Below, piece after piece: positions 1 to 64,000 of a DNA stretch of 64,000 bases. Position 1 is the first letter of the stretch; each line of letters starts with the position of its first letter. The stretch covers positions 434,001-498,000 of the forward strand of contig NW_027191466.1 in the NCBI RefSeq assembly GCF_011745625.1. Reading direction: 5' to 3'. Position numbers and translations under genes: made by a program. This stretch comes from Cladosporium halotolerans (lineage: Eukaryota). Below the pieces are notes generated by a model. That model was not told the DNA's origin and ran no database searches. It worked only from the letters and a program-made list of their open reading frames with translations.

Positions 1-79
1 CAAGGCAAAGGACGGAGCAGCCGGCAATGCTGCCATAGAGGCATATAAACTCCGCATAAAATGACGGCATGACGGAGAT
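1..79 (-). CDS. Possible exon of a membrane-protein gene running off the left edge
   Basis: Minus-strand pyrimidine tract and CAG acceptor at 82-80, followed by an open hydrophobic frame ISVMPSFYAEFICLYGSIAGCSVLCL. Too short to identify. Confidence 0.25.
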   Translation of the reverse strand, partial: MSVMPSFYAEFICLYGSIAGCSVLCL

Positions 80-619
80 CTGCAAGAGAATAGAGAAAGA
101 TTGCCGACATTCAGGCGCGTTCCTTGCATAAGCGTATGTTGGGTGCACGAAGATTCTTCTTATCGCCACGTTTGCCTCTAAGATGCCGCATTCCGAGAGG
201 CATATTTGATAATGGCGTGGACCAGAGCCTGTACCCCTCTCTCAAAGAGCGCCACAAAAAAGCAAAGCGGCAGGTCGAAACGCTCTTCGTTGAGCTGACG
301 TTGCTTGGAAGGGCAGCCGCAGCAGACGCGCGGGGTGGCTCGACTTTCCCCCGCCCAAACTGCCCCAATCTTCCTCAAATCGTGGGTCGGAAACAAGACT
401 CTCGACATCACCGCTACGAATAGTGACCTCGAGCCCTGTCACCCAACCCTCTTCGCTAGTAAATACCACTTCGTCACTGTGCTGTGCTGTTCCTGTCTAC
501 TGAAGGTTTGTTTCGCGTTGACACATTTCCTCTCTCAATCTCTACTTGCCCTTTGTGCCTTTCCAGTTTAGCTTTACTGGACCTGCACCTGTACCAATCC
601 GTCTACGTTCACCCAAGGG

Positions 620-1871
620 ATGGCCAAATTCGAACCGCCTCTGCCTAATCCGGCGTTGTTTACCAATGAGCAGCATGAGATCTTCATGGGAGAGTCGCCG
701 GAGCTCGACCCTAAACCAAACGAATGTATAGTCCATGTAAGATGTAACGGGATTTGCGGGTAAGCTCACATCATCCCAACAAGACACATTCGACGAAGCG
801 CCCTGACCAACGATGCTTCCAGCTCCGATGTTCACTTCTGGCACACTGGCCGCATCGGCAGCCTCGAAATCCAAGCCCAACACTGCCTGGGCCACGAAGG
901 CGCCGGCGAGGTCGTCTGGACCGGCTCGGACGTCGCCCATCTGAAACCTGGCGACCGCGTCTCCATCGAGCCTGGCGTCCCCTGCGGCCACTGCTTCGAG
1001 TGTACCAGCGGCCACTACAACCTGTGCCTCGACGTCAAGTTCTCCGGTGTCCCGCCGCACACCGGCAGCATGCGCCGCTACCACGTCCACCACGCCGACT
1101 ACCTCCACAAGATGCCCGACCAGCTGACCTACGCGGACGGCGCGCTGCTGGAGCCCTTAAGCGTGTCGCTGAGAGGGTTCGAGCGTGGCCCGCTCAAGCT
1201 GGGCGAGGCGGGCGTCGTTTTCGGCGCGGGGCCGATCGGGCTTATTTCTCTCGCTATTGCGAAGGCGGCTGGTGCGTGTCCTTTGATCATCACGGACCTG
1301 GACCGCGGGAGGCTGGATTTTGCCGAGAAATTCGTGCCTGGCGCCGTTGGCTTGCAGGTCGACCTGAGCAGGTCTCCGCAGGAGATGGCGGTCGTTGTGC
1401 GTGAGGCTGTCGCGGAGAAGGGAGGCGATGTGCCTCGCTTGGTATATGAGTGTACGGGCATACAGAGCAGTGTCATCACTGCTTCGTATGTGCCAAGGCC
1501 TGCGGGTGAGGTGATTGTCATTGGTGTCGGAAAATCGATCATGAATGAGCTGCCTTTCATGCACTTGTCGATGGCGGAGGTGAGTCTTCCCAGAACTGCT
1601 GGTCCCAGCCAGAGCCATGCTGACATGACAACAGGTCGATCTCAAATTTATCAATCGCTACCACCACTCGTGGCCCACAGCGATGCGCCTTCTCGCGCAC
1701 GGCGTGCTCGATCTCAAACAACTCATCACGCACCGGTATCCCTTGGAGAAGGCCGACGAGGCTCTGAAGGCTTCGGCTGATAGGTCATCGGGTTCGATCA
1801 AGATCCACATCGAAGACGGAGATGCGCAGCAGGTTGGCGGTGGAGTCGTACTGAATCGGGCGTATCTCTAG
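620..1871 (+). CDS. Zn-dependent polyol dehydrogenase (L-arabinitol 4-dehydrogenase / sorbitol dehydrogenase family)
   Basis: Exons 620-759, 823-1579, 1635-1871. GICGSDVH, GHEGAGEV, structural-Zn CGHCFECTSGHYNLC, Rossmann GAGPIG and RYHHSWP motifs. Confidence 0.92.
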
Positions 1872-1965
1872 ATTTTGATTGGAGAAATTGTTAGACGACA
1901 TCTCTCCATCGTGATTGTTCCGTCCTGCCTCGGGTGATACGTGGGAGCGAGGGGGTAGTTGGTCT

Positions 1966-4424
1966 TTATACAGGCGTGGGTGTCGCCCTTGCCTTCGCCG
2001 CGTTCAGCAGCCTTTCCATTTTCTCCATTATCGAGATCCGTCGATCATCAAACGCCGGGTCCTTGTATATAGGAAATTTGAGCCCCTTTAGAATGTCTGC
2101 AATGCTCATCACTTGTGTTACCAGAGGCTCTGGATTCTCAACATCAGTAATTGAGTAATTTCTGCGTGAGTCAGCGACGACCGCCCAAGGATCGGCTCCG
2201 CATTCCAGGAACGTGCCGAAAACAACAGAGATTAAATCCTGTGAGGCGTCGAAGGATCCCAAGTGGACTGCATAATACATCCAGAAGATAAAGACTTGCC
2301 AAATGCTGTAGTGACACGGGCCGGGCCTTTCGATTGGCTTGTTGACGTCAATTCCGCTTTCAATGAGTCGGATAGATATATCGCGACACAAGTCTAGGCT
2401 TTCGGGGAAGTACTTTTGCACGTCAAAAAGGTCACAGAATATCTCATACCAATACAGTTCCAGACAGAGCTGCTTCTGCCCGATCGTGAGCGAAGCGATG
2501 TGTGCTTCTAGTAAATAGTGAATAAGACCGGTACAGTCATAAGACAGCAGATGAGATAGCAGAGTGCTATTCTGCAGAGCCGTCGTCGGCAAAGCCACAA
2601 GCTTGTATTTTCGAGACGCAATATTGGACTCAAGCTTTTCTGCAGCCCAGTGGTGCTGATCGATGCTCGAGATAGTGTTACCGAGGGCATCTGAATAAGA
2701 CACTGCTGATATCAGAGCGTCCTTCGAAGATATCCGTGGATACTTGAAGTCATTGTCAAAGACATCAAGCACGAGGCTTCCGAATTCAGTTACCCCAGGC
2801 GCGCAACTGAGAACTCTTAGGCGCAAGTTCCAGGCGGTCGATTCTTCACAGAAATGACTTCCTGCTAAATCAAGTAGTATGTCCTGTTCTGCTTTTACCC
2901 GGAAGAACTCATACGTCGTTCGGTGGCTGAAGGTCACAAAGTTATCACGACGCTCCCAGAGATCTTCTCGAACTGCGAATCGATCAAAAGGCGCTACAAA
3001 ATCTCTGCACCACTTGTTGACGCAAGTGATTGCATAGCTCTCGAGCCTCTGCATCTCGGAGAGGTTCTTTGGAGTCCACTGGTATGGAACTGAACCATTT
3101 CTCTCGACATCCTCCTCCAAGAAGGCAGTTTCCAGCAAAGAAGGTAACAAAGAATCGTGTAGCATCATTAGAATCAAGCGAGCCGTGTACACATGGTAAA
3201 TGGGCTCGATGCTGTCGAAGATGTGCTGGTAGAAATCTTGCAGCTCGGTTGGATACGCTTTGAATCTCTTTTGCAGCATCCCCACACCTGTCGCCTTCAT
3301 CGATGCCTCTTCTCAGGTCCTTGACAGCAAGCGTCACCCATAGAAAGACTCCTTCTGCTTTTTGGCGAATATATTGCCGGAATGTAGCTAGTTCGCTTCT
3401 TTGCAAATTTACGGCTCCTCGTCTTGGAGCATTGAGCGTATCAGTAATATAGACGTCGATGTCTTGCGACGTCAGCTCGTGGAGAGTAGATTGAGTGTTA
3501 GCATTCTTCATATATGCTGTCCTGAAGATGTTCCAAGGGCGACTCGAAACACAGATTTTGACGGCTGACGATGTGTTCAGAGCATCCAAAGCAGCGATGA
3601 GTTCATTGTGGTCTCCCTCCAACTCATCGAGTCCGTCGATCAGGAAACAAAATCGCGATTCGATCGAGACCTCTTTGAGAACCAAGCGGAAACCGTCGAG
3701 AAGCTCCTTCCTCGTCCAAGGTTTTGCCCTTCTCGATCGTTCCAAGCACTTCCATCTCACAGGGAACGTCGATGACACCAGCTCAGGGTGTTGTTGCAAG
3801 ATTTGATACAAAAGAGCCCGGAGAAGGCCTTCCTGTGACTTCTCCAGCTTGTCACTTCCCGCCTTCCAGAAAAAGAAGGCAGCCGTCAAGACTTCCTTGC
3901 CTGCCCATTTGCGCAAGCACCGCTGCGTCTGGTCATTTTCTAGGAGAAACTTCATAAAAGTCGACTTTCCCGAGCCTGCTTTGCCATGGATCCAAAATAT
4001 TTCTTCCGAAGTCTCCAGCTAGTACCTAAGTCGAGTCGCATACCCCTTGAGACGGTGGCATTCGCACACTTGAGAGTCATACCAGTCATTGAGCTTCGAG
4101 CAGCGATTGCAAAGGAGGCGTTTGGAGTGCTCGTCGAAAAGCCAGTCAAATGTGCCCGGGTGATTGTCCAGAGGACGGTCATGGTAGCGCTCCATGCCGT
4201 CAAAATACAAGCTGTCCAGGATAGTATCTGACGCCAGAAAATCCTCATCAGCACGTGTAGACTTGTTGTCGGAGCTAGATGGTGGCTCACAGACCTCTGC
4301 GGTTGAATTCACCTATGTGGACGTCTCCATAGACGTTGCCGTTTATCACTCGAGCTTGATCACGCACGACAGTTCCATGGTATTGGTTCCGCGACGAGTA
4401 GGTCCTCTCGAGTGGGGAATTCAT
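1966..4424 (-). pseudogene. Disrupted NACHT-domain NLR-like gene with an N-terminal HET-s-like amyloid motif
   Basis: ATG at 4424. Walker A FWIHGKAGSGKSTFMK, Walker B FLIDGLDE, CVSSRP and GVFLWV. Lesions: frameshift near 4312, in-frame TAG at 4021-4019 where Trp is expected, frameshift near 3288. Confidence 0.85.
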
Positions 4425-4753
4425 TGCGAAGATTATCCGATTGTAGGCAACCATGCGACGCTTCCATGGTATCTAGTAGGGCAGGGAGGACAAGGTTTAC
4501 AGACCGGGGCCGATAAAATCAAGCTGAAGGGCAAGGCTGAGAATCTCAGCGTGACGCATGAAGCCTAAGCGCCCAAGCTGTCTCAGGTGCTGTGATTTAG
4601 CGAGGTACTTTAAGGCATCTCTGCATGTCTTGGTGCGCCTTGCAATATTGTTCTCATATTTAGGGATGTTCTCTCTAGTATACAAGCTTGAGCCGCCGAA
4701 AAGCCGTCTGACGTCGGGTTGCAGTAAACCCATCGACTTGGATGTGCTTACAC

Positions 4754-5665
4754 TCAGCACACGTACGCAGCGTATGCTAGGAGAGATGCAGCCAGCAAGA
4801 TACCCGCACGACCCATGGAGGCAGACGGCGAGGCTGCTGAGTCGGAGTCACTACTTGCAGCTGTCGCGCTGGCACTTGCGCTTGTGCCTGAGCTAGAGGC
4901 GGTGCTACTCGGGCTGTCGTCTTCAGCTGAGTGTGCCTCAGTAGCCGCAACGAGCGTAGCCTCGTTACCGCTGTCGCCAACACAGTGCCTTGTCTATGTC
5001 AGTAAAGTTTCTCAGAAGTCATGGATGAACGACATACAGCTCGTCACCATCGTTGTGGCAGTCATTGAAGCTCTCGGGGGGATTGTTCTGGTCCCACTCC
5101 GAAGTCACTTCCCACTCATCGCTGCCGTCCAAGCAGTAGAGCTCAGTCTCGTCGTGGGCGTGACAGCTCGTTACTGCAGGCGGGTACGCCGAGGACGAGG
5201 ACGAAGAGGATGTAGTAGTTCCGTTCATGGCAGAGGAGCCAGTCGCAGCCGCCGCGGTCGCGGTGGCAGAAGTTGTTGAGTGGGACTCATCGTGGTCATG
5301 GCTGTCATCTTGCTCACCCTCATCCTCGGACGAAGCGAGTGCCAAAGTGGCATCGACCTCCCCTTCGACACAATGCCTGATTATTGTAAGCTCGAGCTTC
5401 AGCCAGATAGGTCAGGTGCAACTTACAGCTCCTCTCCATGGCCATGACAGTCTTCGAAATCGCTCGGAAGGGTCTCGGCAGTCATGCCAGATGAAACGAC
5501 CTCCCACTCGTCATCGCCATCGAAGCAGAAGAATTCGCCGGCTCCGTGCTCGTGGCAGCCGGTAACCTCAGCTGGAAGACTGGAAGCACTGCTGGTGGTA
5601 GAAGACGACTGTGCAATCGCAGAAGCCGCGAAGGCTGTGAGAGCAAGAAGCTGTGAGGAATGCAT
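4754..5665 (-). CDS. Secreted, probably GPI-anchored Ser/Thr-rich protein with four CHxH/CHxD-x4-5-C metal-binding motifs (ZrfC-type ZIP ectodomain-like)
   Basis: Exons 5665-5427, 5376-5038, 4988-4754. Signal peptide MHSSQLLALTAFAASAIA. Motifs CHEHGAGEFFC, CHGHGEELHC, CHAHDETELYC, CHNDGDELHC; His/acidic linker SHDHDESH; hydrophobic C-terminus AGILLAASLLAYAAYVC. Confidence 0.85.
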
Positions 5666-5793
5666 CGTTCGTGAAGCCAAGTAAAAACGAAAGTACACGA
5701 GCTGCCGTGCACGTGAGGGTTTGCGACAAGCGATCGAGCACCGGAAGAAGATTGGTGGCACACCAGCGACGGCCGCTCTATACACTCACCTTA

Positions 5794-5808
5794 TCCATCA
5801 AGGTCATT
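5794..5808 (+). promoter_or_regulatory. ZafA/Zap1-type zinc-response element
   Basis: TCCATCAAGGTCATT with CAAGGT core, ~130 bp upstream of the CHxH-protein ATG. Confidence 0.6.
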
Positions 5809-6004
5809 CAGCAAGCGGGCTCTTTCTCGCAGGGAAAACTTGACCAGGCGCTTGGCTGATGCTTGTTCTAAACGCCATTGAAGCCATGCTCCTAGTTTCA
5901 GCAAGTTGCAATCTCGTGAATGGTGAGCCAAGAAAGATAGCGTTCTGCACAAGAAGCGAAGGAACCCAACGTAGTAAATACGGATGGGTGCCAAGAGTAA
6001 GTGA

Positions 6005-6019
6005 AACTACCTTGATGGT
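6005..6019 (-). promoter_or_regulatory. ZafA/Zap1-type zinc-response element
   Basis: Minus strand ACCATCAAGGTAGTT. Plus strand ACCTTGATGGT is one mismatch from the yeast ZRE ACCTTNAAGGT. Shares CCATCAAGGT with the 5794 site in inverted orientation. Confidence 0.6.
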
Positions 6020-6610
6020 TCTTTCGGCCAACACCTTCCGGGCTTTGATCGATGCAAAAAAGGATAATGCCATGAAACATGCGGTTCTGTAGGTTGCAAG
6101 ATCGAGGGTATGATCGGCTTGCGGCGCGAGGTACGCTCCATGGGGCACGTCAAGCTTTGCGCAGGCCAAATATGACTGTCCAGTATGTCGAGCACCTCGT
6201 TTGCACCCTCTCTTCTGAGGCCAAGCACAATTGAAAATACGCGGAAGACTGTATCTTCCGCATGAGAGTGTGTAATTAGTAATTGACATGCGAATACAGG
6301 CTTCGCATAGCTCGGAGACTTCTTATACAGTATACAGAGCAGTATAAGGTAGCTGCTCAGCAGCTCGGACACTTTCGAGCACCGCGTACGAAGCCCCGGA
6401 AACAATGCAACCACGGAGTGATCCACGAACGGGGCTCTAGGCGAAATCGTCCGACGAAAACAATATTTAAAAAGTCGATTAGAATCTGCTCAGGGAACAG
6501 GAGAAGTTGTTACATTGTTAGTAGGACACAGCCGGTTGCTTTACCTCTTCGAAACCCACCCGTTCAACCGTCGCATGCTCCATCCTATTGTTGCGAGCGT
6601 GAAAATCACC

Positions 6611-7658
6611 ATGACCACCTCTCCCAAAATCTACGATGCCCTCATCATCGGTTCCGGCCCAGCCGGTCTCTCCGTAGCCCTCGGCCTCGCTCGCCAACTC
6701 TACACCGCCGTCGTGTTCGACTCGCAGCAATACCGCAACCACCCAGCGGACCGCATGCACAATGTCATCACCTGGGACCACCAACCACCGGAGAAGTTCA
6801 GGGCCAGCGCGCGACAAAATATTTCCGACCGCTACAAACTGATCGAGTTCCGTCAGGCGCGCGTCGAGACGATTCGGCAGCTCGATGACGGCACGTTCGA
6901 GGCGATTGACGGGCAGCAGAGCAGGACGATAGGAAAGAAAGTTGTACTGGCGACTGGGGTTACTGATCTCGTTCCGGCGATTGAAGGATTCAGTACTCTA
7001 TGGGGGAAGTCTATGTTCGTGATTCATCGCTCCCATCTCTCTATCCGTCTACTGACAACGTTTAGATTCCACTGCCTGTTCTGCCACGGCTACGAAGAAG
7101 CCGGCGGCCAATCTGCTGGGATCTTTGCTTCTGGGATGCTCACTGATCCTAACATGGCGTTGCACATGGCGGGGATGGCTGCGTCACTGGCGAAAGATGT
7201 GGTCCTCTATGCAAATGGCGACGCGAGCGTCGCAGAACGAATGAAAACTGCCAGCGAAGGCAAGCGCGTGACTGTCGAGCCCAGGAAGATCGTAGCGATC
7301 GAGCGCAAAGAGACAGAGCGTACGGACGTGCTCGTGCATTTCGGAGATGGCGAGGCGAGAGAGGAGACCTTTCTGGTGAGTACTCGCGCCAGCAACCGCT
7401 TGAAATGTTGCTGACCATGAGCGATAGGTTGCGGTTCCACCGGCGGAGGTTAATGGTCCATTTGTGGAGCAGCTGGGGCTAGAGATCACTGAGCAGGGGT
7501 TCATCAAGACCATTTCGCCTTTCTACGCCACGAATGTGCCAGGCGTGTTCGCAATCGGTGATTGCGCGACGCCGTTCAAGGCGGTACCACAGGCCATCGC
7601 GATGGGAACATTTGCTGCCGGTGGAATTGCGGGCCAACTGGGCCAGCAAAAGTTGTAG
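6611..7658 (+). CDS. Thioredoxin reductase-like FAD oxidoreductase, GliT-like
   Basis: Exons 6611-7014, 7066-7375, 7428-7658. [24 protein letters not shown] redox motif, [11 protein letters not shown]. Confidence 0.88.
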
Positions 7659-7714
7659 CGTTTGGAGTCGTGAAAAGACCGTAAAGTATGGGTAATTAGG
7701 TGAAGTGTCTGAAC

Positions 7715-10700
7715 TCATTTGATCTTGAACTCCGTCCACGAATCCGCGCGCGAGGCTTTCTCCAATCGAGCCCATTTGCCACTCATTATACTCGGAACGA
7801 CGGCTTCTCCAACGAGTGTGTGGAACCAAGGCTCGCCCGGGATCTCTCTGAGAATGAACGGCCGGCTGGCGCTCAAAGGCACGACGATCTTATCGCCGAC
7901 TTCCAGACACGCCGGACCCAATCCCAAAAATCCCGATCTCGTTTTGAAGAAGTCTCTCTCCCGGCTCTTAGCATTGTACTCGTGAAACTCAATATCGATA
8001 TCGCCCGCCTCGAATTGAGTGGGCAGCTTTTGGACCTCGGCGATGTTTGAGCACCCGAGGACGTCCTTGCGCATTGGGGCGTCGAAGTTCGTTTTGTTGA
8101 GGTAGAAGCGGCCGTGGGTGCCACGAGCGTACGCGAACAGGTTACCGAGCTCGCGGGCAACTTCGAAGTCATCCTCAATCGTTTTCCTGTGATCCGATTT
8201 GTTGCGGTTTTTGAAAGCTGGCTTTAGCCTTTCGGGCACGAAACGCTTCTTGTCTCTGAAGCGGGAGACTTTGACGTTCCAGCGATTTTCTACGTATGTA
8301 GCATCTAGGCTGACATCGATAGAAGAGAGCTTGCCTTCTTTGAAGACGTACTCTAGGTCCTCTTTCCGCTGGTGTTCATAGGACATGACTGTGTCCCTTT
8401 TTGAAGGTTTGATCCTTTCCTCCAGCTCTAAGATGTGACTTCGACGGCCTTCAAGAAGATAGTCGAGCAGCAGTAGACCAAGCCGCGGATTCGAGTCCAG
8501 ATCGTGCTTCGTCCGTTTCTCGCTCTCATACAGCTTTTCGAAGTCGTATTCTAACTCTTCGAGAATCCAGTCGATAATTTCACCTCTAATTCCTCGACTG
8601 TTGTAGATGAGACAGCCGCCGGGAGATTGTTCAAATTCGGGAACATTTTTGCCCATTGTGCGCTTTTCGATGACGTCGAAGTACCAGGCACGGCAATGCA
8701 TTGTCCGCGGTATGTCGTGTTTGAATCCGTCCTGGGTAGAAGTGTGACTGGCTCCGCTACTCAGCTCGACGTAAGGCATTGTCGGTGGTTTGTCGTTGAG
8801 AAGACCGGCGTTGTATTTCAGCCTCTCTGGGGTGTCTTGTTTCTCCCCGGCCGCATCGAGTATGTTTCCTGTCTTCTTGCGCGAATTGATTACGTTTCCT
8901 GTCTTAAGCAGGCAAGTGAGATCCGGAATCCAGGTGGGAATGATACCTTCAATCCGATCTCTGCCCCAAACCGACCGTGTGATGCGCTGATCGATCAGCA
9001 CGTCGACGGTGGAGGATTCCTTGATGAGGTAGAGAACAGCTTCTTCAAAGACTCTGATGACGCTATGATGATAGTCCGGCGGCATAGCAGCACCAGCGGT
9101 GGACGCCATACCCAACAATGCAAAGATGCGGTCTCTTGGGTCAGTAGAATTGAAGGCTCCGGCGAGTACGAGCAGCTCGTGAAGGGACTTGGGCGCGTTA
9201 TGCCCGAGTTGTTGGAATGTTGTGAGCGGATGATTGGCGGCCCCAAACAGGTCATAAAAGTGGTCCCATGTCACAGCATGTCTCCCGATATAGACATATG
9301 GTTTATTGGCCGAGAAATGGTACTCCTGTATGCACCAAAGTCTCCGCCACCAAACCTCAGACTTGCCTTTTGAGTCGCTCTGAAGTCGAAGCCGCTGAAG
9401 GTGATTTCGTAGTTCCTCGGCAGCATTTTCGTGCTCAGTCTCTGCCAGGCCTGGAAGCATGCAGAGCGTAAGTCCGATGTCCTCGTCGATGTCCTCGTCA
9501 TCTTGAAAGGCCCGCGAACATGTGCGCTTGCCAGGATGAAAGTCGACGATCCAGATGATGGTCCTCAGTGCCTTGGCATAAATGTGGCGCATCAAGAGCA
9601 ACTGATGGTTACGCTCGTCGACGTCTTGCTGATTGATACATATCACGTCGACCCAAACGAAACGATCTTGCGTGGTCATTCGGAGGCGTTTCAAGGCACG
9701 CCACAAATGTTCCGAAACATAACAATTTCTGAGATCCCCGTCAGGTATCTCGCGAATGGCCTCCTCCGTGCCCCAGCAGTACGACAAAGCTTCATACTTG
9801 GGCGGCGCGTTGAGGCTGTGATAGTGCAGGAAGCAGCTAAGTGGGGCGTCTTGTTCGCCTTGTGCAATTCGCAGAATACGGAACTCGTCCTCAGTCACTG
9901 AGAGTTTCCGATAGAACTGTGAAGAAGACGCAGAAATCGCGCGCGGCCTGGCTGCAGGGCCGCCGACGCGCGTGTAGTCAAGTGCTTGGTGACTAGGATG
10001 CACTGGAGCATCTGGGGCATCCAAGGACATGTCCAGTGATGACTCATCTCCGGAATCAGAATCACTGCACTGCTCAGAAGGGGTCATTTCTTTGAATGAT
10101 TGTGGATTGGTGGGCGGCGTTTCCGATACTGACGCTGTTCGCGCGACTGGAGCCGTTGATATCGATGCTGGTGGTGATAGCGAGCATGCTGTGGTCGGTG
10201 TGGCTGAGAATGGAGAATACGGCATTGCGATCGGACTTGCTGTCACGTCTCGTAAGAAGTCATCTCTCACTGTAAGGTGTCAGCAATGCTCGGCAGTGGA
10301 AAAAAAAGGAGAGAAAACAATCGTACCTTGGGATTCGCTGAACGTGATTGTAACCTTGTGCCATTCTTGGGTAAAGCTTGGCGGTACTGTGAATTGCTCC
10401 AATGGATTTGCCACGGGCGGACTGGATCGATTGGACCGAATGGACATGAGCCAGGATGACGAACTCCGTCGAAGTGGTGCTGGTTCTTCGCTGGAGGATG
10501 ACCTTTTTTTGTCGGCCTTCTTCACCTCGGCTTTGACTTCCTTATATTTGACTCTATCCCATTTCATCCAGGATGCTGTAATCTCTACATGCTTGATTTT
10601 CCAATGAGAAGCAGGACCGGGGCCTTTGAGGGTGATTGGAATGGTCACAGAAGTCTCTGCGCTTGACTCCCATAATTTAATCCATTGCCTCTTTTGTTTG

Positions 10701-11200
10701 TGAGTACCGCGATGCATCCAAGCGACGGATTCTATTTCGTACTCGCGTATGAATTGTTTGCCTCGGATTTTGCTGTGGAAGAGTGCGTAGTCGTTGGAAT
10801 TTGAAAACTCGTACGACATGGATTTGTGGTGTGTCTGTTGGTGGTCGTTACGACATCTAACTTCTGACACATTCATCTCGCCGGTGTGAAAATCAACAGT
10901 CCAAGGAGTTTGCGTGGTATCATCCCTCCACGGATGGTGGCTCGCCAACGAATCTCTGAAGACATGGTTGAGGATCACATTGTCGTTCTCATCAAGCCAT
11001 GTGTAGTCGGACGATTTGACTCGAAGCTTCGGTCGCAAACAGTCGATCACCTCAGGTCTGAGCTCTCCTTCCCCTAGAACAATAATGACAAGGCCTTCCA
11101 TCCGGACGTCGCCATCGCCATGCTGCCTGCTTGCAGGTGAAGCAGAGCTTCCCGGGGAACGGCTGCTACTGTTGGTGCGTTGTGCAACGAGAGGGTCCAT
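7715..11200 (-). CDS. HET-domain (heterokaryon incompatibility) protein with a long N-terminal extension
   Basis: Exons 11200-10327 and 10269-7715; start uncertain because the frame is open to 11521. YEALSYCWG, WVDVICINQ, MRHIY, WWRRLWCIQE, DPRDRIFALLG, GFLGLGP...GD...PFILR...LVGEAVV. Confidence 0.88.
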
Positions 11201-11655
11201 TGACAATGCAATTTGCTCTGATGCAAACCATATCCCGTGGTGAATCAGGCGATGCGCGTCGGAGTCCAGGGCACATGAAACCTGCACCGCACGATCCAGA
11301 TCCGGGCATATTCTATCTCGCAGCCATCCAGACGGCGTGACTCGCAGGGAAAGTTTATTCGTGATACTGGTATCAAGTGTATATGATGATAGGTCCTCAC
11401 GGGATGCGACACAGGGCCGGGAGAGAAAAGGCTTGATGAGCGGCCTTGCGCTGGGTTGCAGAGCGTGGCGGCTCGCGTGCCAGGACAGCCGCGGGGCGGC
11501 CTCTGGCAGCAGCCTCGCCAATCGCTGATTTTAATAGGACACCGGAAGCCATGAATAGTGTGCCATCTGCGCTGCAGCTCGTTCTGTTCCCTATCGGCGC
11601 TGGTGGCTTCGGTGGTGGTGTTGGCGTTGGTGGGCGTGCAGGGATGCCGACTTCC

Positions 11656-11661
11656 CACGTG
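11656..11661. promoter_or_regulatory. Candidate Pho4/NUC-1 bHLH site (CACGTG)
   Basis: E-box ~400 bp upstream of the phosphate transporter ATG. A single hexamer, so weak. Confidence 0.3.
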
Positions 11662-12064
11662 TTGCCTCAGGCGCATGCTGTTGGCTTTCGAATCGCCCGC
11701 CTCCGTTCTCAGCCATTGCAACCGACTTTGGTGTGACCAGATCTGGACGATGGTATCTCGCCACACCCGCGTTCGCATAGGCTTCCGCATCCACCGGACA
11801 CCGGACTGCCTGCTCCCGCCCGTCGTTGGCCAGTGAAGCCATGCTGTATGCACGCCGGCGAGGCTGCAAGTTGCCCGCCCAGGCCAGCATGGGCGTGCGG
11901 CCGCGAGAACACCTGAGCCGCAGCCACTCGAGAGTGATGCGGATCGAGGCGCCCTCATAAGCCTCGAATACCACGCAAACACGACGCCTGTTCCTCCTGT
12001 ACACACCCTACGTCCCTACATCCATCCCTGAACGACGAACAAGCTGATGCCTTAGAACTCCATC

Positions 12065-14037
12065 ATGGGCCAAGCTGGCAGCTCTTTTTTCTGGCCGGGC
12101 AGAGATCCAGAGGCGCGTGGAGCAGGAAAGGTAAAGAGGGTTTGCGCCTATGGGCATCGCTTCGACTCACATTTTCATAGACTCTAGAAAAAGCACGTCG
12201 GCATTTCATGCGATCGGTCGATGACTCTGGATTCAACTGGCTTGTCCTTATAGTCGCGGCTTCAGGATTCTTTACAGATTCCTACAACCTCTTTGCCTCC
12301 AATGTGATCCTACCGGCCCTGTCCTACGTCTACTGGGGCGAGGGACAACACGAAACAGCGTTATACTTCAACCTGGCAACGCTGGTAGCGTCCGCGTTTG
12401 GTCAGCTTGCTTTTGGCTACTTTGCAGATAGATACGGACGGAAGTCGCTATACGGCATCGAACTCATCATTGTAATCACAAGTACGATTGGGCTTCTTCA
12501 GTGCTCAAACGGCATCTCAGAAACAGTGAATGGCCTCACCGCGCACACGTGGGACATTGATGGCTGGATATTCTTCTGGCGAATTATCATGGGAATAGGG
12601 ATCGGCGCAGGTGAGATCGATGAGACTGTATGAGTGACACCGTGCTCATGTCATTACCAGAATATCCCCTTAGCGCTTGCATTGCAGCAGAGTGGTCATC
12701 TACAGAAGCCAGAGGCCGCATGCTTGCCACTGTATTTTTCATGCAGCCACTAGGTCAACTGTGTGCTTACGGAGCTGGTTTAACAACACTGCAAGCCTTC
12801 GGCGACTCGAAGATTGAAATTGATAAGCAGTGGCGATACGTCGTCGGTATTGGGACTCTTCCGACGCTTCTGGCACTCGGATTTCGCATTTTCATGCCTG
12901 AGAGTGGCAGGTACACGTACGAAGTCTTGCGGACTACGCCCCTGCAAAAGATTGAGCCTACTGGTACACGCCATGATGACTCGGATGCATCTACACGAAT
13001 CCAGCAGCCCGAAAATCAAGACGAAGTTGAAGACCAGATTTCCTGGTCCAAGATGTGGCATTTCCTCTATGTCGAAGGCCACTGGGCCGATCTATTCGGA
13101 ACGTCGATGTGCTGGGCGCTCTTGGACTTTGCGTTCTGTGAGTTCGCCTCCGTTTACCTCCCTTCACCAATCATTTCAATACTCCAAAATCTCTGCAAAA
13201 ATTATCACATGTCTAACAGCTTCGTAGATGGATTAGGCTTCAGCGCCCCTTCGACTCTTGAGAAACTGTGGGCTTACGGGCCTATTACCGACGACGCCAC
13301 AGAAAAGTCCATCGAAGTCAAGTTGAGAGAAAATATGAGACACGGCATCTTCACATTCTCGATCGCCGCCATCGCCGGGTCGATTTTCGTCATCGCGATC
13401 ATCGACTGGGTCAATCGTAAGCACATGCTTACGTTCACATTCTCGCTGCTCACCATCGTGCTGGCCTTGGCAGCAGCAACATTTGACAAGCTCTTTCAGA
13501 AAGGCGAGTTGCGCATCGTGCTGATCATGTTCTGGAACTTGATATCTTTCCTGTTCAGCGCTGGACCGAACACGTTGACGTTTATCGTAAGTCCATCGCT
13601 AACACGAGTTCAATATTGATGCTGCCTCGCGAGCCACTGACAACCTCAAGATCCCAGCCGAAGTTTTCCCAACAAAATTCCGCTGCACCCTCTACGGCTT
13701 CGCCGCCGCCTTCGGCAAGCTCGGTGCCGTTCTGGTGCAAATCGTCATCCTCAACATCCCGTCCCTCAGAAACGACCCCAATTCGTCCGATATCCAATAT
13801 TTGCTGGCCTCCTATGCGGGTTGCATGGCCTTGGGAGCGCTGTGCTCGCACTTCTTCGTGCCCAAGGTCCAGAGGAGATCTAATGCGGAGAACACAAGAC
13901 GAGGATGTTTCTGCGGCACACCCTCGACGCCATTTTATGCAAACATCCCCTTACAGGAGCTACCGCCAGAGCAGACGAGGTGGCGACGAAAACCCAAGGC
14001 GACTGATGGTGAAGAGCTTCGTGCTCTTCCGGCTTGA
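12065..14037 (+). CDS. Pho84-like phosphate:H+ symporter (MFS)
   Basis: Exons 12065-12130, 12181-12610, 12661-13137, 13228-13586, 13651-14037. GFFTDSYNLF, ADRYGRK, GIGIGAEYPLSA, FMQPLG, WALLDFAFY, GPNTLTFIIPAEVFPT, GKLGA. Confidence 0.88.
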
Positions 14038-14548
14038 TCATGACGCTCGCCTGGTGTAATGCGGATAAATGTTTGGTAGCTGTTGCTCAGTCTTAGTAAA
14101 GATTTAATACGGGTAGTTACGATCGGATTGCAAAGGGCGTGTGTGATTCCGGTTAAGGATTCGTTTCCGAGGACACGCGATTCTGGCTCCGTGACCTGCC
14201 CGGCGAACATGCCCGTGAAATATTTAAGACCGTAACAGGTCAGAGATGTATATCTTCCCTTCGCAATGGGTGACGGAGGTGAGCCGAGCGAGCGCGCATC
14301 GGCTGCCCATCCCGCCCACTGTTTCAGCGCTAGAGGATTCGAGTACTCTTCACGCTGTCCCAGAACCAGAACATATGATAATCCATTGTAGTGCATACAG
14401 TCCACTCTTCTGTCTGTAGGGAAGATAGATGGCATGAATCACTCTAGACCCTGGAAGTCGGCCGTTTCCCTCTTACTCTGTTTGAACGGCACGTACCATC
14501 AATCACCTGCTCGACGCCACCAAAGCACCATCCCCAAGATCACTTGCG

Positions 14549-15150
14549 ATGCCTCTTTCCGAGGCCGAACTTCTAGATCGCATTCGTAATCGTGCCCAAA
14601 GGTTGGAAACCCCTTCGCAACGGACACCAGACCGTGAAACGAATCTCAATAATGCAGACAACACCAAAAGGTAATTACAGGAGGATGGCCATCAGACTTG
14701 GGGCTGGGTGATCTACCGCTCTACCTACGAGAGTGACGAGGAATGGGCGGAATTCAAGTGGCGACTTCGCTATCACATTGAAGACACCCTACGATTTGAT
14801 AATGCATTCGACATGCAACAAAGCTTGAACTATCGAGTCTTTGAAGACCGGGATCAGTTCGACAGAGTGCATCCTTCTGCCGTCCTCGAGCAATTCACGT
14901 AATGGGTCGCGACAGCGCCACAGGAACAAGGTGAAGGCAACATATGGCACGCTCACAGCGATACGACTACTGCCTTCACGGTGACCAGGAAGCACTAAAC
15001 TCTGTCATCGACGAGCCAGCATCTCGAGCGGATACCTTAGGCAATGGGTTCTCTAACTTGGGTTGTCGAAGGATCTTGGGCGGAATGAGACCGGGGCACG
15101 CCTCCGGCCGGGACGAGCGAGACCATTGCTGGATGCGTATTACGTACAGA
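14549..15150 (+). pseudogene. Pseudogene of a conserved fungal hypothetical protein (WGWVIYRSTY type)
   Basis: ATG 14549; in-frame TAA at 14672 and 14900; frameshift near 14940 before SQRYDYCLHGDQEALNSV. 3' end approximate. Confidence 0.7.
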
Positions 15151-16128
15151 GCCTTAGACCCCAATGAGTACATGGGAGTTAAGGCTTTGACCTTCAACCT
15201 CGTTGATATGGTCTCTCAGCAACAAGTCGTGCCTCGATATCGGACTGCGCGCGGACCGCTCCTTGGGCTTGAACGTTGAGACTGATTAGTGCGCCTGGAG
15301 TTGGCTATCAATGCTGTCAGCCTCCGAGAGCATATCGAGTCTACAGTGACGACTCAGATTGCGTGCTGTCAGACTCTCCGGAATATGTCATCAACAACAG
15401 CGATCATCAGCGTGCTAGGATTACAGACAAAGCTACTCCTAGTACTCCCTTCAACAAGTACAAAGTACACGAGTGCGGGTCCTCACGCTTTTGGCTTAGC
15501 GGCAATTCGACCGCCTGCTCAACCTGAGGCACTTGATTTTGCCAAGAAAGATGAACCTCACTCTTCCCGACAGCCCTGCCACGACGTAGCCATAACCATT
15601 TACTTGAAGAAGGGTCTTTGTCCCACACTTCACTTCATGTACCATCGCACTGGCACAGTATCGAGGAAGATAACGTGGGTACCATGCTTTTCGTATGTGA
15701 CCTATTGACTGGGATCATCCCACGCCCGTGGCGCCGGTCACCCCACCTGCAGGATCCGGCTGCGCCTCGCGTGAGCCTGTCCATCTTTAGCAACCACGCC
15801 ATGCAGGTTGACTCGACGCCTGGGTGAGCCTCTTACATTGCCATCCCCTGCACCCTTGCCGATTTATGGCCACGCCATCACAAGATTACTATTATCGTAG
15901 TGCTTCGCCTTCGACCACTCCACTCGAAGCTGTGCAAACTGCTGCCCGGATAATGTGGTGCGCCCGGCTTGAGTATATGATGACTTTCTTTCTTGGTTTT
16001 CTTAGTTGGCACCTCTTGGAGTCTTCCACACATCGTACGCAGCATACTTTCGACTCGAGGCGGCCCAACTCGGGCTGGAGCCCGCGCACATCTCCTTGCT
16101 ATCTTTCGCTTATGCAATGCTCTCAAGC

Positions 16129-17559
16129 ATGATTTCCTACGTCAAACATGTGCCGTTAATGACTCTCATATACACGATTGGAGTAAGAGCCAGAATTCCA
16201 CAATCATTTGAAAGCAACGTTGATGTCACTGGCTCCCGGATTCACCGTCAAACCACGGACTCGCTCCATCTTTTCACGGTTCACGCCGCTTCCTGCCATA
16301 CTAGTACATCGCTGCCAGAGTCATTCTCCAGCATAGCCCACCCGAGCCGCATCGCCAACAGCTTGGCGACAACTCTATCAGGCGTACCTGAGGGTGTACC
16401 GCAGTCAGGCTCCAGTTTTGGCACCGAACCCTCAGCCCCGACGCCAGGGCTCCACAGCAGAGGATCGACCGACTTATCGTCTCACCAACGAAGCGTTACC
16501 ACCTCGCCCCTGCGTACTAGCACTTATCAACCACTTCCTCTTGCAGTCACTAATGTAATAACGGAACCTTCCTCGGACTCAGACCAACTCCTTGAAACAT
16601 CTGAGCAAGCTGCTTCATCTCCAGAAAACGCATTCACATCTCTCATTGCATCACCGAAATCAGTAATGTCGGCTCCGCAGTCGGCGGAAAGACCAGAAAA
16701 CGCCCTTGATGTACTGCTTTCTGCTCTGCCTAGCGACATCGCATCAAGCATCGAGGCAGGATACAACGTCTTGACACAAGAGCTTGCCGCCACAAGCAAC
16801 CCCGGTGCAACACGACCTACATTCAACCCTGCTGGCATTCCAACCTCGATATCCCAACCAACGCAGCATGGAAGCACTTCGCATGAGCGTCCACAGTCGG
16901 AATACACAGCACGGCCAACCTCACAGCCTAGTGATCGCCCGAATCGTACATCATCACCGACGGCGGACGAAACGTCAAGGCCAACATCACCACCACTGTT
17001 CCGCCCTACGTCAACTCCATCTGATCAGCCTGCGACTCAAATGCCTACCACCCTCTCGACGATGACATCTTCCACGGCGATATCGCCCTCCAGCACCACA
17101 ACATCCACAAACGCCAGCAACTCCACCACGAATGCCGAAGCCACACGACCCAGCGTCTCCCCCTCCCAACAGCAATCCAACGGCACCATAGCCGGTGTCG
17201 CGACTGGCGCAGCCGCCGGTGTAGTCCTAATCGTCCTCGCCCTCTTTTTCTTCCTCCGCCGCCGACAGCGTAAGCGCGCCGCTACACCGGACCCCAAGCA
17301 AGCTTTCCCAGAAGTCGCCTGGCTCTACGATCCACCTCGTTCGCCGCCGAGATCTATTTCGCCGCCGCCACAGATCGGAGCGATCGCAGGGATTGGCCCG
17401 ACGCGGGTACCGCAGCGGAGCAGCAGCTCGCACGCGCCGGAAGTGGTCGTACCAGAGAGTGAGCCGCTTATGGCGCCGGGGAGAGCGGCGACGAGGGATA
17501 ATAGCCCAAGTGGTGGTGGGAGGGGGAGGAGTGCAAGCCCGGGTGGACCAGCGAGGTGA
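16129..17559 (+). CDS. Ser/Thr/Pro-rich single-pass membrane protein (Mid2/mucin-like sensor)
   Basis: Signal-like MISYVKHVPLMTLIYTIGVRA, long S/T ectodomain, TM GTIAGVATGAAAGVVLIVLALFFFL followed by RRRQRKR. Start uncertain. Confidence 0.75.
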   Translation: MISYVKHVPLMTLIYTIGVRARIPQSFESNVDVTGSRIHRQTTDSLHLFTVHAASCHTSTSLPESFSSIAHPSRIANSLATTLSGVPEGVPQSGSSFGTEPSAPTPGLHSRGSTDLSSHQRSVTTSPLRTSTYQPLPLAVTNVITEPSSDSDQLLETSEQAASSPENAFTSLIASPKSVMSAPQSAERPENALDVLLSALPSDIASSIEAGYNVLTQELAATSNPGATRPTFNPAGIPTSISQPTQHGSTSHERPQSEYTARPTSQPSDRPNRTSSPTADETSRPTSPPLFRPTSTPSDQPATQMPTTLSTMTSSTAISPSSTTTSTNASNSTTNAEATRPSVSPSQQQSNGTIAGVATGAAAGVVLIVLALFFFLRRRQRKRAATPDPKQAFPEVAWLYDPPRSPPRSISPPPQIGAIAGIGPTRVPQRSSSSHAPEVVVPESEPLMAPGRAATRDNSPSGGGRGRSASPGGPAR

Positions 17560-18086
17560 GCGTTGTTTTGAGAATGATGAAGAGATGTAATATTGTACGC
17601 GCGCATTGAGATACCACGCCCAAAAAAGGCTCATTAGATTTCTTGAACTCAGCATAGGGCTTCGAGGGATACGCGAGCATGGCGTTCATTGTTATGTAGT
17701 TTTCTCTTCGAAACTCATGTATTACGATACGCGAGCGAGTCTGCGCTCAATTTACACTACGTTTGCGATTGCTAGCATTTATACAATGGGGATAGACCTG
17801 CCTCCTTGGATCATCCAATAGGCCAAACTCCGTAATTAGAACAATGATTCAGATCCTTTCTAGCTCCCGATGTGTATCGCCGAACTCCTAATTGAGATCC
17901 CGTGATATCATGACCCTATGTTTTGTGAGCTGGTCCGCACGTACAAGTTGAGTACAGCTGCTTGCAGTGCCAAATCTCCGACCGAGGAGCCGCGCCTCTA
18001 GGTACGGGTGTCTGAGCACTCAACCTGCCTACGCCTCAGGTTCGACTTCATCAGCTGACCACGCCCACGTCAGAGCGTAAAGATGA

Positions 18087-20276
18087 TCAGCCAATGTGCG
18101 CCTCGTCGTGCTCAGCCAGTCTACCCAGCCACTTAGGCCCTTGGCCGTCATCCCACAAGCCACCGGGGCCTCGAGGTAACGCGCGTTCGCCCTCGATCAG
18201 AACCCTTGGCCCTCGCCCCGACTGCTCGACCTCCATTATCCATTCAGGCTTGCTCGTGCCGTCTTCCAGCACACGCTGCAGCTCCGGCGGCCTTGAGGTC
18301 TTTTGCACTTCCGCCGCCAGCTCTGGCAGGACGGTGTCGTGAAGATTGAAGTCGCCGCGTAAAGTGGCCGCCACGCCGTCGGCCCAGCGCAGACCGATAT
18401 GTTGAGAGATGAAATCGAAGCGGCCGAGGATCCAGGCTAGCTGCGCTATGGCTGCTGACGAGCTTGCGTTCATGGCGTTGTTGCCGTTGCTGGCACTTTG
18501 GCCGATGCGCTCGAGGACGCAGGTTCCCGCAAAGAAGAGAGGCCAGATCGAGTTGTAAGCCGTAATGAGGACACACGGTGATGAAAAGGCAGGTCGTGAG
18601 TGGCCCAGAGATACTGGGATAGTTGCGCAGATTTCGTCTGTTAGTTGACGGCGGATGGCGCGGAAGTATGAGTGCTGAGACTGGCGTGCTGCAGGGGAGG
18701 GATTGAAGCGGAGAGCGAGCAGCTCTTGTGTGCGGGTGACCATGATTCGCACACCTCGACACATGTTCCAGACACCCGGGGCTGGGAGGCAAGCATATGC
18801 GTGGACCATCCCGTTCCAAACCTCGGGGGAATCGTCCACTTGTAAGTCATAGTATCTCCATCGTTCTTCCGTCGCCACTGTGTCAATGCTCCATTGCACC
18901 ATGCGCCTGTCGATGTCTGCAACCTCGGCCAGTGCTTGCTCGTCGGATATTTGATTGATCTTGAGTTTGTGCTCGAGTTTCGCGTAATCGTAGCAGATGT
19001 CGCTGATGACGTCTGCAGGACGTATGAGATCGGGATCTTTATCCTGCGCTTGAAGATCCACATTCCATTCTATCAGGAACGGCGGTGGTTCAAGTTCATC
19101 CCAGATGCAATGTATCAACTGTGATATCTTGATTAGCCTGGTAATCGCACGGGTACGGATATTGATCCAGGGTGGGAATGATATAATGGATGTAAAGGAT
19201 CTAGAGCCTCACTTACTATCTGCGATCGCGTCTCCCTAAACAACGCGCGGCCTGCGGAAGACTTGAACTGAGCTTTGCCTCGCATTTTCAACAGCTGCGT
19301 GGCGCCTGCAACATGCGCTTTCCATGACTGAATGGATTGCTTGCTGTCACATACGAGGTTCTGGTCACTAGAGTCAGCAGGTGAAAAGCTAGAACTTGAG
19401 GGGTGTACCCACCTCGAAGAAGCTGAGCATAGATACGGCAATGAGACTTTCGTCCGTCTTACTTCGCTCCGGATCCCGTAGTGCCGTGTTGAGGAGTGTG
19501 ATTGCGTTCATATACATGCTTCGTGACCATGCTCGGCCGTGGGGAACATTCTGCACGTTCTCCAACGCCGCCATCCCGCATGCCTTGATGGCCATAGTTA
19601 GGCAGGGATCCAGCCGCGGGGTTTCTGCATATTTAAGAATGTAGTCCCAGTGCCCGCTTGCTGTGAAGCAATTAAGAAAGTACGAGGTGGCGATCTCATC
19701 AGGCTTGGGTCCGAGCGCTGCCGGTATCGAATACAGGTCGTACTCATGTGCGTCATCTCCTAATGTTGATTGCGAAGAGGTCTCACGTAATGGGAAAAAG
19801 TAGGTCTCGAACTCTCCGTACACATCAACGGTGCCCTCGCTACTTGACGAGGAATCGCTGTAACAAGTCTGAGGAGTAAGGGTACCCGACGGCGTCGCGG
19901 ATCCTGAACAGAGATTCAGCTTCCCGAACTGTCGTCTAGATTGCGGTATTAAAGATCGTTCGGAACGCGCTTGTGAATTTTGAAAGCTAGGCACTTGAGT
20001 GGACCAGGTCGGGTCAGGAGTCGGGGTTGCAGTGCTAGACTTGGCGAAGTTTGTATGTGAAGTGATTGGTAGCACCTGCTGTGCCTTTTTCCTCTCGGCT
20101 TTTCGGGTGACAGAAAGGGTTTCATCCTGTATTTGCAAGCCTGTGGTGTCGCGGTACCCAGAGCAGGGCTTGTTGAGCTTCACACATCGGGAGCAGGCAG
20201 GCTGCTCGAGAGTGCACTTCTTCTTCGCTTTGCGACAGTTCTCGCAGCCAGCAGATGGCTTGCCGCGGTAGACCAT
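18087..20276 (-). CDS. Zn(II)2Cys6 transcription factor
   Basis: MVYRGKPSAGCENCRKAKKKCTLEQPACSRCVKLNKPC. Exons 20276-19413, 19360-19217, 19118-18087. HVAGATQLLKMRG motif. Confidence 0.92.
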
Positions 20277-21032
20277 TTTGCTAATATGTGGAGCAGATAT
20301 TGAGTTGATCGACGTAGTTAGCTCGCCTCAGATTGGGATCAATTTGGCGGCGACACAGTCGTACTTGGGATTAAGAATAATTGACGATATATCGCATCCT
20401 CGGTCACGAGACAGCGCTTTTCGTTTCCTCAAGACGACATGGCAGATAAGACACCGCCAGGGTAGTGCGAGCGGTACGGATGGAGTTCAGCTGAAGGCAC
20501 AGCCTCCTGCGCATGTCCTAGTGCGAGGCTTCGGCGATTCCAGAAGGTAAGCGGCATCCAGATATCTTGGCCAAGTCTCGGATGAATAGCAGGTAGACAA
20601 CACGGATGACAACTCAGACAGGACAGAGACTCTGCTGACCTCCCACCACGCCGTCCCTGTGGTCTCCGACGTGGTCTGCCACAGCCGCGAGGTGCCTTCG
20701 GCTGTCATCTCGCGACGCCGAAAGGCGGGCTCGCGCACCGGCCCGCGGCCCGCACCGCAAAAGCCCATGACACTAGCGGCCCTCGAAGCTGCCAAGCATC
20801 CACACCTGCGCGAAATCGTTTTCACGCAGCGCCTTTGGTGAATTTGAAGATTCGACTCGACAAGGAAAGGGACACCACCTACCACCGCCAAATACCGACA
20901 AGGTATGTACGAACACCGCGACGAGTAGCACACATCGACAAGCGCAACGCACAATTCGCCGATCGACCGCACCTCGCCGCACCGCCTGCACCCGCACAGT
21001 CGCAGCATTGGCTAACAGCGCAATTTGTACAG

Positions 21033-21798
21033 ATGGGCGCCCACAAGTACCTCGAGGAGCTGCAGAAGAAGAAGCAGAGCGATGTCATGCGCTTCCTGCT
21101 CCGCGTTCGCTGCTGGGAGGTACGACAAACCATCACCTGAAAAAGAGCGACATAAGACGCTTCGTCCGTCTGTGTCTTGGGGTACTCGTTGAACATTTGC
21201 TGAGAGTACTTTCATACAGCTCCGCCAGTTGAACGTCATCCACCGCGCCTCGCGCCCCAGCCGTCCCGACAAGGCTCGCCGTCTGGGCTACAAGGCCAAG
21301 CAGGGCTACGTTATCTACCGTGCCCGCGTCCGCCGCGGTGGCCGCAAGCGCCCTGCCCCCAAGGGTGCCACCTACGGTACGCAGGAGCAATGCACATGTC
21401 GATAAAGTCGCAGTACTAACTGCAGAACAGGCAAGCCCACCAACCAGGGTATCAACCAGCTCAAGTACCAGCGTGCCCTCAAGTCCACCGCTGAGGAGCG
21501 TGTCGGCCGCCGTTGCGCCAACCTGCGCGTCCTGAACTCCTACTGGATCAACCAGGACTCCACCTACAAGTACTACGAGGTCATCCTCGTCGACCCGCAG
21601 CACAAGGCCATCCGCCGTGACGCCCGCATCAACTGGATCGTCAACCCGGTGCACAAGCACCGTGAGGCTCGCGGTCTCACCGCCACTGGCAAGCAGTCCC
21701 GTGGTATCAACAAGGGCCACAAGTACAACAACACCTCTGCCGGCAGGAGAAAGACCTGGAAGAGGCAGAACACCCTGTCCCTGTGGCGCTACAGGTAA
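21033..21798 (+). CDS. RPL15: 60S ribosomal protein eL15
   Basis: [29 protein letters not shown]...LSLWRYR. Exons 21033-21119, 21220-21376, 21431-21798, plus a 5'-UTR intron at 20903-21032. Confidence 0.98.
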
Positions 21799-23046
21799 AC
21801 GGTTTCTTGAAGTTGGGATTTGGCAGGCGTTTCTGTTTGTCATTTCTCGCTCGGGCTTCCGGACTACTACGAATTCCCAATGTCTTTGGCGTGTGCGGTG
21901 GCATATGGAATGGGCAAAATCGACATCACCTTGCATAGCAGGGCGTATGCTAGTACTCCTGGGAGGAATTCAAAAGCCCATATTCAACCGCGTTCAAGCT
22001 GTGTTAGTGCGTTTTTACAAAAGTTCTCATGTTTGATACCCCTACCCACGATCTTCGAAAGCCTGTCATCGTGTCCCAATAGTTGCCTCTCATCAACAAG
22101 CGTGGAGTTCATGCCGATGGGATAATAGTCCATTTACCAGTGGCTCCAATGGCAACCGGGTTCTGCATTACGCTTCCTTGGCGACATTGAGATAGGGGAC
22201 TAGGTTTGTTGTCACACAATCGAACCCCACGGCCAGCGAAGGCAAGGTGTGTACGCCCATCGGTGGGGTGATCTCAGCCTTGACGCCAATATCTCACACA
22301 AAATGTCAATACCAAACGCCTGTGGCGCGAGCGGCAGGACAGAGCCAGAACAATGCAGTATGATGTATCTGGCCAAATCATGGTCTATTACCAAAAAGTG
22401 AACCCTGAGAAGACTGTAGGTACGGGGCAATGCTTGTTCGGTCAAAGTCGCAAATTTGGCGATCGTTCGTATTCGTGATGCGCTTGTCACGTTCCAGTCA
22501 ATTATGGGGAAAGGCCGGACATTGCAGCATGCTGTTGCGAGTCAAACAGTACGATCGAAATACTTCGCGTGTTCTGCTTGTTCTATTCTTAATACGCAAT
22601 CGTAGCCCTACCACTGTTCCTTCTTTATCCACTCCCTACCCGAGTGTGAAGAAGTGGCGTCTGCATCTTGAGCTGCCGTGCTTTCCCCCTCGCCTTGACC
22701 AACACACTTCTTGGCCTTTTGCGTTCACGGCACCTCTTCCGACTTCGATCAGTCATTCGACCGTTGACAGGGCTGACGCGTTTCTCGCGGAGCGACTACC
22801 CCCTTGGTGAGGGGAAGCGAAGTGGGAACTCCTTCGGGCGGCACTCCTTCAGGGCGTGGAAGCCCGGACTACGTCAGCTTTAAGGCAGCGAAACGGCCGG
22901 TCGCATTCGGACGCGCGACAACATCCGTCCCTGTCCTGGGCAGAGTGGTGCATCTGGCACTGATCGGCGACAGACGCTTCGCCATCTGTACTGCAGCTGC
23001 GCCGTGTGATCGTCGCGAAGGATTGCGATGCCTCGCTGCAGCCGGC

Positions 23047-26000
23047 ATGCCTCCAACATGGCCCTCTCGCATCCTGGCGGGGTCCTCGTCTAGCTCGAGC
23101 AACAACGCGCCCCAACACGGCGGCAACCCAACATCCAACACAAGTAATAGCAACAAACCACTCCCACGCGCCCCGGACGCCGCGCTATCTGGCTCGCCGA
23201 CTCGTCCGAGGACTTCATCTGGCAAACATAACCGGACTGCCTCGCACCCGCTGCCGAAGCTGTTCGGGCGGAAGAAGAGCACGGGGAACTTGGGAAACAT
23301 AGATGATGGAGATGGCTTGGTCGACGATGCACTCGTACCAGTGCTGGACCAGCCCGTGGCCGGACAACCGGCTCCGCTACCTGGGAGAGTGATCAGTGGC
23401 AAGAAGAAGCATCCAGGAGAGGACGATGACGGAAAGATCCAGCGCCGGTGTATGTGCTGTGACAGTCGTGTGCGCGTGCCGAAAGAGCTGGACAAGTTCA
23501 GATGCATGTGCTGCTTGACTGTGAATGATCTGGTTATGGTCGGAGGGAATAGCAGAGACACCGGTCGGGATCGCCAAATGAAGGTTCCACTGAGCATCGA
23601 CAGGACTAGAGCGATCATTGACAGCTGCCTGGCGGTGTATCTGCAGGACAGATGCAGAAGGCATGAGGAAAGAGTAGGCGGCTTGCCGAAAGAGCCAGCT
23701 CCAGCTCCCTGGAAACAACCTGACCTGCCTGTTCAGACGCCGCCTGCAGCAGATGATGCACATCAGGGACTGGCGATACCGAAGAGAGAGGGCAAGAAGC
23801 CCGCAGTGCAGCTTAATGACGCTGCAGTTTCTTCTTCACCACCCGATGCAGCACCTGCAACCGACCCGACCGAATCTATGTCAAGCGCGATGATTCGAGA
23901 CTTCAGCGACTTTAATTTGTTTGCTGGGACAAGAATGGATACACCTCCATCCACGAAGACTCCAGCTTCAGGAACGGCTTCTTCAATGCCTCCTCCGCCA
24001 TCAGTACCGCGAAAGCCGGTACCCTCACAACCAACCCGAAAGCCACCTCCACCTCCTGGCGATGGCCACAGGCGTATGCCTCCTCCGCCGCCCTCACGGC
24101 AGGGCTCCGGTCCCACAATTGCCATCAACGGTGAACGTCCATCCAGGCCTCAACAGAGCCCTCTCCTTACTCCTGAAGAGATCGAGTCGAGGAAGCGTTA
24201 CGATCGTGTGAAAACGATCTTCCGACCTCTGGAAGATTATATGCTAGCAACCTTCGGCGACTACGAATGTCTGAACACCAGTTTCAGCACCGCCCGCCCT
24301 GCCGCTGGCCGAACAAAAAGCGAAAGCCATATCGTCACACCACCTCCCGAACCTGTGGACGATAATCGATTCTCGCCTAGTCCAGTGAACATGTTCAACG
24401 AGCTTGATGCGAAGATGCTCCTGCTAGGCGACATAGGCGAGAATGGAAGCTGGTGGGCAGCTGGGAAGAGAGAGCGAGACCGCTCTGATAAGGTGCTAAG
24501 GAACAAGAAGGCTGGATCTGGATCGAGCAAGCCTGTCTCGAGCAAAGCACCTAACATTAACTGGAGCCAGTTGGATGCCTGGTACCGGACTGTCCACTCA
24601 GCTGGCGAAACATGGCGACAGAGACTGGATGCACTAGTACCGCAGACTTCAACTGCCGGGAGAGCTAGTCTTGAGGGGCCGTTCAATCTGGAGGAAATCG
24701 AAAACGATCTTGCTGAAGGAAGGGAGCATGCAGTCAGAGCGCTGCTCAAACTCACCGAGAACTTGCTCAAACGACCTACCAAACCATTACAGGAGCCTGC
24801 AGATGTACGTTTCTTACTAATTATACTGGCAAACCCATCTTTGTATCCTTCGAAGATGCCTCAACGAGCGGCTTTCGGTACTGTCAGGCGTGTCAGTCGC
24901 ACTAACTCTGCGAGGAACGAAGGAGGGCTCCGACCCGCATCTCCTCCCAGAAGCCCGCCAAGGGACGGCAGTGCTCATTCCGGTATTCTAAAGCGCATAT
25001 TTGGCCTTATGGCTAACGCATCTGACATCTGCCATCGTTACCTTATCACCTGGTTCACACGCTTCGACGAAGAACATGTAACATCACTTATCGACCTTGT
25101 TGCATCCTTCGTCACGCATCGAATCGCCCGCCGCGCCAACAAGCCTCGTAGGAAGAGTCATGCGGCGGACGGCGGACTCATTCCTGACCTCAGCGGTGGC
25201 GCCATGAATACCTCGGCACAATTACACGCGGCCATGGGATTGAGTGGCAGCGTCAAGAAGAGGCCCGAAGACAATGACCAGGAGACGGAGTGGGCTGACG
25301 ACTGGCAAGCCAAGGTTGCAGCGAAGGTCATGAGCTTGTTATTCGCCGCCAACAATGTGTGGCAGGGCAAGAGACGTGATGACAAGCTGCTCGAAAGCGC
25401 AGGTGTCGTCCAGCCGCAAGACAAGGCGCGTCGGAGCGGCCAGTTGCTCCACACAAGCTGTTTTTACAATACGCTCCTGGACTATCATGATTTGATCGCA
25501 GATTTCAAGGTGTGGGAAAGCAGGAGGGACAAATTCGCGTTCTGCCAGTATCCTTTGTTCCTAAGTATGGGTGCCAAGATCAAGATCTTGGAGTACGATG
25601 CTCGGAGGCAAATGGAAATCAAAGCACGAGAGGCTTACTTCGACCAAGTCATCCGTCAACGAGCGATCGATGGATATTTCCACCTGCGGGTTCGCAGAGA
25701 CTGCATGGTTGACGATTCTTTGCGAGCCATCAGCGAAGCAGTCGGCGCTGGTCAGGACGAACTCAAGAAAGGCCTTCGGGTGCACTTCTCTGGCGAAGAA
25801 GGTGTGGATGCCGGTGGACCACGCAAAGAATGGTTCCTGATGGTGGCAAGGGAGGTCTTCGACGCGGACCACGGTCTGTTCGTCTACGATGATGAGAGCA
25901 GGACCTGCTACTTCAATCCCAACACTTTCGAGACCAGCGATCAGTATTACCTCGTTGGTGCTCTCCTTGGTCTGGCGATCTACAATAGCACCATTCTGGA

Positions 26001-26865
26001 TGTGGCACTACCTCCCTTCGCCTTCCGCAAGCTTCTCGCCTCAGCGCCCTCGTCTGCTTCATCCAGTGCTGCAACGAGCAACATCACCTCAATCACAGGC
26101 ACCAAAGGCCAGATGACTTACACCATCGCCGACCTCGCAGAATACCGCCCATCCCTCGCCGCCGGCCTGCAGAAGCTCCTAGACTACGACGGCGACGTAG
26201 AAAACACCTACTGCTGGTCCTTCGTCGCGCCCATCGAGCGCTACGGCACCGTCGTCGAGCACCCACTCATCTCCAACGGCGAAAACACGCCCGTGACCAA
26301 CGCCAACCGCGCCGAGTTCGTCGACCTCTACATCCGGCACTTGCTCGACGGCGCCGTCGCGCGCCAGTTCGAGCCCTTCAAGCGCGGCTTCTTCACCGTC
26401 TGCGCGGGCAACGCGCTCAGCCTCTTCCGCGCCGAGGAGATCGAGCTGCTCGTGCGCGGCTCCGACGAGGCCCTCGACGTCGACTCCCTGCGCGCCGTCG
26501 CCGTCTACGAGAACTGGAAGCAGCCCGCCCCGCCGCACCTGCTGCAACCGCGGCCGGCGGACTCCGAGCCCGTCGTCGCCTGGTTCTGGGCGGCTTTTGC
26601 GTCTGCGGCGCCGGCGCGCCAGCGCAAGCTGTTGACGTTCGTCACGGGCTCGGACCGCATCCCGGCCGTGGGCGCGACGAGTCTGGTGCTCAGGATCGTG
26701 TGCGGTGGCGATGGAGTGCGCACTACGCGCGAGGAGCAGGACCGCTATCCGGTTGCAAGGACGTGCTTCAATATGCTGGTGCTGTGGCGGTATCCGAGCG
26801 CTGCGGTGCTGGAGGCGAAGCTTTGGGGCGCGGTGGAGGAGAGCGAGGGTTTTGGGTTGAAGTGA
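23047..26865 (+). CDS. HECT E3 ubiquitin ligase (Hul4/Mug30-like)
   Basis: Intronless. GEEGVDAGGPRKEWF, LTFVTGSDRIP, catalytic PVARTCFNML, terminal EGFGLK; N-terminal CMCC...CMCC Zn-ribbon-like motif. Confidence 0.95.
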   Translation: MPPTWPSRILAGSSSSSSNNAPQHGGNPTSNTSNSNKPLPRAPDAALSGSPTRPRTSSGKHNRTASHPLPKLFGRKKSTGNLGNIDDGDGLVDDALVPVLDQPVAGQPAPLPGRVISGKKKHPGEDDDGKIQRRCMCCDSRVRVPKELDKFRCMCCLTVNDLVMVGGNSRDTGRDRQMKVPLSIDRTRAIIDSCLAVYLQDRCRRHEERVGGLPKEPAPAPWKQPDLPVQTPPAADDAHQGLAIPKREGKKPAVQLNDAAVSSSPPDAAPATDPTESMSSAMIRDFSDFNLFAGTRMDTPPSTKTPASGTASSMPPPPSVPRKPVPSQPTRKPPPPPGDGHRRMPPPPPSRQGSGPTIAINGERPSRPQQSPLLTPEEIESRKRYDRVKTIFRPLEDYMLATFGDYECLNTSFSTARPAAGRTKSESHIVTPPPEPVDDNRFSPSPVNMFNELDAKMLLLGDIGENGSWWAAGKRERDRSDKVLRNKKAGSGSSKPVSSKAPNINWSQLDAWYRTVHSAGETWRQRLDALVPQTSTAGRASLEGPFNLEEIENDLAEGREHAVRALLKLTENLLKRPTKPLQEPADVRFLLIILANPSLYPSKMPQRAAFGTVRRVSRTNSARNEGGLRPASPPRSPPRDGSAHSGILKRIFGLMANASDICHRYLITWFTRFDEEHVTSLIDLVASFVTHRIARRANKPRRKSHAADGGLIPDLSGGAMNTSAQLHAAMGLSGSVKKRPEDNDQETEWADDWQAKVAAKVMSLLFAANNVWQGKRRDDKLLESAGVVQPQDKARRSGQLLHTSCFYNTLLDYHDLIADFKVWESRRDKFAFCQYPLFLSMGAKIKILEYDARRQMEIKAREAYFDQVIRQRAIDGYFHLRVRRDCMVDDSLRAISEAVGAGQDELKKGLRVHFSGEEGVDAGGPRKEWFLMVAREVFDADHGLFVYDDESRTCYFNPNTFETSDQYYLVGALLGLAIYNSTILDVALPPFAFRKLLASAPSSASSSAATSNITSITGTKGQMTYTIADLAEYRPSLAAGLQKLLDYDGDVENTYCWSFVAPIERYGTVVEHPLISNGENTPVTNANRAEFVDLYIRHLLDGAVARQFEPFKRGFFTVCAGNALSLFRAEEIELLVRGSDEALDVDSLRAVAVYENWKQPAPPHLLQPRPADSEPVVAWFWAAFASAAPARQRKLLTFVTGSDRIPAVGATSLVLRIVCGGDGVRTTREEQDRYPVARTCFNMLVLWRYPSAAVLEAKLWGAVEESEGFGLK

Positions 26866-28687
26866 GAGAGAAAGAGAGACGTGGTTGCGCGTCGTTCCTA
26901 GGGATCTTTCTTTTTGCGCAGACTTTCGTTTGCGTGTTGCGAATGTATTGGCTTATCAGGCGTTTTGGATATGCTTGGGAGCATTTGCATGCACTGCAGC
27001 TTTTGGCAGAAGGCATTGGAAAAGCGACATTGCAGATGAACTGGGGCATCGAGGTATACGATCATGCCAGGATGCGGTGTTCTGTCTACCTACACACTAT
27101 TTGTAGATGTGTTACCCTGAGAATGGATGAATGAGAGATTCCTTTCTAACAATAAGTCGAAACTCATCACTTCATCTTGAGCTACTGCGAAGGCGGGCTC
27201 GAGGAGCAGAAAATCGCCATCTCGTTAGACGTTCTTCATGCTTCACACCGCAGTCCGGACTCCAAGCACACCGCGCCCGATCGACCGATAATCTACAGAC
27301 CGACAGAAGACCGCCGCGTATACAGCAATAACCCATATAGCCATGTAGACGAGCGCGCGCGCGCGCGACCGCAAATCGTCGGATCGTCCTCAACACAGCA
27401 GATCAGAATACAGTACAGGAATATAGGTGAAATCCACGAATCCCCGTTACGTGTACATGGCCTGAGCTTCACGTCGTCGCCCGCAAAACCCCGGCTTGCC
27501 AGCAGCCAGCTGCGCGACGACGCAAGCGTTTTGCTGGGCCTGTCTGGCGCTGTCTCAGCCCTGACGACGTGTTCTCAGCGGTTTGATCGGCGCACGGTTG
27601 GGAGGTTTCAGGATGCGTCGCGGTGCGACGTCATGGGCTGTCGGTTTGTCTTGCTTTGGGTGGTTTGGTGGTGTGGTTGTCAGGCTATCGAGACTGCGTG
27701 CGGTTGATGGCACCACTACTGACAGGGCTCGCGTTCCATGCGAGATGACATGCCCCGGTTCTGCAAGCCACAGCGCCCTTTTGCCAGAGCCGGGGCCGAG
27801 TGGGCCACGGCGCGGGAGTGGGCCTTGGGGATTTCGAGGCTTGAACGGTGGGACCGTTTGAGCGGTCCATTTGGGTTTGGGCTCACGCGTGGCCTGCACG
27901 GAGACCGCGCCGTCTAGAGCCTGTTTGCCCTACGCAACCGCGACGGCGGGCGGATGGGGTGTTTGAGGGTTTCGATGGGGTTTTGGCTGCGTTCGGACGG
28001 ATCTGACGGTGGCGCTGTGAGGAGCTGTTCCTGGGGCGCAAAGATGCAAGTCGTCAGCACACGCATGAGGTGGGCCGTATGGTATGCGGCATGGTAATAA
28101 CTGTACGCGTGGGGGCGACTCGTGGCAGGGGAAGTACAATCACCCGCCAAGCGGCTACGCGGCGTGAAGCGAAGGGCGGCGGGCCAACGAGCCCGGCCGT
28201 GGCTTGCCCAGGCGTGGTGTGCAGATCGTCAATTGAAGCGCCTCCTTTGCCTAGGGGTGCCTCGCCGCGGGTTGTGGGGCATTCGCTACACCCAGCATTC
28301 GTCGCGGCGCTCTGCCATATACCCTCTCTCTTATCGCCGCCGCGGAAGATGTTGTCCTGACCCTTCACACCTCCTCTTCTTGGCTCTTGCTTCTCTCCAT
28401 CCTAGCTTGATCGTCTGTCACCGCTCGCTGGCTCGATCCATCTAGCCTGCTACTCCTTCGTTACTCCTACAGCCACCACCCATACTTTCTCTTTCTGACG
28501 CCCAGGTCCTTCTCACTTTCTCGGCATCCACCCATTTCAGATCTGGCTCACGGGTTCTCAAAGCACGTCACTGCGCCCGACATCGAGCCTTCCATTGCCC
28601 GCCTTCTGCAGAAGCCTGATATACCTCCGATAATTTAATACCTCCACACTTCATTCTTCGAGGCGCATCCCCCAAGCACACCTCACA

Positions 28688-29669
28688 ATGGCCTTCCAAC
28701 CCTACACCCCGAAGCCCGTCACCGACATCTTCACCCACGACACCGACATCAACCGCAGAGAATGCCGCCGTGTCGTGCCCATGCGCGTCCTCGCGCTCGG
28801 CCTTGGTCGCACCGGCACTGCCTGTAAGTTGCGACAGCGCATTGCGACACCCATTGGCCAACACTGACCATTCCAAACAGCCCTCCGTAGCGCCCTCACA
28901 GAACTCGGCTTCGACGACTGCTACCACATGATGTCCGCCTCCGTCGAGAACCCTCCCGACTGCCTGATGTGGTCCGACGCCCTCGCGGCGAAGTACGACG
29001 GCAAGGGCACCTTCGGCCGCGAGCAGTGGGACCAGCTGCTGGGCCACTGCCAGGCCGTGTGCGATTGGCCCGCCGTGGCCTTCGCGAAAGAGTTGATTGA
29101 GGCATACCCCGACGCCAAGGTGCTCGTCACCACCAGAGACATCGACAGCTGGCACGCCAGCACCATGAAGACGGTGCACTGGCGCGCCACGGAGCCCGAG
29201 CTGAAGATGGTCGGCAAGTTCGACTGGGCTGCCGGCATGTACCAGCCTATGCTTCACAGTACGTCACCAATTATCCATGGTTACCTGCAGTCACAGTACA
29301 GTTCACTGACAAACCCCAACAGAATTCTGGACCGAGTTCTGGGAAGGCGACTTCGAGAAGAACGGCAAGCGCCGCTACAAAGAATACTACGACGAGATCC
29401 GCTCGCTCGTGCCCGCGGAGAACCTGCTCGAGTACAAGATGGGCGAGGGGTGGAAGCCGCTGTGCGACTTCCTCGAGGTCCCCGTGCCCGAGGGCCGCAA
29501 GTTCCCGCGCACCAACGACACCGACGGCTTCGTCGAGCGCTGCCAGCGCCGCAACCGCATGCAGATGCTCAACGTCGCGTTCCGCGCGGCGGTTGTCGGC
29601 GGCAGCTTGGCGGCTGTCGTGTTTGGTGCCGGTTTGACTGTGAGGAGGTTCTTCGGCCGTAGGGCTTGA
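28688..29669 (+). CDS. P-loop sulfotransferase-family protein (Sulfotransfer_4-like)
   Basis: Exons 28688-28823, 28881-29258, 29323-29669. VLALGLGRTGTAS, CYHM, DWPA, YPDAKV, VPAENLL...EGWKPLCDFL, FPRTND; C-terminal hydrophobic tail. Confidence 0.9.
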
Positions 29670-31596
29670 GCTAGCTTTCTGGGGATGAGAGGGGTTTCGA
29701 CAGGCTGAGGCATTTGCATTGGGGGGCCTGGTTATTTTCTTTGGTTTTTCTCCTGATCTGGAGTGGCGTTTTTCTTGACAGGTGTCACGGGTTATTCGGC
29801 ATATTTCCTTCCAACGGCGCCTTGGGGAAGCACAAGGCGCTCACAGTTTGGGCTCTACAACATTCGACGGCGTTGACTCAAAAGAGGGCTTGTGAGCAGA
29901 AAGCCACTGGTGTTAACAAGGTGGCTTTTCGATTTTACGTAGATGTGTCCAACAGAAATCCAACATCATTGACCTACCTTGAATTGTAATCTCACCTTTC
30001 ACTCGAGCCCGGGTCAGCCAACGCAGCAACACCGAGTGGCAAAAGATGCGCACGACCTGCCCGGCAACGCCGCCTTCAAACCCAGCTTCCTAGGTACCTC
30101 ACTCGCCCTAAAGCCGTCGGAGCGCTCTCCTCCCCCATCGCAAATCATCGCCTAAACCGCGCTCGCCTATCTATCCGCCTGCTTTTATCCATCGACGGGA
30201 CGTGAGGGGGTATTACAGGTTGACAGGATCATAGACTCGCGGATCGCGCGGTGCTGGTAGAGCCCCACATGCTCACTGCGCTCGCTTCGCTTCGCCGGCC
30301 GGGCCTGTCGCCCTTTCTCTGCGCGCGATTGATTAGGCGGTTTCGGGCTGCAGCCAGCCAATGATCTGCTCGTTTGAGAGTTATTGTTCAGAGCTGCCAA
30401 GGGAGTCTAGCTGCGGCGGCGAGTCTGACATGGTCACGGGCTGGACTTCACACTGTCGTCTGGGCTATACTGGCTTCTGGTAGACCTCCAGCAGCGTGAA
30501 CGTCTAATCGCCAACAGGCGCGCGCCAGAACGGCGAAGAACGAACTCTGGCTGAAAGCTTCCTCGTCGACGCCATCACGCACGCCGGCCGGCCGCCCTGG
30601 CCGCTTCTGGGGCTGCAAGCCATGTTGCCGCCGGGAGCTGTACCCCTGCGTTCTGCTGGTTCGCCAGGCCGGCAGAACTGGCCTTGGGATCCGGCTGGGC
30701 GGGCGCCAGATACGCCACTGGATTCTTTCCGTTGCGGGTAGAGTGGTAGCGAGCGACGGTGCCACTGATGTGTGCAGCGTGCTCCGGGTGGGACCAGAAG
30801 ACGTCGAGTGAGGGCGACGGGAGCGAGATCTTGCTAGGCGTGCTAAGGTCAGGGTGAGCGGGTGGAGTGGAGATGGGTCGGGATTTTGGGCGGGCTGCTC
30901 CAACGGCTGCTGCAACGACAACGTCGATGGTTGCGCGGCCCTGTCCAGTGGTGAGGCGAGCAGGCTGCTTCTGGAAGCGCGCCGCCGATCTGTTATCGCC
31001 GCTCAGGGATGGGACTCTGGATTTTTCGCCATCTGGCTGTTTTGGAGGCTGCGCCGCGGTTTGTTTCAGCTTTCTGTTACTGCTGTCTGGCTGCAGTGCA
31101 CGTTGTCGGTCTGCTGAGTTATTGTCACTTCCATTCTTGCATACCATCAGCAAATCCCCCTTTCGCTAGCCCTACGACTAGCCGTGTACGTACCGCGCGC
31201 CCTCGCCTGCGACACCCGTGCGCTTGTGCACGCCACCGGGAAACGCTTCAGCCGCCGACTATTCGCTCCTAGTCTTCACCCACCCAGGCGCTTGAAACAG
31301 CAGGCCGACTTCGCCAGATCCGCTTTCTTGAGGGCGACCAGGGCTCGCAGCAGAGAGCGCAGCGGGGACCACCACATTCCTTTATACACTCACATTCTCT
31401 TTTGCCGTGGGGCACGTTCAACTGCCTTGCCTTATCTATCTTCTGTCTCTTTCGCCTGTTATTCGCCCTGCACAGCGGCCAGGAAGTCTGTCGACATCGT
31501 TCCCTGCGATTGCGTGCTGTTCCGCTCCACTCGCGCCGCGCCGATTGCCCGATTACCGGTTTGGACGCTTATTAACATATTGGATCTCGCGGCCTG

Positions 31597-33745
31597 ATGC
31601 GTTGCTTTTCTTCTTCGGTGGGCGCTTTTGTGCGCAGCGCGACATGTGGACTGTCATTGCTGGCGCTGCTTGGGAGCAGTGGGGTGAATGCGGATTTGAA
31701 TAATGCGACGAGCCCTACATCACAGTTCAAGTCGGTAAGTACTTCTACAGACATGGACTCCGCGGAGTCAACATGCTAGTATAGCTATGCTCAGGGACGG
31801 CACTTTGGGCTTCTCCAAAATTATATGCTGACCTAGCCCTTCTTCCCAGCGACCCGACCTTCACGCACCCATAGTAGACTTCTCCATTCTTAGACCAGAA
31901 CTCATAACACCCGGCTACATCTTCCTCGCTCCCTACCGAAACCTCGATCCTGGTCCTTACATCTACGACAACAATGGCAACCTGGTTTGGTCTGGTGCCG
32001 GCTCTTCCGGTCCCAAGACGGCGCATACACCGCGCGTCTGCCAGTACAAGGGAGAGGACCACTTGTGTTATTTTCAGGGCGAGCAACATCAGGGATTCGC
32101 GAGAGGGCACGGAGTCATTATGGACAAGAATTACAGGATAGTCAAGACGGTGGAAAGCTCTGGCGCAGGCGCCAGCAGCGATATGCACGAGTTCAAGATG
32201 GCACCTTACTCCGATGGCACCACTGTGCTCATGACTGTCTACCAGCCTAGGCAGTACGATCTGACCACGAACCCGCGATTCAATGTGCAAAATGGAATGG
32301 GCTGGATTGTGGAGGGTGTTTTCCAGGAGATCGACATCGAGACTGGCAACGTGGTGTTCGAATGGCGCTCGCTGGACCACTTCGATCCCGGCCTGAGCTG
32401 GACACTCCCGCAGTCCACAGACACCAGCGGAGACGGTCTCCACGAGCAGTCGCCCTGGGACTACTTCCACATTAATAGCGTGGACAAGAACGAGGACGGC
32501 GACTACCTGATTTCCGCGCGCCACATGAGCGCCATCTACAAGCTTTCTGGCGTGGACGGACACATCATGTGGGAGATGGGCGGCTTGAACCCGACTTTCA
32601 ACCAGACCAACTTCCAGTTTTCTTACCAGCATCACGCGCGTTGGATCTACGAGAACTCGACGCACACTATTCTTTCATTTTACGACAACGCGAGCAACAC
32701 TTTCAACTCTACCGGGAAGTTTTCTCATGGCTGGATCATTTCTATAAACCACATCGCCAACACTGCCACTAAGATTGCGCAATGGGGCGCGCCTGAAAAG
32801 GAAGGTGGCCTTCTCTCTGGCTCTCAGGGTAACATTCAGCTCCTCCAAAGCGGCAATGTCCACATCGGCTGGGGCGAGCACCCCTACTTCTCCGAGCACA
32901 CCGCCGACGGCACCCCGGTCATGTACGCTAAACTCGCCGAACGCGACTCTAACGTGATGATCTATCGCTCGAACAAGTACAATTGGACCGCGCAACCCCT
33001 CACCAAACCCGCCCTCTGGACCTTCTCCCGCACCGGCGACCGCCAGAGCGGCATGCGCTTCTTCGTCTCCTGGAACGGCGCCACCGAGGTCCGCGGCTGG
33101 AACTTCTTCGCCGCCAACTCCTCCGCCGGGCCCTGGGCCTTCATCGGCAACGCGACCAAAACCGGCTTCGAGACCGAATACTCCTTCCCCGCCGTCGCGC
33201 CCTGGGCGTACGCGGAAGCCGTCGACGCCGCCGGCCACCCCATCGAGCGCTCCGCCTTCCAGCGCACCTTCGTCCCCTCCCCGGGCCTCGTCAACTTCTG
33301 CGACGACCGCGGCTGCGCGATGTCCGAGAAGACGCCCGACGAGAACCGCACGGGCTACGAGGCCCGCGTCTTCGTCGACCAGAAGTACCTCTCGCCCAAC
33401 CGCGGCTTCGACACGACGCACTACTACCAGGACTCGCCGCGCGGCCGCGCACGCAGGTCGTTCGGTGCGAGAATGGGCGCCGCCGTCGCGGTCTTCCTCG
33501 GCGCGGTGGCGCTCGTGGGCGCCGTGGGCGTGCTGGGGCTTAGGGTTCTGGGCGGGGCGAGGGAGGGGGACGACGATAAGAACGTTCTGCCGCTTTGGTT
33601 GAGGGAGAGGGCGATGGGGCTGAGGGAAGAGTTGGGTCGGACGGGGCTGGGCAGCCGCGTTTTGGGCGCGTATACCAGGGTTGAGGAGAAGGAGATGGAT
33701 GAGGATCTGGCGAGCCCTAGGCAGCACTGGCGGCATCAGTCGTGA
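31597..33745 (+). CDS. Arylsulfotransferase (ASST-domain), signal peptide plus C-terminal membrane anchor
   Basis: Exons 31597-31734 and 31850-33745. SRPDL, GPYIYDNNGNLVWSG, DMHEF, DYFHINSVDK, YQHHARW, SQGN, VSWNGATEV. Confidence 0.9.
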
Positions 33746-35143
33746 GAGTGGGTGGGTGCGCTATTGGAGCATTTTCATTGAAGTTTTATCGTTGCGGATA
33801 TGCATTTTGCCGCGAGTTTCGCAAGCGCTGGCATGGAGTTTTGGGCTACCTATGGGTGAGGCCTGACGAACGCTCTCTTTTTTTATTTGTTTCATAGATA
33901 ATCCTCCGGTCATCTGTACCACTACAGCATCTAGAATTCAACATTGATTATTCCAACATCTCTTACGGGGGCGCTGTTTTTCGATGAGACATGTCTCCAT
34001 TGAACCCTTCTTGGCTGGCCTTACAAGGCCAGCCTGCTCTTGGCCATCCTAAATGCGGCCAGCTCTTTTTCGGTAGAGTTGTGCTACAGATAGGGCAAGC
34101 TGCAGGTTTCGAGTCGGCTTACGTGTGACATTATTGAACCAGACACGTACGTGGTTGTGTTCCTGTGGCTGCTGTGATCACTAGTTATTATCGTGCGACG
34201 TGGACGAGCGTCCATCACACAGCCCTACGTCCCACGCCTCGGCGTGCACACGTCGAACTAGGCAGGGCCGATGTCTGTATCCACCTCATTAGCCAGAGCT
34301 AAACACACGTGGACGGTGCGCCAGCGATTGTGATGACGAAGCCTGAAACGCAAGCAGTGCGGTCCCCCCCTGTCGACAAGCGCCGCCCCAAGCTCAGGCC
34401 GGCAGACGCACGATCTAATGACATTAGAGGGTTCGATCCACTATCCCGGCCGGTCTCCATCTCTCCTCGACACCTTCTTTGCTGCCCTGGCCCCGTCCTG
34501 CCAAGATGCGCGCGGCACCCTTCTTCCGCTCCGCAGCTTGCGAGTCCGACGACTACTGCTGCAGCCCTTCCTGTCTGAGCGCGCGCCGAGGGCCATCGCT
34601 GGACGGTCTCGGGTAAACTGCGTCTTCACGCGCCGTGAGCTGCACTAACATCCTGCTGCGCCGACGGACGACGAACCACGCCTGCGCTGTTGCGAAGTCG
34701 GCTGCGCGAGTGCCTACGCATTGGATCTGCCGCAGTTCGGACCTGTGACGGCAGCACCAGAGTCGGAGGGACTGCAGTGGTGATACAATACAATACAGCT
34801 CCGTCCGCTACACGTCTACAAGCCCGGTATACCAGGTAGCTTGGCGGCCTCTGCCGACGTGCCAGAACCCTTCTCGCCGCCGTCTCATATCTCCAGCGGG
34901 GCCTAGTCCGAATCCCAGAATCGCCCGGCCCTCTCTCCAAGTTCGCTACATCTTTCTCGAACCCGTCCGCGGACGACCAGAAGCCTGTCCCCGGATCACG
35001 CAATCGCACCGCTCGCGAGCCCTGCGCCCTGCCACACGCCCATCCCACGCCGGCTGCCACTGCCTCGACCCCACCACCGCGGGCTCCCCGCCCTCGCACA
35101 CACATAAAAGCTCGCCTGCCGCCGCCGCGACGCCGTGCGGGCG

Positions 35144-37216
35144 ATGGCACACCAGCGGCAGGCGTCCGCGTCGCTCGCGCACCAGCGCAATGCCTCGGGA
35201 CACTTGCGCCAACGCCACGGTTCGGACTCCTTCCGCGCCGATGATTTGAAGCACAGCCGCCGGAGCGTGACTGACCGCAGGTCTCCCCGTGTAGATGGCT
35301 CCTGGGCCGCCGCCGACGACGAGCAAGATTACACCCACTCCCACTTCGACCCCGCCCGCGCCGTGCGCGAGGAGGACGACTGGACGCTGGCCGCGGCGGA
35401 GAACGGCGTGCTGCCGAAGAACAGCAGCAACAAGCATTCGCGCCAGATGTCCAGCTCCGCCTTCGAGCCCCGCCCGGCTTCCCTGTCGAGACAGCGATCG
35501 GATCCGCGCACGCCCACGCTGGCCACCTCGAGCCAGAACGATGCGGTGTCTGCTGCACAGCCGCCGGCGCCAACGTGGTTGAACATGCCGAACAAAGGCC
35601 AACTGGCCATCCTCGCAGCGTCGCGCTTCGTCGACTTCTTCCAAATGGCCGCGCTGCAGACGTACATGGTGCACCAGCTGCGGTCCTTCGACCCCGAGCT
35701 CCCCGACGGAACAATTTCACACCAGGCCGGCATGCTGCAGGGCGCCTTCACGGCGTCGCAGATCATCACGAGCATACTTTGGGGGCGCGCCGCGGATCAG
35801 CCGGACGTGGGCAGGAAGCTGGTGCTGAATATCGGACTGGTGGGCACCGCGCTGGGCTGCATCGGCGTCGCGTTCAGCCGCACGTTCGGCCAGGCGGTCT
35901 TTTGGCGAGTAATGAGCGGCGCGATCAATGGCACCGTGGGGTCGGCGCGCACGATGGTCGCGGAGTGCACGCCTAAGCCCTGGCACCCGCGCGCGTTCCT
36001 CTTGTTGCCTGCGGCGTTCAATGTTGCGAACGTCGCCGGGCCGATTCTCAGCGGTGTTCTGTCGGAGCCGCTGGAGAATTTCCCGCGCTTGTTTGGGGAG
36101 GGGAGCACGTTTGGTGGACCGGATGGGGTGCAGTGGATGAAGACGTATCCTTATGCTTTGCCTAATCTGCTCTGTACTGTACTGTTGCTCCTCGAAGCTG
36201 TTCTTGTACATTACGGTCTGGACGAAACGTTGAAGGGAAAGAGGCCCTTCGAGCCTATAAACTTCCTGAGGGACACATACGCCAAGTTCCAGCACGCCAA
36301 AGCACACGGATACCGCCAGACGCAGGAATGGCAACGCGAAGGCCTCCTCAGCACCACCGAGCGCAACGGATCTCTCGAGCTCGAGCGCCTACACTCCAAT
36401 GGCGAGAAAGCCGAGCCTCAACCGGCCGTCCAGCGCCTCGCCTTCCGCCGCATCTGGACGTCCAACGTCCTCTGGACTCTCGTCAGCATCGCCATCTTCG
36501 ACTTCCACATGGGCGCCTTCGCCAACCTCTGGATCCTCTTCCTCGCAACGCCCCGCGAATACGTGCCCGACGACGCGCCGCCCGACCCCACCCCGCGCAG
36601 CGCCTTCAAGTTCGCCTCCGGCCTCGCCTTCCCGCCGCCCACCATCGGCTTCGCAATGGCCATCATCGGCTTCATCGGCGTCGCCCTCCAATTCCTCCTC
36701 TACCCCTGGGCCAACGCGCGCTTCGGCCTCATGCGCTGCTTCCGCGGCTCCCTCGTCCTCTTTCCCGCCGCCTACTACCTGGCGCCCTACATCGCGCTCC
36801 TCCCGTCGACCTCCAAGGCCCCCGACCCCGCCTCCGGCGCCCCCGTCTGGCTCGGCATCTCCTTCGTCCTCTTCCTGCAAGTCGCGGCCCGCACCTTCGC
36901 CCTCCCCGCCACCATCATCCTGCTCAACAACTCCTCCCCGCACCCCTCCGTGCTCGGCACGATCCACGGCCTCGGGCAAGCTTGCTCCGCGACGTTCAGG
37001 ACGATCGGCCCCATGCTCGCGGGCTGGTGGTTCGGCGTCTGGATGGAGCGTGGCGTCATCGGTATGGCGTGGTGGATCGTGGGGTCGATTGCCGCGCTGG
37101 GCTGTGTTGCTGCGTATTGGGTGCGAAATGGCAGCGGGCATGAGATTTTCCTGCCCGGAGAGGAGGCGGAGGAGAAGGAGGAGGGGGCAGAAGGGGGGAG
37201 TGGGAATGGACGGTGA
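35144..37216 (+). CDS. MFS transporter (DHA1/YCR023C-like)
   Basis: Intronless with ~12 hydrophobic segments. WGRAAD...GRKLVL, GAINGTVG, YPYALPN, NNSSPHPSVLGTIHG. Confidence 0.9.
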   Translation: MAHQRQASASLAHQRNASGHLRQRHGSDSFRADDLKHSRRSVTDRRSPRVDGSWAAADDEQDYTHSHFDPARAVREEDDWTLAAAENGVLPKNSSNKHSRQMSSSAFEPRPASLSRQRSDPRTPTLATSSQNDAVSAAQPPAPTWLNMPNKGQLAILAASRFVDFFQMAALQTYMVHQLRSFDPELPDGTISHQAGMLQGAFTASQIITSILWGRAADQPDVGRKLVLNIGLVGTALGCIGVAFSRTFGQAVFWRVMSGAINGTVGSARTMVAECTPKPWHPRAFLLLPAAFNVANVAGPILSGVLSEPLENFPRLFGEGSTFGGPDGVQWMKTYPYALPNLLCTVLLLLEAVLVHYGLDETLKGKRPFEPINFLRDTYAKFQHAKAHGYRQTQEWQREGLLSTTERNGSLELERLHSNGEKAEPQPAVQRLAFRRIWTSNVLWTLVSIAIFDFHMGAFANLWILFLATPREYVPDDAPPDPTPRSAFKFASGLAFPPPTIGFAMAIIGFIGVALQFLLYPWANARFGLMRCFRGSLVLFPAAYYLAPYIALLPSTSKAPDPASGAPVWLGISFVLFLQVAARTFALPATIILLNNSSPHPSVLGTIHGLGQACSATFRTIGPMLAGWWFGVWMERGVIGMAWWIVGSIAALGCVAAYWVRNGSGHEIFLPGEEAEEKEEGAEGGSGNGR

Positions 37217-37542
37217 GATTTGGTGGATTTGTTTTTGGTTTGGAGCGTTTTCGTTTTGCATTTGGGGGTGTTGGGTATTGTGGTTGGGAGATCTAAAAAG
37301 GTATTTGTGTATATTTAGGCGGGCGGATTGTTTGAGCTTTGGAGGTGAGGTGGAAGTGTGCTGATGAGGGCAGGGAAGACGTCTGACGTGGCGATCTAGA
37401 ACGCATGAAAGTCGAACGGCTGGCTCAATGCGTAGGCAAAGATTCATCTCAGGATCATCTAAGTCTGGTATACAGCTTGTTCATGTATATATATCACATC
37501 TATCTCCCATTCATCTTACACTCGTCATCCAACACCCGCCAT

Positions 37543-38399
37543 TTACACCTTGGCGAACCTAAGGTAAGGCTTCAACTCCGTAACCTTGTCCTCGCCAAAC
37601 TTCTTCTTCGCGTCCGCCGTGCTCACGCTCGGCGGCACAATCACATCCTCGCCCTTCTGCCAATCAATCGGCGTAACAACGCCCTGCCCATCGCCCATCT
37701 GCAGGCTGTCGATCACGCGCAGCACCTCGGCCGAGTTCCTGCCCGTCGACGCAGGGTACATCATGCTGAGGCGGATCTTCTTCGCGGGGTCGATGACGAA
37801 GACGCTGCGGATGGTGAAGGCGATGCCGCCTTCCTTGGCCAGGCGGTCGATGTCCTGCTGCGAGATCATGTCGTACAGCCAGGCGACGTTGCGGTCCGCG
37901 TCGGCGATGATGGGGAATTGCACGGAGGTCTGCGACACCTCGTTGATGTCCGAGACCCATTGGGAGTGGCTGGTCAGGTCGTCGGCGCTCTGAAGGGAAA
38001 CTTCGTTAGCAGATCGCCCTAGGATCCACGCAAATTCAAGACAACGCAAGACGACAAACAACTCACCAGCCCAATCATCTTGACGCCCCTCTTCTCAAAC
38101 TCCCCGCCCAGCTTCGCGAACGCGCCCAGCTCCGTCGTGCACACCGGCGTGAAGTCCGCCGGGTGCGAGAACAGGATCGCCCACTTGCCGTCCAGCCACT
38201 GGTGGAAGTCGATGTCGCCCGCCGTCGTCTTGGCCTGGAAGTTGGGCGCTTCGGACCCGATGCGCAGGCGGGGCTGCTCGCCGCGCGCGGGCGTGGCGAG
38301 GAAGCGGCGGAGGGTGGGCGTCTTGGAGGCGCGGAGGGTGGTCAGGGCCGGGTTGGAGGCGGCGGGGGCGCGCAGGGCGCGGGCGAAGAGGGAGGCCAT
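37543..38399 (-). CDS. PRX1: Mitochondrial 1-Cys peroxiredoxin
   Basis: Arg-rich presequence and FSHPADFTPVCTTELG. Intron 37990-38066. YPASTGRN motif. Confidence 0.95.
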
Positions 38400-39109
38400 C
38401 TTTGCTGTTGTGGTTTGGATTTGATGGGAGCTTTGGTTTGGGGGGAGTTGGGAGGGGTGTTGTGATTTTTGGGGACTGAGGGCTCTGGGATTATTGCATT
38501 GAGGATGGCGTCATGCGGCTGCAATGCAATCTGCAAGGGACCCGAACGCGCCGAACGTCGGCTGCGAGATCGGTCGTGGCTGGCTGGTTGGGACTTCACT
38601 TCGTTGGCTTTGGTGGTCGAGTGCAAGTGAATGCATAACTTCGGAGGATGCGTGCTTGATATCAATTGGTTACTGTGGGTGTTCGATGGAAGCATGCTGA
38701 AGAATATCTCACTGCGATAGGGACCCTGTTGAAGGACTTAGCTACTTACAGATGCTCGTGAACTGAAAATCGCGAGAAGAACTTCTGATGAATCTGCAGC
38801 TGACCACTGTTGGAGAAGGTATTTCATTGCTATTTGTACATCGCCACCCTGTCAAGACTGATTACTGTGCCATGCGAGCATCTCAATGGCACTACATCCT
38901 TCGCCATTATTTAGAGTTGATGGTAAGCGCTCCAGGGGCTTTCAATGGCATGGCAGCATTGACAGTATTCCAGAGCTGAGGATACGAGCACAGGATCAAT
39001 CGGTGGATTGGAGAAACATTCGAAGCCAGCAACGTCGTTTCTCTCCTTGGTCTTTATCTTCAATGGTGCCTCGTCATCCCTCAGCTAATGGTTCCGTTTC
39101 ACACCTCAC

Positions 39110-39687
39110 TCAGCGCTCAGAAACAGGCATGCCCTTCGAAAACTCCAACGTCCCGTTCTCTGCAGCCTTGACGATGCTGCCCCAAGAGCTCTTATCGCCG
39201 TGCACCTTGACCGCGCGAGCCTTCTCGCCGCCGAGATACCCTTCGGCCACCTTCGTCTCCTCCGCCATGCGCCCGGCGACTTGCTGTGGCGTCGCGGCCC
39301 CTTCGACGTACTTGATGGCGTCGGCCAACGCCTCGTCACGGCCGGCGAGCTGGGCGCGCATCATCTTGAGCGAATGCAGCGCGTACTTGTTGGCCGAAAG
39401 GCCCTTGGTCTCCTCTTCGGCCGAGCGGCCGGCGATCTCCTTGGATTTGCTGTTGCTTGCATGAGCAATGTCCACCAGCGGCAGTACCAATAGCATGACA
39501 ATGCTTACATCAGGGCATCCGTGTGCCCAGTCATCTCGCGCAGGTTCGCGAAGAAGCGCTTGTCTTCGACGCGCATCTCGTCGAGCCACTTCGCGTAGCC
39601 GTTCTCGATGGCTCGCTCGGACTCGTTGCGACCGCGGTCGGCGGTCGCGGCGGCGGGCCCGATGGTAGCGCTTGGGCGATTGCGCAT
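39110..39687 (-). CDS. Small hypothetical helical protein (~175 aa)
   Basis: ATG in CACCACAATG context; GTAAG intron 39508 to ~39456 joins two open frames. High-GC3 codon pattern; no recognisable motif. Confidence 0.6.
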
Positions 39688-39848
39688 TGTGGTGGTGTTG
39701 TCTTCCAAGTGTTCTTGGTGGTAGTGGTGCTTTGTAATTGATGGTGCTTGATAAAAGCACTTCGAAGTGTGATGTCGCTGGAGAAAGTCCAGCAACAGAA
39801 TCAGCACCTCTTTTGAGGTGTGAAAGAAAAACAGGAAGGCGCGTTGCC

Positions 39849-40160
39849 GTCCTGCGCGCGGCGGCAGTCACGTGGTGACGGGAGCCTGAGGTAGAAACCC
39901 AGGCTCGAGCCGGCGTTCAAAGGAGAACGTAATACCAAGACGAGGAACGCATTTCTTCCACATGAAGCGAGGATATATAACCTCGCTTCATGTGAGAGAC
40001 GTTCCTCGTCTTGGTGGTCTGCGCTTTGCGGCAGTCAAGGGGTGGCGGGAGCCTGGGATGGAAACCCCAGGCTCGAGCCGGGGTTCCGAAGAGAGCGGAG
40101 TATCAAGACGAGTAACGTCTTGTAACATGGGCGAGGCTATATGACCCCGCCCCATGTGAA
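39849..40160. repeat. Degenerate tandem duplication (period ~168 bp) with long hairpins
   Basis: Both copies share GCGGCAGTCA, GGGAGCCTG, CCCAGGCTCGAGCCGG, CAAGACGAG and CATGTGA. Copy 1 has perfect 16-bp and 14-bp inverted arms. Confidence 0.9.
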
Positions 40161-43100
40161 ATAATGGCATGTCGAGTGGACATGTGATCTGATCGATCTC
40201 GATGGCGATGGTCTCCAGTGGTTGGCACTTGTCTGGCTGTTGGGGCTCAGTCTGCCGCTCCAGGTTGATAGAACAGTTTCTGTATGCCATGACGTGATAT
40301 ATTGAGGGCTTGATTCGTTGCTCAAGACAATGTTTGCATGGTGGCTTGGTATCTGAGTTGCCGAAGGACTTGGTCGACAGTGAGTCTGTTTCACCACCAG
40401 CGCTGGATGGTTCGTATTGGCAAACAGTCCGCAGAAGCTCGAGAATCTGCCTGCAGTAGACGAGTGGCGGTTGATCGGAGGCTGTGGGATAGCGTCTTCG
40501 GAGGGTCTTGCAGGCCTCTCACGGGTCAGGGGGACGTTGTGTTTTGCGAGGCTTTCGCTCGCTCTTCTTTGTCCGGTGGACAGCGACAGCGGGGGGAATT
40601 CTGGGGAGGAGTCCTTTAAGCGGGTGACGAGTCAAGAGAGGTCTGGAAGATGAACAGAGGCTCTGAATACTCGAGTAGGGCTTGGGGTTGATGGATTGTC
40701 TGGCGTGGAAGATGGCTGGTGATGTCGAATTCACTGTGGGTGGGCGTGGGAGGAAGGGAGGAAGGAAGGAAGAATCGTGCAAGCGGCAAGGGCTTTTGGG
40801 CTTGAAGTAACTGCTAGTCGGCGCTGCTGGGCAGGTTCATAGGCGCTCTGTGCCCTCGCTCGCCAACGTTCTCGAAGAGTGCACAAAGAAGGGACAAGAA
40901 GCGCTGGAGGTGCTTCTGCGTAGCTTGATTGACTCCTATCATTAATAGCAAGCCATAGATACACCGTCACCACGCAGAGGTTGGTGGGCATCGAGTCAAG
41001 CAGCTCTTGGCGGGCTGGCTCTGCAGTCGCGCTCTTGGGGGTCGTGTGAGCTCACGCCGGCGAACTTCCAGCTCGCTCCGGAAACGCGACCAACACCACG
41101 CGCATCCACAGCCTGCAATTTTTCTGAATCCGAGAGTAGAGTAATAAGGTCTTCCCGTCATGGTTCTTGATGTCTTTGCTCAAATCCTCATCGTCATCTG
41201 AACAGTGATTTACGAAAGATAAGGTCGCCTGGCTGCCAGCTCCAGTCCACGACCGATTCGGCTGCGCCAACTCCTACAATGAACGAAGTCAGCACGGTAT
41301 AGTACTCCAGTGACCGGACAGCTTCAACAAACCAGGATAATGTCATAAGCATAGCGACCCTCTCGGCCTTTTCCTGGCAGCGTCGGCAAAAGACGCCTTG
41401 GCTCGACCGCTATGGCGCCATCGAACGCACCTTTGCTCACGCATACTTGTTACTGACCAGCCGACATACCGTGACTGATCCGGCTCTCAACCGCGTGCCA
41501 CAGCATCGTCGATCAAAAAGCGGTACCTCGCGGATGCAACTTGTCCTGCCCTCTGTCTTGAAGCAAGTCAGCAAGAGCATTACGCAAACACCGGTCTTGG
41601 AACGACTATACCTGCTCAGTACGCGCCAGGCACTGTAATAATCACGCAGGACGACTGTAAACCTAGTAGCGACGATCCTGTGAGTCCTAACGGGCAGCGT
41701 GCATGCCCTATGCCGACATAAGCTTGCATGGCGGCCTTGACTTCACCTCGATCGTCGAACGAGCACAGGCGTCGCCAGACATCCCAGTGTCACGAAAGAG
41801 CAGAGAATCGAGGGTCTCATGAACGCGCAGTGTACCCAGGCATGCCCTCGAACCATGGTGAGGGCGACACATGACGAGCGGTCCTGTTGTTTCGTTTCAA
41901 GACTGGGTGGGGGACTTGGAACCGGACCAAGCTTGAGGATAACCGCATGGTGGCATCATGCTTAACTTGGTCGAACGAAATGCGTTGACAATGGTGGTAC
42001 CTCTGTGTCAGATGTTCGGCCATTGTATGAATGAACGCTCAGCAGGTTCAGAAACCCAGGGGTATCACGCATTGGCATCTCCGGAGCCGAAACATCAGCG
42101 CATGCCACTGCTTCCACAGCTTCCTGTGCATGACATGACTGTCAGACCGTCGAGTTGCCGCTGTCCGAGGGGACCCGGACCCAGCAGTTCAACGGATTCA
42201 GAAAGACCATACCTGCCCTAAGCTTTGCCATGGGGGTAAGTCAGTCAGGGTCGGCGCCACCGTTCACACGCCGACAGCCAAGCATCAGCAAGTGGCTTGC
42301 TTCAACGTCGGAGCGAACCTTATAATCTAAACCGAGCATTGGATGACAGTCCACCGAGGCCTAGCCGGCTGCATGAGCAAGATGCCCAAGTCCGCGGGTT
42401 TTGTGAGCATAGGACAAGACATGCTGCACCCCGCAAGTACATGCAGCAGCAGCCTAGCTTTTCCCACCTGCAAGCGTCAGATACAGCATGCTGTGTCTCC
42501 TCGACGCAAATGAGCGCGTGCACAGATCGTAAAGATGCGAAGGGTGCCAAAGCTTGGTCAGGAAGGTACAAGTGTACGCTCTGGAGAGTCGCAGAGTGCG
42601 GGCCGTCTGATCAATAGGAAATGAGACCCTGGGAAGAATCATCATGCGCGCATGCCGAGGACGAATGCATGTAATCTGGCGATCGTTCATCATGCTTTCT
42701 TCGCGTCTCATCAAGTTACTCTCTCGACTGTGGTGCGCACCCTAAGCCTTCATGGATATGCTGGCTCTGTGCGCCATGGCGATCATTCGGCCGGCAACGC
42801 GAACCCCTCATGGCAGGCCGGGTTCTCCGCATACTGGTGGCAGGTCTGCATTGGCGTGATCAGCGCGGAGTGGCCTCGTGACCTCTGAGGCGTCGCTACC
42901 AACGATGCTTTGCGTTTCAGGGCTATTGGGCGCACGGCTCTAGTAAATTGAAGTCGGCAAAATTTAAGGTCAACAATTGATGCCAAATGCGACGCTAGCG
43001 TGCTGGAGCGAAATGATCCGAAGGAAGATTGATTGGCCTAGGAGAATGACAGCTCTGTCGACCGCGGAGGCAGGGCAAGCCCAGCTGAAAGCCAACTTGT

Positions 43101-45472
43101 CATAGGCGCCCTCCGCGCAAAAACCGCTGGCACGGCTGGATCGTGAGCGAGGCCTTCCAGTTCCCGAGAGCCATGTTTGTTGTGCTGGATAGTGCCCACG
43201 AAGGTGCCATGGGCATGTCAGCCATTGGCTCGAGGGTAGGGACAGCCCCATAGCTTCTCAGCGCTGCTTCTGGCCGCTCTCGTGACATGTCCGTACACGC
43301 CTGGTGTTCCGCTGGCGAGGTGGCGTCGCCCACCAGCTCTCCGTCTCCGCATTCTTTGCAGGAGGGTCACCCACTGTGCCCCTGACCCTTGGCTCTGGCC
43401 CTGCAGGGCGATGGTCTGGGTCTTGCGTCGCGGAGCGTACTTAGCTGCATCACGCCCGCCCGACTCTCTGCCTGCCCGAGTAGTAGCGCAGAGCCTCTGC
43501 ACGACTCTCTCGGACCGCCACATCGAAGCAAAACCGCGACGACAGTCTCCGTTGCGACAGGTACACCCTGCCTCGAAGCGAACTTTGGAAGAGGAACGCC
43601 AGCCGTGTCGCCCCTCAGCACTTGGCCAGCCTGCAGCCCGTTCGCGGAACTCGTTCTCCACAGTCAGAAAGCCAACCGCCTGCGTCCCCCGCCACTGGAG
43701 CCCGATTCCGCCGTCTGCGTCCTGCTCTGGCATCCAGCACGACGCTTGGCCGCGTGTCGGTGACAGTCGACAGCTTGGGTCTTTCAGCCGGCGTAGCATA
43801 GGATCGGCAACCCGTGGGCCTGGGGTGAGAAACCGCCGTGGCTATCACGCGCAGGGAGCATCTTCCCCACAGTCCCGTCTCCGCACACGCGAGCAACCTT
43901 GTTGACATAGCCTGCCACGCCTAGTCGGTCTCTGCCGAGCCACGCGGCATAACTCGCACTTCTCCTTGTGGTTGTGGCCTTCATGTGAGCCGCGAGTAGC
44001 TTCTGACAGACATACGCCGTACCATTTTGTGTTTCTGCCGGGAACCCAGGCCTGTTGCGGTGGTGGGCGCTGGACATGCGAATCAGTGAGTCGCCAGCTT
44101 CCCTTCGAGCTTCCCCTGCTGTTATGGCGACGTATGCTGACCGCCCCGAAGCAGACGACGAGACGACATAGACTCCTCCTTGTTCTTGCTTTATGGGATA
44201 TGTAATATTTGTCGGTATCCAGTAAGTCTTTCGCATGCCCCGTCAGACCATGAGTTTGAGGTCGATTGCTGACAGACTCAGCCTTGCAATTGTAGACATA
44301 GATTATACGCCGCAACGATCTCTTACGACAGAAAGTACCACTAGGTATGTATAGCTCTTTTTCGCGCTCTGTCTGAATGTTGTTTTTGTTGCTGGTTGGG
44401 CTATTGAAGGTGTTACGGGCATCACTGGTGTCTGCCGACGGAGCAAGATCGAAGAGGCCGAATGGTATCGCAAGGCTCTCGCGTTGTCTACTTGATGGTA
44501 TTCCTGTGGCGGGAATACTATCATTGCATCGGTGTTGCCGCTCCGCATGCGTGGTGCGAGGACGCTGAAGGAGTATGCACCTCGTGTGCGCGATGCGCAA
44601 ATAGACGGAACCCGGTGGCTTGCGGGTTCGAAAGGCTTCAAGGCTCTTCGCTCACCTGGCATGATTCTGGCCATCTTCATCAGAGGTCTTCGATCGGCCG
44701 CCTACTCGGACGGTCGCAAGGTGTCCTGTCGCCGGCGCGACCGCGTTCCAGCTGTCGCGTGCCTTTGCTGCGATCGGGTGTGGCTCACCGACCCACTCAA
44801 GGTCGACCTCCTCTCGCTGCAACGACCTGATGTGGCTTTTTCTGGGTCCCTGGACGATGGTCCGAATTTGCTGCGGTGGAGGTTGTGTCGGACTGAAGGC
44901 CTGCGCTGAATCCATAGGGTCGTCAAAGGTGGATTCTCGGAGTGCGCTTTTGAGAGGCACCTCACGGGGCACCGCCGGATTGGCGGTGCCTGCAAAGCGG
45001 CTGCAGCTCTGGCAGCAACTGAAGACTCTGTCATTCCTGTTCCAGGCAAGATGTTTGCGCGTTGTGGAAAACAAAGCCACAATGCGCATGATCGAAGGCG
45101 GCGACTATACGGTTGCCCTTCTACCGTCCTTGGTCCGGTGGCACAGGCTGCATCATGCAGCACTTCCGCCTTATCGCTACTGCAGGAGTCTCATGGCTTG
45201 GAGCGCGTCTCGAAGGCTCTATCCCAGATTTGGACATGCCTACCTGGCCCTATGAGAACGATAGAATGGTTTCGATGTGGAGTCTCTTCCATTCGATTTC
45301 ATTCCAACCCTCTCGGCGATGGCCTAAAATTTGGCTTTGACTATCTGGCCCCACAGTTAGCGTTCTATAGCTGTTTTTGCTTTGTATTTAGTCTCTCAAT
45401 GTTTGCTGACTAACGAGCCATCCACAGAAACAAAATTACCCTAACTACAGCATCGACCACCAACGCTTGACA

Positions 45473-48034
45473 ATGCGGCGAGCAACACCAGATTCTGAGG
45501 CGCTGGCCTCATCAGAGGATGAGAAGCCGTGGCCTTCGGCAACGACCTTTGGAAGCCTCCCAAGGAAGGAAAATGGCGTTCCAGGCTTGGGTGGCGGCAT
45601 CTGGTCATCGAGCCAGTCCCGTGGGTCCTTCAAGCTAGGGGAGCAGGCTCGTCGTAATGCCGCGCGTGAGGCTCGGTTGGGAGCTCCGACGAGTGGATCG
45701 GCCAGGTCTGCAAATACTCCATCTCCTGCGACGAGCAGTGAGCATGGAGCAAATTCGCTGCCCTTTTCCATTCCATTGCAGCCAACGCCAAAGGCCGGCA
45801 GATCCCTTTCTCACTCCCAAGGCCAGCGTGAGATGCCAGCATCCACTGGTGCCAGCCTTCAGCAGGCTGTAGGGGGTATGGAGAGGCCTTCAGTCTTGCC
45901 CCTTGGCCTTTTGAACGAAGAAGTCGAGGACGCAGATGGAGAGTCTGATCGTGATTCTGAACTTGGTGGCATGTTGACGCAGACGGTCTCGCACCCGGTG
46001 TTCAGCAACCTTCAGCGAACCTCAACCTTGCCAACGCAATACGATTCGCCGTTCTCTGCGTCAAGCAATCCGCGGCGTTCGGATACTTTTGATGGCAGCG
46101 GCTTTGACCGACGCTTCGAAGTACCGTTTGGTGATCCGAGTTTGAGTGAATATGGTGAGCTACCTTCCAAATTCCAAACATCAGGCCTATTTGTTTCTAG
46201 AAGGAACGCGCGTGGCCTTGATGCACGTTTCGTGATGTTGTGCTGACAGCAGTGCCAGCAGATCAGCCTAATAGGCGCCCGCAATGGCAGTCCTCGCTTG
46301 GTTGGGAAGAGCTTCCCACTTATAGTGAGAGCCGCCGCCACTCAATGGCGGAACTGCCCACTAGACGTAGTACTATCGCTGGCAACGGGAATCGTGATTT
46401 GCGTGCCACTGGGATGTTCAATAACAATTGTAAGTGCGCACCTCGTCGGCCTGACCCACACGTGGCGACAAACCTGCCTGTTCACTGCCTCACTGTAGCG
46501 TGCGGGAGGTGACATGTGACAGCGGGCTATATCAACCGTCTCCCACACCTTTTCTAACCCTTCCCTAGACCTCAACACAACACAGCAGACAGAAGACGAC
46601 GCGACCATGGATCGCGTCCAACGTACCAACACCAACGAGGCCTACACTCTACCAGAGGGTTACAAGGTCCCGCACGTCGCTCTGGAGCCCCACGAGCGCA
46701 CCACCGACGCCGAGCGCGCCCTGGCGCTCCCCTACGCCAACGGGGGGCGCCCGCGCAAGCTCCTCTTCCTCATCTCCTTCAAGTGCTCGCGTGTCGGGGT
46801 CTTCTTCCTGCTCGACAACACCGGCCTTGTGATCCAAGAGGGCGATATGGTCATCGTCGAGGCTGACCGCGGACAGGATCTTGGGGTGGTTCAGCACGCG
46901 GAAATCTCACAGGAGGAAGCCCGCACCCTGCTCGCCAAGTATGGCGAAGAGCAGTACAAGTGGCTTATGATGTTTTCACAAAACAACCAGGCAGGGGCTG
47001 TCAATCCAAACGCAGCGGTTTATGGTGAGGCCAACACCGCCGGCAACGCCGGCGCTCCTTCCACGCGCCCGCCGCGCGAGCTGTTTACCGTCGCCAAAGC
47101 CAAGGCAATCAAGCGCATGGCCGCTCCGCACGAAATCCGCATGCTCAGAGACAAAGAAGGGAACGAGGCCAAAGCCAAGCGTGCCTGCCAGCAGAAGGTG
47201 TTCCAGCATCATCTTGACATGGAGATTCTCGAGGCCGAGTTTCAGTGGTAAGCCATACATCGACCCCGCTGGCCAGATCCATACCCAGCACTAGCTGACT
47301 TAATCTTACATAGGGACTGGCAGAAGCTGATCTTCTACTACTACGCTGATCACTATGTCAACTTCAAAGATCTTGTCAACGACCTCTACAAGCTTTATAA
47401 GGTCCGCTTGTGGATGTCCGCGGTCAACCCAGCCTCTTTCTCTCCGAACGCCATCAATCAGCCGCCCGCTGGCATCGGCCCTGGTGCAATCACCAACCAT
47501 CCGTCTTCCGGCCCAGGCTTCGACAACACCTACACCATGAACTACGGCATCGACACTGACCCCTATGGTGCCATTCCTCCATACCCTCTTCCATACAACA
47601 ATTACAACCCGAACTTCCCCGGCATCCCGGGTATGCCCAACTCCTACCCCGTGGGGCCGCCTATGCAGCAGCAGACAGCGGAGGAAAACTCCCTCTGGGA
47701 GCAGTTGGGCCAGCTCTCCATGGGGCCGCAGTACGAGGTCCCGCCGCACTCCATGAACCTTCGTCGTCAGACTCAGCCAGGCATGATGCAGCCTATCGGA
47801 ACTCAGGCAGCTCCACAGGGCATGATGCAACCGATCGGGTCGCAGCGCCGCGGTTCGCAGCAGGCTGGTATTGCCCAGCCCATCGGCTCTCAGCCTCCGC
47901 AACAGCAGCGAGGCAACGGCACCGACAACGACAACGGGCGCCAGCAGGGCGGCGTCGCTCAGCGCGACTTCGGTCGCATCAACCCTTACCAGACCAACGT
48001 CGACTGGGACGCCCTCGGCATGTTCCGTCGCTAG
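45473..48034 (+). CDS. PSP1 C-terminal-domain protein
   Basis: Exons 45473-46154, 46259-46429, 46569-47247, 47314-48034. FKCSR, VIVEADRGQDLG, KEGNEAKAKRACQQKV, FQWDWQKLIFYY, WMSAVNPAS. The frame is open back to an acceptor at 45427. Confidence 0.9.
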
Positions 48035-49551
48035 ACGATGCAAGAATCTCGATCACGGCCGGCAGACTCCGATCTTGGGATTGAGGCCTGAGGACATGAA
48101 TCTCTTTTGTTCTATTGGTGCTTGCAAGACACAAAAATGGAAATCTGATGCTACGCATGAGCGGGCCCAAATATCAGACAGACAGACAGACTTCTCGGTG
48201 TTTCTTTTACATGGTTTGGTTCGGGTGCTCAAAAGGGAGGCATGGCAGACAGAACGTAAGACCATAGCGACAGATGATGAAATGCGACTACAATTTTCCT
48301 TGTAATGATCTTGAACAGTGTTGTGGACGTGATGATCACCCCTAGTCGATTGTGACCCGCTCTTCTGGAGTCTAATTGCATGATGTCTTGACAATCTAGG
48401 CGGAGCACCTTGCGAAAGTCTTCTAGGTGCATAGTACGATTCGAATATTTCGATAGCATGACATGGAAGCCATTGATGCTATTCTTTGTCTATATGCGAT
48501 TCTGCCATGCGTCTCTCCACATTGATACTGCGATCACCGACGATTTTGGGCCGACGAGCGATTGTGGTGCTACTGCTTTTTGCCGAGATCGGGGTCTTCT
48601 CAAGCGCTCGAGACATGTTTTTTCTTTCAGGTGCTCCATTGAGTCAGCGTCGCTTCTGGGCTAATACCAACCAAGAAGTTCGCAATGCTTGCTTGCTCTC
48701 GTTGCTTCGCCCAAGGCTTGTTTCGACGTGCACGTCTTCCAGCCAATGGCAGGTTGCAGGTGGGGGAAGCTTGTTGAGTGCAAAGCAACGCGACAATCTC
48801 GCTGACTCGTCGTATCTGTCGTCATTCCTAAGTCCATTGAGAGGTTCTTCGGCGATCCTTGGAAGGCGTGATGTCCTCGGCCTTTGATGCCCCGAGATCT
48901 TGGTGCAGCGGGGTCTCCGCAAGACCCACAAAGTCCCCGTCAACCTTGAGTCAGGGACTTCTTCGCCGGAGACCAGGTTGATTCATCCTTGGCCGACGAC
49001 AAATGGTGCCGGACACTCCGGACAATATCCCGGGAGAAGCAAGCAAATGTGAGGGCGTCGATGGTATACTAAACATCGTATGACCGCTTCAGATAGCTTA
49101 CATTCTGGGAATATCTCCAGATAGAGCCGTTATGAGCAGCCATCTCCCGCGGCGAGAAAGAGTGAGTTCCATGCCAGCACCGAACGGATAGCCGACGAGC
49201 TCATCCGAGCCGGTCAAAATGAGGGTCTTGCCTCCATGCGATGGTCAAGATGCCGCCACAAGCTCCGCCCGATGGAAAGACTCCGCAGCTTGGCCTGCAT
49301 CACGAAAACCAACCTCTTTGAATACTTCAATTGCCGATCCAGCACTCTACTGCGATATCGCCGTAATTTTTCGCGCTCTGTTGTCCGGTCGCTGCAGGGG
49401 ATCCACAGGTGCCAGCGATGATCTTCTGTATCCCCTCAGGCCAAGAGAAAATGGCAGCATGGCTGCCCGGGTGATGCATCGATCTACAGCATATAAAAGC
49501 TATAAGAGGTGCTGCCTTTCTGCGGGATGAGCAGCCAGTATCTTGCCCATC

Positions 49552-52068
49552 ATGAAGTCCATTCCACTTTTGGGGGGCTTGCTCCTGTCGTCTCACCAGG
49601 TCCTTGCGCAGTCCGACCCTCGAGTCGCTAGCCTTGATGGGTTCACTGAGGTACCTGACCCTTATTACGGACAGAGCCCGCCTGTATACCCAACACGTAA
49701 GAACACAAGAGCCCTATTTATTGAACCGCATTCTGACCTGCACCTAGCTGAGGGTGATGGTGGCGTTGATAAGTCATGGCAGAATGCATACGCTCGAGCC
49801 CGTGAGCTTGTCTCTCAGATGACACTTGATGAGAAGGTCAACATGACCCATGGCCACGAGGGAGACTGTGTCGGCAACACTCCCAGCATTGAGCGTCTGG
49901 GTATCCCAAAACTATGGTGAGTTCATGACGACAAACAATGCGCGCTTCACATGGTTGACCTCGTGTAGCTTTGCCGATGGCCCTTCTGGCATCAGAGGTC
50001 AGGAGTTCGTGAGTGCATTCCCGGCACAGATCACGGTTGGCGCGACATTCGACCGCGGCCTCATGAAGAGGTTTGGAGAAGCGATGGGAATGGAATACTT
50101 CCGCAAGGGTATCAACGTCGCTTTGCTACCGGTCGCTGGTCCTTTGGGAAGAATTGCTCGTGCTGGCCGCAACTGGGAAGGATTTGGGGCTGATCCCTAC
50201 CTCTCTGGCGCTGGAATGAAAGCCGTTACTACTGGCGTCCAAGATCAGGGCGTCATCGTCCAGTCGAAGCACTGGCTGCTCAACGAGCAAGAGTATCGAC
50301 GTAATCCTGGCCCTGAGGGCGAATCGCTGAGCTCCAACGCCGATGACCGCACGATCCATGAACTCTACGTTTTCCCGTTCATGGACAGCTTGAAGGCAGG
50401 TGCCGCAAGCCTCATGTGCTCATATCAGAGGGTCAATAACTCATACGGTTGCCAGAACAGCAAGCTTCTGAATGGTATCCTCAAGACTGAGCTGGGCTTC
50501 CAAGGCTTTGTCACCTCTGACTGGTATGCGCAGCATGCCGGTGTCGCTTCGGCTAACGCAGGCATGGACCTTGTTATGCCCAACCAGGCCTTTTGGGGGC
50601 CAAATCTGACGGAAGCGGTCAACAACGGCTCCGTTGCCGAGACCCGTCTGAACGACATGGTCACTCGTATCCTTGCTGCTTGGTACTACACTGGACAGGA
50701 CGATGGCTACCCTGAAGTTGCAGTTTCTCCTTACACCGAACAACACCCGATCGTTGATGTTCGCGGGGACAATGCAGCGCTCATCCGCGAAATTGGTGCA
50801 GCTGGTCACATTCTGGTGAAGAACGTTAACAACACCCTGCCCTTGAAGAAGCCAAGATATCTCAGCGTCTACGGCTATGATGCAAGACTGGGAGACTCGC
50901 CTTGGGAAAATCCAGCTCGATTTGGCGGGGGCTATGAAGTTAATTTCGGCTGGGTATGAGATACCGAATGTCTTGCCATTGGGAGCACGCTAACACTCAG
51001 TCATACAGAACACACAAAACGGTACTCTAATTACGGGTGGTGGCTCTGGCACTAGCACCCCTCCTTACCTTATCTCCCCTTTCGACGCTATCCAGAGGCG
51101 TGTCATGGAAGACCAAGGCACCGTCAGATGGGACTTCGCGGCCATCAACCCGCCAGTTTATGCAAACTCCGAGGCATGCCTTGTCTTCATCAACGGTAAA
51201 CCGTCAACTGCTTCCCAACACATGGTAACCCAGCTAACGTATCTAAGGCTACGCGAGCGAGGCTTTCGATAGACTCTCCCTGCAAGATGAGTTCAGCGAC
51301 CAGCTTGTGAAGAATGTTGCGACCAACTGCTCGAACACCATCGTCGTGATTCACTCTGCCGGCATCAGAACTGTGGATGAGTGGATCGAGCATCCCAATA
51401 TTACCGCCGTCGTCTACGGCCTCCTCCCCGGCCAAGAGACAGGCAACTCGATCGTCGACGTCCTGTACGGCGACATCTCTCCCTCCGGCCGAATGCCGTT
51501 CACTGTCGCTAGAAACGAGTCTGACTACGGCCACCTCCTCAACTCCACCGTGGGCTCGGGTCCATACCCTCAAGACAACTTCACCGAAGGCCTGTACATC
51601 GACTACAGGTACTTTGACAAGCACAACATCACGCCTCGATACGAGTTCGGCTACGGCTTGTCCTACTCCACTTTCTCCTACGCGGACCTCTCCGTTGATT
51701 CCCTAGGTGGCAACACGAACGAATACCCCACTGAGCAGGTGCCCGTCCCACAGGGTGGCCCCTCAGACATTTGGGATGTGCTATTCAATGTGACGGTCAA
51801 CATCGAGAACACTGGCGACGTCGATGCCAACGAAGTCCCACAGCTGTACGTCAATATCGCTACGGCTCCAGCTAGGCAGCTGCGCGGTTTCGACCGCGTC
51901 CACATCGCTTGCGGCGCTACAGAGCAGGTGACATTCCCGGTCACAAGGAGAGACTTGAGTATTTGGGACGTGGTTGCTCAGAAGTGGAAGCTTCAGAAGG
52001 GTCAATATCCTATCTATGTTGGCGCGAGTAGCAGGGATATCAGGTTGACTGGCACTATCGAGGTGTAA
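49552..52068 (+). CDS. Secreted GH3 beta-glucosidase
   Basis: Signal peptide; TATAAAA at ~49492. Introns at about 49697-49748, 49917-49969, 50954-51008, 51196-51248. GRNWEGFGADP, nucleophile VTSDW, EFGYGLSY. Confidence 0.95.
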
Positions 52069-52667
52069 CAGCTATCACGTTTGCGCCTCAGGCCCTTCGT
52101 GCATCAACATGAGCTTCACGAATCTGAAAGCATATCACATTATGTCATTTAGAAAGATAACTACAAGAATCTTTTTTTTTGTGACCACACACGATACGCT
52201 CCTTGGTCAATGGAACGGTAGCAGGATCAAAGTAGGTCCTGGAATCCCAGCACTCTCTGTGCAGATGCTGTCCTTGCTCATTCAATAGTTTGAAGTTGAT
52301 GATTTTCATTGTGAAATGATTTGTTCAAGGCTCCTGGCTTCTCGAAAGAGACTGTTGCCAACGTGCTGCTACCTTCTTCTCTGGACTATCCAGGATTGAT
52401 TCCTTCTCGGAGCCCAACATACTGAGCATACGCAAATGCAGAATTAACGCAGGAAGCCCCCCCACTTCCTGATGAGAAGTGGGCAACTCCCTTCCATCAT
52501 CATTCGACAGAATATTTCGAAAGCAACATCGGCAGAAATCGCACGTGGAACGGAGTGTCAGTACTATCAACAGCCTCGCTGTGCTTATTACCGTATTATA
52601 GGTACGTCTATATCTATGTATGTCATGTCATGAAAGCGTGAACCACTCAGTCTCGCTCACTAAACCT

Positions 52668-55446
52668 TCAAGCAAGGACGCCGCTGAGGGGCAGGTTCCT
52701 GCTCGAGCTGCCGACCCAGACGTGCTTGGTCGTGTTCTGGACATACCAGTCCTGCTCGACCGTGCTCCAGCTGGCAATATCTCTCCTGGTGATGTCGAAG
52801 CTGACTCTGGCGGTCATGTTCGGGGCGATGGATAATCTCTCGAAGCCGCGGAGCTCCTTGACGGGGTCGTAAGGACCGCCGCGGGAGAGGTACAGCTGCG
52901 GAACTTCGTCGCCGACGACGGAGCCGGTGTTCTGAATGGTCGCGTGCACTCTGTACAGGACATCGTAGATGGAGGGGTTGCCGCCGGGGGCGCCACCGGC
53001 CTTGGGAACGGGCTGCGCGGAACCGTTAAGCGCGCCCTCAGGGAAGAAGTCGGAGGAACCGTAGTTGGGGTCTCCAGAGGCCTCGGTGAGGTTGGTCGAG
53101 TTCAGCCACGGGTAGTGGTAGAGGTTGACGCGAGTGAAGTTGGCCGGGAAAGTGTGGTCGGCCGGGTCCATGCTGAAGTTGCGGAAGGTAGGTGCCGCGG
53201 TGGTGTGTCCCATGAAGGGCACATAGGCGGAGGCGTTCAGGTTCTCGACCTTGAGGTCGGAGTACTCGAAAGTGGTGTAAGAGAGACCAAAGCCGAATTC
53301 GTACGTCGGAGTCTTGTTGTGGAGATCGAAGGCACGGTAGTCGATGATGTTGCCCTCCTTGTAGTTGATCTGAGGAACGCCTGCATCATCATTGTCGTTG
53401 TAGAGAATGTCAGTGCCCCAGTCTTCTCTCTTCTTGCCAATAGTCCACGGAAGCTTGGCACCGGGGTTGACGCGGCCATAGAGGATGTCAGCAATGGAAT
53501 TGCCGCTCTCTTGGCCAGGCAAGCCAGCCCAAAGAATAGCAGTGATGTTAGGGTTGTTCTTGTACTCCTCAAGGAGGACAGGTCCAACGGAGTGGACGAC
53601 CAGAATTGTGTTGCTACAGTTGCCAGCCACCGTCGCAACCATGTCGTCGGCTCCTTGCCAGAATGTCAGGTTGTTGCGATCTCCAAGGTTTCCATCCACC
53701 TGGATGAAGGTCTCGCCAGCATCGCTGTTTGCAAAAACGATCGAGGCATTGGAGCGCCTAGCAAGCGCTCCGATGGTGTCCAGGTCGTAGTTGTCGAAGA
53801 TGGATTCGTAGGATCCACCGTTCTGCAGCACAGTATTCTGGATAGCAGTGTCTGGGGTCACGAGATAAGGGAAGTCGGCAGTCCCGCTGCCCCAGCCCAT
53901 CGCAAGGGTACCATCATCGCAACCGTGATCATCGCAGCCATTCGGTCCATGGGGGCTAGGGCCAGCGTCCTCACCAAACACTGTAGTCAGAGGCTCTTTG
54001 CCAGAGAGCGGCAATGTATTGTTTACGTTTTTGAGCAGCACAGTACTAGCGCTGCCGATGTGGCGGATAAGTGCACCGTGGTCCGCACGGACGTTGACGT
54101 GGTCGTTGACTTTGGTCCACCCTTGACCCACGTAGTAGTGCTCATAGTTGTAGGTGTCTTTGGTCCAGCTGGAGAAGTTGATATCTGTCCTGTTGGTGTC
54201 GGCGTCGACCTTGTAGTATGCGGCCATGATACGCATCGCCATGTCGTCGACGCGCCACGCGGGAACAGTGCCGTTGAGAACAGCAATGGTCAGGTTCGAC
54301 CCAAAGTACGAGTACCCATTGTTGTAGGAGTCAGAGTCACCTGGCATTAGCATGTCGAGCCCCGCATGGACGCTAGAGACGCCAGAATGGCCTCCGAGCC
54401 AGTCCGTAATAACGGGGCCTTGGAAGCCAAGCTCTCCCTTTAGCAGATAGTTGAGCGTGTAGGAGTTTTGACAGGCTTGCGAGCCATTAATCTGATTGTA
54501 AGAGCACATAACAGAAGCAGCGCCAGCTCGGATGCCATCTGCAAAGGGCCAGAGGTAGAGCTCGTGCATGGTTACATCGTCCAGGTTGGAAGAAGACGGC
54601 TCGGTGATGTTGTAACCGAAGCCATTGGCTTCAGGCACTTGGCGGAAGTGCTCTTGCTCATAGGCAATGTAATGTTTCAGGTTGGTCATGACATTCTGGC
54701 TCTGAATGCCTCTGATCGTTTGGGCAAAGAGCTGGCCGGTCAGGACTGGGTCGGGCGAGAATCCTTCCCAGTTGCGACCACCTTCAGGGGTCCTTCCGAG
54801 CGGACCTGCGACAGGCTATATGATTGTCAGTCTCAACACGTCTAGCAGTTCTCTAGAGAGTGTTACGTACACCCAGCTGGAAGTCAACACCTTTGCCCTT
54901 GTGCTCAGAGCCCATACCAGCACCTTGCGCGAAAGCGAGGCCGCGATCCCACGTGGCGGCGAGGTTCACACCGCTTGCGAAAGCAGACACCAAGTCTGCG
55001 TAGCGGATACCGAGAGGACTATCCTGAAGACACATGGCACGGAATCCAAGACGCGGGATAGAACCAGTCTGACCGACGCAACGGTCGACTTGCCATCCGG
55101 TGCCAGTGGTGAGGTTGACCTTCTCTTCGAGGGTGAGCTGACCCACGAACTCGCGAGCCTGGTCGTACGCCTCTTTCCAATCACCAAGACCCTCAGTCCA
55201 CGGTGAAGGGTACTTAGGCGGGCTCATCTGGTGGCCATTGCTTCCGGCTGCAACGACTGGGTTATCGTTCACATATTCGTTGTACGTTGTATTGGGGAAC
55301 TGGTCTATTTGTCAGTAATGCCTCCTTTCGGAGGAATTTCAAGGACGTACCGGAGAGCCAAAGTTGCCTCTGTTGGAAAAATCTTGACTATCCTGGGCCA
55401 ATGCTGTAGTCGCAGCCAGCAGGGCCGCAGATGCGAAAGAACGCAT
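52668..55446 (-). CDS. Secreted GH3 beta-glucosidase (BglA/Cel3-like)
   Basis: Exons 55446-55351, 55299-54871, 54815-52668. SPPKYPSPW, GRNWEGFSPDP, VITDW, GWGSGTADFPY, GGAPGGNP. Confidence 0.95.
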
Positions 55447-56862
55447 GTTGATACAATACGAAATACGAAAATGACGAGTTGATAGAAACCTACCGTAAGA
55501 CCTGCAGGTACGACATATTTCTACTTTTCCATCATCGAACGGTACATGACACGCTCGACCGCCGATCAGGGCAGAGAGGTCGTCATGACCGTTGATGTGG
55601 AGCCATGAGTTCAGTAGCCGATGGAGTTGGACGCGCACTGTTCAAGAGCGCGGGTTGCGAGTTGCGGGATTTGGAGATGGTGGGGACTGGAGGTGGAGGG
55701 AAACGGAGAGGAGTGGTCGAGGGCGGAGTTTTCGAATAATTCCGTTCGCTGACATACCCACTCCTCCCGTGATCTTGAGGGCCTTTGCACGGGTGGTTGG
55801 TGACGGCGAAGAAACCGTGCCTTCGCTTCCGGCACCGAAGATCCGACGGTTCAAATGCCTCTCGCGTTCGTTGCCGGCTGCCGGCATCACGATTGACATG
55901 CATAGCCACGTTGATGCCGATCATCAGACGTGCTTATCCTGCCGTGAGGAGCAATGCCGTTCATTTTTTGATTCACTCCCTGCATTAATTTACCCTGCTC
56001 GCGGCTTCCGCGGCGCAGGGTCAGGTTCACCCTCATCGGATAGATGTGGATAAGACGATGCGAGAGCCGTCTTGCCTGACATATGTACTAGAAAACGATG
56101 AGATCCTCCACCATGCGGAAACTGTGGGTTCCATGGGGCACCGCGACTTGGCATCGTGGCCTTCGCTTTGCTTGCGATGCTTGGACCTGTTAAACCTCAC
56201 GGGCCTAAGAGTGCTGTGATGGCTAAGCAATACCCAGATGCAGGTCTGTGCCACTGAGGTATTATTTGGCCCCCTGATCAGTTTATGGCAGCTTATGCGT
56301 CGCTGTCTGCACTGAGAGCAGGCAAAAGTTATCCAGGGATCGGGCTGCCTACCGGTGGATTCATCCGAGATGAATGCGATTACCTTTGTTTGTCCGAAAA
56401 TTTGAAGTTCAGAAGGCTTCACAGCAAAGCCATGACTTCTCAGAAAGAATGGGAAGTTACGTGGTACTAGGTACCTTCTTTGGTCGACTACCGAGAGTGA
56501 GTTTCAATCGGAGAGTCAAATCTATTCATTCCCCAGAACGCGTCGTAGTCTGCCAAAGCCTACAGGCTTTCGGATACGCGATAGTGCTCAACTTTGGGTC
56601 TGCGATGGTATCGGGCGATCCCATATGTAGTACTGATATAAAGCCTAAAGATCAATTCGGAACGATATTCAGCTTGAAGCACCTATACACCGAGCTAAAT
56701 GGTAAGATCGTAGTCGTAATACCTTGCATCAGAACACTGCTTTCTTGCGCAAATTCGCAAATTTACAACGCTATGGTATACCCCGTGGATGGACTCCATT
56801 GCCGCCCAATGTCCAATAACGCCAGCTATCCGCAACGAATCATGAAAGTATACGAGTCCAGG

Positions 56863-57623
56863 CTAGTCCCAAGCATTTTCCATACTGTCCCTCACGCATC
56901 TCCGCACTCTCCTCTTGAACTCTTTGCGGTCCTCGCGCCACAGCTTCCCCGCTTCGATGTTGGCGGCACTCTCATCGTTGGGGCTCCCAAGCATGCTGAT
57001 GACCGACAGGAGGATCGACTCAGGTGACTGCACGGGTGACCAGCGCTCGCTGGCACTTTCGTAGCCGTATTGGTCGTCTCCGGGTGGGTGGAGGATGGAG
57101 ATGCAGACCTCGCCGTTCTCGAAGACTGGAATCTTGTCAGACATGACACATTTAGGGGCATTTTCGGCTCGCTTACCATTTGGGTGGAAGATTGGAGTCT
57201 CGAACTTCATCTTGGGAGGGTAGAGGGGATAGTTGGGCGGGAAAGTCATCTTTGCTCGAAAGCAACCGCCTGCTACTCGTCAGCAGCCCTCTCGAATTGT
57301 TCAAACCCTGATCTCCTCTTCTTGCTCCGTCCATATTCCTGGCACCGATTATGCGAGGCGGACGTACCGCACCGGACCCTCTCTCTGGGCCTTCGTGTGT
57401 CCCAATCTTCCTTTTCCTCTTACTCACCTCCGTACAAGCTATCCTGATCATCGCTCAGCATGAGCATGACCTCCCACTCGAACACATTGCTTCCAACAAG
57501 CCCGCAGCTGATCCCAGGAATATCCTTGTCGGTCTGAATCTGCTTGAACTGTTTTGCGAGAAGTATCGCTGCACTCGACTGGCCCGAAGGCGAGCTTGTG
57601 CTGCGGTCCAGAGGCGAAGCCAT
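56863..57623 (-). CDS. E2 ubiquitin-conjugating enzyme, UBE2G/Ubc7/Ubc15 class
   Basis: Introns 57427-57270 and 57176-57126. HPN motif and [27 protein letters not shown] acidic loop. Confidence 0.95.
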
Positions 57624-58713
57624 CTTGGCAGATTTGTTCCGGGCTGTCAAGCGGGCGAAGAAATGGGCAAGGCGGTGTGATTTAAGAAGAGGACATGGAG
57701 CATTACGGTGCTGGACATGGGAGCTTTGCGGGAAGCTTTGCGTCACTGGCGAGAGGAAGGGTCTCTGCTGCTTGCTTCCAGATTCACTTTGCTGGCAGTT
57801 TGTGAAGTTACTCACCCATCATGTCACTGTGTTGATAGGTCAGATTATTGATGGTAAGCAACCGAAACGTGTACCGTTTTTTCGAATCACAAGTAACGTA
57901 TTGCAAATGTTGTGATCGCTGTGCAGCTGCACGACATAAGGTAGCTCCGTGCAAGAAGCCGAGGCAGATCTCAACGCAACGGCATCCCATCTTCAGAATA
58001 TCGATGACCATGCTAATGTGAGCACGATTCCCTAGACAACTCACCTACCAAAACCAAAATATCATACGGAAGGTCTATATGCTTTACATGAGCCCTGAGA
58101 CGAGTGTCGTTCTGCGCGTTCGTCAAATCTGATGTGAGCTCCAACCCCAACCCTAACCCTACGAAACCCAAGCAGTCGACTTCAGCCACCAAGGGTTCAG
58201 CCCTCAGCCCCGTATAGAAACCGACCGACGCACCTCAACTCATCCTTCCTTCCCACATATACTACCGCGGAAATGTAACGTTATCGCCGTGTCTTTCAGC
58301 TGAGCGTAGACTATCTCCAGCCCTACCCAGGTGCGGGTTTAAGGCTTCCCATGATCTACAGTCATCAAGCTCCATCCGGCTACCTGCTATGAAAAGAAGC
58401 TCTTCCTAGCGCTCAGCTGGAGTTCTTAGGTGCCATGACATGGCATCAAATGACAACGCGTTCACTCAGGATCGTGGTCTAGGTCTCGTGGACAGACCGA
58501 CTTCCCTTTTTTGTCAGTCAGCACGGGATAGACTTAGAGCTGTTCAACTGGCAGGTAGGTTGATATTATTGAGGCATATATGTCTGCTGTGGCCACACCA
58601 AGCTCCTTTCTTTGATAAACGTCAGCGAATGCCAGTTAGAAGAGTACTGCCGGGATCTTCTTGACAGATAGAAAGATAGCTCCAAGCACAAGCGCCAGCC
58701 AACCGGAATCACC

Positions 58714-59631
58714 ATGGCCAACCCAACCAAACCCCCAAAAGACCACGTCTACGACCCCGGCGACATGGCCGCCATGGCCTACATGACCAACATCGACCGG
58801 CGCCACGCCACGCGCACCGTACCCCTGCGCGTGCTCTGCCTAGGGCAATCCCGCACCGGCACCACCTCCCTCCGCCAAGCGCTCGTCGACCTAGGCTACA
58901 AAGACTGCTACCACTACGCGAGCATCATCCAAGAGAACCCGCGCGACGCCGAGCTGTGGGTCGAAGCCCTGGACGCGAAGCTCAAGGGCGTCGGCAAACC
59001 GTACGGGAAGGCCGAGTGGGACGCGCTGCTGGGCCACTGCCAGGCGGCCACGGACACGCCGTGCACGATTTTCTACCGCGAGCTGCTGGAGGCGTATCCG
59101 GATGCGAAAGCTGTCTTGACGGTGCGCGATAGCGCGGACCAGTGGCACAGGTCGCAGATGAACACGATTATTCCGTACGCCACGCAGATTCTGCCGTCCG
59201 GCTGGATTGATAGGATCAAAGTACTGTTTGCACCTTGGGATTCGACGACGGTCAAGTTCGCTAAGCTTATTATGTACCACTCGCCGATTCGGAAGGAGCT
59301 GTGGAATGATTTCCATAATGGCACGACGACTGCTAAGCAGGCTTATGAGGACTACAATGCGGAGGTTCAGGCCATCGTGCCGAAGGAAAATTTGCTGGTG
59401 TTCAACGTCAAAGAAGGCTGGACCCCTTTGTGTAGGTTTTTGGGCGAGAGCGTGCCCGATGAGCCTTTCCCAAGGCGCAACGACACTGCAGTCTTCGCGA
59501 AGAATACCGCGCAGCTCGGGGCATGGGCGGAAGATGGAATCAGGAAGAACATGACGATGGTGGGCGCGGGATTAGCTGCTGGAGTTGGTGTTGCGATCGC
59601 TGTGTTCGCTGGTATGCGGGAGTGGAAGTAG
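58714..59631 (+). CDS. P-loop sulfotransferase-family protein (Sulfotransfer_4-like), intronless
   Basis: VLCLGQSRTGTTS, CYHY, YPDAKAVLTVRD, VPKENLLVFNVKEGWTPLCRFLG, FPRRND; C-terminal TM tail. Confidence 0.92.
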   Translation: MANPTKPPKDHVYDPGDMAAMAYMTNIDRRHATRTVPLRVLCLGQSRTGTTSLRQALVDLGYKDCYHYASIIQENPRDAELWVEALDAKLKGVGKPYGKAEWDALLGHCQAATDTPCTIFYRELLEAYPDAKAVLTVRDSADQWHRSQMNTIIPYATQILPSGWIDRIKVLFAPWDSTTVKFAKLIMYHSPIRKELWNDFHNGTTTAKQAYEDYNAEVQAIVPKENLLVFNVKEGWTPLCRFLGESVPDEPFPRRNDTAVFAKNTAQLGAWAEDGIRKNMTMVGAGLAAGVGVAIAVFAGMREWK

Positions 59632-59681
59632 TCTTCAATTTGTTTGCAGGATGATTGAGCCTGACATTACAGCTTGCATCA

Positions 59682-60153
59682 TCACCCGACGTAAGCTTCC
59701 ACCTCAATCTCAACTCTCATTGCCTCCAAAGCCAGAGTGCTTACTCCGATCTCGGTCCAAATGGGCATGTGATCCTCACCACACCACTTGCGTAGATTGC
59801 TCACCATAGCTGCCGTGGTTTGCTCGTCGAGGGCAACATGAAAGCTTCTAACGCTGTACACTTGACTCCAGCCCTTACCGCCTGCGGTTTTTAGGGCGAG
59901 ATCGACGTTTGCGAACGCTTGGTCGATTTCAGTGTCTAGATTGGAGGAGATAGAGATGGGCTCAGTGGTTGGGTGCCAACCGCCTGGTGCGAGGTCAGCT
60001 GACACGAGCTTCGCGGGCAAGAGAGGGGGCTGAGGAGAGACCTTGGCCTGAAGTCTTGATCGTGTTTCCGATGCGGACGGCCTGGCTGTAGTGCATATTT
60101 GCCTTCGCCCATTCACCGAGGCCTTCGTAGGAGCTGAAGTGAGGTTGAGACAT
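59682..60153 (-). CDS. RidA/YjgF/YER057c family protein
   Basis: MSQPHF...YSQAVRIG...SGQG, intron 60041-59984, then GW...QAFANVDLALKTAGGKGWSQV...MRVEIEVEA. Confidence 0.9.
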
Positions 60154-60979
60154 GGCGATGGAAGAGTAACGGAGCGATGCTGTGTGGATGCGGGTGACGA
60201 AAGAGAGAAGCTCATGCTGATATGGTTGCTGGATTTTATATCTGTTCTACACGCGTGGCTGAGCCTGGCCGTATGTAGATTTTATGACTGCATTATGCAT
60301 ACCGTTCAAAGGGCTGAAGTGGTGCTGGTACAGGAGTACGCCACGCAGCCGAGACTTGCTTCGACCAGAATGAGGACTGGTAAGCTGAACTCTGTCTTAC
60401 GATATGCAGGATGACAAACCATCGTATGACTACCTGGTTTGCTGAAGAGGTGCCTGATCCTTGTCCCTACGCATATTCACAAAGGGACGGAGCAACTGTA
60501 CCATACACATTTAGTCTTGAGAAGGGCCGCCCATCAGTGACGATCAGAGCATATCTGGTAAGCATCAAAGTCCTGCGCGGCCAGTCAGCCAGCCATGAAA
60601 CGGTGAGGCGCAGGTCCAGATGCGTAGATGACCTGCAGGACAGCAGCCCGTGGCGTGAACGCCTGCACAAAGCGGGCGCGCAGCGGCCTCTGCCTGAGGC
60701 GCGGGAGATGGACTCTTCCCCACAGCTTAGCGCCCGCGCCACGAGCCCGGCGCAATCGCTCCGATGTGGGTCGCCCTGTTGGTGACGGCCGATGGCTGAT
60801 GGCTGATGCTATTCACGGCCAGACCCAAGCCGCCGCCTCGCCTTTGTTCGACACACCCCTCTCCAGGCAAACATACCATGCAGCCTTTTCTTTCTTTACT
60901 CCGCTCCTAAATCACCCAAAACTCGCTTCACCAGCAAGAACAACCACCTGGAATCCTCAATTGCCTGCCGATACAGAAC

Positions 60980-62362
60980 ATGGCTGCCGCGGTGGTGCCG
61001 GCGTCGGCCATCGACCTCAATACGCCCGGCACTTTTCACGTACGCTTGGGAGCGAGCGTGCTCAAAGACGGCGAATCCAGAAGATACAGGAACGTTCGTT
61101 ACAATCATAAGCCACAGTCAACGAAAGGAGCAAATGTCACCAGCAAGCTGCTGCCCGGCAAGCAGGCCGATGCCAGTATGCTTTCGGTGAAAGACGGCGA
61201 CAAAGAATGGGAGTACACGGGTCGGAACAGGGAGGATGAGGACATGTATGTCTTGGTCATTAGCGGGGAGGGCAAGAAGGAGGTCGTATTGGAGAGGCTA
61301 GGCAGTTCACATACCATGAACCTGACCCGAGCACCGGAGGATAAGGATGGAGGGAGTCTGGCACAGAAGCACCCGTACCTGGTTGAGAACGATAGCGACA
61401 ATGACGATGAGGGAATGTTCGGCGAGGAAGAAGAGCCAAGGGACACAGCACCAGACGCCGACAATCCTTTCGACTTTCGACACTTCCTGAAATCAGTCGA
61501 AGCCACGCCTCAACGAGAAGAGCCATCCTCACAACCCAATAGAAGTACCGCTGGGACACCCTTACACAAACCACCGACAAGCACACCGACCTCGCGACCA
61601 TCGAAACCAGCACCATCGACCGCCGCAGCAAAGAAGCGCAAAACACCCTCCGCAGCCGCAACCCGACCCAACCCCAAGCGCGTCAAAGCAGGCGAAGACC
61701 CAACCCCCACCAGCACACCATCCACCAAACCCAAGCCCAAAACCCAACCCGTTCCCGAAGTCCGTGTCGAGCGGAAAGCCACCCTTCCCGCGCCGTCGAT
61801 CGAACAACCCTCGCAACCATCAGGGCAGCCAGACTACGAAGACGACGGCGAGCTCATCCTCGAAAACTCCACGCCAGACACCAGCCAGAAACCCACGCAC
61901 CTCTCCGCGATGTCGCTCGCGCTCTCCGGCCACCTCGGCAGCCGCGGCGCCGGGCCCATCAGCCTGCGTTCCGCCGCCTCCTCGCCTGCCAGCAGAATCA
62001 ACTCGCCGCATCTCAATGGCGCCGCGAAGCAGGAAGGGGAGGAGTTCGAAATTGGAGGCGACAGCAGTCCAGAGCAGGAGCAGCATCACTTTGAGTTCTC
62101 GTACGATGACGATGACGAGGTTGGCGGTGATGGCGATGTGGAAGACTCGGTGGTGCCAAGCCCTCCTCAACCGGAACCACCGCGTCAGCCGGCGGCGCAG
62201 CCGCGGTCGAGGCGGGCGAGCCTTGCTGTGCCGGCTGCGGATGACGAAGACGATATGGAGGCGCAGTTGGCTTTGGCAATGGCGGCTGAGGAGGAAGATG
62301 AAGAGCCCGCGCCTTTGGCGAGGGTGGACGAGAGTGATGAAGACGTCAGCGAGGAGGAGTAG
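60980..62362 (+). CDS. EAF (ELL-associated factor) N-terminal-domain transcription elongation protein
   Basis: VRYNHKP, VVLERLGS and DNPFDFRHFL motifs; acidic low-complexity C-terminus ending SEEE. Confidence 0.75.
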   Translation: MAAAVVPASAIDLNTPGTFHVRLGASVLKDGESRRYRNVRYNHKPQSTKGANVTSKLLPGKQADASMLSVKDGDKEWEYTGRNREDEDMYVLVISGEGKKEVVLERLGSSHTMNLTRAPEDKDGGSLAQKHPYLVENDSDNDDEGMFGEEEEPRDTAPDADNPFDFRHFLKSVEATPQREEPSSQPNRSTAGTPLHKPPTSTPTSRPSKPAPSTAAAKKRKTPSAAATRPNPKRVKAGEDPTPTSTPSTKPKPKTQPVPEVRVERKATLPAPSIEQPSQPSGQPDYEDDGELILENSTPDTSQKPTHLSAMSLALSGHLGSRGAGPISLRSAASSPASRINSPHLNGAAKQEGEEFEIGGDSSPEQEQHHFEFSYDDDDEVGGDGDVEDSVVPSPPQPEPPRQPAAQPRSRRASLAVPAADDEDDMEAQLALAMAAEEEDEEPAPLARVDESDEDVSEEE

Positions 62363-62553
62363 TGGATTTTGAAACGAGTAGCTGATTTATCCATCTGGTG
62401 TCTCGGACTACCAATGCTACGTCACAGATTTGATGTCTTTGGGGAGCGAGTATTTTACGTGTTTCTTAGTATCTTATACCCATATACATACACGCAAGCA
62501 GCATCAGCTTTTATCACTTCAACCAAAATCCCTACACCTCTTCAAAATCAGCC

Positions 62554-64000
62554 CTACTCCGTCTTCCCCATCACCGCATCGCGGCAAACAGTGTACGTCG
62601 GCACGATATCCGTCCACAGCCTAAACTGATGAATCCCCTGCCCAACCAGCGCCTCCAAACCGGGAATACTCTTCCACCCGGAATTGCTCGCAAGCTGCAT
62701 CAAACTAGTGACAGCCGGCTTGTACGCCATCTCCAGCAACACCTTAGCCCCACCACTGTTCACGCCCGTAATGCTCGGCGCGGACGCCTGGAAGATATGG
62801 CACAGGATCTCGCGCATGCTGGGGTCGATGGGCGAGTCGCCGGGGATCGTGCCGACAGCGACGACGGGGTACTCGGCGGGCTTGAGGGCGCGGGCGTCCT
62901 CGTCGCTGGCGAGCAGGCGGACGTGGTAGGAGTCGTCGAAGGCCGACGCGAGGTCCGTGAGCTTGGCCTTGTTGCGGCCGACGAGGTAGATGGGGCTGTA
63001 GCCCATGTTCTTGAGGGCGTAGATGGCGGCGCGCGCGGTGCCGCCGCCGCCGATGACCATGCCGGGTTCCGGGCGGGCGGTGGAGGAAGCGGCGGCGCCG
63101 GCGTTGCGGAGCGCGAGGATCATGCCTTGCCAGTCGGTGTTGTGGCCGACGAGGGTGGGGGAGGAGGTGGAGTTGGGCGTGCAGACGATGGTGTTGACTG
63201 CGCCGATGGTTTTGGCGGCGGGGTCGATTTCGTCAAGAAGGGGCATGATGTCAAGTTTGAGGGGGATGGTCACGCTGCCGCCGCCGAAGTTGGGGGAGCG
63301 GATGATGCTCTTCACGTCGGCGGCGTTGGTGGCCTCGTGGCGGCCGTAGGTGTGCGGGAGGCCGGAGAGGTCGAAGAGGGTGTTGTGCAAGGCAGGACTT
63401 CTGCTGTGGGCGATGGGAGAGCCAAAGATGGTGAACTCCTTGGGAACGATCTCGCCCACGAGACCGAGCACTTTGCGGATGTCAGTTGCAGAGAGTTGCC
63501 CAGGGGCTGCCTTGGCTGGGAGAGCAGGGTGCGACACGGGTGTCATGAAGGCGTTCGTAACGCGGGACATCTTGCCAGCTTCGCCCATGTTCATAGCGAT
63601 AAGAGGGAGATCCGGCAGCTCGTAAGCGATGCGCTTCTTGAAAGCCTTGAGATCGTCGTTGTCGTCCGAGTTTTTGGCAACGCCAACGAGCTTCACAATG
63701 TCACCGTACTCACGAGCAGCATCGAAGTGAGGGATCCAATCCGCGGCATCGTCAGCCCACGAAAGGGTGCCCTTCGGGTCGTGATGCGACGCAATGATGG
63801 TGCACATCTTGCGGTGCGAAAGCACAAAGTCCTTCAGCTCCTGAGGTGCAGTAAGCTCAAGGTCTGCGAAGTCGAAGCCCATGCGGAGAGCAACACGGTA
63901 AAGCTCCAGTGCGCCCTTGAGGTCTTTGTCAGGGAAGCGGCCGCCTTGGGAGACAGTGCGCAGAGTGAAGATAAGTGGAAGCGTAGTTGAGGCACGAAGC
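62554..64000 (-). CDS. ARO1: Pentafunctional AROM protein, 3' part (type I DHQase plus shikimate dehydrogenase); 5'-truncated by the window
   Basis: IIASHHD, AAPGQLS, GSPIAHSRSPALHN, GGSVTIPLK, IGAVNT, GHNTDWQG, GGGGTARAA. Confidence 0.97.
   Translation of the reverse strand, partial: LRASTTLPLIFTLRTVSQGGRFPDKDLKGALELYRVALRMGFDFADLELTAPQELKDFVLSHRKMCTIIASHHDPKGTLSWADDAADWIPHFDAAREYGDIVKLVGVAKNSDDNDDLKAFKKRIAYELPDLPLIAMNMGEAGKMSRVTNAFMTPVSHPALPAKAAPGQLSATDIRKVLGLVGEIVPKEFTIFGSPIAHSRSPALHNTLFDLSGLPHTYGRHEATNAADVKSIIRSPNFGGGSVTIPLKLDIMPLLDEIDPAAKTIGAVNTIVCTPNSTSSPTLVGHNTDWQGMILALRNAGAAASSTARPEPGMVIGGGGTARAAIYALKNMGYSPIYLVGRNKAKLTDLASAFDDSYHVRLLASDEDARALKPAEYPVVAVGTIPGDSPIDPSMREILCHIFQASAPSITGVNSGGAKVLLEMAYKPAVTSLMQLASNSGWKSIPGLEALVGQGIHQFRLWTDIVPTYTVCRDAVMGKTE

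Follow-up and report, generated by a model that had tools for sequence, protein, structure and literature searches.

A stand-alone protein with two ZIP-ectodomain modules, a candidate cell-surface zinc catcher of Cladosporium halotolerans

What could a fungus do with the extracellular end of a zinc importer when the importer itself is missing? A gene of Cladosporium halotolerans raises this question. It lies in a 64,000-nucleotide stretch of contig NW_027191466.1 (positions 434,001 to 498,000 of the forward strand), which we call the window and whose numbering we use throughout. The ability of fungi to scavenge zinc when the pH is neutral to alkaline is recognized as a fitness and virulence trait, and the current model of it pairs a secreted zincophore (Pra1/Aspf2) with a ZIP importer that needs its long ectodomain for full function. 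An earlier note on this DNA had proposed that the window encodes an importer-type ectodomain without a transporter domain, tethered to the cell surface as a candidate zinc receptor.

A spliced, expressed gene and its product

The coding region at 5665..4754 of the minus strand, stop codon included, is a real, expressed, three-exon, stand-alone gene with a product of 270 residues. Exon 1 (5427..5665, with the ATG at 5665) encodes a signal peptide, a Ser/Thr stretch and most of the first of two modules; exon 2 (5038..5376) completes this module and continues through a His/Asp linker and a Ser/Thr stalk into most of module 2; and exon 3 (4754..4988) supplies the end of module 2, a stalk of Ser, Ala, Thr and Asp, a GPI-type signal and the TGA stop (4754-4756). 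Intron 1 (5377..5426; 50 nt, GTAAGT..CAG) interrupts the Leu codon that precedes a His-Cys pair, and intron 2 (4989..5037; 49 nt, GTATGT..AAG) falls at the equivalent spot of the other module (..EL|HC in each), both in phase 2.

Splicing and expression are documented by two RNA contigs, X7 (975 nt) and X12 (968 nt), assembled from RNA-Seq metatranscriptomes of different studies. Both lack exactly the 49 and 50 nt of the introns, and on the plus strand the skipped segments are bounded by CT..AC, corresponding to GT..AG in the direction of the gene. The contigs span 4623/4638..5684/5693 and cover only this gene; it does not belong to a longer gene, an outcome that would have refuted the reading of the earlier note. 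Since a contig may stop short of its transcript, the span of 4623..5693 (minus strand) is a minimum for the transcribed region. After splicing, the product is identical at 270/270 residues to P0134, the NCBI entry 'hypothetical protein WHR41_05527 [Cladosporium halotolerans]'. The locus also appears unspliced in runs X1 and X2, which are of DNA or of uncertain type and are uninformative on expression.

Every element of the architecture listed in the earlier note was recovered on the minus strand at the coordinates given there, from signal peptide to GPI-like tail. The signal peptide, called by eye from the N-terminus of WHR41_05527, occupies residues 1-18 (nt 5612-5665), with a hydrophobic core at residues 6-18 (Kyte-Doolittle values up to 1.58) and a predicted cleavage site AIA|Q. 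Module 1 (about residues 31-92, nt 5340..5572, across intron 1) runs CHEHGAGEFFC .. DEWEV .. CHGHGEELHC and closes with a last strand, and module 2 (about residues 145-206, nt 4949..5180, across intron 2) runs CHAHDETELYC .. DEWEV .. CHNDGDELHC. Between them lie the His/Asp linker (residues 96-112, nt 5280-5330) and the Ser/Thr stalk of exon 2 (residues 113-145); the exon 3 stalk of Ser, Ala, Thr and Asp (residues 207-248) leads to the predicted GPI-type signal (residues 249-270, nt 4757-4822).

The two modules are repeats of each other: residues 31-92 and 145-206 are alike at 30/61 aligned positions (49% identity), with an alignment score of 157 against -10 +/- 10.5 and a maximum of 40 in 2000 shuffles. 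Their cysteines stand at 37, 47, 73 and 82 and at 151, 161, 186 and 195. The half-motifs begin with CHEH, CHGH and CHAH in three cases and with CHND in the fourth, where module 2 has Asp in place of one His. The histidines of the protein are at 2, 38, 40, 74, 76, 81, 106, 108, 112, 152, 154, 187, 194 and 212. The mature part is strongly acidic, with 48 Asp and Glu and no Lys or Arg, and it also holds 13 His, 8 Cys and 68 Ser and Thr; the sole Arg, R253, is in the tail.

A GPI signal consists of small omega residues, a short polar spacer and a hydrophobic stretch reaching the last residue. The C-terminus of WHR41_05527 reads S248-A-S250, then MGRAG, then 15 hydrophobic residues up to C270, a layout that we judged by eye against this rule; AlphaFold2 (AF2) predicts a helix at residues 256-269 within it. 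The same layout is kept in the orthologues and in the yeast and Cercospora homologues. By these features, the product is predicted to be secreted and is probably GPI-anchored.

Modules shared with ZIP transporters

The earlier note had likened the modules to the ectodomains of fungal ZIP transporters, and they do share homology with the ectodomain repeats at the N-terminus of these proteins. When exon 1 alone was used in an exhaustive search of 1.84 billion proteins, it retrieved 66 proteins at E<=1e-3, 62 of which contain the C-H-x-H..C motif; a word-indexed search of longer proteins with the same query returned nothing. Among 23 longer matches scanned, 10 carry the Pfam Zip domain, 9 of them above the cutoff. 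The four matches that lack the motif (P0012, P0026, P0046 and P0065) are repeat proteins or bacterial multidomain proteins, and we discarded them as low-complexity noise. A profile built solely from 23 N-terminal modules of 12 Zip-positive proteins scored WHR41_05527 at 91.9 bits, compared with 9.7 bits for the best of 2000 shuffles, and it aligned nearly end to end with both repeats: residues 32-86 (50.4 bits, positions 2-55 of 61 in the profile) and residues 146-203 (51.7 bits, positions 2-59 of 61).

Predicted structure agrees with the profile. The closest structural neighbour of residues 31-92 in the Atlas is a cluster named 'Zinc-regulated transporter 1', which matches at TM 0.75 over 61 residues outside its Zip domain in a comparison of predicted models on both sides. 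AF2 gives a confident beta fold for both modules, with six strands each (pLDDT 84-90 for module 1 and 84-95 for module 2), and does likewise for a yeast homologue (six strands per module, pLDDT 84-95). In each model, CHxH lies on one strand and its partner Cys on the next, and a module is predicted to be all-beta and to consist of two beta-hairpins, each probably stapled by a disulfide. Among solved structures, Foldseek reached only E 0.01 at TM 0.1, the best VIA-align hits were the PmrD and transposase beta-barrel domains (Z 3.9 and Z 4.0), and exon 1 matched PDB sequences at only E 0.6-0.84. Because no solved structure resembles the module in the Foldseek and VIA-align searches, the fold gives no hint of function, and the weak scores are no sign of a new fold or of a particular function.

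The repeats also share details with transporters at the level of single residues and gene structure. In all of our alignments, Cys is invariant and the CHxH of the first hairpin shows little or no variation, and orthologues carry CHFHAGVLHC, which is near the CHFHAGVEHC of transporters. A ZIP gene of Hortaea has an intron at what seems to be the equivalent ..EL|HC spot. The histidines are not uniformly constrained, since module 2 is one His short and the single-module homologues of Cercospora and Septoria have lost every His of the second hairpin while keeping its Cys.

The transporter part of these proteins is absent here, as the earlier note had claimed. We found no ZIP membrane domain (PF02535) in the exons, in WHR41_05527 or elsewhere in the 64 kb window, and nine orthologous metagenome loci gave none either. 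When six Zip transporters were compared with the window by tblastn, the relevant matches were confined to 5022-5578 and came only from their N-terminal parts, and the same search revealed no ZIP gene nearby. The order of exons 1, 2 and 3 is kept in all nine loci, and four full-length orthologue models (273-290 residues) have the same architecture and tail, with a His/Asp linker as long or longer. Because it has no ZIP membrane domain, the product cannot transport; it can only bind, present or dock. Stand-alone copies are present in plant-associated Dothideomycetes (Cladosporium, Cercospora and Septoria) and, among yeasts, in the Candida haemulonii, Meyerozyma and Spathaspora groups, and a tree of the modules suggests separate origins of such forms in the yeasts and the Dothideomycetes.

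Conserved promoter islands

Upstream of the gene lies a set of motifs of the ZafA and PacC types, and we report here that these promoter islands are conserved across eight orthologues. The proximal ZafA-type motif, TCCATCAAGGTCATT (5794..5808, plus strand, 139 nt upstream of the ATG and reverse to the gene), has one mismatch to the consensus DYYVYCARGGTVYYY, which was defined in Aspergillus and is assumed to apply in Cladosporium; its CAAGGT core is intact, and the motif is invariant in 8/8 promoters. The distal motif, ACCATCAAGGTAGTT (6005..6019, minus strand, 349 nt upstream of the ATG and in gene orientation), is also within one mismatch of the consensus, and its core is kept in 7/8 promoters, with TAAGGT in L002. 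Three PacC-type GCCAAG sites are invariant in 8/8 promoters, at -191 (5851..5856, minus strand), -267 (5927..5932, plus strand) and -330 (5990..5995, plus strand). An alignment of the eight promoters has a mean column identity of 58%, and its invariant runs of at least 6 columns are the two ZafA-type (ZR) motifs, these three GCCAAG sites and a further block, TCCTTCGCT (5955..5963, minus strand).

Counts made after the sites had been seen give five ZafA-type sites with an intact core and at most one mismatch in the 64 kb window, two of which are the pair upstream of this gene, 210 nt apart, and five GCCAAG sites within 550 nt, compared with 1.67 per kb on average across the window. The bare hexamers are not enriched across the window (CARGGT, 62 versus 59 expected; GCCARG, 107 versus 93 expected), and we therefore give weight only to the way they cluster and are conserved upstream of this gene. 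We assign the motifs to this gene because the orthologous loci keep the downstream NLR gene but not the neighbour upstream. The set matches the combined zinc and alkaline-pH control by ZafA and PacC that is reported for zrfC and aspf2 (PMC3386192; PMC9175090), so similar regulation of this gene appears plausible.

The nearest precedent for such a promoter may be gzbA of Aspergillus fumigatus (AFUA_8G02450), which is described as a putative GPI cell-wall protein and direct ZafA target with no function assigned, and which rises 84.8-fold in zinc limitation and falls 275-fold in a zafA deletion mutant (PMC6070888). Its ZR motifs lie in the same arrangement, reverse (R) at -165 and direct (D) at -401 compared with R at -139 and D at -349 here, although the promoter of gzbA is divergent and also serves a co-regulated neighbour (PMC6070888), in contrast to the non-conserved neighbour of our gene. 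By description, expression and ZR layout, the features on which we compared them, gzbA may be a relative; beyond PMC6070888, we found no literature mention of its locus tag and no relevant paper that uses its name.

The earlier note's view that this type of protein is uncharacterized stands in part. All named homologues of WHR41_05527 are labelled 'hypothetical', and our literature search returned papers on PrP and ZIP and no fungal paper on a stand-alone protein of this kind. Possible precedents, on the other hand, are gzbA and a Pfam family. Our local copy of Pfam, which has no model for the ZIP-ectodomain module or for PF28209, matched no family to the exons or to full-length WHR41_05527, but Atlas features link the whole protein (similarity 0.91-0.92, up to 165/256 features shared) to Ascomycota clusters named 'GPI anchored protein' that carry PF28209. 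Through these whole-protein features, PF28209 (His-triad_hairpin, Pfam 38.1) may cover the module; the Atlas feature search with module 1 alone gave no usable match.

A proposed capture of zinc at the cell surface

Because it joins ZIP-type modules to conserved promoter sites for zinc and pH regulators, we consider the gene probably to encode a surface zinc catcher that has so far gone uncharacterized. Taken as a whole, with GPI anchoring, zinc binding by the two ZIP-derived modules of an acidic protein, regulation and hand-off all included, this reading seems to us about evenly poised. When zinc is scarce and the pH is neutral to alkaline, PacC and an activator of the ZafA/Zap1 type would together turn the gene on, and its product would be a secreted, strongly acidic, O-glycosylatable protein held by a GPI anchor at the plasma membrane or cell wall. 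Its two modules would descend from the ectodomain repeat of the ZrfC/Zrt1 type, with one strand per hairpin bearing an HxH pair and with a second hairpin, CHxHxxxxHC, comparable to CHFHAGVEHC in transporters and CHTHxxGxxHC in Pra1. The cysteines are probably disulfide-bonded in the oxidizing secretory pathway, and metal would therefore be bound by His, Asp and Glu only. Clusters of these residues could bind Zn2+ and concentrate it locally, and the zinc might then be handed to ZIP importers that bear the same modules; the protein may also dock a zincophore of the Aspf2/Pra1 type.

Work on transporters and zincophores lends this chemistry some precedent. Peptide studies report that the CHTHADGEVHC region of Pra1 binds zinc through four His and that the N-terminus of Zrt1 does so through His156, His161, His168 and Cys162 (PMC9175090). 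ZrfC without its N-terminus is reported to contribute less to virulence, and the same source calls the zinc motifs of its ectodomain 'putative' (PMC4343018); we took the exact ZrfC motifs from reviews that cite Amich et al. 2010. Our protein resembles the N-terminus of ZrfC (A. fumigatus) and of Zrt1, also called Zrt101 (C. albicans), in its module of CHxH..C, about 25 residues and CHxH..C, in its predicted beta fold and, for ZrfC, in the promoter motif types, which correspond to the reported control by ZafA and PacC. An intron position is probably shared with a Dothideomycete ZIP gene of this class. Unlike these transporters, it has a GPI-type C-terminal signal and long Ser/Thr stalks in place of a ZIP membrane domain.

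Among the alternatives, docking could be the principal role. The protein would then be a landing site or co-receptor for a secreted Aspf2/Pra1-type zincophore, mimicking the transporter ectodomain and leading either to more recapture or to competition with the transporter. The homology of the modules to that ectodomain would suit this role, as would promoter motifs of the kind expected at a zincophore locus. In C. albicans, the re-association of soluble Pra1 with the cell is reported to require the ZIP transporter that carries this N-terminal domain (PMC3386192), and peptide work is reported to point to a transfer in which the C-terminus of Pra1 gives zinc to the N-terminus of Zrt1 (PMC9175090). 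However, none of the ten large reading frames scanned within 1-14 kb encodes a Pra1/Aspf2-like protein, and we regard docking as the main role as unlikely. The modules may instead have left metals behind, serving as a stable scaffold in a structural or adhesive GPI-anchored wall mannoprotein whose histidines are a relic of their origin. Such a role would fit the contrast between invariant Cys and the His lost from module 2 and from the second hairpin in Cercospora and Septoria, the stalks and GPI tail typical of wall proteins, and the generic wall glycoproteins among the Atlas feature neighbours. It sits poorly with the near-invariance of the first-hairpin CHxH and with a His/Asp linker that orthologues keep or expand, and it leaves the conserved ZafA-type sites unexplained; to us it is a rather improbable account.

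Binding of metal could also serve protection or storage rather than uptake, with an acidic, His-rich wall protein that buffers or shields against Zn2+, Cu2+ or other cations, as might suit a halotolerant, stress-tolerant fungus. The composition of the mature part and the longer linkers of orthologues would serve this purpose, Pra1 is reported to bind copper besides zinc (PMC9175090) and some genes are repressed by ZafA (PMC6070888). Yet the importers that bear relatives of the module operate when zinc is scarce, sites of the ZafA type mostly mark induced genes (77.1% of the analysed group are up-regulated; PMC6070888), and the paired PacC-type sites fit an alkaline, low-zinc programme. Among the readings considered, we give buffering the least credence.

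The zinc catcher that we favour instead has counterparts in other systems, each with clear differences. Like Pra1/Aspf2, it would be an extracellular zinc scavenger of fungi under zinc and pH control, and the half-motif CHGHGEELHC follows the C-terminal CHTHxxGxxHC pattern of Pra1, which is reported to bind zinc through its His (PMC9175090). The earlier note was nevertheless right to set the two folds apart: Pra1 is a deuterolysin-like helical protein with HRxxH, a His triad and a hexameric assembly (PMC12663325), whereas our protein is predicted to be all-beta, has no HRxxH and matches no Pfam family. Pra1 is also released from the cell, whereas this product is probably tethered. In its predicted working mode, the protein recalls the streptococcal Pht proteins, surface proteins with repeated His motifs that are reported to bind Zn2+ and pass it to AdcAII (PMC3842936), and its Atlas neighbours carry a Pfam family whose very name is His-triad_hairpin. 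Unlike Pht, it has no HxxHxH, no match to PF04270 at E<=10 and no match in fold, and kingdom and anchor type differ as well. Finally, the prion protein family is reported to have arisen as a separate GPI-anchored protein, linked to zinc uptake, from the ectodomain of LIV-1 ZIPs (PMC2745754; PMC3783104; PMC4206978). The ectodomain folds there are unrelated and the lineage is vertebrate, with a different origin, so the parallel is one of analogy only.

A broader proposal, which we offer tentatively and hold to be somewhat less likely than the zinc-catcher reading itself, is that fungi have repeatedly split off the ectodomain of alkaline-type ZIPs as a GPI-anchored protein, with at least one such event in CUG-clade yeasts and one in Dothideomycetes, and have retained its control by ZafA/Zap1 and PacC/Rim101, which would make it a third and as yet unstudied component of zinc scavenging. 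If so, these proteins would be a functional counterpart of streptococcal Pht and, in evolution, a parallel to the prion protein and its origin in a ZIP ectodomain.

The protein would also offer the module in a small, soluble, transporter-free form, on which the zinc chemistry and structure of the ZrfC/Zrt1 ectodomain could be tested directly; on the membrane protein such work has been hard. The conserved promoter layout likewise offers a ready test of ZafA and PacC control beyond the Eurotiales. For the biology of these fungi, a tethered copy of the ectodomain under the same regulators would, if our reading is true, add a layer of capture or docking at the cell surface to the zincophore and the importer.

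A spliced, expressed gene and its neighbourhood

The gene lies on the minus strand at 4754–5665 and has three exons (5665..5427, 5376..5038 and 4988..4754, the last terminating in TGA). Its introns, of 50 nt (5426..5377, GTAAGT..CAG) and 49 nt (5037..4989, GTATGT..AAG), are both in phase 2, and each interrupts the Leu codon preceding a His-Cys pair, at the equivalent point in module 1 and module 2. Three independent lines confirm this model. Contigs from two RNA-Seq metatranscriptomes of different studies, X7 (975 nt) and X12 (968 nt), align from 4623/4638 to 5684/5693 and omit precisely the 49 and 50 nt of the predicted introns, the omitted ends being CT..AC on the plus strand, that is, GT..AG on the gene strand. 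The spliced product of 270 aa equals P0134, the NCBI 'hypothetical protein WHR41_05527' of Cladosporium halotolerans, at all residues, and exon order and intron places are retained in nine related metagenome loci. The gene is real and expressed. The earlier note's concern that transcripts might place the frame in a longer gene is not borne out: neither RNA contig enters an adjacent gene, contig ends not being proof of transcript ends.

The X7 and X12 contigs, together with one from X1 (a run of DNA or uncertain type), carry a 12-nt in-frame insertion behind position 4865, adding four codons to the S/A-rich stalk in exon 3; this is a stalk-length difference among close strains or species. The annotated Cladosporium fusiforme protein P0139 (Q7P37_005932, 471 aa) looks like a gene model fused to an upstream gene, because its orthologous part begins at about residue 207 and has a separate signal peptide there.

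All of the elements read earlier from this stretch are present in the product. A signal peptide (aa 1–18, ending in AIA before Q) and a short S/T stretch precede module 1 (aa 32–92, CHEHGAGEFFC .. DEWEV .. CHGHGEELHC); a His/Asp linker (DDSHDHDESH) and an S/T stalk lead to module 2 (aa 146–206, CHAHDETELYC .. DEWEV .. CHNDGDELHC); and the GPI-like C-terminal part comprises an S/A/T/D stalk, S-A-S, MGRAG and 15 hydrophobic residues up to the end. The modules are identical at 30 of 61 aligned positions, with an alignment score of 157 against −10 ± 10.5 (maximum 40) for 2000 shuffles, and the mature part contains 48 acidic and no basic residues, 13 His and 8 Cys.

Directly downstream on the minus strand is a NACHT/NPHP3_N NLR-type gene (1966–4018), syntenic in six orthologous loci at 49–64% identity. 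A divergent plus-strand Pyr_redox_2 oxidoreductase gene (thioredoxin-reductase-like, 6575–7414) shares the 909-nt intergenic region, and its frame is absent upstream of the orthologues. Further neighbours are a HET-domain gene (7715–10279), an alcohol dehydrogenase and an MFS transporter; NACHT NLR and HET-domain genes are typical of filamentous ascomycetes.

ZIP-ectodomain modules without a transporter

A local copy of Pfam gave no match to the exons or the whole protein. An exhaustive phmmer search with exon 1 among 1.84 billion representatives returned 66 proteins at E<=1e-3, 62 of them with one or more C-H-x-H..C motifs; the remaining four are bacterial multidomain or repeat proteins and were taken as noise. 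Pfam Zip was found in 10 of the 23 longer matches scanned (nine exceed the cutoff; P0041 is truncated), C-terminal to one to three module copies and in most cases with an additional membrane-proximal CHFHAGVEHC. They include a Meyerozyma 'high-affinity Zn(2+) transporter zrt1' and Zip proteins from Stachybotrys, Scedosporium, Gaeumannomyces, Hortaea and Aspergillus nomiae. The Aspergillus protein has four C-H-x-H..C motifs, in line with published descriptions of ZrfC as having 'four putative zinc-binding motifs' (PMC9785309, PMC4343018). Five orthologous loci have, as the second half-motif of module 1, CHFHAGVLHC (L002 4200–4310, L007 3700–3810), CHFHTGVLHC (L003 860–1000, L009 1–130) or CHYHAGVLHC (L008 1–120); CHFHAGVLHC is close to the membrane-proximal CHFHAGVEHC of ZIP transporters, a likeness that connects both types of motif by homology.

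To guard against circularity, we trained an HMM solely on 23 modules from 12 Zip-positive proteins. It scored the spliced protein at 91.9 bits (best of 2000 shuffles, 9.7 bits) and placed two end-to-end domains at aa 32–86 (50.4 bits) and 146–203 (51.7 bits). The ESM Atlas structural neighbour of aa 31–92 was a 'Zinc-regulated transporter 1' cluster (TM 0.75 over 61 residues), matched outside its Zip domain. By these tested features the protein belongs to the ZIP-ectodomain module family, as the earlier note had proposed. Among solved structures there was no clear relative (best Foldseek E 0.01 at TM 0.1; VIA-align Z 3.9–4.0). AlphaFold2 models of P0134 and a yeast stand-alone homologue give every module six beta strands (pLDDT 84–95), with linker and stalks disordered. 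CHxH lies on one strand of a hairpin and its partner Cys on the next; from this strand assignment, both His of CHxH would face one side and the Cys pair could staple the hairpin.

The ectodomain does stand without a transporter domain: six Zip transporters used in tblastn against the 64-kb window matched only within 5022–5578 and only through their N-terminal parts, and the ZIP membrane domain had no match in nine orthologous loci, several with 1–3 kb of downstream sequence. The tested features rule out identity as a ZIP transporter or as a Pra1/Aspf2 protein; the streptococcal Pht proteins are likewise ruled out (no HxxHxH, no PF04270 match).

Relatives that likewise stand alone, each with a signal peptide and a similar tail, occur in yeasts (Spathaspora SPAPADRAFT_68819, Candidozyma pseudohaemuli C7M61_001780, Millerozyma Piso0_002883 and further assemblies) and Dothideomycetes (four Cercospora species, Septoria linicola and Cladosporium fusiforme). 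In a midpoint-rooted maximum-likelihood tree computed from 61 columns of 47 modules (CHFHAGVEHC hybrid modules and fragments excluded), all 14 Dothideomycete stand-alone modules grouped with that of the Dothideomycete Hortaea ZIP (support 98/98), and all 14 yeast stand-alone modules were intermixed with the 13 yeast ZIP modules (96/94). With few columns and a midpoint root only, this loosely suggests that the stand-alone form arose separately at least twice, or that gene conversion between it and the transporter gene is ongoing. The intron place, too, seems to be shared by the transporter gene, since an ORF with 80% identity to the Hortaea ZIP stops at ..CHWHDTEL, where the spliced protein continues with HC. 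In a yeast assembly (ENA), a two-module stand-alone protein (P0025) and a ZRT1-type ZIP (P0084) each have a longest contig of 267,788 nt, and so may lie on one contig. The origin of the stand-alone protein would have a parallel in GPI-anchored PrP, which descends from the ectodomain of a LIV-1 ZIP (PMC2745754 and others).

The earlier note did not recognize the type as characterized. Every stand-alone relative is annotated 'hypothetical' or 'uncharacterized', and we found no paper on this form, although subscription journals or supplements may contain one; that part needs a qualifier, as a possible connection to PF28209 His-triad_hairpin (Pfam 38.1) remains a lead. The lead comes from Atlas feature similarity of the whole protein to Ascomycota 'GPI anchored protein' clusters (0.91–0.92) in which this family is present; the module alone retrieved nothing in the feature search.

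Conserved promoter sites

For ZafA, the published zinc-response consensus reads DYYVYCARGGTVYYY, in which the core CARGGT is essential (PMC6070888). The window holds five sites with at most one mismatch and an intact core, two of them (5794–5808 and 6005–6019) 210 nt apart in the 909-nt upstream region. GCCAAG, which fits the PacC consensus GCCARG (PMC3618310), has five sites in 5676–6225 (window mean, 1.67 per kb). Because these counts were made after the sites had been seen, conservation is the stronger evidence.

For the window and for seven orthologous loci, we aligned the 400 nt preceding the ATG and scored invariant runs of at least six columns; mean column identity was 58%, and exon 1 identity of the loci 53–66%. 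The proximal zinc-response motif ACCTTGATGGA is retained in 8/8 promoters at −120 to −145, the distal motif CCATCAAGGT in 7/8 (TAAGGT in L002) and each of three GCCAAG sites in 8/8. Between two GCCAAG sites, a nine-base block TCCTTCGCT (5955–5963, minus) is invariant in all eight and matches neither the ZafA nor the PacC motif. Since those loci do not retain the upstream neighbour, the zinc-response and GCCAAG sites belong to the gene studied here. These conserved ZafA-type and PacC-type sites are new in this analysis.

Published accounts place zrfC/aspf2 under ZafA and PacC, and ZRT1/PRA1 under Zap1 and Rim101 (PMC3386192, PMC9175090). For A. fumigatus gzbA (AFUA_8G02450), which encodes a putative GPI cell-wall protein, they report 84.8-fold induction in zinc limitation and a 275-fold decrease in the zafA deletion mutant (PMC6070888), with zinc-response motifs in reverse (−165..−151) and direct (−401..−387) orientation (tables and Table S5 therein); our gene has the same layout (R −139, D −349), and gzbA may be a relative.

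A putative zinc-binding protein at the cell surface

As our best reading, we give an even chance to a putative GPI-tethered zinc-binding protein induced by zinc starvation and alkaline pH. Chemical support for zinc binding comes only from the literature, where ZrfC is reported to need its N-terminus to contribute fully to virulence (PMC4343018), and zinc is described as bound by four His in the Pra1 CHTHADGEVHC region and by His156/161/168 and Cys162 in the Zrt1 N-terminus, with transfer from Pra1 to Zrt1 favourable (PMC9175090). Counting against this reading, module 2 is without one His, the second-hairpin His are missing from the Cercospora and Septoria homologues, and the use of ZafA motifs outside the Eurotiales is an assumption. 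Three rival roles, each of which we judge unlikely, are a dock for the zincophore, a metal buffer or shield, and a non-metal wall protein.

As a zinc-binding surface protein, it may work like the streptococcal Pht proteins, surface His-motif proteins described as handing zinc to AdcAII (PMC3842936). Zinc starvation and alkaline pH would induce the gene, the tethered protein would bind and concentrate Zn2+ at the cell surface, and this zinc would then be handed to ZIP importers carrying the same modules.
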